From Somniosus microcephalus (taxonomy: Eukaryota): a DNA stretch of 64,000 nt. The notes below the pieces were generated by a model, which was given only the letters and a program-made list of their open reading frames with translations, was not told the DNA's origin and did no database searches. Each line of letters begins with the position of its first letter. Within the stretch, counting starts at the first letter, position 1. The stretch covers positions 161,014,001 to 161,078,000 of the forward strand of contig CM126204.1 in assembly GCA_052327205.1 (NCBI GenBank). Reading direction: 5' to 3'. Below are positions 1 through 64,000 of the stretch, one piece after another. A program made the position numbers and the translations under genes.

Positions 1-12376: not shown

Positions 12377-13065
12377 GGCCTAGAAATTCAGTGGGCCTTG
12401 CGCCCACTTAGCGCCTAAAGAGGTCTTTTGCGCCGGCGGGGTGGTAGCGCGGAAATTGAGTGCAGCGGTATTGGCGGCGGTAGCCGTTAGCGCTGCGCCG
12501 GGACCGATGACGTCATCGGTGTGCGCGGTGGCCCGTAACGCCCCGAAACCGCGCCGATCCCCATATTTATTTGCGCCCGCCTCCTCCGAAGCGGGCGCAA
12601 ACAGCGAACAGAAAACGGGGCCGTCCTGCTGCCATAGTGGGGCGCTTTAAAGCTGAAGGTGCGGCCGGCCGTTTTTTCGGCAGCCGCCTGCCCGCACCTC
12701 CTTCCCCGGCCTCCTCCACCCCCCCCCCATCCCCGGCATTGCCGGCTGGTTTCCGTGGAGCCCGGCACTTCTCCGTTGTGCCGGGCTCTTTTGCCGGCAC
12801 TCGCGATCGGGGCTCTGGCCGTTGCAGGCACCTCCCCCTTAAGAGAAGGAGGAGGCCTGCAGTACCGCATCGGGTGGCGCTGCGGCAACTAGCGCGCCGA
12901 TATTCAGTTGCAGCGCCCCAAACGGAGGCGGGCACACCCTGGTATAGCGCCCGCTTCCGAATTGGGGCGCAGAAGACGAATATACGGCGTGCGCTAATGC
13001 CTCCCCGCCCAGCGCTAACTTTTGGGCGCGAGCGAGCTGCCCGCGCCCAAGTGAATTTCTAGGCC
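12377..13065. mobile_element. PIF/Harbinger-like MITE, GC-rich
   Basis: Perfect 14-bp TIR GGCCTAGAAATTCA; flanked by TTT on both sides (3-bp TSD). Confidence 0.85.
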
Positions 13066-13433
13066 TTTGAGTTTTGTATAAGTTTGGAGTCAAGACCTAA
13101 CTTTTTGAGCGAGTAACTGGGTAACCTCAATGATCCCATTCCTCCAGCACTGTAACCCCCATCTTAGGAGTTACGGAACAAAGGCAGGTAAATGGAGTTA
13201 AGATGCAGATCAGCCATGATCTAATTGAATGGCGGAATAGGTTCGAGGGCTGAATGGCGTCCCCCAGTTCCTATGTTCCTCCTCCAACCCTCTCTCACTT
13301 GGAGCACGCAGGGGAGGAAGGGGGTGGGGCAGTGGGGGGTGGTGAATTCACCCAATTATTTTCTGTCGGTGAGGCGGGTTGTTTTCATGTTAGTTACTCT
13401 GCCCCCCTCCGTGGGATTGACTTTGGTCCCCAG

Positions 13434-13696
13434 ATCGAGACAACCACTGTCGTGGTGGACCAGCTGCAGGATCGGCTCCCTGACAGCTCTGTTGAAAAGG
13501 CGAGGAAGGCCGAGCTGCTCGAGCTCCTGGAGTACCACGACGCCTTTGCACAGGAAGTGGAACGGGAGCAGTCCACTCTGACTGTGCTCCGACAACAAGC
13601 GCTGAACATGCTCCGAGATGTGGCCATGCCTTCTACCTCCGTCGAGGACCTGCCTGTAATGCATGAGATCAAAGCCATGCAGGACAGATATGACAA
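13434..13696 (+). CDS. SYNE1: Nesprin-1 exon D
   Basis: CCCCAG acceptor, AA|GTAAGT donor. DQLQDRLPDSSVEKARKAELLELLEYHD...MHEIKAMQDR. Confidence 0.93.
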
Positions 13697-14793
13697 GTAA
13701 GTGGATCGGATGAGAGACTAGTATTTACACTTTAGAAAAGGAGCATCTCCCTCCCTTGAGTAGGTGCGGTAAATGAATGATTTACCAGTGGGTAGCATTG
13801 ACCATTGCTGTAAAGTTCTTCCTAAATAAGGTAAGCAAGGGGGAAGTTTATTGTCCAGGTGACTTTACAAGATAATTACAGATGAGGAAGGCCATTTGGC
13901 CCATCTAGGTTCATCTGTCCAGAAAGATCCAACATTCCCTTCATTGAGTGTTCAATTGATTCCAGGGCTTTTACCTCCACTACTCCACCCGGCAGTCCAT
14001 TCCATGTGTTGTGTGGAGAAGAATTGCTCTGTATCAGTCCAAAATTTGCCTTTGACTACTTTAAACCTGTGACTCCTTGTCCTACTCTCACAATTTAATA
14101 TAAAGTAATTTCCAGATTTTCTTTTTCCACTCCATTTACAATCTTGCTGACCTCTGTGACCTTGAACTTTCGATGCAACTTATATTTCAGTGTGCAGCTT
14201 AGATCAGTGGAGTTCGAGCCACCATCCTGTGCAGCCGTGTGAACAGTCCAGGTGTAGACCTGTTACACATTGTGAACACACATCTACCATCCTGTGTTGC
14301 AGTGAGGGACAAGTGCAAGAATTCACTGTTCACAGTCGGTGCCCCTTACCTGAGTCATGCTCTGTGACTGCCACTTGCTCCCAGCCATGAGCGTTTAACA
14401 CCAACCCTTATACTCCAGACACGAAGCCCCACTTCTCCCAGTTGATCAGTATTTATTCACCAATAGGTACTTCACCAGGCTAGGGTCTAATTCGTAGATA
14501 GATGGGGATTTTTATAAATGAATAAAGACAAGCAAGCCACAGCATATTGACGCAGTGTGATATCTAGTGCAACGCCTCTCTATCATTACAGAAATATCAA
14601 ATCAGCATACATCGGAAACTAGCTCTATAATGTTTCCAACAGCACGACTCATTTTGCCGTTCCCTCTTGATTTTCTCCCCGCTCCTCCAGGTGATCTCAA
14701 GCTGGGATATATTTCCATGACTGCCATCATAGAAATTACAGCCAAGTAGGTGGTCACTTGATCCATTGTGCCAGTGCTAGATCTTAAACTAAT

Positions 14794-15400
14794 GGGGGGA
14801 AAAATTCAGTATCGCCCATTTTGGGGCGTTAATATTGGCTAGTCGCAAAGTTTAGCGCCCGGTGCTAATTATCATCTCCGACTGTCACTCCTGGAGGTGA
14901 TTTGAGCATTAAATCAGGCGCTACTCACCTCTCTTAAGGCGCAAAAGTCAGGGAGCGAGGCGCTACCTCAGAACGCTACCAAAGCTCAGGCCAATTACCA
15001 TAGAAGCCAGACAGACTGGCACCATCCAGTTCTTAAAGGGAAGGGGCCATCTTGCTGGCCAGCCACTCCCTGCTCATTGCAGCCTTTATACTCGGCCTGG
15101 AGAGATCTCAAAAGCAATTGTGTTGGAAGCACTAATGGATAGGCCCAGGGAAAGAGCTCGGCGCTTAGGAATCTCAAAAGTGATGCTGAGGGCCAAAACT
15201 CCTTAGGACAGCGTTAAAACCAAAAATTTTGCCGACAAGAAAAGGCAGGAAGCGCCCGCCTTTAAATAGCGCTCCCCCAGCCCCTTCCCAACTTGAAAAC
15301 GTTCCTCTCTCCCTGTCGTTCCTAGTGGGGACCATCACACCTGACCTGATCTGGCATGCCTGCAAGATCCCGCAAATAGCGAGTGAGATACTCTGTTTTA
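14794..15400. mobile_element. Partial copy related to the MITE at 18627
   Basis: GGGGGAAAAATTCAG start and shared interior motifs (TAAATCA.GC.CTA, TTAAAG.GAAGGG). Confidence 0.5.
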
Positions 15401-15662
15401 ATGGTGTTGCTCGAGGGCTAAATGTTGGGCCAAGTCCAAGCCTCTGCTGTTTCATTCAATGGACAGACTTACCAAAGAATGGTTAAACATTTCTTGCTGA
15501 TATTTACACTCTCGTAATCATATTTGAACTCATCAAATTTTAAAAAATGAAATCCATTTTTCCTTACGGGAGGATTTTGTTCCATGGGCTGGGTTTCCTT
15601 GTTGGGTTACGTAAGATGTGGTTGAGGTGAATATTGAGCAAAGTCTCTGTTTTCAATTAAAG

Positions 15663-15828
15663 CGTTCGGCAGAAGATAAGGAAGAGCAAGAAAATGGTCC
15701 AACAGGAGCTGAAAGAGCGGGAGGAGGTGGAGAGCGAATTAAATGCCATCAAACAGTGGCTCCAAGAGACAAGAGAGTATCTGCTAAACCCAACCTCCAA
15801 TGCTGTTGCAGAGCTCCGGGAGTTGAAG
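15663..15828 (+). CDS. SYNE1: Nesprin-1 exon E
   Basis: TTAAAG acceptor in the phase left by exon D, AAG|GTAAGG donor. QQELKEREEVESELNAIKQWLQETREYLLNP. Confidence 0.9.
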
Positions 15829-15859
15829 GTAAGGGACAGCCACCAGTTAATAGAAAAGA

Positions 15860-16280
15860 AAGAAAGACTTGCATTAATACAGCATTTTTCACCACCTCAA
15901 TGCATCTCAAAGCACTTTACAGCCAATTAAGCACTTTTGAAGTGGAGTCACTGTTGTAATGTAGGAGACGCGGTAGCCAATTTGCGCACAGCGAGCTCCC
16001 ACAAACAGCAATGTGATAATAACCAGATAATCTGTTTTAGTGATGTTGGTTGAGGGATTGATATTGGCTAGGACACTCCCTTGCTCTTCTTCCAAATAGT
16101 GCCACAGGATCTTTTGCGTCCATCTGAGAGGGTAGACGGGGCCTCGGTTTAACGTCTCATCCGACAGTGCAACACTCCCTCAGCACTTCACTGGAGTGTC
16201 AGCCCAGATTTTGTGCTCAAGTCTCTGGAGTGGGGCTTGAACCCACAACCTTCTGACTCAGAGGAGAGAGTGCTAACAGG
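15860..16280 (-). mobile_element. Deu-domain SINE, near full length
   Basis: Reverse complement of the same head and core, plus an L2-like tail. Confidence 0.8.
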
Positions 16281-16546
16281 TGCTATCCGTGGCAGCTGAA
16301 CAGACACTGGGGCAGAATTTCATTGTTATCACTTGGGCATTAAACACCGACTGGACAGAGCGCAGAACGGAAAGTCTGCCAGGGAGACTCACATATCCCC
16401 CCTGTAGAACCTGCCTGATTTTACTTCCGTTAATTTCTGGAGGGTTCTGTTAGCAGCCTGCGATCCTCCCGGCTGAAGTTTGCGTCCTGCGTTCTGTCCA
16501 GGTGATACTTGACGCCTAGGTGGCAAACAGCAATAACTTGCATTTA

Positions 16547-16778
16547 AAATAAAAACAGAAAATGCTGGAAATACTTAGCAGGTCAGGCAGCATCTGTGGA
16601 GAGAGAGAAACAGAGTTAACGTTTCAGGTCGATGACCCTTCGTCAGAGGAAAGGTCATCGACTTGAAACGTTAACTCAGTTTCTCTCTTCACAGATGCTG
16701 CCTGACCTGCTGAGTATTTCCAGCATTTTCTGTTTTTATTTCAGATTTCCAGCATCCGCAGTATTTTGCTTTTGTAAA
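16547..16778. mobile_element. Penelope-derived palindromic element
   Basis: Near-perfect ~95-bp inverted arms; 12-bp flanking direct repeat AACTTGCATTTA (16535-46, 16779-90). Confidence 0.85.
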
Positions 16779-17205
16779 AACTTGCATTTATATAGCGCCT
16801 TTAACGTAGTAAAACAACCTAAGGCGCTTCACAGGAACATTATCGGACAAAATTTCACACCGAGCCCCTTAAGGAGATATTAGGACTGGTGATCAAAAGC
16901 TTGGTCAAAGAGGTACATTTTAAGGAGCGTCTTAAAGGAAGAGAGAGAGGCGGAGAGACGGAGAGGTTTAGGGAGAGGATTCCAGAACTTAGGCCCTCAG
17001 CACTTGAAGGCACGGCCGCCAATGGTTGGGCGATGGAAATTGGGGATGCGCAAGAGGCCAGAATTGGAAGAGCGCAGAGATCTCGGAGGATTGTAGGGCT
17101 GGAGGAGGTTACCGAGACAGGGAGGGGCGAGTCCATCGTGGAATTTGAAAACAAGGATGAGAATTTTAAAACTGAGGCATTGGTGGACTGGGAGCCAATG
17201 CAGTA
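16779..17205 (-). mobile_element. L2 LINE 3' fragment
   Basis: Same sequence family as 45710-46155, which encodes an L2 RT C-terminus. Confidence 0.8.
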
Positions 17206-17485
17206 AAAATGAAATTTTACCCTACTGGATTTTCACTGGGGCACCCTGGAAGATTTTAATTGTACAAAGTGAGTCTTAGAATTGTAGAATCATAGAAATT
17301 TACTGCACAGAAGGAGGCCATTCGGCCCACCGTGTCTGTGCCGGCTCGTGGTCATGTAATGTTGTAGCATTTACCCACCAGCAAAGATAATTTTTAATTT
17401 CTACAAGTCATTTCCTCCATTTGTTTTTTTAATCAAAGGAATTGGGAAGTCTTTCTCTCGCTGTAATGTAATCTCTTGTGTTTAG

Positions 17486-17641
17486 GAACTGCACACCGAG
17501 GTAGCTGCTCGACACCAGATGGTGGAACGACTGGGAGGTCAACAGCGCGATAAGTACCTGGAGCTTTACACCATTCTGCCCTCTGAGCTCTCCGAGCAAT
17601 TGGCTGAGGTCACACTGGCCCTTGGAGCCATTGAAGAACAG
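17486..17641 (+). CDS. SYNE1: Nesprin-1 exon F
   Basis: TTTAG acceptor, CAG|GTAAAG donor. KYLELYTILPSELSEQLAEVTL. Confidence 0.93.
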
Positions 17642-17689
17642 GTAAAGTTGGCGTTCAGTCCTTCAGCGATGTACTTTTCTCAGGCAGTC

Positions 17690-18085
17690 CATCCACCACC
17701 TTAAACATCCACTCCCTCCACCACCGGCACACCGTGGCTGCAGTGTGTACCGTATACAGGAGGCGCTGCAGCAACTCACCAAGACTTCTTCGACAGCACC
17801 TCCCAAACCAGCAGCCTCCACCCTTTAGGAGGACAAAGGCAGCAGGTGCATGGGAACACTATCACCTCCAAGTTCCCCTCCAAGCCACACACCATCCAAC
17901 ATATATCGGCATTCCTTCATTGTCGCTGGGTCAAAATCCTGAAACTCCCGACCTAGCAGCATTATGGAAGCACCTTCACCACACAGCCTACAGTGGCTCA
18001 AGGAGAAGACCCACCACCATCTTCTCGAAGGCAACTAGGGATAGGCAATAAGTGCCAACTTTTCCAGCGATGCCCACATCCCAAG
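17690..18085 (+). mobile_element. Non-LTR retrotransposon 3' end (CR1/L2 group); further copies at ~18265-18355 and ~48085-48450
   Basis: HSLHHRHTVAAVCT...CSNSPRLLRQHLPN and a repeated GGGCAATAAATGCCGGCCTTGCCAGCGAC tail. Confidence 0.7.
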
Positions 18086-18626
18086 AAATAATTTCAAAAA
18101 GTGATTCACTGCCTCTTACGCTCTTTGTAAAGATATTAAATAGCTTGGAGTCTTTGACATTAGTTATAAGTGTAACATTTAAACATTCATGGTCCTGCAC
18201 TGTAGGAAGTACTAATGCTGCCTCTTCAGCAGTAATTGGGAAGCTTTAGGAAATGGCAGTGATTCACACTGCCCACCACCACCTTTTGAAGAGCAACCAA
18301 GGATGGGCAATAAATGCCGGCCTTGCCAGCGACACCCATATCCCAAGAACGATTTTTTTTAAAAAGGCAACTGGCTTCTAATATATTAAAAACACTTCAG
18401 CCATTACCTTTTATTCTGATTTAAAACAGACTTTTTTTTAATTTAATTGAAATAAGCAGTTATTCTGTATTTTATTTTTCCATGGTTGATTTCCACTTCC
18501 TCTCCCCGGCTAGTGCAGGTCTCACACATCTGGGTTGATCACCAGAGTTGAGTGATAGGTGAGGGCTAGTTTCTCTCCATTCTCCCAGATGACCTGGCCA
18601 GGGCTTGCAAGCTCACGCAGCTGTAA

Positions 18627-19394
18627 GGGCTAGAAATTCCATATCGCTCTGCTTGGAGCACTAAATTTTCAAAAGTTGAAAAAGTAGCTCTAGACGCTAA
18701 TCCTTCTCTCCTACTGGGGCCTTCAGCTTTAGGGCTCCAAGAGGGAAGTGGAGCACTAAATCAAGCACTACCACTTCTCTTGGGGCGCTAAAGTGTGTGA
18801 GAGGGAAGATAGCGGCAGAACGTTGGCGAAAGTTCAGTGCATGTTGCCGGCATCAGAGGCTCCTTCCCTCGCTTAAAGAGAAGGGTCAATGATAGGATGC
18901 ATGATTCTTCCTCGTATTTCTGTGGGGCCACAGGGCTTGCGCGACTTGCATTGCAGCCCCAAGCACTCTAAGAGAGTGGAGGGCTGTGTAATCGCGCATC
19001 AATCAGACGTGAAAAACATTCAGCAGGCACCAGACTGGTGCAAAGAATAAAGTTTGCCCTACTTGATCACCACTGCCGTTAAATATCACTTCCCAAGCAG
19101 CCAGCCGAAGTGACAACACCTCCTGTTGCTGCCATTATTGACGCCCAACGATACAGCAGGGGGCGGGAGCGAATATCACATCAGGGAGGGTAATGGGGCG
19201 CTGCGCACCTGATGATGTCACGATCTACGGGGCGCAACAGAGCGAGGCGTTAAGTGTTAACGCCAGTGCAAAACTGCCAGGGAAGTTCGCGTGCTTCGGT
19301 GAATTTGCCGCGCCCAGTTGGTAACCCTTTAGTGCCCCGTTAACGCCCCCCGCAGGCGTTAACGGGAGGTGCTAAGCAGCTGAATTCCTAGACC
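18627..19394. mobile_element. Older Harbinger-like MITE
   Basis: GGGCTAGAAATTC ... GAATTCCTAGACC termini; TAA and TAT flanks. Confidence 0.7.
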
Positions 19395-19814
19395 TATGTG
19401 TCAAGTCAAGACAGGGTTTTGATCTCGAGTCTCCTGCTCGACAGTTCAGTGCTCCAGCCTACATCTTTAGGGGACACCGTAAAGTTTGTCCCAAGCTTGC
19501 CTGTCACTTAGACTCGAGTGTCTTGCACCCACTTCTTGATTGACCCATTAGGGATCATTCTTCCTGGAAGAAGCAAGGCTTTCCAACTGGGTCAAATTGG
19601 TATAATCTTGACTCAGTTTTCCCCCCTGGAGAGAGGTCTGTAGTGCTATGACTTTCTTACTGTTTTGGCTGGATGTAAACTCAAGGCAGTAAGCTGTCTA
19701 TTAGAGCAGGGAATCGATCATAATTTCACTGAAACTTGAGGCGCGCAAAGTGGGTGACGGAGTGGGGATAAAGGATATCATTGGAGCAGAGCAAAAGGGG
19801 GCTTGTTTGATACC

Positions 19815-20600
19815 AGTACACAATGCATTTTGGTAGGAAGAATGAGGAGAGGTGGTATAAACTAAATGGTACAATTTTAAAGTGAGAAACAGAGAGACCT
19901 GGAGGTTCACATAGACAAACCTTTGAAGGTGGCAGGACAAGTTGATAAGACTCTTTAAAAAGTATATGGGAACCTGGGCTTTATAAATAGAGGCACAAAG
20001 TACAAAAGCAAGGAAGTCATGCTAAACCTTTATAAATTCTTGGTTGGGCCTCAGCAGGGGATTGTGTCCAGTTCTGGGCATCACACTTTAGGAAGGAAGT
20101 CAAGGCCTTGGAGAGGGTGCTGAGGAAATTTACTATAATGGTACCAGGGATGAGGGACTTCAGTTACGTGGAGAGACTGGAGAAGCTGGGGTTGTGCTCC
20201 TTAGAGCAGAGAAGGGTAAGGGGAGATTTAATAGAGTTGTTCAAAATTATGGAGGGTTTTGACAGAGTAAATAAGGAGAAACTGTTTTCACTGACAGGTG
20301 AGTTGTTCACTTGGGGTCGCAGATTTAAGATAATTGGCAAAAGAGCCAGAGGGGAAATGAGGGGGAATTTTTTTACGCTGTGGGTTGTTATGATCTGGAA
20401 TGTACTGCCTGAAAGGGTGGTGGAAGCAGATTCAATAGTAACTTTTGAAAGGGAATTGGATAAATACTTGAAAAGGAATATTTTACAGAGCTATGGGGTA
20501 AGAGCAGGAGAGTGGGATTAATTGAATCACGCTTTCAAAGAGCCGACACAGGCACAATGGGCCGAATGGCCTCCTTTTGTGCTGTAAGATTCTATGATGC
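19815..20600 (+). mobile_element. CR1 LINE 3' fragment
   Basis: SYVERLEKLGLCSLEQRRVRGDLIE...NFFTLWVVMIWNVLP plus tail. Confidence 0.9.
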
Positions 20601-20830
20601 TGAGAGGCAAAGCAAACCTGGGAAAATAGTCATTTTGTGAAACATGTTTCTGTCATTTTCTCTCTGCACAAAATGGAGCCTCTCCTCTTCCCCACCCCCC
20701 ACCCCTCACAACCACTCTCCCCAGAATAAAACTGAGATAACTTTCAGTTGTAAAAGGGAGGGCTAGTTTAGACTTTGTTGACTATGAGCTGTGACTCTCA
20801 GTTGTTACGTTCAATGCTCTCACTGTTTAG

Positions 20831-20983
20831 GTGAACATGAAAGAAGGAGAAGCTCAGCAAATGCAGGCGGTGACCCTGGACTTTAACTGCAGGATGCAGG
20901 AGATCTCTGATGGACTGACTGACATTTCCAGAAAACTGAAAGAGAAAGGAACCGATATCGTACAAGCCAAGGTTGAGCAGAAG
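20831..20983 (+). CDS. SYNE1: Nesprin-1 exon G
   Basis: TTTAG acceptor, AAG|GTGAGG donor. 153 nt in phase 0; KLKEKGTDIVQAKVEQK. Confidence 0.88.
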
Positions 20984-21224
20984 GTGAGGAAGACAAACAA
21001 TGGCCAGTTTTATTGCATTCAATGTTGGAGACACAAAAAGCAAATTTTGGTGTCTTTAGTTCACAGCATGTTACAATGAAGTGTATATGTATTATACATC
21101 TGTATACACGGGGAGGTTTGATGAATGTTCTCTAAGTCACAGAGCCTGTGTTATCTTGCTAGCTCACCTCTAACACAAGGAGACTTTACTATCGTTTTAC
21201 AGCAGAATGGGATAAGAGCAAGAA

Positions 21225-22357
21225 GGAAAGAACTTTAGTTTATACAGCACCTTATCACATATCCAAAAACATCTCAAAGTGTTTTTAAAAAAGTGAGTTA
21301 CTCGAAGTGTAGTCACTGTTGCTGGGTACACAAACGCTCCAGCACAGCGAGGTCCCACAAACTGTCGTCAGACAGATGAGGAATTAAACTATTTTGCTTG
21401 GTGGTGTTGGTTGAGGGAGGATTGTTGGCCTGTATTCTGTTCTTCAAATAGGGGCCACGGGATCTTCAGTGCTCACGAGTCAACTCAACAGGCGAATAGG
21501 ACCGAAGTTTAACGTCTCATCCAAAAGACAGCGGCCTAGAAATTCGGTGGGCTGCGCCACCAGTTAGCGCCTAAAGAGGGCACTCAGTGGCTTTAGCGCC
21601 ACTGGCCACGCCTCCTGCGATATTTAGCTGGGGCGCTAATGGCGGCGTTAGCCTGTTGTGCTGCGCCGCCACCGATGACGTCATCGGTGTGCGTAGCGCC
21701 CCGCTACCGCCCCGATCTCGATATTCAGTAGCGCCCGCCTCTGTAGCGCCGTTCACAAATCGCGCCCGGTTCACGGGGCCTACCTGTGGTGGCAGTGGCG
21801 CAAATTAAGGTGGAGGTGTGGGGCGGCCGTTTTTTTCGGCGGCCGCATGCCAGCACCTCTGTCCCCGGCCTCCTGAGCTCCCCCCGCGGCAGTGCCGACT
21901 GTTTTCCAAGAGCCCGGCACTTCTCCTTGGTGCCGGGCTCTTTTGCCGGCACTCGCGATCTCTGATCGCGCTGGTGCAGGCCCCTCCCCCTTAAGAATGG
22001 GAGGAAGGCCTGCAGTACCGCAGCGTGCCGTGCCGCAGCGTGTGACACTGCGGCACGTTGCGCTGCGATATTCAGTTACAGCGCCCTAAGAGGGATGCGG
22101 AGCGCCTCGATCCTCGCCCCGTGTCCCTCTTGGGGCGTTCAAGCTGAATTTCCGTCGGTCGCAACTGCTCCGATCGCTGTGCTAATTCCGGCGCCCAGGC
22201 GAGCTTGGCGCCCCGTTTGCGGCTCCACCGAATTTCTCCCCCAGCATCTCTGACAGTGCAGCACTCCCTCAGTTCTGCACTCGGGAGTGTCAGCCTGGAT
22301 TATGTGTTCAAGTCTCAGGAGTGGGACTTGAACCCACGGCCTTCTGACTCAGAGACT
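21225..22357 (-). mobile_element. Deu-domain SINE split by a MITE
   Basis: SINE sequence at ~21225-21532 and 22243-22357. Confidence 0.75.
21533..22242. mobile_element. Harbinger-like MITE (same family as 12377) inserted in a SINE
   Basis: GGCCTAGAAATTCGGTGG ... CCACCGAATTTCTCCCCC termini, 3-bp TSD AGC, interior similar to 12377-13065; the SINE resumes on both sides. Confidence 0.85.
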
Positions 22358-23179
22358 AGACTCTTTCATGTTTTCAGTTTTCTAAAATATTTATTTTACA
22401 GATGGTCTCGCTTGCATTTTTCCCTTTTCTAAAAGTACAGTTGACCTTTGGGAAGCTTCAGCATTCTGTAGAACATTGTTCTATTGAGGGACCTTAATTT
22501 TGAGTTCCTAAGAAGGAGGTGAATTATCAGAAGATCACAAGATAATTCCGATGGGACAGGCTATTCGGCCCATTGCAGCTGATTAATCCAGAAAGACCAG
22601 AAAGTCCCTTCAGTGCAGCATTCAATTGGTTCTTAAATGACTCCAGGGTTTTTTCTTTCACTACTTTATGTTGAGTCTGAAACCCCACAACCTGTTATCA
22701 GGAGGAAGTATTTCAGGATGTGCAATGAAGAAAATGCAACAGTTCTCTAAAGGAGCAGCTGTTTGTTCTCTCATTTATTTCAGAATCACCTTTGGGATCT
22801 TGACCTTTTCACATCCACAATAATAAAGGGGCAAGTTAAAACTCACCACTTAGCTCACTACTCCCTGCTCAGTCATTGTCCTCTCTCCCCTTTCAACACC
22901 ACTCCCTCTTGGTGCCATTTCCTGTTCAATCATGGTCCTCGCTTTCCTCTCAACACCACTCCTCTTGGTGCTACTCCTTGCTCAGTCACCGACTCTAGTT
23001 TGTTTCGTTCGCAACTCTGACCCCACTCTTGACTAATTGATGGTACTGCTCCTCAGAAGTTACTGCTTCCTGATCCTTGCCACATGCAACTTTCTGTGCT
23101 TACGTCTAATTTATGTCTGTTAATTGAGGGGCTAACTGGTTGAAAACCTACCCTAGTTCTTCATAGTGATGGTAAAGAA

Positions 23180-23530
23180 GAAGAAGGAACTTGCATTAGT
23201 ACGGCACCTTTCACGACCTCAGGACATCCCAAAGCGCTTCACAGCCATTGAAGTACTTTTCAAATGCTGTCACTGTTGTGATCTAGGAAATGCAGCAGCC
23301 AATTTGCACACAGCAAGATCCCACAAAGAGCAATGTGATAATGACCAGATAATCTGTTTGTAAGTGACATTAGTTGAGGGATAAATGTGGGCCAGTATAG
23401 CAGGGAGAACTCCCCTGGTCTTCTTCAAAATAGTGGGATCTTTTACGTCCACCTGAGAGGGCAGCACTCGCACAGTACTGCACTGAAGTGTCTGCCCAGA
23501 TTTTGTGCTCAGGTCTCTGGATTGGGACTT
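23180..23530 (-). mobile_element. Deu-domain SINE
   Basis: Same family as 15860-16280. Confidence 0.8.
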
Positions 23531-23759
23531 TGAACCCACAACCTTCTGACTCAGAGGTGAGAGTGCTACCAACTGAGCTATGGCTGACACCAAGACCAGC
23601 ACTGATATTAGAAGAGGCCTGTGAATAGGTTTGCTGTGCACACCCTAAGTTCAGTAATGGGGGCCTGGGGGACTTGCATTACATGGAGAAACAGTGGGGC
23701 AGAACAATAAGTTGAACATGGGTTTATTGTGAGGGGATTTGATGACCTTGTATTTGCAG

Positions 23760-23942
23760 AGACTTTGGGACAAGCTCGACAGCTGTAACGTGAAGCTTGT
23801 GGAACTGGATGCGACGATGCAGGATTTCACAGAGCAGAACCCTCAACAGAGCAAATATCTGACAGACGACATGACGAAGCTGTCCAGTCTCTATCAACAG
23901 GTCTTCAGGCAGACTGAGTACAGAGCCACCAAACTCAACAAG
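23760..23942 (+). CDS. SYNE1: Nesprin-1 exon H
   Basis: TTGCAG acceptor, AAG|GTAAGC donor. LDSCNVKLVELDATMQDFTEQN. Confidence 0.9.
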
Positions 23943-24054
23943 GTAAGCAGTGTCACCTGTGCACGCAGTTCAACATTAGTCCTCTTATCGTTATCACAGT
24001 GAATTCTGTCGTTTCAAAACATTATCCCAGTCCATTTCTGTTTCTTTCCCCTGC

Positions 24055-24512
24055 AATGGGGCTAAAAGGGTTAGATTATGAGGACAGGTTGCAGATACTT
24101 GGTTTGTATTCCCTTGAATATAGAAGATTAAGGGGTGAGCTAATTGTGGTGTTTAAGATGATTAAAGGAGCTGAAAGGGTAGATAGAGAGAAACTATTTC
24201 CTCTGGTGGGGGAATCCAGAACAACAGGGCATAACCTTAAAATTAGAGCTAGGCCTTTCAGGGGTGATGTCAGGAAGCACTTCTTCACACAAAGGGTGGT
24301 GGAAATCAGAACCTCTCTTCCTCAAAAAGCTGGTGAGGCTGGGGATCAACTGAAAATGTCAAAACTGAGATTTGTAGATTTTTGTTAGGTAAGATTAATA
24401 AGGGATATGGGACCAAGACGGGGAAATGGAGTTAAGATACAGATCAGCCATGATCTAATTGAATGGCAGAACAGGCTCGAGCGGCTGAATGGCGACTCCT
24501 GTTCCTATGATC
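24055..24512 (+). mobile_element. CR1 LINE 3' fragment
   Basis: YEDRLQILGLYSLEYRRLRGELI...HFFTQRVV. Confidence 0.9.
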
Positions 24513-24529
24513 TCCATTCCTCAAGATCC

Positions 24530-26470
24530 TGACCTCATGCTCTTTACACGGCCCCGCTCTCTCTCTCTGACCTCATGCTCTTTCCACGGCCCCGCTCTCT
24601 CTCTCTCTCTGACCTCATGCCCTTTCCACTGCCCCGCTCTCTCTCTGACCTCATGCTCTTTCCACGGCCCCACTCTCTCTCTCTGACCTCATGCCCTTTC
24701 CACTGCCCCGCTCTCTCTCGGACCTCACGCCCTTTCCACTGCCCCGCTCTCTCTCTCTGACCTCATGCCCTTTCCATGGCCCTGCTCTCTCTCTCTGACC
24801 TCATGCTCTTTCCACGGCCCCGCTCTCTCTCTCTGACCTCATGCCCTTTCCACTGCCCCGCTCTCTCTCTCTGACCTCATGCCCTTTCCACGGCCGCGCT
24901 CTCTCTCTGACCTCATGCCCTTTCCACTGCCCCGCTCCCTCTCTGACCTCATGCCCTTTCCACTGCCCCGCTCTCTCTCTGACCTCACGCCCTTTCCACG
25001 GCCCCGCTCTCTCTCTGACCTCACGCCCTTTCCACGGCCCCGCTCTCTCTCTGACCTCATGCCCTTTCCACGGCCCCGCTCTCTCTCTGACCTCATGCCC
25101 TTTCCACTGCCCCGCTCTCTCTCTGACCTCATGCCCTTTCCACTGTCCCGCTCTCTCTCTGACCTCATGCCCTTTCCACTGCCCCGCTCTCTCTCTGACC
25201 TCACGCCCTTTCCACGGCCCTGCTCTCTCTCTGACCTCATGCCCTTTCCACGGCCCCGCTCTCTCTCTGACCTCATGCCCTTTCCACTGCCCCGCTCTCT
25301 CTCTGACCTCATGCCCTTTCCACGGCCCCGCTCTCTCTCTGACCTCACGCCCTTTCCACTGCCCCGCTCTCTCTCTGACCTCACGCCATTTCCACTGCCC
25401 CGCTCTCTCTCTGACCTCACGCCCTTTCCACTGTCCCGCTCTCTCTCTGACCTCATGCTCTTTCCACTGCCCCGTGTGATGAAATATTCCATTCATCGCT
25501 CATCAGTATTTCTCTGCCTGTGACTGTGGTTGGTTTCAGTTTCATTTCCATTGTATTGTACTATGTGTAGGGCTCCGCCCATACCTGGCTCCTATGTAAG
25601 CTGGCCCAGCCTGCAGCACATCCAGTACGGCAGACCTCTGGATGGAAGATACATTCTCCTCTGTGTGTTACCTTTTAAGTCAATAAAAGCCTTGTTTTGT
25701 TTCGCTAACATCGAGTCTCGGATTTATTGAGGCACATCACCCCGCTCTCTCTCTCTGACCTCATGCCCTTTCCACTGCCCGCTCTCTCTCTCTGACCTCA
25801 TGCCCTTTCCACTGCCCGCTCTCTCTCTCTGACCTCACGCTCTTTCCACTGCCCCGCTCTCTCTCTGACCTCATGCCCTTTCCACGGCCCCGCTCTCTCT
25901 CTGACCTCATGCTGTTTCCACTGTCCCGCTCCCTCTCTGACCTCATGCCCTTTCCACTGCCCCGCTTCCTCTCTGACCTCATGCCTTTTCCACTGCCTCG
26001 CTCTCTCTCTGACCTCATGCCCTTTCCACTGCCCCGCTCTCTCTCTGACCTCATGCCCTTTCCACTGCCCCGCTCTCTCTCTGACCTAATGCCCTTTCCA
26101 CGGCCCCGCTCTCTCTCTGACCTCATGCTCTTTCCACTGCCCCGCTCTCTCTCTGACCTCACGCCTTTTCCACTGCCCCGCTCTCTCTCTGACCTCATGC
26201 CCTTTCCACTGTCCCGCTCCCTCTCTGACCTCATGCCCTTTCCACTGCCCCGCTCTCTCTCTGACCTCATGCCCTTTCCACTGCCCCGCTCTCTCTCTGA
26301 CCTCATGCCCTTTCCACTGCCCCGCTCTCTCTCTGACCTCATGCCCTTTCCACTTCCCCGCTCTCTCTCTGACCTCGTGCCATTTCCACTGTCCCGCTCT
26401 CTCTCTGACCTTATACTCTTTCCACTGCCCCACTCTCTCTCTGACCTCATGCTCTTTCCACTGCCCCGCT
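24530..26470. repeat. 36-bp minisatellite (CTGACCTCATGCCCTTTCCACTGCCCCGCTCTCTCT)n
   Basis: Visible periodicity; interrupted by a solo LTR at 25475-25739. Confidence 0.97.
25475..25739 (+). mobile_element. Solo LTR (265 bp)
   Basis: TG...CA termini, 5-bp TSD CCCCG (25470-74 and 25740-44), AATAAA at 25682. End GAGGCACATCA resembles the inner element LTR end. Confidence 0.88.
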
Positions 26471-26899
26471 GTCTCTTCCCCTCCCGCCACATTCAGATTG
26501 CACACAGAGACTCGCAGGTTTATGGTACCCACACCATCAGATCTTCATTAAACCCAAGTGGTCTGAATTCTGAGTTACCAATGATGTTGATGGAGCCTCG
26601 CCTGACATTCGAGCATATTGCAGGCAAGAAGCCCACGATCCACTCAGTTTAAGGGATAGATGGAGGCTCCCCCTCCCAGCCTCACTAGCACAGCCTCTGA
26701 TAATTGGTTCTCCATATGCCTACAAGTGATTTAGTTAAAGGAACACTTCTGCAGGTCAAGACATGATGAAGCAAAGCAGCTCTGTGACTGGTGCATTCAG
26801 TGTGGGGCCATCCTGTCCTCAGTGGTAGATTCTCATCGTGTAAGACTGGGTGACAGTTAAAGGTACACCATAAAGATCAGTTAAAGGCGCGCTGTAAAG

Positions 26900-27100
26900 T
26901 TGGCAGTCCCACTTCAGGATTTGAGCCCATAATCCAGGCTGACACTCCAGTGCAGTGCTGAGGTTGTGCTGCACTGCCGGAGGTGCTGTCTTTTGGATGA
27001 GACGTTAAACCGAAGCCCCATCTGCCCTCTCAGGTGGACGTAAAAGATCCCCTGGTGCTATTTGAAGAAGAGGAGGGCATTCTCCTGGTGCCTGGCCAAC
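26900..27100 (+). mobile_element. Deu-domain SINE fragment
   Basis: GGATGAGACGTTAAACCGAAGCCCC core. Confidence 0.7.
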
Positions 27101-27129
27101 ACCATCAGCAAATTCCATTCATAAATCAC

Positions 27130-27665
27130 CTTTAAAGTCCCACGGTGCTTCACTGAAGGGAAAATAAGGAGCTGATTCTGAGCAGTACTAGGAGAGTCAG
27201 GAGAGGTAATCAAAGTTAGTTGAAAAAAGTAAGCTTTTAATGATGGAGAGAGAAATAGAGAGGCAGAGGGGCTGAGGGAGTGGTTCCGGAGAGTAGGGCA
27301 GGGTGGGTGAAGACTGTGCTTGCTAAGGGTACAGGAGGATTGAAGGGTGCTGGAGTGGACAACCAGCTAGAGGAGGTTGCAGAGGTGGTGTGGGCTGGGC
27401 TGTGGGCTTGGGAGGATTTGAGGATGAGGACAAGGATTGGGCAGGGAACCAATGCAGATCAACAAGGATTGGGCAGGATATGGACAGCTGAGATTTGAAT
27501 GAGTTGTGGTTAATGAAAGGTGAAGGTTGGATGCCATCGAGGAGGAACAAAGTCTAGAGTCACTAAAAGCATGGATAAAGGTTTGGGAGGCTGTGGGTCT
27601 GAGGTAGGGGTGGAGGCTGGTGATGTTACTGAGGTGGGAGTTAGCACTCTTGTTAATGGATAGGA
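27130..27665 (-). mobile_element. Degenerate L2 fragment
   Basis: Diverged match to the L2 family above (AAAGCATGGATAAAGGTTT). Confidence 0.55.
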
Positions 27666-27989
27666 TGAGCCAACACTCACTGTTTAGGCTCAGGCTGGAG
27701 GGTGCCAGGAACTCCTGTGACCAGATTGCTTTGGGGAGTTAACACTTTCAGCAGAAAAGGAGAGAAGATGGGTAGAAAGTTACCAACAAAACAGGGACAC
27801 GGGAAAACTTCTCTAAAAATTGTCTCCTAAATGTGTTGACATTTGACAATTTGTCTAGTTGCTTCCAGTCATGAGCAGCTCAATCTCTTCAGCTTCTCCT
27901 TGCCACCTCCCATTCTCCTAAAACTCCAACTCATTTAAAACTTAGTCGCCTGATCCTGTCCTGTACAGAGTCCTGCTCATCCATCACCG

Positions 27990-28770
27990 CTGTGTATTCT
28001 GTGTGTTGGTGTGTGTGTGTTTTGTGTGTGTTGTGTGTTGGTGTGTGTGTTGTGTTGGTGTCTGTTGGGTGTGTGTTGTGTGTTGGTGTCTGTTGGGTGT
28101 GTGTTGTGTGTTGGTGTCTGTTGGGTGTGTGTTGTGTGTTGGTGTCTGTTGGGTGTGTGTTGTGTGTTGGTGTCTGTTGGGTGTGTGTTGTGTGTTGGTG
28201 TCTGTTGGGTGTGTGTTGTGTGTTGGTGTCTGTTGGGTGTGTGTTGTGTGTGTTGTGTGTGTTGTGTGTTGGTGTCTGTTGGGTGTGTGTTGTGTGTTGG
28301 TGTCTGTTGGGTGTGTGTTGTGTGTTGGTGTCTGTTGGGTGTGTGTTGTGTGTTGGTGTCTGTTGGGTGTGTGTTGTGTGTTGGTGTGTGTGCTGTGTTG
28401 TGTGTGTCTGCTGTATTGGTGTGTGTTGGTGTCTGTTGGGTGTTGTGTGTTGGTGTGTGTGTGCTGTGTTGGTGTGTGTTGTGTGTGTGTTGTGTGTTGC
28501 TGTCTGTTGGGTGTGCGTTGTGTGTGTTGTGTGTTGATGGCGGGTGTGTGTTGTGTGAGTTGTGTGGTGTCTGTTGGGTGTGTGTTGGGTGTGTGTTGTA
28601 TGTTGGTGTCTGTTGGGTGTGTGTTGTGTGTTAGTGTCTGTTGGGTGTGAGTTGTGTGTTGGTGTCTGTTGGGTGTGTGTTGTGTGTTGGTGTCAGGTGT
28701 GAATTGGTGTGTTGGTGTCTGTTGGGTGTGAGTTGGTGTGTTGGTGTCTGTTGGTGTGTGTGTTGTGTCT
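27990..28770. repeat. TG-rich 28-bp minisatellite (TGTTGGTGTCTGTTGGGTGTGTGTTGTG)n
   Basis: Visible periodicity, degenerating towards exon I. Confidence 0.95.
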
Positions 28771-28816
28771 GCTGTTCTAATCTAATCTTCTCCTTCTCTC
28801 CCGTTGACCTCCGCAG

Positions 28817-28954
28817 GCTGCTTCACAGTTGGAGGAATTCCATGAAATGCTTGACTTTGTGCTGAAGTGGGTGGAGAAAACGAAGAACCTCGGGTACAGT
28901 GCCATCAGCTGGCACTCTGCGGCTCAGCTCAACGACCAGCTGATGACCTACCAG
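28817..28954 (+). CDS. SYNE1: Nesprin-1 exon I (not in ORF track)
   Basis: CCGCAG acceptor, CAG|GTAGGA donor. Manual translation AASQLEEFHEMLDFVLKWVEKTKNLGYSAISWHSAAQLNDQLMTYQ. Confidence 0.92.
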
Positions 28955-29177
28955 GTAGGACACAAACTCCTTAACGTGCTTTTTATCAGTATTAGCACGA
29001 GTTAGTACTCATCTGCTAAACTGTTAGCAACTCCCGATATTCTGCCAGGAATCCTTCAGAGAAGTAATAAACTGATGTGTTCCATGAGAGCGGCCAACTA
29101 ATCCCACCAGACAGAAAATGATTTCATCTTGCACTACCACGTCTCTGAGTTTTTGAATGGGCTGTCATAGACTCATC

Positions 29178-29956
29178 GGGGGCAATTTTCACAGCCCTGG
29201 GGAGGCAGGTATGGAGGCGGGATTGCCGGGAAAATGGCAGAAACTGGGAGCGGGTACTGAACCCGCTCCCAGCCCGCCTCAATGCCATCTTCCCGGGAGG
29301 CGGGTCCCCGACTGCTCGAGGCGGGAATGGGATTACAGCCAATTAGCTGCCTGTTAATAGGCGGTTTTGAGGCTTATTCCCATTTTACGCCTGCAAGTGC
29401 GGACTTCCCGACAGCTGCGAACCTCGCCAGGGTCAACGAGGCGAGTAGTGGGTCTACAGGGGTGAGAGGGGTCGTAAAGTCCGCTGTGAAGGTGAGTGAT
29501 GGGTGCAAGTGTGGAGAGGTAAGTATGAGAGGTGAGTGTAAAGTGTTAAAAAAAAAGTTTCCTTACCTTTGCTTCTTCCTGTAGGCTTCAACACTGGGGA
29601 TCCGGAGGTGCCTCATCTCAATGACAGAAATGACAGAATAGCTGCTGCATTCTCAGATGCAGCAGCCATCTGATTTCTGCTGAGGAAAGAGGTTTTGGTG
29701 AGTCTTTGTGCAAGGGCTCACCTTAGAACAGAGAATATCTGTGTGACAGCTTCTCAAAGCTGTCAAACGCTGACAGTTCATCTGTCAATTTTTGACAGAT
29801 GAAACGTCATACGCTGACGTTCTCTGTCACCGGCTTTCCGTTAATTGGCTGGCTAAGCCCGCAGGGTGGGCTTAATAAGATCAATCAAGGGAAAATAGCG
29901 TGGGGGCGGGACTGAAACCCGACAACCAACACGCCCCCATTGACAAAATCCAGCCC
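29178..29956. mobile_element. Probable Harbinger-like MITE
   Basis: GGGGGCAATTTT ... AAAATCCAGCCC imperfect TIRs; no clear TSD. Confidence 0.5.
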
Positions 29957-30024
29957 AGTGAATCAGACAGCATTGGATTTAGTGCAACTATGTATGCATG
30001 TCCCATAGTTCATTTAAGAAGTAC

Positions 30025-32015
30025 TTATAGAATCATACAGTGCATTCGGCCCATCATGACTGTGCCGATTCTTTGAAAGAGCTATCCGATTCGTCCCACT
30101 CCCTTGCTCTTTCCCCAGAGCCCTACAAGTTTTTCGTTTTCAGTTATTTACCCAATTTCCTTTTGAAAGTCACTATTGAATCTGCTTCCACCACCCTTTC
30201 AGGCAGTGCATTCCAGATCATAACAACTTGCTGCATGAAAAAAATGTTCTCCTCGTCTCTCCTCTGGTTCTTTTTCCAATTATCTTTTCTGTGTCCTCTG
30301 GTTACTGACCCTCTTACCAGTTGAAACAGTTTCTCCCTATCTACTCTATCAAATCCCTTCATACTTTTGAACATCTCTATTAAAACTCCTATTAAAACCC
30401 ATCGTTTCAGCCTGTTCTTGCCCCACGGAACTTATCTCTTCCTATCTTGACTCTATCTTTTCTCCCCTTGTCCAGTCTCTTCCCACCTACATCCGCGACT
30501 CTTCGGACGCCCTCCGCCACTTTAACAGTTTCCTGGCCCCAACCGCTTCCTTTTCACCATGGACGTACAATCCCTCTACACCTCCATCCCCCACCCGGAT
30601 GGCCTGAGGGCGCTCCGCTTCTTCCTTGAACAGAGGCCCGACCAGTCCCCATCCACCACCACCCTCCTCCGCCTGGCTGAACTTGTTCTCACATTGAACA
30701 ACTTCTCCTTTAACTCCACTCATTTCCTCCAAATCAAAGGTGTTGCCATGGGTACCCGCATGGGTCCTAGCTATGCCTGCCTTTTCGTGGGCTATGTGGA
30801 ACAATCTTTGTTCCAGTCCTACTCGGGTCCCCTCCCTCACCTCTTTTTCCGATACATTGATGACTGTATCGGTGCCGTTTCCTGCTCTCGTCCCGAACGT
30901 GACAATTTCATTCACTTTGCCTCCAATTTCCACCCTTCCCTCACCTTCACATGGTCCATCCCTCCCGGAACCACGATAGGGTTCCCCTTGTCCTCACCTT
31001 TCACCCCACCAGCCTCCACATTCAACGGATCATCCTCCGGCATTTCCGCTACCTCCAAAGTGATCCCACCACCAAACGTATCTTCCCCTCCCCTCCCCTT
31101 TCAGCATTCCGCAGGGACCGCTCCCTCCAAGACACCCTAGTCCACTCCTCTATCACCCCAAACAGCCCTTCCCCTGGCACCTTCCCGTGCAAGCGGAGGA
31201 GATGTAACACCTGCCCCTATACCTCCCCCCCTTCCCACTGTCCAGGGCCCCAAACACCCCTTCCAGGTGAAACAGCGATTTACTTGTACTTCTCGCAATC
31301 TAGTATACTGTATTCGCTGCTCACGATGCGGTCTCCTCTACATTGGGGAGACCAAACGCAGATTGGGTGACCGCTTTGCGGAACACCTCTGTTCAGTCCG
31401 TAAGGGTGACCCCGAGCTTCCGGTCGCCTGTCATTTTAATTCACCGCTCCATTCCCACTCGGACCTCACCGTCCTTGGCCTCTTGTATTGTTCCACGGAA
31501 GCTCAACGTAAACTCGAGGAACAGCACCTCATCTTCCGATTAGGCACTCTGCAGCCTTCCGGACTCAATATCGAGTTCAACAGTTTCAGATCATAACCTC
31601 GGCCCCTATTTCATTTTTTCTTGTAATTTTTCCACTCCTTTCCCCCCCCCCTTTCCTTTTGTTTCGCTCTCACACCTGGCAGCTATCCCTTGCCCTGCCA
31701 GTACACTTTACACCCAATCTCAGCCTATTACCATCTCGTCTAGCTTCTAACACCTTTTATTGTCTCTTTTTTACTTCTTTTGTTTCTTTTATTCTTTTGT
31801 CCGATCGCAGCCCTGCCTCCGATCTATCTTTTCTTTCCAGTTTTGAAGAAGGGTTCGACCCGAAACGTCAACTCAAATTTCTGTCCACGGATGTTGCCTG
31901 ACCTGCTGAGTTTTTCCAGCATTTTCTGTTGTTATTTCCTGTTAACCTTTTCTGCTCTAAGGAGAACAATCTCAGTTTCTCTAGTCTCTCCACATAACTG
32001 AAGTCCCTCATCACT
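30025..32015 (-). mobile_element. CR1 fragment split by the Penelope insertion (~30025-30392 and ~31936-32015)
   Basis: Minus-strand SYVERLEKL continues as KGFDRVDREKLF...WNALPERVVEA across the insert. Confidence 0.8.
30395..31935 (+). mobile_element. Penelope-like element, 5'-truncated and internally deleted, inserted in a CR1 fragment
   Basis: PLE-type RT (MDVQSLYTSI, GVAMGTRMGPSYA, FRYIDD), GIY-YIG nuclease (VYCIRCSRCGLLYIGETKR), 3' tail with a hammerhead-like motif. Confidence 0.93.
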
Positions 32016-32459
32016 GGTCTCACGGATGAGGGACTTGGGATTCTGAAGACACTAGAATGCCTGGAAATTTTGAAGGTGTAAACCAGAGATCCAATTAGGG
32101 TGCAGTTTATACCTGAATGAGTAGAAAGTGGCTTTGCATGATACAAATGGAAAGCTCCTAATTTTCCAAAGTCAGCTCATTAGCATAAGCCTGGGTGCAA
32201 ATTGGAAAATGACATGCAAGTCAAATTTAAAGGGATGGGGACAATTAAAGCGGAATGTTAGAATGGCGGGGGGGTGGTGGGAGGGGAAATATTTCTTTGA
32301 GAAGCTCAGAAGAAACCTCAACCCAGAAGCAGCCTTTGGCTGAAGCAGAGGAAGACTTAAGAAGCAAACATGAAGGGAAAAGAAATGGGAAGTGCCATCA
32401 TAAGCCTGCAGGCTGGCGAGGGAGCCGCCCAGCACCTGTCCCCTCAGGTAAAGGTGTTA

Positions 32460-32945
32460 AAAGAAAGAAAGACTTGCATTTCTATAGCGCCTTTCATGAC
32501 CACCGGATGTCTCAAAGCACTTTACAGCCAACGAAGTACTTTTTGAAGTGTAGTCACTGTTGTAATGTAGGAAATGTTGCTGCATGAGGTTCTTGTGACA
32601 AGGATTTGCCCCCCTCTGTGCCACTCCGCAGCGCCACTCCCACGGGACGGCATTGTACATGCCCCCAAGGAGGTGGGCCCTGGTTTCAGGCTGCAGCTGA
32701 CCATCACCTCCCCCTGCGTATGCCAGCTCTGTGCCGCATGGGGTGTCCTTGCAGCAGACGGCATCTAAAACATGATCTGGTCATTTCTTTCATTGTTTGT
32801 GGGATCTTGCTGTACACAAATGAGCTGCCACGATTCCCACATTACAACAGCGTCTACACTTCAAAAAGTACTTCATTGGCTGTAAAGCACTTTGGGACGT
32901 CTTGAGGTCATGAAAGGTGCTGTATAAATGCAAATCTTTCTTTTC
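32460..32945. mobile_element. Two SINE 3' tails in inverted orientation
   Basis: 32461-32580 (minus) and ~32770-32945 (plus) are mutually reverse-complementary. Confidence 0.75.
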
Positions 32946-33131
32946 ACGTCCAATGTTTAACTCTTCACTCCACTCATTTGCTGTTTGTGGGATCTTGCTG
33001 TGCAAGCTCTCCACCACATTTACTTACAAAATTACGCTAATTTCATTTAAGAAGTAACTAATTGGTTGTCGGTTGCTCCGGGATGTCCTAAGGCCCTATA
33101 TCAATTCCAAAGTCCTTCCTTTCCCCTTTAG

Positions 33132-33317
33132 GCTACACTGCGCGAATCTGAGGAAATCCAGAGCGACCTGCAGGCCATGAGTGAGAAGTTAGACAGCGTG
33201 AGCGATGTGTATCAGACGGGTGCCATGTCTCAGCACGTGAGCGATCTCCGCCGACAGACAGAAGAGCTCCAGCAACTTACGCGAACCCGGCTACAAAGCC
33301 TGCAAGATGCAGCTAAG
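33132..33317 (+). CDS. SYNE1: Nesprin-1 exon J
   Basis: CTTTAG acceptor, AAG|GTAAAC donor. ESEEIQSDLQAMSEKL...RLQSLQDAAK. Confidence 0.93.
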
Positions 33318-33614
33318 GTAAACCAGCCACCCGACTCATTTACAGCTGGTCCGCTGTCCATTCTTACCGACACTTGTGGCAAAATTAGAGTGAGAGTGAG
33401 CGAGAGCAGAATGCTGCTTCCACAGCTCTTGGTACTGAACACCAACATAGCAGTGTTGCTGATTAACACCAAGTGAAGGCTGAGGTACATACATTTGTGT
33501 CAGAAAGTTGGATTAGATTCCCACTCAAAAAAAAAAAAAAACCCGCTGTGGATCCTTCCTGTGAAAAATATCACAATGAATTTAAAACTTGAGGCTGTAC
33601 TCCATGTAATGGGC

Positions 33615-33935
33615 TACATGGAATTTACAGCACTGAAACAGGCCATTCGGCCCAACAGGTCTAGGCTGGTGTTTATGCTCCACACGAGCCTCCTCCCACC
33701 TTACTTCATCTCACCCTATCAACATATCATCTAGTCCTTTCTCCTTCATGTACTTATCTAGCTTCCCCTTAAATGCATCTATGCTATTCGCCTCAACCAC
33801 TCCCTGTGGTAGCGAGTTCCCCATTCTCACCACTCTCTGGGTAAAGAAGTTTCTCCTGAATTCCTTATTGGATTTATTAGTGACTGTCTTACATTTATGG
33901 CCCCTAGTTTTGGACTCTCCCACAAGCAAAAACAT
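33615..33935 (-). mobile_element. CR1 3' fragment
   Basis: KTRGHK...RRNFFTQRVVRMGNSLP on the minus strand. Confidence 0.88.
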
Positions 33936-34514
33936 TTTATTCTGATTCACCTTCATCTTCCATTTGTAGTGACCCTTTATTTACGTGGCATTATCATATA
34001 TTAATGTTTCTTAGGATGAGGTATTTACAGAAGGGATATCAGCGTTTAATCATTCCTTGGCAGCGGGTGAAAAATGAGCTAGCCGAAGAGACATAGACAA
34101 CTCTCCAATACATCCCACTAATACTCTGTGTGGTTCTGGTTCCCATTACCTCTCCTTTCTTTCCCTGAGCCGTTTCTGTTTGTTACGGCCTCTCCCCAGG
34201 CCAGGCCATACGCCACTTGAAAACAGGAGCACGGTTCGGAATGGATGAGCTCGAGGTGCAACACCTGCCTCTTCTCCTACGAGCCTCCTTGGCCTCCATT
34301 CGGTGTTTCATCGCGGGTGAAGATATGTATGTGGGGCATATAATGGGAGGCTGATGCTTGTTTTGTGTCTCCGCCCAAGCCAAATTTCTTGCAGGCCTTT
34401 CCACTCCACCCTCTGATCAAAGCCACCAAACTACTTTGATATATTAAAGTAGAATTTGATGCAGTTTTGTGCAAGGGACTGAGATTAGTGTCCTTGCTGC
34501 TTTTGTATGGATTA

Positions 34515-34935
34515 TTTTCCAGAAAAGAGAAGGCTGAGGGGTGACCTAGTAGAGTCTTTAAAATTATGAAGGGGTTCGATAAGGTAGACATAGAGAAGAT
34601 GTTTCCGCTTCTGGGGAAGTCCAAAACTATTGGCCATAAATATAAGAAAGTCACTAATAAATCCAATAAAGAATTCAAGAGAAACTTTTTTACCCAGAGA
34701 GTGGTTAGAATGGGGAACTCGCAACCACAAGGAGTGGTTGATGTGAATATCATAGATGCATTTAAGGGGAAGCTAGATAAATATATGAGGGAGAAAGGAA
34801 TAGAAGGATATTCTCTAGGGTGATATTCTGATAGGGTGAGATGAAATAAGGTGGGTGGAGGCTGGTGTGGAGCATAAACACTGGCACAGACCAGTTGGGC
34901 CAAATGGCCTGTTTCTGTGCTGTAAATTCTATGTA
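34515..34935 (+). mobile_element. CR1 3' fragment
   Basis: KGFDKVDIEKMFP...RNFFTQRVVR. Confidence 0.88.
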
Positions 34936-36324
34936 ATTTCACTGAGCTCACCAAGTTCAAAGACCGTGAAAGTCTAATTTCCACCCATACAATGATCATA
35001 TTCGATTCACATTCATCCTGAAGTAATAATGAAATGTGGAATAACAGATAGCAAGGATGAGCTATAAGGTTGCAACTAAATCTAGGGGCTTTGATGATAT
35101 AAAATCACAATCTTCAAATATTTTACAAATAAAACCAATATTCTAACATTTTTTTCATGTTTAGTTTCTGGCAACCAATTGTTGGGAAACAAATCAGCCA
35201 ATGTATATTATAAAATGGCCCACTACACACAATGAAACTGCTCGCAGGGTATAAGATTTCCTATCTGTATCCCACAATACTTAGAGATCAAGGGGGTGTA
35301 ATTATGATTCTTGGTTTACAAAGACTTCGAGCGGGAGTCGATTGTTTTATATTTAATCTCATTTAGTGCCTCACATGGTTTATTATTTTCCAATGTAGGA
35401 ACGTTGTACCTCATTAGGAACAGGACGCTGGATTTTAGTCTCTCAACTTCAAGCTGTAGTCCCATTTTAAGGACTGATGTCTGTTCTTTTCTGATCACAA
35501 TCAGTGGACAGTGTACGGGCTGTTAGTGTGCAGCAGATTGAGAAGCCGATTGGAGTGTTCACCTTTATTCTTTAGGGATCATCGTAGGGTGTCTTTCAAC
35601 ATGGGTGTTGACGTAATAAAACTCACTACACACTTGGTTTGAGCATAAAGCAAGGCTTGTTTCAGAACATGGAGGTCTAGTTGTACTTCACTAGTTCCTT
35701 GTCTTACAAAATGTCCCTGTTAGCTGGGGCCGACGCCCGAGTATTTATACTCCTTGGACGGCGCCACCAGCTGGCTGTCCAGCGTTATTTCACGAGTAGT
35801 TACTTGATGAATGATGAGATTTATAACATTCTTCCTGCCTAAAAGATTTGGAAGTCCAACGACTTCCTCTTAGCGGATCAGGTGGACCACGAATAGCCGC
35901 AGTCTCTTAGATTTTTGTTTATGGCTAGAAGGCACGTCTCCCCGGACCGTGTCTTGGTCCCTGGGCTGCTTGATCCGTATCGGTGGATCGACAGGGCCCG
36001 TGTTGCTCTGATCGACACGAGGGAGGCTGGGGAGATCTTGACTCCGGGTGCGGGTCCCCACAGGCGCAGAACTGGCTTCATCCTGTTGGATAGCCGGGGA
36101 TTTACTGGCGTCCTGGCCTCGGTGTTGTGTATTTTGAATGTGTATTAGAATTGTCCCACATGGGATACCATAGTGGTGATTTGCAATGCACCATGGGAAA
36201 TGTAGTTCATTGAGTGAAGAAGCACATTGTAAATAAAATGGCCGTTAACTAAACTCTCCACCCCGGAGTCCTTCTTAATTGTTATATAGGTAAGGGTATA
36301 AAACCCCTTGAGACACAACAAAAC

Positions 36325-36338
36325 TGGCGACGAGGATG
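36325..36338 (+). promoter_or_regulatory. Primer binding site, tRNA-Ser(GCU)-like
   Basis: TGGCGACGAGGATG lies 4 nt after the 5' LTR and is complementary to the 3' end of vertebrate tRNA-Ser(GCT) as recalled. Confidence 0.8.
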
Positions 36339-36557
36339 ACGGACTTGTGCATCACTTTGCACTGGAATCGGCGATGTTTAAAGTAAGAAGTTCCTGTCTT
36401 TTCTTAATGGCGCGCCCGCAGTTTAGTGCTGATGCAATTCGTGTGTTACACAAATAAGAAGGGGGAGAGTAATGATACAGTGAAATGAAGTGGAGGAAAA
36501 GGACTGTTTAAAAAAAAAAGTGGAGGAAAAGGACTAAAGAAAAAAAAAGAAAACAAA

Positions 36558-39500
36558 ATGGCTATGCTAACCGGAGCGTTTGGACCATTTGATGAAACGG
36601 TGGAGCAATGGAGTGCTTATACAGAGCGTTTCGGATTTTTCGTGACTGCAAATGGCATTAAAGATGACGTGAAAGTGGCGATGTTCCTCAGTGTGATCGG
36701 AGCAAAAACATTTGGCTTGTTACGGAGTTTGATGCACCCGGATAAGCCCGGCGCTAAGACATATGATCAGATTGTGGAAGTTTTGGAAACACATTTCGCA
36801 CCCAAGCCGCTGCTGATTGCCGAGAGGTTCAGGTTTCACAAACGAAACCAAGGGGAGGGTGAGTCCATAGCCGAATATGTTGCAGTGCTAAAGAAGCTAA
36901 CTGAGCATTGTGAGTTTGGTGAAACTCTAAATGACACTGTCCATGATAGGTTTGTGTGTGGATTAAGATGTGAAGCAACACAGAAGTGCTTGCTCATGAC
37001 TGACAAACTGATGCTTAAATCAGCAGTGGAGCTCGCTGTGTCTATGGAGTTAGCAGCTAAAGATGCCCAGCTGTTGGGGGCTGCAACAAGAGTGCACAGG
37101 GTAGCAGCTACACCGGATAAGCATGCAAGGGGCCCCAGAGAGTGTTACAGATGTGGAAGGTCAGGTCATCAGCCATCTGACTGCTGGTGTAAAGACCTGA
37201 CCTGTCAGAAATGTGAAAAGAAAGGACACATTGAATGTGTGTGTAAAGGGCAAAGCAAACAATCCTACACAGAGACACACAAAAACAAACAAGGAAACAC
37301 ATCCAACTGGCGTTCTAAAAAGAAAAACCTACACATGGTGAAACAAGAACAGGAAGACAGTGACACAGACTCTGATGGGGAGCTGAATCTCCATGTGTTA
37401 ATGGTGAATGGAGGCTCATCAGGCTATGGAGTCACTCCACTACTAGAGGGAATACCGGTCAAAATGGAGCTGGATACGGGGGCCGCTGTCTCCTTGATGT
37501 CAGAGAAGCTATTCAAAGAAAAACTGAACCACCTATCACTGACACTGGCCAAGCTCATCTTAAAGACCTACACTGGGGAAACAGTCCCAATGCTAGGTAA
37601 GACAGAGGTCAAGGTGGAGCTTAATGGACAAACCGTGATGCTGCCAGTTTACGTGGTCAAGGGTGACTATCCATCCCTGATAGGCAGGCCATGGTTGGAG
37701 AAAATTCATCTGGATTGGAAAAAAGTGAATGCGGTGTCAGTCGAAGAGGCGGGGCTAGCGGCAGTGTTGACAAAGCATGCGGCTGTCATTGATGGAGAAT
37801 TGGGGAGTATGAAGGGGATTACGGTCAAACTCAAGGTGAAGCCTGACAGCCAGCCACGATTCCTGAAGGCCAGGAACGTTCCCTACGCCTTCAGACCAAA
37901 GGTGGAGGCTGACCTGGAGCGTCTGGTCAAGATAGGGGTCCTGGTGCCGGTTTTGCACAGTGAGTGGGCCACGCCCGTGGTACCAGTGATGAAGAATGAT
38001 GGCGCGGTTCGCTTATGTGGAGATTTCAAAGTAACAGTGAATCCTGTGCTCTCAGCTGAACAGTACCCCCTCCCCATCATTGAAGATCTTTTCGCGGGTC
38101 CAGCAGGTGGTCAGAAGTTTAGCAAGATTGATCTATGCCAAGCCTACTTGCAGATGCATGTAGAAGAGGACTCACAGAAGTACCTCACCATCACCACCCA
38201 CAAGGGCCTCTACAGGTACTGCCGCCTACCCTTTGGTATAACGTCAGCACCAGCATTCTTTCAGTGGGCTATGGACCAGATCTTAAGCGGCATTCCAGGG
38301 GTACAATGTTATCTCGACGATATCCTTGTCACATGAAAGGACGACAACGAGCATCTGCAGAACCTGACGAAGACACTGGGAAGACTTGAAGAATATGGCT
38401 TACGCGTTCACAAGGACAAATGCGAATTTTTCAAGCCATCAGTGGAGTACCTAGGCCATGTCATCGACGCGGATGGCCTACACACAGCACCGTCAAAAGT
38501 GAAAGCCATTGCCGACGCTCCTGCACTTACAAATGTCGGCCAGCTGCGGTCATTCTTAGGTCTCCTGAACTATTACGGAAAGTTTATTCCACAGCTGGCA
38601 TCACTGTTGAAACCATTACATGAGTTGCTGTGTCAGGGCAAGGCCTGGGCGTGGACGAAGGAGTGCGAAGCTGCATTCAAGAAAGCCAAAGCAGCTTTGA
38701 CTAACGCCAGAGTGTTGACGCACTTCGACCCGTCATTGCAGATTCAGCTGGCCTGTGATGCGTCGCCTTATGGCGTCGGCGCGGTCGTGTCCCACATCTT
38801 TCCCTCAGGCGAAGAGAAGCCGATTGCATTCGCGTCAAGGTCCCTGAGCAAGGCGGAGGTGAAATACCCGCAGATCGAAAAAGAGGCTTTGGGCATCATC
38901 TTTGGAATCAAAAAGTTCCATCACTACTTGTTCGGAAGGAAATTCACCTTGCTGACGGATCATCGTCCTCTGACATCGTGCAGGATGCAGCGCTGGGCGC
39001 TGATGTTAAGCGCTCACAATTACAACATCAAATACCGGAGGTCAGTAGCACATGGCAATGCGAACGGATTGTCAAGACTTCCGCTGCCTGTGCCCTCTGA
39101 AGACTGTGAGCAAAAGATTTTCTACTTTGACATGGTGAGCAATGCCCCTGTCACGGCCCGGCAGGTCAAGAAAGAGACCAGAGTGGACCCTACGCTATCC
39201 AAGGTGCTGGATCGGGTGATGCGAGGAGACGGATCACGGGTGTTAGACGCACCACCTGAGCTCCTACCTTACCTGTCAAGAGGGAAGAAGTTGTCTGTCA
39301 CGTCAGGATGCCTCCTTTGGGGCATGCGAGTGATCATACCACCAAAGCTGCGGAAACATGTCCTCAATGAGCTGCACTCAGGACATTGTGGTATTGTCCG
39401 GATGAAGGAGCTGGCACGAAGCTACTTCTGGTGGCCCGGTCTGGATCATGAAATTGAAGTTGAAGCGAAATCATGCCCATCATGCAAGACAACCAGGGAT

Positions 39501-40478
39501 ACACCAAGAGCAGCGCCACTGCATCCATGGGAATGGCCGGCGACACCGTGGCAACGGATCCATCTGGACTTCGCGGGACCAGTGGAAGGAGCGATGTTCC
39601 TGGTCGCGGTGGACTCCCATTCCAAATGGCCGGAGGTTGCAGTAATGTCCACTACCACTACGGAGAAAACCATCGAGACTCTGAGAGAGATGTTCGGGCG
39701 ATTTGGTCTGCCGGAGCAGATCGTAACCGACAATGGAACACAGTTCACATCCCAGGAGATGGAGGAGTTCCTCAAGAGCAATGGAATCCAGCACACGTTC
39801 TCCACGCCTTATCATCCATCCACGAATGGATTGGTGGAGAGATTTGTCAGAACGCTGAAACGCGCGTTGAAAGCGGCAAGAAGTGATGCTCCTCTAAAGC
39901 AGCGCCTGAATGCTTTCTTGCTGAAATACTGAAACACACCTCATGCTACGACTGGAGCATCTCCTGCTTACCTACTCATGGGAAGGCAGCTACGGACACG
40001 CCTTGACCTGCTGAGGCCAACGTCCACAGAAGCAGTGGTGCACACCAATCAGCAGGATCAAGTCAGCAGACGAGCTCAGAGTTCCAAAGAACGACACTTT
40101 GTGGTGGGGGGCAAAGTCCTCGCGCGTAACTACACCACCCCGGAGTGGTGGGTCCCGGCTACGGTCATTCAAAAGACGGGCCCCGTTTCATACCAAGTCC
40201 GCACCGGAGATGACCGAACATGGAGACGGCATGTAGACCAGTTACTGCCAAAACAGTCGCCACAGGTAACCCAAGAAACAGAGGATCAAGGACCTGCTGG
40301 GGGCTCCAGCAGGGACTGGTCATCTGACCCTGAGATGGTGGCACCATCCACTCTTGTGCCATCGAGGGAGGAAGCCACGCCTGCAGGGTCACGGGAGAGC
40401 CAGCCAGAGCCTGCTCCTGAGACTAGGTGTTACCCCCAAAGAGAAAGGCAGCCTCCAGAGCGCCTTAGTTACAGTTAG
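36558..40478 (+). pseudogene. Single-frame gag-pol of the inner element with two nonsense codons
   Basis: ORFs at 36558, 38442 and 39978 share one frame. Two CCHC knuckles, LDTGA protease, YLDD RT, CDAS/EKEA/TDH RNase H, HHCC and DDE integrase. TGA stops at 38334 and 39930. Confidence 0.93.
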
Positions 40479-40812
40479 TGCTGACCTGTGTGCATGGGGC
40501 AGAATAATCCCCAGGGTTAGTGGAATGTAGAGGCAGTCTACCCTCTCTTCCAAAGTTATAGTCATTTTCAGTTATTCTGTTTTGTGGACATTCTATTTTA
40601 AGGGGGAGGGAATATGTTGTGTATTTTGAATGTGTATTAGAATTGTCCCACATGGGATACCGTAGTGGTGATTTGCAATGCACCATGGGAAACGTAGTGC
40701 ATTGAGTGAAGAAGCACATTGTAAATAAAATAGCCGTTAACTAAACTCTCCACCCCGGAGTCCTTCTTAATTGTTATATAGGTAAGGGTATAAAACCCCT
40801 TGAGGCACAACA

Positions 40813-43800
40813 GGTGGCCATCCCACGGGGAGCGCTCGGCTCCCCGAGTGGATCCGGTGGGGCAGCTGGCAGATCTCTCGATGCCCCAGGTCGGGCGTTA
40901 TCTTTGGGGGAGCGCAGAGTGTCAGCATCATCCCCATGGGTCCCTCTATCGGTTGGGTCCGTGGAACCGGCCGGACAGGGAGCCAGGTCCTGAAACGGTG
41001 GACTCCCGGCTATCCGGGTACCACACGTGCGCATACGTGGGGTTGACATCCATGAGTTCTACCTCGTCGATGAGAGGATCGGTTTTAGATGATCGGACGA
41101 ATCTTCGGAGCAGCACGGGGCCGGGAACTGCCAACCATAACAGTAGAGACGTCCCATGGGTGGAGCGACGCTGGAAGCTGAAGAATCGCTCGTGAGGTGT
41201 GACATTGGTAGACGTAGAAAGGAGATACCTGATGGAATGCAACACGTCAGGGAGCATAGTTTCCCACTGCTGGTCTGGTAGGTTGCGTGACCTCAGCGCA
41301 AGACGAACAGCGTTCCAAATGATAGCGTTGTATCTCTCAACCTGTCCGTTACCGATGGGATGGTATGGTGTCGTTTTACTTGTGGCGATTCCCCGTTGGG
41401 AGAGATAACTTTTGAGTTCGCTTGACATGAAGGAGGGACCCCGATCAGAGTGGATGAAATTGGCTATACCGCAAAGGGAAAAGACTTGATCAAGGCATTT
41501 GATCACTGTGGAAGTAAGCATATTGGGACAGGAGAAAGCAAAGGGAAAGCGTGAATATTCGTCCACCATAGTCAGTAAGTAGGTGTTTCACGTTGAGGAG
41601 GGCAATGGCCCTTTAAAGTCAATGCTGAGTCGCTGCATAGCGTGTATGAGCGAGCCATCTGATGGATGGAAGAATTGCGGTTTTAATTCCACACAAATTT
41701 TACAGGAGGAGCACGTTCTTTTCACATCTTCCGTAGAAAATGAGAGATTTTTAGATTGCACAAAGTGCAACATACAGGTAACGCCAGGATGGCATAAGTC
41801 AGTGTGAAGATCCGCCAGAGTCGAAGTTGACATAGAAGTGCAGAATGTCCGCGTGAGGGTATCCGGGGCCACATTCTCTTTGCCGGGTCGATAATGTATG
41901 GTGTATCCAAAGGCGGCCAATTCCATCCTCCAGAGTTGTATTTTGTTATTCTTGATCTTAGTGTGTTTCCAGTTATCCAGCATAACGGCCACGGAGCGCT
42001 GATCGGTTATAAGTGTGAAATGGCGACGAGCGAGAAAATGACTCCATTTACGTACCGCTTCGATGATGGCTGTAGCCTCCTTCTCAACAGGAGGATAATG
42101 GAGCTCGCTACCCTGCAAAGTTCTGGACAGAAATGCAACGGGTCGACCACCTTGATTCAAGGTAGCAGAGATTGCCACATCCGATGCATCGCACTCGACC
42201 ACGAAAGGAAGATTTTCATCAATGGAACGAAGCGTGGCTTTTTCCAGTTGTCGCTTGAGGAGGTTGAAAGCTGAAATAGCTGTTGCCTCCAATGGAAATG
42301 ACTTTGCGTGAAGCAGGGAAGTAGGCTATCCATTTCGCATAATAGGCGAACATGCCGAGTGCCTGACGAGATTCGTAGGCGGAGGGAGCTCCTGAAGCGG
42401 ATGAAGTCGCTCCGGATCCGGTTTGATGACACCGTTGCCCACCCAGTAGCCAAGGATGTTGACTGATGGTACTGATTTCACGGATTTGGACTCATTTAAG
42501 GTTAAGTTGCGATGACGGAGAACGTCAACAAATTTCTGGAGGTTGGCATCATGCTCCTTCTGGTCACGACCAGCAATGGTGATATTATCCAGATATGGAA
42601 AAGTGTCCGTTAAGTTCTCCTGTTTGACTAGGCTATCCATTGCCCATTGAAAGACGGCCACCCCATTGGTGACCCCAAATGGAAGGCGACAAAACTGGTA
42701 AAGCTGACCATTGGCCTCAAAGGCCGTATACTTCTTGTCAGAGTCCTTTAACGGCACTTGATGATATGCGCTCTTTAAATCAAAAGTTGAAAATACCTTG
42801 TAGTTGGCAAGGTTATTGACCATGTCATCGATGCGTGGAAGTGGGTAGGCATCCAGGTCGGTATACTGGTTAATAGTTTGCGAGTAATCGATGCAAAGAT
42901 GTTTCTTGTGTTGCTTCAGAGGATTATTAAGAATGACGACTTGAGCCCGCCAGGAAGATGAACATGGCTTAATGATACCGTCAGCTAGAAGGCAAGAGAT
43001 TTCTGTCTCGATAAAGGATCGATCATCTTGGCTGAAACGTCGTGATTTAGTGACTATGGGCTTACATCGGGGAGAAAGATTGCCAAACAAGGAGGGCTTG
43101 TCGAGTGAAGCCACCGAAAGCGCACAAAACGGTACTTTGGAAATAGTAAACTCCGGCTTTGACCCTCCAAACTCGAAAGTTAGTCTTTTGTGTTGTTTCT
43201 GGAAATCCTGTCCCAGGAGCACATCACTGCATCGGTTCTTGAGCACCCCGAACCGGGTGGAGAAATAAGTGCGGCCATTGAGAATAAGGTCGACAAGACA
43301 AAAGCCAGAAGAATTGGTGGTCAGTGTTATCAGAGCCATTGCAATTTCCCTGTCCGAGGGGTAAATACGCAGTTTTAACTTACTGACAGCCCGCTCACTA
43401 ATGAAGCTGTCAGAGCTGCACGAGTCAATTAGTGCACTCAAAATGTGTCCATTTGCCGAAACCTTTGTGGTTGCATGGGACAGACTTTGGGGAAAAACAG
43501 CTGTGATGGGAGGAGGGGCAGTTTTACCCTTGACAGCTGCACCCTTAGTAGTGGTTCTTGGGGGAGGAGCAGTTTTATAGGTTGCAGCTGTAACCTTAGT
43601 AGTGGCTCTTGGGGGAGGAGCAGTTTTATAGATAGTAGCTGCAAAACTAACAGGAGCTCTTGACTGGCATACCTTAGAAAAGTGACCTTTCTTGCTGCAA
43701 TGATTGCAGGTCATGTTACGAGCAGGACAAAATTTCCTATAATGAAACGCACCTCCACAGAAGAAACACTTCCTTCCAGATTGCCAAGATGCCGCTAGGG

Positions 43801-44464
43801 CGGGGTCATCATCAGTGTAGGTTTCTAGGGTATGTTTGTCATCAGCCGGGTTGGAGTCGTCATCCGTGAGGGCTTCCACCCGAGGCCTATCGAAAGAGTC
43901 ACACAAAGTGATAGCAGCAGCCCGTGCACGTGGTGAAAGATAGGTGTCTGCATTCCTCTTTGCTAAGTCCAGAGAACATGCCTGGTCATAGGCAGCCTGT
44001 AACTTGAGGGTTTTATTCTCCAACAGACGCTGACGTATGAAGGGAGACGCAATCCCAGTAATAAAGGAATCACAAATTAACGCCTCCTGGTACTGCTCAG
44101 CTGTAACAGCTTTAAGATTACAATCCTTGCTGAGCCTGCGAAGTTTCTGAAGGAATTCGTCAGGTGATTCCCCGGGTTGTTGTCGAGTTGTGGCCAGTTG
44201 ATGCTGAGCAAAAATTTCATTTGGGGACTTGACATATAGCTGCTGTGGTATTTGGATAGCGGCGTCATAGTCTACACAGTCTTCGATATAATTAAACACA
44301 TGAGGGGATACATAATTAGCAAGTATCTCTAATTTATCAGGAACATTTTCACCACACACCCTGAGGAAGTTGCTGAAAGTACGATACCAGTGTTTCCATA
44401 CCTTAGCAGATGTAGGTGAATTTGGGTCCAGGTCGAGATGGGCGGGTCTGAGTAGTTTCTCCAT
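40813..44464 (-). pseudogene. Frameshifted gag-pol of the outer element
   Basis: Two Cys/His knuckles (CFFCGGAFHYRKFC, CNHCSKKGHFSKVC), protease LIDS, RT (FDLKSAYHQ, LPFGVTNG, YLDN), RNase H (ECDAS, EKEA, TDQ), integrase (HPG..C..C, DFKGP, HSDRG, GNGQVER), spread over several frames. Confidence 0.9.
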
Positions 44465-45147
44465 GATGGATCGATTACTTGTCTGAGTTCCCTTCTACGG
44501 TTCGAGTCGTAGCTGGCTGTTCCCGAAATCACCCAAAGCGTGGAGTCGATATCAAGTTGATTAAATTGACGTAATAAAACTCACTACGCATTTGGTTTGA
44601 GTATAAAGCAAGGCTTTAATCAACTTGTTTCAGAACATGATGGTCTAGTTGTACTTCACTAGTTCCTTGTCTTACAAAATGTCCCTGGCAATCTGGGGCC
44701 GACGCCCGAGTATTTATACTCCTTGGACGGCGGACGGCCATCCAGCGTTATTTCACGAGTAATTTCTTGATGAATGATGAGATTTATAACGGGTTAAGCC
44801 CCTTAGCTTAAATAGTTTAACACCATTAAAGTGATGATCTTCGTAATATATAACCTCATCTTGATCATCGTTCATTTTTGGGTTGGGGTTCCTGAATAAT
44901 TCTGAACAGTTAAATATCCACTGCACAGATACAATGATCATACTTTGGACTGATGCTATCTTGAATCTGAGAGGGGGAATGCCTTGAAATCTCTTAATTG
45001 AATCACTAATTGGTCTGGTGTTGCTAAGTTTTTATTGTTTTGGGATGTAACAGAATCACAACTGATTGATACTGTCAGCGTAATAAATACTTTTAACAGT
45101 GCATCATTTATTCACATACCTACTGAGCCAGTTAATTGCCACTTCAA

Positions 45148-46155
45148 CAACAACAATTTGCATTTATATAGTGTCTTTAGCATAGTAAAATGTCTCAAAG
45201 TGCTTCATATGAGCGTTAGCAAACAAAATTTGACACCGAGCTACATAAGGAAATATTAGGACAGGGCTTGGTCAATGAGGTAGGTTTAAAGGAGTGTTTT
45301 TAAAGGAGAGAATGCCACAGTTTATTGTATTAATTAACTATTGAAAAGTGGGGGGATATTGATTTCTTGGGGAGGATGATTGAGGCTGACTGACCTTCTG
45401 TTAACCTCAATAGCTTGTGAGATTAACCAGAGCGAGACAAGGTTCCGGGACGGGGCGGGGCAAGGGAGGAGGGAAGAATTGTCACTATTGATTGACATGT
45501 AGGCTTGTCAATTGTAGGGCTTGTTGGGGAGGGGAGGCCCAATCAACAGCTCTCATTCCATCCTTTGTTTTGGTACCTTGTCCTATTGTGGGGCTGAGGT
45601 AAGAGTAGCGAACATTCATTCCTTGGCTGATGGACTCAGATTGGCAGGGGCATGCTCTTTGTTGCTGGATTGCCCTTCATTGTCCCCAGCTCTTCTTCGA
45701 AATAGTGCCAGGAGAATTCCAGAGCTCAGGGCCTAGGCAGCTGAAGGCACGGCCGCCAATGGAGAGACAAAGGAAATCGGGGATGCGCAAGAGGCCAGAA
45801 TTAGAGGAATGCAGAGATCTCAAAGGGTTGCAGGAGGTCACAGAGAAAGGGAGTGGCGAGTCCATGGAGGGATTTGAAAACAAGAATGAGAACTTTAAAA
45901 TCGAGGTGTTGCTGGACTGGGAGCAACAATGTAAGTCAGCGAGCACAGGGGTGATGGGTGAACAAGACTTGGTGCGAGTTAGGATACAGGCAGCAGAGTT
46001 TTGGATGAGCTCAAGTTTATGGAGGGTGATAGGTGGGAGGCCGGCCAGGACAGCATTGGAATAGTTGAGTCTGGAGGTAACAAAGGCATGGATGAGGGTT
46101 TCAGCAGCCAATGGGCTGAAACGGGGCAGAGACGGTTGATGTTACGGAGACGGAA
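45148..46155 (-). mobile_element. L2 LINE 3' fragment (interrupted ~45310-45710)
   Basis: ETLIHAFVTSRLNYSNAVLAGLP...LELIQNSAA...GGRAFSCLGPELWNS. Confidence 0.88.
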
Positions 46156-46325
46156 ATAAGCAACAATTGTCTTGCTCCTGTTAGATTTAAAAGTGTTCAA
46201 TATGAAGCAGTGTGGGGAAGGAGGCTGTGCAAACACAACACTACAGACAGAGAAGAGATGGCCAGGTGATGCAGGTAACTCACTATGATGCGGACGTTCG
46301 TTGACCAGCTCTGTGTGTCTCACAG

Positions 46326-46448
46326 GATATGGAACAGTTTGAGACTGAGGTGAAGAGCCTGCAGGCGATGGTGAAGCAGGCCCAAGTTACTTTGACCTCC
46401 CCTGAGCTCGCTCGCCTGTGCCTTAAGGAGCAACTCTTTCAAAGACAG
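46326..46448 (+). CDS. SYNE1: Nesprin-1 exon K (not in ORF track)
   Basis: CTCACAG acceptor, CAG|GTACCA donor. DMEQFETEVKSLQAMVKQAQVTLTSPELARLCLKEQLFQRQ. Confidence 0.92.
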
Positions 46449-46461
46449 GTACCAGATAATG

Positions 46462-46885
46462 TATAGAATCACACCACACAGAAGGAGGCATTTGGTCCAT
46501 CGTGCCTATTCCAGCTCTTTGAAAGAGCTATCCAATTAGACGCACTCCCCTGCTCTTTCCCCATAGCCTTGTAAATTTTTCCTTCTTAAGTATTTATCCA
46601 ATTCCCTTTTGAAAGTTACTATTAAATCAGGCAGTGCGTTCCAGATTTTCATAACTCGTTGCCTAAAAACATTTCTCCTCATCTTTGTTTTTTTGCCATT
46701 TATTTTGAATTTGTGTTCTCCGGTTACCGACCCTCCTGCAGTTTCTCCCTATCTTCTCTAACCAAACCCCATATAATTTTGAACACCTCTACGAAATCTC
46801 TCCTTCACCTTCTCTACTCTAAGGAGAACAATCCCAACTTCTCCAGTCTCTCCACATAACGGAAGTCTCTCATCGCTGGTACCAG
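46462..46885 (-). mobile_element. CR1 3' fragment
   Basis: Similar to 30025-30392. Confidence 0.8.
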
Positions 46886-47771
46886 TCAAAGAAAGAATGT
46901 GGAGATCCCTGGAGTGGGACTGGAACCCACAACCTTCTGACTCAGAGGCGAGAGTGCTACCCACTGAGGTGAGGCCGACACGTTTCTATGCAGGCCCACC
47001 GTTCAACCATCAAGGACGGTCTGTGCACGTGTGGTTTGATGGGGCCTCCACAGCTCTAACTGCACATTAACAATGCTAAGTATGGGAGAGCGACTCACTT
47101 AGTTCGCTCTGAGCTGCGATGTAACAGCACCTATTAACTAACCCCAATTCTGAGAAAACCCAGGCCCCTGTATTAATGGTGGTCTGCTCCACCGGTGCGT
47201 GTGGTGGAGTGGAAGCCTCGAGCCAGGGAGCCCATCCCAGATTCCGGGGATGGGGACATTTACGTGGCATGGGGCACCCGTCGTGACCCACCAACCAGAA
47301 TGTCGGAGTGGCACCACAGAACAGCCGGGTTTGTTTAGGAAGAAGGTCAATCCCCTCTGCCGTTGATTACTTTTCCCTAGTAAAAGTTCTGAGATTCTTA
47401 ACCTCATGAGTTCTGCTGAGGCCTCTTGGTGACATATAGGGTGGCACTTATGGGGGTTCCCTGGGAACTCCCGGGCTCCCCACCTCCCACCCCAGACGTG
47501 CCCTCTCGACATAGGGAGGAGGCAGGCTGGCGGGTTGAAGGTCCATTCAATGGGAACTTAAAGGGCCAGTGTGAAGGGGGCGGGATTCCAACGGAAACTG
47601 GGCTTCACTGTAAATTATTGCCCCCCCATTGGGTTTCCACTCTCCTTCCCCTCCCCCACCACCCAGGAATTTGTGGCTTCCACATTTAAATGCCTCAAGA
47701 TCCACATCCGACACACGATTCAGACGGCAGTGTGACTGTCCCGATTGACACTGCGGTTTCTGTCTCGCTAG

Positions 47772-47954
47772 AGGTTACTGGCTGACATGGAGGGGTTCAA
47801 GCAGAAGGTCCAGGCAGTGCACAGATATCAGGCTGCCCTACGAATTCCAGAAGAAATTGTCACCAACCTGCCCATCTGCCAGACGGCACTGAGGCTGCAG
47901 GAGGAGGCCAGTCGTCTGCAGCACACTGCGATCCAACAGTGTAACATCCTACAG
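47772..47954 (+). CDS. SYNE1: Nesprin-1 exon L
   Basis: CGCTAG acceptor, CAG|GTAGGT donor. ALRIPEEIVTNLPICQTALRLQEEASRLQHTAIQQCNILQ. Confidence 0.95.
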
Positions 47955-48789
47955 GTAGGTTGCTGGGGCCCTCGAGTCTGGCCTGATCGAAGTCTGCAAT
48001 GCCACAATGTTCTTACAGTAAATCTTTGGGGGGTAATTTGTGGACAGAGGCCTTCGCTTGATCGCTGCCCCTTCCGCTGGACTCAATGTCCGCTCCCTTC
48101 ATCACCGGCGCACTGCAGCTGCACTGCAGCAACTCGCCAAGGCTTCTTCACCAGCACCTCCCAAACCCGCGACCTCCACCACCTAAAAAGACAAGGGCAG
48201 CAGGCACATAGGAACACCATTACATCCAAGTTCCCCTCCACACCATCCCAACTTGGACATATATCTCTGTTCCTTCATTGTCGCTGGGTGAAAATCCTGG
48301 ACCTCCCTATCTAACAGCACTGTGGGAGCACCTTCACCACATGGACTGCAGTGGTTCAAGGAGAAGGCTCACTATCACCTTCTCAAGGGCAAATAAGGAT
48401 GGGCAATAAATGCCGGCCTTGCCAGCGACGCCCACATCCCGAGAATTAATATTAAAAAATGGTCAACTTAGCACTCCCGTTGGATGGGATTCCTCACGGG
48501 CAGTGAAAAGTCAGAAAATTATCTCTCTCATGTTTCCGTCCAAACTGATCCACACCACGATGAGGCAAAGGTGAGGCATGAGCGATCGATTAATGAAATG
48601 GCGCTCTTGCAATGGGTGCTCACTTAGTTCCAATTGCAAGTGAAGAGGAATTTAATCGATTAGTGTGGAAGATTTGATTCCCGCGGCAGTGCAAATTGAG
48701 ACGGGTTTAACGAAGGCCCTTGGTCCTCGTGGTTAGAATAAGTTTGTCAAATAATAAGCGTTTATTTTGGATGTAACTTGGCAATACAG

Positions 48790-48933
48790 GAAGCGGTGAT
48801 CCAGTATGAACAGTACGAGCAGGAGATGCGGCACCTCCAGCAGCTAATTGAGAGAGCGCATCGTGAGATCCAGGAGAAGCCCGTGTCTACCAGCAACATC
48901 CAGCAGCTGCAGGCCCAGATCTCCCGACACGAG
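48790..48933 (+). CDS. SYNE1: Nesprin-1 exon M
   Basis: TACAG acceptor, GAG|GTAAAC donor. EAVIQYEQYEQEMRHLQQLIERAHREIQEKPVSTSNIQQLQAQISRHE. Confidence 0.95.
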
Positions 48934-49029
48934 GTAAACGCAGGGATAAATCCCTCATTTAATTTGGTGCAAATCAGAAAGAGACAGTTCAATGGTTATT
49001 ACAAGACTTGCAGGTTCCAACAGTATCAA

Positions 49030-49262
49030 ATAAAGAAAGAAATGGCATTCATATATCGCCTTTCACAACCCCAGGACGTCCCAAAGCGCTTCACAGCCAA
49101 TGAAGAACTTTTGAAGTGTAGTCACTGTTGTAATGTAGGAAACGCGGCAGCCAATTTGCGCACAGCAAGATCCCACAAACATCAATGAGATAATTTCCAG
49201 ATAATCTGTTTTTTAGTGATGTTGGTTGAGGGATAAATATTGGGCAGAACACTGGGGAGAAC
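49030..49262 (-). mobile_element. Deu-domain SINE 3' half
   Basis: Similar to 15860-16080. Confidence 0.75.
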
Positions 49263-51140
49263 TCACTATGTTTATCTCATCTAATATTTCACACTCCTCT
49301 TCCTTAACTACAATGCCTGCATCGTCCCTCTCTTTTGTGAAGACAGACGCAAACTATTCATTAAGAACTATACCCAAGTCTTCCGCCTCCACACATATGC
49401 TTCCTTTTTGGTCTCTAATAGGCCCTACTTTCTTTAGTTATCCTCTTGCTCTTTATATATTTACATAAAACATCTTTGGGTTTTCCTTGATTTTAAGTAG
49501 ATTTTTAATGGCGTGATAAGTCTCAATTACTGCCAAAAAACCTCTCTGGCACTGAAAATTTACTTTTACACGTGTGGAGTCTCATTCCTTCAGATTTTGA
49601 TTATTGTTGGAGATTTAAAAACATTTTTAGAAGTACATTTTTTAACTTTTTCTTTCCATCACTTTTATCTCGCTCTCATAATCACATCTTCATCCTCTCG
49701 CTTTCTGTACATGATTTGGCATTGAATTCATTTTCAAACTTACACTTCCCTGCTTATTAAGAATTCTTCAATCTGATTGGTTAAGGAGATACACAGTTGC
49801 TTGTCTGTTTACACAGGTCGCAGATCCCCTGTAGAGGGCGCTGCGCTGTTTTGGATTTCTAATCACCGTCAGTTGCAGTGCAAAAGCCCACAGGAAAAGT
49901 CTGTGGACCAGCCATCAAGAGTGGGAGTCTGTATCTTGATAACGTTCCAGAAAAATGATTGTGGTCGCATTGTGTAAGAATCGCTTTCAAAGAGCGGATC
50001 AATTGCCCCAAAGGCTGCATCATTAGTGCAGTCATGTTGCATTAGTTTATTTCAGTCCTAGTGATATTGAGCTGGGTTTATGTACAAGTGGTACAGAGCA
50101 TTCACGTTACAAGTTCAGTGTAGACGAGCATCGGTTTTGGCTTCAAACTTGCAGTGTAAATTGGGTGTCAAAGCCTCAACTGAGTGGAAAGCGAGAGTCT
50201 GCTTCACTCCAATATCTGACTCTGTATTCAGACTGCGTTTTACACTAATGCTTCAAAGCGAAAACACTTGACACCAACATTAGGACTGCAACGCGACTCT
50301 GATCAAGATGACTGACTAACCGAGCAGGAAGGGGTGTGAATTCCCCTGTGCAGCTTCGAGCACCATGACTCCCGTTTCATCACTGCACACACCTACGCAG
50401 TGACGGGCCAGTTCCACCTGACACTTCAAAAAACACACACACTGGGCTCATTTCCGCAAGCGATAGCAGAGTTCTGCAGAAAGAAAAGAATTATAGTAGA
50501 ATACCCTGCGCAGCGAGGGGTTGGCAGAATGGTTAGATTGATCGAGTGCTGCAGATATTCTGCTGCAGGTTCGCCCCACTAACGGGGACACAGGGAGAAA
50601 ATATCGCCTTTCAAAGCATTAAACAGAACACCGCATGGAGAGCCCTCGGCGAGGAAGCTGTTGGATACCAGCGCTGAATCTATAGCCTTTCTAACCAGTC
50701 CCATCACCATGTGACCCAGTTATTTTACAGCGGGCCATCTGTTTCTTCATTCAAACAGTGGAACGATTGCCGCGTTCCTCCTGTTCTTTTCCCTGATCCC
50801 GGTGAAAGCGGTGTTGTTGGAGCTGCTTCATGTCAGGGTCGTGTTTCTGAAAGGGGGTGGGGTGGGGAAGACGAGACTGCTCAGCTCATTTCCTGTTTGT
50901 GCAGTGCAGATTGCCTTTAGAGGTTGTGAGTGGCGGAGCTCCTGTTCTGCTATCCTCTCTCTCACACACACACAGCTGAACATCCTGCTTTGCCAGACTC
51001 GCTGTTGATGTATGGATTCAGCCATAGGCTCGGCTCCTCGTTCATTGGCTGGCCAGAGAGAGGAGCGGGCCAGATTGGATGTCTGAGACGTGGATGAGGT
51101 TCTAAGCTGTTCTTTTGTCCCATCAACAATGTCTCAGCAG

Positions 51141-51335
51141 GATTTCGCCCGGAAGATCAAGGGGTACCAGGAGCAGATCGCCGCGCTGAATACCAAGTGC
51201 AAGATGTTGACTATGAAAGCGAAACATGCCACGATGCTGCTGACGGTCACTGAGGTGGAGGGGCTCTCTGAAGGGATGGAGGAGCTGGATGGAGAACCCT
51301 TGCCCACGCACTCAGCCCACCCTTCCGTGGTGATG
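51141..51335 (+). CDS. SYNE1: Nesprin-1 exon N
   Basis: CAGCAG acceptor, ATG|GTAAGA donor. KIKGYQEQIAALNTKCKMLTMKAKHATMLLTVTEVEGL...SAHPSVVM. Confidence 0.95.
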
Positions 51336-51693
51336 GTAAGATTGCTAACTTTCCTCCTCCCCTAATCATTGCTTACCGACTGCACTAACGTAATATCACC
51401 CTCCCGCTTCAATAACCTGCTGGATCTCATTGCCTGTCGTGTGCGAGTTAACCCTTTCCCTCCTGGAACGTTTCCCCAGTAACACACTGATGGAGATTTC
51501 TCTCAGATAGTGAAGGGGGTGGGGTTGGTTAACGCTAATTGTTGTTGTGAGTTTTTATTCCGATCTGTTTCACATTACTCGAGAAAGGTTGTAATATTTT
51601 CAATGATTTGTACTGTACAGTGTGATTAAATGTAACCCCCGCCCTGATCTCTCTCTTATTAAATTCTGTTCCTTCTGGCTTGGCTTGTATCAG

Positions 51694-51834
51694 ATGACAG
51701 CCGGGCGCTGTCATACGCTACTCTCACCTGTCACTGAGGAGTCTGGGGAAGAGGGGACCAACAGTGAGCTTTCCTCTCCGACAGCTTGTCGCTCTCCCTC
51801 ACCTGTGGCTAATGCTGATGTGTCTGTTAACCAG
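51694..51834 (+). CDS. SYNE1: Nesprin-1 exon O (47 aa, Ser/Glu-rich)
   Basis: TATCAG acceptor, CAG|GTACTA donor. MTAGRCHTLLSPVTEESGEEGTNSELSSPTACRSPSPVANADVSVNQ. Confidence 0.95.
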
Positions 51835-54705
51835 GTACTATCTTCTGCACAATCCTTTACACTGATCGCATGCTTAATCAGTAATTAGACATCACATTAC
51901 TCTTGTGTATCTGGTCATTGCGTGCCTCGTATTCGTTAGAAGGGTGTTATCCTGTAGAATATATAATGCTGAATAATATACTGTAGACCCAAAGCTCATC
52001 ATGTGTAGAGATGGTTAGAGGTAAATTACAGATCATAGATAGAGTCATAGAGTTATACAGCACAGAAAGAGGCCCTTCGGCCCATCGCGTCCGCGCCGAC
52101 CATCAAGCCCTGTCTAATCATTAGAACATTATCCTGAAATTCAAGAGTGAGACAAGGCCATTCATTCATTCATTCCTCTGGTACCTGAAATCACCCATTG
52201 AAGACGAGCCCTCCAGGACCCTATCAAACCCATTTAAGACCATCACTCCAGTGCCCTACCTCACCCATTGAAGCCCATCCCTCCAGTACCATACCTCACC
52301 CATTGAAGCCCATCCCTCCAGTAGCCTAACTCACCCATTGAAGGCTATCCCTCCAGAACCCTAGCGCACCCATTGAAGCACATCACTCCAATACCCTACC
52401 TCACCCACAGAAGCTTATCACTCCAGTACCCTAACTCACCCATTGAAGCACTTCCCTCCAGAACCCTAACTCAGCCATTGAAGTCCATTACTCCAGTACC
52501 CTAACTCACCCATTGAAGCCCATCCCTCCAGAAACCTAACTCAGCCATTGCAGCCCATTACTCCAGTACCCTAACTCACCCCATTGAAGCCCATCCCTCT
52601 AGTACGCTAACTCACCGATTGAAGCCCATCCCTCCAGTACGCTAACTCACCCATTCAAGCCCATCCCTATAGCATCCTAACTCACCCATTGAAGCCCATT
52701 CCTCTAGTACCCTAACTCACCCATTGAAGCCCATCCCTCTAGTACCCTACCTCACACATCAATGCCCATCCCTCTAGTATCCAAACTCATCCATTGAAGC
52801 ACATCCCTCTAGTACCCTAACTCACCCCATTGAAGCCCATCCCTCTACAACCCTACCTCACCCATTGAAGCCCATCCCTCCAGTAACCTAACTCGCCCAT
52901 TGAAGCCCATCCCTCTAGTACCCTAATTCACCAATTGAAGCCCATCCCGCCAGAACCCTACCTCACCCATTGAAGCCCATCCCTATAGTATCCTAACTCA
53001 CCCATTGAAGCCCATCCCTCCAGTATCCTACCTCACCCTTTGAAGCCCTTCCCGCTAGTACCCTAACTCCACCATTGAAGCCCATCCCTCTAGTACCTTA
53101 ACACGCCCATTGAAGCCCATCCCTCTAGCACCCTACCTCAGCCATTGAAGCCCATCCCTCTAGTACCCTAACTGACCCATTGAAGCCCATTCTTCTAGTA
53201 TCCAAACTCACCCAATGATGCCCATCCCTCTAGTACCATACCTCACCCATTGAGGTCCATCCCTCTAGTACCCTAATTCACCCATTGAAGCCCATTACTC
53301 CATTACCCTAACTCACCCCATTGAAGCCCATCCCTCTAGTAGCCTACCTCACCCATCGATGCCCATCCCTCTTGGATCCGAACTCACCCATTGACGCCCA
53401 TCCCTCTAGTACCCTAACTCCCCCATTGAAGCCTATCTCTCTAGTACCTTACCTCACCCATTGAAGCCCATCTCTCTAGTCCCTTACCTCACCCATTGAA
53501 GCCCATCTCTCTAGTACCTTACCTCACCCATGGACGCCCATCCCTCTAGTACCTTACCTCACCCATTGAAGCCCACCTCTCTAGTACCTTACCTCACCCA
53601 TGGACGCCCATCCCTCTAGTACCTTACCTCACCCATTGAAGCCCATTCATCTAGTACCCAAACTCACCCATTGAAGTCCATCCCTCTAGTACCCAAACTC
53701 ACCCATTGAGGCCCATCCCGCTAGTACCCTAACTCACCCATTCAAGCCCATCGCTCCAGAAACCTAACTCACCCATTGAAGCCCATTACTCCAGTACCCT
53801 AACTCACCCCATTGAAGCACATCCCTCTAGCTCCCTATCTCACCCTTGAAGTCCATCCCTCTAGTACCCAAACTCACCCATTGAGGCCCATCCCGCTAGT
53901 ACCCTAACTCACCCATTCAAGCCCATCCCTCCAGAAACCTAACTCACCCATTGAAGCCCATTACTCCAGTACCCTAACTCACCCCATTGAAGCACATCCC
54001 TCTAGCCCCCTATCTCACCCTTGAAGCCCATCCCTCTAGTACCCTACCTCACCCATTGAAGCCCATCCCTCTAGTACCCTACCTCACCCATTGAATCCCA
54101 TCTCTCTAGTAACCTAACTCACCCCATTGAAGCCCATCCCTCTAGTACCCTACCTCACCCATTGAAGCCCATCCCTCTAGTACCCTACCTCATCCATTGA
54201 AGCCCATTCCTCTAGTACCCTAACTCACCCACTGAAGCCCATCCCTCTAGTACCCTAACTCACCCATTGAAGCCCATCCCTCCAGCAACCTACCTCACCC
54301 ATTGAAGCCCATCCCTCTAGTACCCTCACTCACCCATTGAAGCCCATCCCTCCAGTAACCTACCTCACCCATTGAAGCCCATCCCTCTAGTACCCTAACT
54401 CACCCATTGAAGCCCATCCCTCTAGTACCCTAACTCATCCATAAAGCCCATCCCTCTAGTAACCTAACTCACCCCATTGAAGCCCATCACTCGAGTACCC
54501 TACCTCACCCATTGAAGCCCATCCCTCCAGTACCCTAACTCACCCACTGAAGCCCATCCCTCTAGTACCCTAACTCATCCATTAAAGCCCATCTCTCTAG
54601 TACCCTAACTCATCCATTAAAGCCCATCCCTCTAGTAACCTAACTCACCCCATTGAAGCCCATCACTCGAGTACCCTACCTCACCCATTGAAGCCCATCC
54701 CTCCA

Positions 54706-55068
54706 GGGCAGCACGGTGGCATAGTGGTTAGCACTGTTGCCTCACAGCGCCAGGGACCCGGGTTCGAATCCGGCCTCGGGTGACTGTCTGTGTGGAGTTT
54801 GCACATTCTCCCCGTGTTTGCGTGGGTTTCCTCCGGGTGCTCCGGTTTCCTCCCACAGTCCAAAGATGTGCGGGTTAGGTTGATTGGCTATGATAAATTG
54901 ACCCTTAGTGTTAGGGGGATTAAATACGTGGGGTTACGGGGATAGGGTGGGGTATGTGTTGGTGTAGGGGTTACGGGGATCGGGTGGGATATGTGTCGGT
55001 GCAGGCTCGATGGGCCGAAATGGCCTCTATCTGCATTGTGGGGTTTCTGTGATTCTGTGATTCTGTGA
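54706..55068 (+). mobile_element. tRNA-derived V-SINE (HE1-like), copy 1
   Basis: A box TGGCATAGTGG, B box GGTTCGAATCC, V domain (GTGGAGTTTGCACATTCTCCCCGTG...CAGTCCAAAGATGTG), CR1-type tail ending in (GATTCTGT)n. Confidence 0.92.
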
Positions 55069-56332
55069 TACCCTAACTCACCCCATTGAAGCCCATCCCT
55101 CCAGTACCCTACCTCACCCATCGATGCCCATCCCTCTAGCATCCGAACTCACCCATTGAAGCCCATCCCTCTAGTACCATACCTCACCCATTGAAGCCCA
55201 TCCCTCTAGTATTCTAACTCACCCCTTGAAGCACATCCCTCTAGTACCCTAACTGACCCATTGACGCACATCCCTCCGGAACCCTACCTCACCCATCGAT
55301 GCCCATCCCTCTAGTATCCAAACTCACCCATTGAAACCCATCCCTCTAGTATCCTAACTCACCCATTGATGCCCATCCCTCTGGTATCCAAACACACCCA
55401 TTGAAGCCCATCCCTCTAGTATCCAAACTCACCCATTGAAACCCATCCCTCTAGTTCCCTAACTCACCCATTGAAGCCCATCCCTCCAGAAACCTAACTC
55501 ACCCCATTGAAGCCCATTACTCCAGTACCTTAACTCACCCCGTTGAAGCCCATCCCTCGAGTAACCTAACTAACCCATTGAAGCCCATCCCTCTAATACT
55601 CTAACTCACCCATTGAAGCCCATCCCTATAGTATCATAACTCACCCATTGAAGCCCATCCCTCCAGTACCCTACCTCACCCTTTGAAGCCCTTCCCGCTA
55701 CTGCCCTAACTCACCCATTGAAGCCCATCCCTCTAGTACCCTAACTCACCCATTGAAGCCCATCGCTCCAGTATCCTAACTCACTCATTGAAGCCCATCC
55801 CTCTAGTACCCTAACTCACCCATCGATGCCCATCCCTCTAGTATCCGAACTCACCCATTGAAGCCCATCCCTCTAGTACCCGAACTCACCCATTGAAGTC
55901 CATCCCTCCAGTACCGTAAATAACCCATTGAAGCCCATCCCTCCAGAAACCTAACTCACCCATTGAAGCCCATTACTCCAGTACTCTAACTCACCCCATT
56001 GAAACACATCCCTCCAGTAACCGAACTCACCCATTGAAGCCCATCCCTCCAGTACCATACCTCACCCATTGAAGCACATTCCTCTAGTACCCTACCTCAC
56101 ACTTTGAAGACCATCCCGCTACTACCCTAACTCACCCATTGAAGCCCATCCTCCCAGTACCTTAACTCACCCATTGAAGCCCATCCCTCTAGTACCCTAA
56201 CTCATCCATTAAAGCCCATCTCTCTAGTACCCTAACTCATCCATTAAAGCCCATCCCTCTAGTAACCTAACTCACCCCATTGAAGCCCATCACTCGAGTA
56301 CCCTACCTCACCCATTGAAGCCCATCCCTCCA

Positions 56333-56695
56333 GGGCAGCACGGTGGCATAGTGGTTAGCACTGTTGCCTCACAGCGCCAGGGACCCGGGTTCGAATCCGG
56401 CCTCGGGTGACTGTCTGTGTGGAGTTTGCACATTCTCCCCGTGTTTGCGTGGGTTTCCTCCGGGTGCTCCGGTTTCCTCCCACAGTCCAAAGATGTGCGG
56501 GTTAGGTTGATTGGCTATGATAAATTGACCCTTAGTGTTAGGGGGATTAAATACGTGGGGTTACGGGGATAGGGTGGGGTATGTGTTGGTGTAGGGGTTA
56601 CGGGGATCGGGTGGGATATGTGTCGGTGCAGGCTCGATGGGCCGAAATGGCCTCTATCTGCATTGTGGGGTTTCTGTGATTCTGTGATTCTGTGA
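56333..56695 (+). mobile_element. V-SINE (HE1-like), copy 2
   Basis: Appears identical to copy 1 including flanks; offset 1627 bp. Confidence 0.92.
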
Positions 56696-59600
56696 TACCC
56701 TAACTCACCCCATTGAAGCCCATCCCTCCAGTACCCTACCTCACCCATCGATGCCCATCCCTCTAGCATCCGAACTCACCCATTGAAGCCCATCCCTCTA
56801 GTACCATACCTCACCCATTGAAGCCCATCCCTCTAGTATTCTAACTCACCCCTTGAAGCACATCCCTCTAGTACCCTAACTGACCCATTGACGCACATCC
56901 CTCCGGAACCCTACCTCACCCATCGATGCCCATCCCTCTAGTATCCAAACTCACCCATTGAAACCCATCCCTCTAGTATCCTAACTCACCCATTGATGCC
57001 CATCCCTCTGGTATCCAAACACACCCATTGAAGCCCATCCCTCTAGTATCCAAACTCACCCATTGAAACCCATCCCTCTAGTTCCCTAACTCACCCATTG
57101 AAGCCCATCCCTCCAGAAACCTAACTCACCCCATTGAAGCCCATTACTCCAGTACCTTAACTCACCCCGTTGAAGCCCATCCCTCGAGTAACCTAACTAA
57201 CCCATTGAAGCCCATCCCTCTAATACTCTAACTCACCCATTGAAGCCCATCCCTATAGTATCATAACTCACCCATTGAAGCCCATCCCTCCAGTACCCTA
57301 CCTCACCCTTTGAAGCCCTTCCCGCTACTGCCCTAACTCACCCATTGAAGCCCATCCCTCTAGTACCCTAACTCACCCATTGAAGCCCATCGCTCCAGTA
57401 TCCTAACTCACTCATTGAAGCCCATCCCTCTAGTACCCTAACTCACCCATCGATGCCCATCCCTCTAGTATCCGAACTCACCCATTGAAGCCCATCCCTC
57501 TAGTACCCGAACTCACCCATTGAAGTCCATCCCTCCAGTACCGTAAATAACCCATTGAAGCCCATCCCTCCAGAAACCTAACTCACCCATTGAAGCCCAT
57601 TACTCCAGTACTCTAACTCACCCCATTGAAACACATCCCTCCAGTAACCGAACTCACCCATTGAAGCCCATCCCTCCAGTACCATACCTCACCCATTGAA
57701 GCACATTCCTCTAGTACCCTACCTCACACTTTGAAGACCATCCCGCTACTACCCTAACTCACCCATTGAAGCCCATCCTCCCAGTACCTTAACTCACCCA
57801 TTGAAGCCCATCCCTCTAGTACCCTACCTCACCCATTGAACCCATCCCTCTAGTACTATAACTGCCCCATTGAAGCCCATCCCACTAGTATCCTACCTCA
57901 CCCATTGAAGCCCATTCCTATAGTATCCTAACTCACCCATTGAAGCCCATCCCTCTAGTACCCTAACTGACCCATTGAAGCCCATTCCTCTAGCACCCTA
58001 CCTCACCAATTGAAGCCCATCCCTATAGTATCCTAACTCACCCATTGAAGCCCATCCCTCTAGTACCCTAACACCCATTGAAGCCCATCCCTCCAGTACC
58101 TTAGCTCACCCATTGATGCCCATCCCTCTAGTACCCTAACACTCATTGAAGCCCATCCCTCCAGTACCCTACCTCACCCATTGAAGCCCATCCCTCTAGT
58201 ACCCTACCTCACCCATCGATGCCCATCCCTCTAGTATCCGAACTCACCCATTGAAGCCCATCCCTCTAGTACCCTACCTGACCCATTGAAGCCCATCCTT
58301 CTAGTACCCTACCTCACCCATTGAAGCACATCCCTCTAGTATCCTAACTCACCCATTGAAGCCCATCCCTCTAGTAACCTAACTCACCCCATTGAAGCCC
58401 ATCCCTCTAGTACTCTACCTCACCCATTGAAGCCCATCCCTCCAGTACCCTACCTCACCCATTGAAGCCCATCCCTCCAGTACCCTAACTCTGCCATTGA
58501 AGCCCATCCCTCTAGTACCCTAACTGACCCATTGATGCCCATCCCTCCAGTATCCGAACTCACCCATTGAAGCCCATCCCTCTAGTACCTTAACTGACCC
58601 ATTGAAGCCCATTCCTCTAGTACCCTACCTCACCCATCGATGCCCATCCCTCTAGTACCCTAACTCACCCCATTGAAGTCCATCCCTCTAGTACCCTACC
58701 TCACCCATCGATGCCCATCCCTCTAGTATCCTAACTCACCCATTGAAGCCCATCCCTAGAAAACGAACTCTTCCCATTGAAGCCCATTACTCCAGTACCC
58801 TAACTCACCCCATTGAAGCACATCCCTCTTGTACCCTAACTCACCCATTGAAGCCCATCCCTCCAGTACCTTAATTCACCAATTGAAGCCCATCTCTCCA
58901 GAACCCTACCTCACCCATTGAAGCCCATCCCTCCAGTACCATGCGTCACCCATTGAAGCCCATCCCTCCAGTACCTTAACTCACCCATTGATGCCTATCC
59001 CTCTAGTATCCTAACTGACCCATTGAAGCCCATCCCTTTGGTACCCTAACTGACCCATTGAAGCCCATCCCTCTAGTACCCTAACTCACCCCATTGAAGC
59101 CCATCCCTCTAGTACCCTAACTCACCCATTGAAGCCCATCCCTATATTATCATAACTCACCCATTGAAGCCCATCCCTCTAGTACCCTTCCTCACCCATT
59201 GAAGCCCATCCCTCCAGTACCCTAACTCACCCATTGAAGCCCATCGCTCCAGTACCTTAACTCACCCATTGAAGCCCATCCCTCCAGTACCCTAACTCAC
59301 CCATTGAAGACCATCCCTCTAGTACCCTACCTCACCCATTGAAGCCCATCCCTCCAGTACCTTAACTCACCCATTGAAGCCCATCCCTCCAGTACCCTAA
59401 CTCACCCATTGAAGCCCATCCCTCCAGTACCTTAACTCACCCATTGAAGCTCATCCCTCCAGTACCTTAACTCACCCATTGAAGCCCATCCCTCCAGTAC
59501 CCTAACTCACCCATTGAAGCCCATCCCTCTAGTACCCTACCTCACCAATTGAAGCCCATCCCTCTAGTATCCTAACTCACCCATTGAAGCCCATTCCTCT

Positions 59601-62600
59601 AGTACCCTAACTCACCCATTGAAGCACATCCCTCTGGGACCCTAACTGACCCATTGACGCACATCCCTCCGGAACCCAAACTCACCCATTGAAGCCCATC
59701 CCTCTAGTACCCTACCTCACCCATTGAAGCCGATCCCTTCAGTATCCTAACTCACCCATTGAAGCCCATCCCTCTAGTACCCTACCTCACCCATCGATGC
59801 CCATCCCTCTAATGTCCGAACTCACCCAATTGACGCGCATCCCTCCAGTACATTAACTCACCCATTGAAGCACATCCCTCTAGTACCCTAACTCACACAT
59901 TGAAGCCCATCCCTCTCGTACCATACCTCTCCCATTGAAGCCCATCCCTCTAGCATCCTAACTCACCCATTGAAGCACATCCCTCTAGTACCCTAACTGA
60001 CACATTGACGCACATCCCTCCAGAACCCTAACTCACCCATTGAAGCCCATCCCTCCAGTACCCTGATTCACCAATTGAAGCCCATCCCTCCAGAACCCTA
60101 CCTCACCCATTGAAGCCCATCCCTCCAGTACCCTAACTCACCCATTGAAGCCCATCCCTCCAGTAGCCTAACTCGCCCCATTGAAGCCCATCCCTCTAGT
60201 ATCCTAACTCACCCATTGAAGCCCATCCCTCTAGTATCCTAACTCACCCATTGAAGCCCATCCCTCTAGTACTCTACCTCACCCATTGAAGCCCATCCCT
60301 CCAGTACCCTACCTCACCCTTTGAAGCCCTTCCCGCTAGTACCCTAACTGACCCATTGATGCCCATCCCTCCAGTATCCGAACTCACCCATTGAAGCCCA
60401 TCCCTCTAGTACCTTAACTGACCCATTGAAGCCCATTCCTCTAGTATCCTAACTCACCCCATGGAAGCCCATCCCTCTAGTACCCTACCTCACCCATCGA
60501 TGCCCATCCCTCTAGTACCCTAACTCACCCCATTGAAGTCCATCCCTCTAGTACCCTACCTCACCCATCGATGCCCATCCCTCTAGTATCCTAACTCACC
60601 CATTGAAGCCCATCCCTAGAAAACAAACTCACCCCATTGAAGCCCATTACTCCAGTACCCTAACTCACCCCATTGAAGCACATCCCTCTTGTACCCTAAC
60701 TCACCCATTGAAGCCCATCCCTCTAGTACCCTAACACCCCATTGAAGCCCATCCCTCTAGTACCCTACCTCACCCATTGAAGCCCATCCCTCCAGTACCC
60801 TAATTCACCAATTGAAGCCCATCTCTCCAGAACCCTACCTCACCCATTGAAGCCCATCCCTCCAGTACCATGCGTCACCCATTGAAGCCCATCCCTCCAG
60901 TACCCTAACTCACCCATTGAAGCCCATCCCTCCAGTACCTTAACTCACCCATTGAAGCCCATCCCTACAGTACCCTAACTCACCCATTGAAGCCCATCCC
61001 TTTGGTACCCTAACTGACCCATTGAAGCCCATCCCTCTAGTACCCTACCTCACCCATTGAAGCCCATCACTCCAGTACCCTAACTCACCCATTGAAGCCC
61101 ATCGCTCCAGTACCTTAACTCACCCATTGAAGCCCATCCCTCCAGTACCCTAACGCACCCATTGAAGCCCATCCCTCCAGTACCTTAACTCACCCATTGA
61201 AGCCCATCCCTCCAGTACCCTAACTCACCCGTTGAAGCCCATCCCTCCAGTACCTTAACTCACCCATTGAAGCCCATCCCTCTAGTACCCTACCTCACCA
61301 ATTGAAGCCCATCCCTCTAGTATACTAACTCACCCATTGAAGCCCATCCCTCTAGTACCCTAACTCACCCATTGAAGCACATCCCTCTGGTACCCTAACT
61401 GACCCATTGACGCACATCCCTCCGGAACCCTAACTCACCCATTGAAGCCCATCCCTCTAGTACCCTACCTCACCCATTGAAGCCGATCCCTTCAGTATCC
61501 TAACTCACCCATTGAAGCCCATCCCTCTAGTACCCTACCTCACCCATTGAAGCACATCCCTCTGGTACCCTAACTGACCCATTGACGCACATCCGTCCGG
61601 AACCCTAACTCACCCATTGAAGCCCATCCCTCTAGTACCCTACCTCACCCATTGAAGCCGATCCCTTCAGTATCCTAACTCACCCATTGAAGCCCATCCC
61701 TCTAGTACCCTACCTCACCCATCGATGCCCATCCCTCTAATGTCCGAACTCACCCAATTGACGCGCATCCCTCCAGTACATTAACTCACCCATTGAAGCA
61801 CATCCCTCTAGTACCCTAACTCACGCATTGAAGCCCATCCCTCTCGTGCCTTACCTCTCCCATTGAAGCCCATCCCTCTAGCATCCTAACTCACCCATTG
61901 AAGCACATCCCTCTAGTACCCTAACTGACACATTGAGGCACATCCCTCCAGAACCCTAACTCACCCATTGAAGCCCATCCCTCCAGTACCCTGATTCACC
62001 AATTGAAGCCCATCCCTCCAGAACCCTACCTCACCCATTGAAGCCCATCCCTCTAGTACCTTAACTGACCCATTGAAGCCCATTCCTCTAGTATCCTAAC
62101 TCACCCCATGGAAGCCCATCCCTCTAGTACCCTACCTCACCCATCGATGCCCATCCCTCTAGTATCCTAACTCACCCATTGAAGCCCATCCCTAGAAAAC
62201 TAACTCACCCCATTGAAGCCCATTACTCCAGTACCCTAACTCACCCCATTGAAGCACATCCCTCTTGTACTCTAACTCACCCATTGAAGCCCATCCCTCT
62301 AGTACCCTAACACCCCATTGAAGCCCATCCCTCTAGTACCCTACCTCACCCATTGAAGCCCATCCCTCTAGTACCCTGATTCACCAATTGAAGCCCATCC
62401 CTCCAGAACCCTATTGACCCATTGAAGCCCATCCCTCCAGTACCATACCTCACCCATGGAAGCCCATCCCTCTTGTACCCTAACTCACCCATTGAAGCCC
62501 ATCCCTCTAGTACCCTACCTCACCCATTGAAGCCCACCCCTCTAGTACCCTACCTCACCCATTGAAGCCCATCCCTCTAGTATCCTAACTCACCCATTGA

Positions 62601-62794
62601 AGCCCATACCTCCAGTACCCCAACTGCTGGCCCTGCCCAGATCTCAGGCTAGGATTCAGACCTGGAGCCTTCTGCTCGTGTGCCACACCAGGCCAGCAGG
62701 GAGCAGCAGTTTGCACAGAGAAGGTACAATATGTAAGAGGCATTTCCCCCCTTTTTGTTCAATTGCTTTGAATAAAATATCTGCTGCTGACCTA

Positions 62795-63475
62795 ACAACA
62801 ACTTGCATTTATATAGCGCCTTTAATATGGTAAAACGTCCCAAGGTGCTTCAGAGGAGTATTATCAAACAAAAATTTGATACCGAGTCACCTAAGGAGAT
62901 ATTAGGACAGATGATCAAAAGCTTGGTCAATGGAGTGTCTTAAAGGAGGAGAGAGGTAGAGAGATGGAGAGGTTTAGGGAGGGAATTCCAGAGCTTAGGG
63001 CCGAGGCATCTGAAGGCACGGTCGCCAATGGTGAAATGATAGAAATCGGTGATGCGCAAGAGGCCAGAATTGGAGGAACGCAGAACTCTCAGAGGGTTGT
63101 AGGGCTGGAGGAGATTACAGAGATAAAGAGGGGCCAGGCCATGGAGGGATTTGAATACAAGGATGAGAATTTTAAAATCGAGGCTTTGTCAGATCGGGAG
63201 CCAATATAGGTCAGCAAGCACAGGGGTGATGGGTGAGTGGGACTTAGTGCGAGTTAGGAAACGGGCAGCATAGTTTTGGATTTACAGATGGTGCAAGGTG
63301 GGAGGATGGCCAGGAGTGCATTGGAATAGTCGAGTCTAGAGGTAACAAAAGCATGGATAAGGATTTCAGCAGCAAATGAGCTGAGGTAGGGACGGAGACG
63401 GGCGATGTTACGGAGGTAGAACTAGGTGGTCTTGGTGATGGAGAGGATATGGGTCGGAATCTCAGCTCAGGGTCA
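62795..63475 (-). mobile_element. L2 LINE 3' fragment
   Basis: Homologous to 45148-46155. Confidence 0.85.
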
Positions 63476-63811
63476 GAAACCCACAGACAAGGAGGCTACT
63501 CATAACAGAGAAATGTTAGAGAACAAGTGGGTATGTTCTCCACTCTCAGTGTGGAGCCATGTCCACGGGGAATGCTGGTCAGAAAACCAGAGATGCAGTG
63601 TTGTCGTCCCACCCACTGGGATCACCAAATTTACCCGAGCATCTGCTAGACATTCAAGATGCAAATTTGCAGTAAATGTAATCAGTTCTGATGTGCAGTG
63701 GCCACAGAGGGCCAGGGTGAATTCCTAATTTTGCTGTAATCAGAGGTGGGGAGAGGGAGACTAACTCACGAAGATAAAACGAATGAGGCAGCTTTACCCC
63801 TTAAAGAGCAT

Positions 63812-63920
63812 GGGGGTGAATTTCCCCATTGGTCATCTGGCTTGTTCCTCCCGTAACTTCAGGAGAAGAGTAGAAAAATGGCAAACTGGTGGGAGAAACC
63901 CCTGTGGAAATTCATCCCCC
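63812..63920. mobile_element. Short MITE-like inverted repeat
   Basis: GGGGGTGAATTTCC ... GGAAATTCATCCCCC. Confidence 0.55.
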
Positions 63921-64000
63921 CGCCGCCAACCACCCCGTTAATTTAGCATGGTGCGTTTATATCCTTATTGTTATTGTGCAAACCAGTCTTGGTTATGTTG

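What the first reader, a model, noticed from the sequence alone, without database searches (positions are those of the whole stretch)
44553..44627. Gypsy element without a tRNA PBS: the PBS position is complementary to its own LTR
Seen: on the minus strand the 5' LTR is followed by TTTAATCAACTTG (plus 44553-65) rather than TGG.... This is a perfect 13-nt reverse complement of LTR positions 44615-27, which contain an ATTAAA signal. Known: Tf1/sushi-type elements self-prime by annealing the transcript 5' end to the PBS. Inference: this is self-priming in a non-chromovirus lineage, or a hairpin masking the 5' poly(A) signal. The candidate TATA (44711-18) lies ~85 nt upstream, further than a Tf1-like start predicts, so the mechanism may differ.
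Basis: partly seen in the sequence, partly recalled or inferred. Interest (0 to 1): 0.7.

Follow-up and report, generated by a model that had tools for sequence, protein, structure and literature searches.

The report
Self-priming Gypsy clade in animals
This jumping gene, like most relatives we could examine in other animals, has no tRNA landing site; that spot instead pairs perfectly with a stretch of the element's own end-repeat that carries the poly(A) signal, so the group likely starts copying its RNA with a piece of that same RNA, a trick proven so far in the yeast element Tf1, which belongs to a different branch.

Summary
Confirmed. On the minus strand the 5' LTR (44791-44567) ends in CA, one A follows, then a 13-mer (44565-53) that is the exact complement of LTR 44627-15, which ends in ATTAAA. 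It is not chance. Two subfamilies in this genome changed both arms together (1231 and 897 matched copies against 13 and 9 mismatched). 22 of 28 Gag-defined families carry a 12-18 bp stem with different letters, against 0 of 26 controls; in 21 of the 22 it starts two bases after the LTR end. The clade has no chromodomain and is rejected as part of the host's own chromoviruses, which show the classic mid-LTR 11-nt self-primer. Differences from Tf1/sushi: the arm lies 24-72 nt from the PBS, usually ends in the poly(A) hexamer, is followed by a small hairpin, and lies 70-90 nt behind the TATA-like box. Self-priming is inferred, not shown (about 0.85). Whether the primer is cut from inside R or is the RNA's 5' end is open; RNA-seq could not map the start. 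Ten literature searches found no report for this clade, but this scan noted the same signature earlier in other genomes.

The parts
44567..44791 (-). 5' LTR, about 225 bp, TG...CA type (first base reads C in this copy)
   Evidence: 199 of 213 aligned bases identical to the 3' LTR
44711..44718 (-). TATA-like box; a start about 30 nt downstream is inferred
   Evidence: a similar box lies 84-104 nt before the hexamer end in four families of this genome
44615..44627 (-). LTR arm (candidate self-primer), ending in the ATTAAA hexamer at 44620-44615
   Evidence: covariation
44590..44614 (-). stretch right after the arm, starting GCC; across the clade a small hairpin starts at the first base after the arm. 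In this family it is a bulged version, broken in this copy by a change at 44591
44570..44590 (-). predicted U5 hairpin next to the LTR end; not conserved across families
44566..44566 (-). 1-nt spacer between the LTR's CA and the PBS-position arm
44553..44565 (-). PBS-position 13-mer, complementary to the LTR arm; no TGG
40813..44464 (-). gag-pol (Gag, protease, RT, RNase H, integrase), broken by stops and frame changes in this copy
36123..40812 (+). nested second Gypsy element with 198-bp LTRs and an ordinary TGG-type PBS at about 36324; used as an internal control
35829..35840 (-). polypurine tract directly before the 3' LTR
35609..35828 (-). 3' LTR; this copy lacks 10 nt of the arm, the hexamer included

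Best explanation
This is a Gypsy LTR retrotransposon of a widespread animal clade without chromodomain whose PBS position pairs with a 12-18 nt arm of its own LTR, and the element likely uses that arm, not a tRNA, as the primer for reverse transcription. Inferred steps: transcription starts about 30 nt after the TATA-like box, so the arm lies inside R. The arm folds onto the PBS. The RNA is cut at the arm's 3' end (A|GCC, where a small conserved hairpin begins), probably by the element's RNase H as in Tf1. The freed 3' end primes a short strong-stop DNA of about 50 nt, which jumps to the RNA's 3' end using the stretch between the hexamer and the poly(A) site. Because the arm usually ends in the hexamer, the same helix would also hide the 5' poly(A) signal, while the 3' copy has no PBS beside it and stays free. 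Shown: the pairing, its fixed position, its covariation and the clade's separation from the host's chromoviruses. Not shown: start site, cleavage, priming, masking. Self-priming in some form: about 0.85; this internal-arm version: about 0.52.
For: (1) Genome-wide 2x2 table of arm variant by PBS variant: 1231 and 897 matched copies, 13 and 9 mismatched. (2) 22 of 28 families have a perfect stem of 10 bp or more within 200 nt before gag; 0 of 26 gag windows and 5 of 280 shuffles do. (3) In 26 families the arm pairs with its own PBS at 11.8 of 12 positions but with other families' PBS at 7.5 of 12; 23 different 12-mers; 10 of 12 positions show two or more Watson-Crick pair types. (4) The stem starts two bases after the LTR's CA in 21 of 22 families, with the LTR end fixed by LTR pairs in several; a primer site needs this, a mere mask does not. 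(5) Three families keep perfect pairing but have no recognisable hexamer at the arm end (L082, L114, L130). (6) A helix of 4 bp or more starts at the first base after the arm in 19 of 26 families, 5.4 expected from shuffles, and the second base after the arm is C in 26 of 26. (7) A TATA-like box lies 84-104 nt before the hexamer end in four families of this genome, two of them distant from the window's family, and pairing runs on to positions 12-15 (25, 23, 18 and 19 of 26). (8) The pattern meets the published criterion for a predicted self-primer: 10 bp or more, starting 0-5 bp after the LTR (PMC6317226, passages).
Against: No priming, cleavage or start site was observed. Arm positions 9-11 are conserved as AGT (21, 21 and 18 of 26), which resembles an initiator (recalled) and would give an 11-nt 5'-terminal primer as in Tf1. 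Only a few of the 22 metagenome families show a TATA-like box upstream. Four families show no stem (L062, L064, L089, L131/L133): two have short contig ends and two look deleted, but that is my reading. The PBS-adjacent duplexes that Tf1 needs were not detected. The window's own family has only a bulged form of the post-arm hairpin and does not count among the 19; the same stem test at other loop offsets gave 7-15 of 26. GC after a poly(A) hexamer is common in LTRs generally (recalled). The family count used the best copy of each family.
Confidence: 0.52

Rival explanations
1. Tf1-like self-priming: the genomic RNA starts at or just before the arm, so the primer is the RNA's first 11-15 bases; R is very short, and the hexamer overlaps the primer only because both must fit into R.
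For: Conserved AGT at arm positions 11-9 gives exactly 11 nt to the arm end, the length of the Tf1 primer (PMC7175516, passage). Most metagenome families show no TATA-like box. Tf2 is known to use alternative start sites (PMC5341516, passages).
Against: TATA-like boxes lie far upstream in four families of this genome. Pairing with changed letters continues to positions 12-15. No pretzel-type PBS-adjacent duplexes were found.
Confidence: 0.28
2. The helix only hides the 5' poly(A) signal, and priming uses something else, such as a tRNA fragment or another host RNA that displaces the arm.
For: The arm ends in AATAAA or ATTAAA in 16 of 22 families and in a near variant in 2 more. The tRNA test was incomplete: 30 loci, Cys and Lys only, best match 7 of 13.
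Against: 23 different PBS 12-mers among 26 families cannot match one host primer; none begins TGG. The fixed start at CA+2 is not needed for masking. Three families keep the pairing without the hexamer.
Confidence: 0.12
3. Self-priming in another geometry: the arm is supplied by the 3' R copy or by the second packaged RNA, not by the neighbouring 5' copy.
For: Both LTRs normally carry the arm (25 of 30 3' LTRs), so sequence alone cannot tell which copy primes.
Against: The 5' copy lies only 24-72 nt from the PBS and is paired in the predicted fold; local pairing would be expected to win.
Confidence: 0.06
4. Chance, or an inverted duplication in one family with no function.
For: The arms are A/T-rich.
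Confidence: 0.02

Closest known systems
Tf1, Tf2, Tj1, Tosmo1-3 of fission yeasts and the Tf1/sushi group (self-primed chromoviruses)
   Same: No tRNA PBS; the PBS right after the LTR's CA is perfectly complementary to a stretch of the element's own LTR (PMC4600332, PMC7175516, bioRxiv 10.1101/2022.12.06.519325; passages).
   Different: No chromodomain and a separate RT/RNase H branch. Arm 12-18 nt rather than 11; loop 24-72 nt against 155-161 nt in this genome's own chromoviruses; arm usually ends in the poly(A) hexamer; probably not at the RNA's 5' end; no pretzel duplexes detected.
Plant Tcn1 (chromovirus) and TAR (Ty1/copia) lineages, predicted to self-prime
   Same: Predicted by the same sequence criterion, which this clade meets (PMC6317226, passages). 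TAR shows that predicted self-priming outside Tf1/sushi is already in print.
   Different: Different lineages and hosts; the passages I saw name no animal non-chromovirus Gypsy.
Fungal GalEa copia elements with a Conserved Hairpin Site
   Same: The PBS is replaced by a conserved self-pairing element of unknown mechanism (PMC5445492, passages).
   Different: Copia, not Gypsy; there the authors found no U5 sequence complementary to the site, and its first arm is palindromic.
Named non-chromovirus animal Gypsy clades (Mag A/B/C, CsRN1, Cigr-1, MolGy1-16)
   Same: Non-chromoviral and spread over animal phyla. Relatives are named from crustaceans, molluscs, cnidarians, a tunicate, a nematode and a shark.
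   Different: I could not tie this clade to a name: no reference sequences were available, and 'PBS', 'primer' and 'self' do not occur in the main text of PMC6238403. 'Cigr-like' was a recalled guess and is untested.

Membership tests
Ty3/Gypsy LTR retrotransposon | Two LTRs, PPT, target duplication, order PR-RT-RH-IN | tested here: met
   the duplication is exact in paired copies, 3 of 5 bases in the window copy
Tf1/sushi chromoviruses | Chromodomain at the integrase C-terminus | tested here: not met
   0 of 14 full-length relatives have a Pfam chromo hit at E<=0.1; the window copy's integrase is interrupted
Tf1/sushi chromoviruses | RT/RNase H groups with chromoviruses | tested here: not met
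   about 30% identity to the host's chromoviruses and to the nested element, against 44-76% for the longer hits within the clade; AU test rejects a chromovirus + own-family clade, p=0.001. Only host chromoviruses and one other outgroup were available, so a sister position is not excluded
Tf1/sushi chromoviruses | PBS complementary to own LTR, no tRNA PBS | tested here: met
Tf1/sushi chromoviruses | Primer is the first bases of the RNA | tested here: inconclusive
   RNA-seq lays gave no start or end peaks in the LTR; TATA spacing argues against, the AGT motif for
Tf1/sushi chromoviruses | Three-duplex pretzel with PBS-adjacent helices | tested here: not met
   loop folds and loop-to-downstream duplexes no better than shuffles in 26 families (mean z -0.28 and -0.23, none under -2); a crude test, not run on a positive control
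Tf1/sushi chromoviruses | RNase H cleavage releases the primer | not testable with these tools
   needs biochemistry
tRNA-primed LTR elements | PBS begins TGG and matches a tRNA 3' end | tested here: not met
   0 of 26 families begin TGG; the nested element does
half-tRNA-primed elements | PBS matches an internal tRNA stretch and is conserved across families | tested here: inconclusive
   only Cys and Lys tRNAs retrieved, best 7 of 13; 23 different PBS 12-mers argue against
Cigr-1, Mag or MolGy clades | RT tree placement with named references | not testable with these tools
   no reference sequences; the searchable supplements of PMC6238403 gave names and accessions only

The most novel reading that the evidence does not exclude
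A large, old, animal-wide Gypsy clade evolved self-priming independently of Tf1/sushi and by a different route: it cuts its primer out of the middle of R, exactly at the end of the poly(A) hexamer, so that one helix both primes reverse transcription and silences the 5' poly(A) signal, with a small hairpin marking the cut.
Probability: 0.45. Interest if true: 0.8.

Novelty: new variant of a known kind. Interest (0 to 1): 0.62.

Why it matters
Self-priming is treated in print as a mark of the Tf1/sushi chromoviruses, with predictions for two plant lineages. A second, unrelated animal Gypsy clade with more than 2,000 matched copies in this genome alone would show that leaving tRNA behind happened repeatedly. 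Such elements would escape control by tRNA fragments aimed at the PBS (inference) and are missed by PBS-based annotation. If the primer is internal, the requirement for a 5'-terminal primer is not general, and priming is tied to poly(A)-site choice. One 5'-end mapping experiment decides between the two versions.

Tried and rejected
No RNA holder was listed for the stretch. Two raw RNA runs of a related organism were laid on the LTR: reads came from both strands and many copies, with no splice joints and no start or end peaks inside the LTR, and no poly(A) loose end among the rows shown (many rows were not shown); uninformative for start or poly(A) site. The viral contig scan found no relatives. 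tRNA retrieval gave only two isotypes. A rare arm variant tested for the direction of change was too scarce (0 and 7 copies). Splice-acceptor-like sites before the arm: 6 of 21 families against 2.8 expected, P about 0.04, post hoc; not accepted. The whole-region fold is no more stable than shuffles (z -1.04); only the stem itself is special. The first tree mislabelled two rows as chromoviruses: their best hits were neighbouring elements of the self-pairing clade; its careful search did not finish. The second tree dropped ten gappy or long rows, two near-duplicate chromovirus rows and 17 of 25 database proteins. The PDB search gave only Ty3 and retroviral RTs. The clade name stayed unresolved.

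Full report
Observation. On the minus strand, 44565-44553 is the exact reverse complement of 44627-44615, and the match extends on neither side. The element is a Gypsy LTR retrotransposon with protease, RT, RNase H and integrase in that order, a 5' LTR at 44791-44567, a polypurine tract and a 3' LTR at 35828-35609. The LTR ends in CA at 44567: 3' LTR copies diverge into flanks there, read loose ends pile up there, and two of four paired copies show exact 5-bp target duplications (the other two, the window copy among them, are imperfect). One A separates the LTR from the 13-mer. This copy is decayed: its frames are broken, its LTRs are identical at 199 of 213 aligned bases, its 3' LTR lacks 10 nt of the arm, and a second Gypsy element sits inside it at 36123-40812. 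The host genome is 6.4 Gb; flanking exons give weak spectrin-repeat hits. That the host is a cartilaginous fish is my guess, not tested.

Within the genome. Of the 30 best-scoring 5' ends, 25 hold both arms exactly; of 30 3' LTRs, 25 hold the arm. RNA reads pointed to a related LTR with one base fewer in the arm. A PBS with one base fewer occurs 1342 times, and 11 of 20 such copies examined carry the exactly matching shorter arm; none carries the window's arm. Whole-genome counts of arm by PBS: long/long 1231, long/short 13, short/long 9, short/short 897; reversed-pattern controls 0. These are copies, not independent events. Two more distant families found next to chromoviruses (about 58% RT identity to the query used) carry their own arm-PBS pairs, 14 of 14 and 12 of 13 bases.

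Across animals. Relatives are named from crustaceans, molluscs, cnidarians, a tunicate, a nematode and a shark. A Gag alignment fetched 80 metagenome loci. I entered 70; ten lacked the Gag start or nearly all upstream DNA, and one more had under 90 nt upstream. The remaining 69 plus the window form 28 families at 80% DNA identity. Taking the best copy of each, 22 of 28 have a perfect stem of 10 bp or more (12-18 bp, loop 24-72 nt) in the 200 nt before gag; 0 of 26 equal windows inside gag and 5 of 280 dinucleotide shuffles do. Two more have a 9-bp core at the same place. Four have none: L062 and L064 (short contig ends, no junction motif), L089, and L131/L133 (PBS-like arm present, LTR arm missing). 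In 21 of the 22 the stem starts two bases after a CA; LTR pairs confirm that CA as the LTR end in L063, L068, L070, L090, L096, L107, L230, L232, L233 and L235. In a set of 26 (the 23 with a stem of 9 bp or more at that position, plus three families of this genome) own pairing is 11.8 of 12 and cross-family pairing 7.5 of 12; no permutation of 20,000 reaches the observed total. Own pairing is partly circular, since stems were selected; the cross-family drop and the changed pair types are the informative part. The hosts of these loci are not known to me.

Anatomy. The arm ends in AATAAA or ATTAAA in 16 of 22 families, in a near variant in 2, in no hexamer in 3, and one copy is decayed. So pairing is better conserved than the hexamer. 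The arm's last base is A and the second base after it C in 26 of 26. A helix of 4 bp or more starts at the first base after the arm in 19 of 26 families, against 5.4 expected when the rest of the loop is shuffled, with changed pairs at its inner positions; other loop offsets give 7-15, so the effect is moderate, and the window's family has only a bulged form (23 of 28 copies read). No conserved PBS-adjacent duplex was found. A TATA-like box lies 84-104 nt before the hexamer end in the four families of this genome, but in only a few of the metagenome families. Arm positions 11-9 are mostly AGT, an initiator-like word (recalled), yet pairing continues through positions 12-15 and falls to 9 of 26 at position 16. 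RNA-seq could not map starts or ends.

Controls in the same genome. The nested element has a TGG-type PBS and no self-match; its likeness to a serine tRNA end is recalled, not tested. Of nine chromodomain-bearing loci fetched, four gave clean LTR pairs with a 9-11 nt self-match in mid-LTR; in the two printed, the loop is 155-161 nt and the arm holds no hexamer. This is the known sushi-type layout and differs from the clade studied.

Lineage. None of 14 full-length relatives has a chromodomain. In an RT/RNase H tree of 32 rows the clade (26 rows) and the host chromoviruses (5 rows) are each set off by long branches with full support, and an AU test rejects joining the window's family to the chromoviruses (p=0.001). 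With one outgroup, a sister relation between the two groups cannot be excluded, so independent origin is likely but not shown. I could not name the clade.

Mechanism. A helix that always begins two bases after the LTR end, keeps perfect pairing while its letters change, and replaces the tRNA site is best read as a primer bound to its site. Tf1 does this with the RNA's first 11 bases and an RNase H cut (PMC7175516, passage), within a three-duplex structure (bioRxiv 10.1101/2022.12.06.519325, passages). Here the promoter spacing suggests the arm lies 40-60 nt inside R; a cut at its 3' end would leave a short strong-stop DNA whose only landing zone is the stretch between hexamer and poly(A) site, which would explain why the arm ends at the hexamer. 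The helix would also hide the 5' poly(A) signal. All of this paragraph after the first sentence is inference. I put self-priming at about 0.85, split 0.52 internal arm, 0.28 5'-terminal arm, 0.06 other geometry; masking only 0.12.

Literature. Ten full-text searches listed no paper on self-priming in an animal non-chromovirus Gypsy clade. I saw passages of PMC5445492, PMC3601003 (and part 1 of 2 of section 8), PMC6238403 (supplement list and search; one PDF and one slide file unreadable, long cells cut, and these may hold clade sequences), PMC4600332, PMC6317226, PMC3670739, PMC7175516, PMC5341516, the bioRxiv preprint (69) and PMC5371799. Levin 1995 and 1996, Lin and Levin 1997 and Butler 2001 I saw only as references. 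Repbase and subscription journals were not searched, so an earlier remark on this feature may exist. This scan noted the same signature in other genomes, seen after my reading was formed; those notes are not independent support. Two notes on splice-made primers in BEL/Pao elements prompted the splice-site check, which stayed inconclusive. Nothing was noted for this genome or for look-alike sequence.

Verdict. Real, conserved and clade-wide; works like Tf1 self-priming by inference, but is not a member of Tf1/sushi. New variant of a known kind; interest 0.62.

Noticed in passing
window 36123-40812 (+): Nested Gypsy element with 198-bp LTRs (97% alike) and an ordinary TGG-type PBS, inserted in the integrase end of the self-pairing element.
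   Followed up: partly
window 35650-35665 (-): The 3' LTR of this copy has lost 10 nt between two short AAG repeats, removing the arm's core and the poly(A) hexamer.
   Followed up: partly
window 44791-44800 and 35599-35608: The target duplication of this copy matches at only 3 of 5 bases, and its two LTRs differ by three indels; decay or recombination between two copies.
   Followed up: no
L224 and L228 (chromoviruses of this genome): Classic sushi-type 11-nt self-primer in mid-LTR; the same genome thus holds two layouts of self-pairing PBS.
   Followed up: partly
L083, L094, L101, L110, L076, L114, within 60 nt before the arm: Splice-acceptor-like sites upstream of the arm (6 of 21 families, 2.8 expected); an intron in the LTR would change how far the arm lies from the cap.
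   Followed up: partly
L144, around the 5' LTR: The LTR of this copy appears to begin right at the arm, with unrelated DNA upstream; one case only.
   Followed up: no
L221:5637-9335 (+): A distant family of the self-pairing clade lies beside or within a chromovirus copy on the opposite strand.
   Followed up: partly
window 33132-33320, 47772-47954, 48790-48933 (+): Exon-like frames, two with weak spectrin-repeat hits; the element probably lies antisense in an intron of a spectrin-repeat gene (nesprin-like, recalled).
   Followed up: partly
window 16582-16706 and 21908-21942: Two other short perfect inverted repeats, unrelated to this element.
   Followed up: no
window 43509-43661: Three 51-nt tandem copies inside gag, coding a Pro/Thr/Ala-rich linker before the protease.
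   Followed up: no
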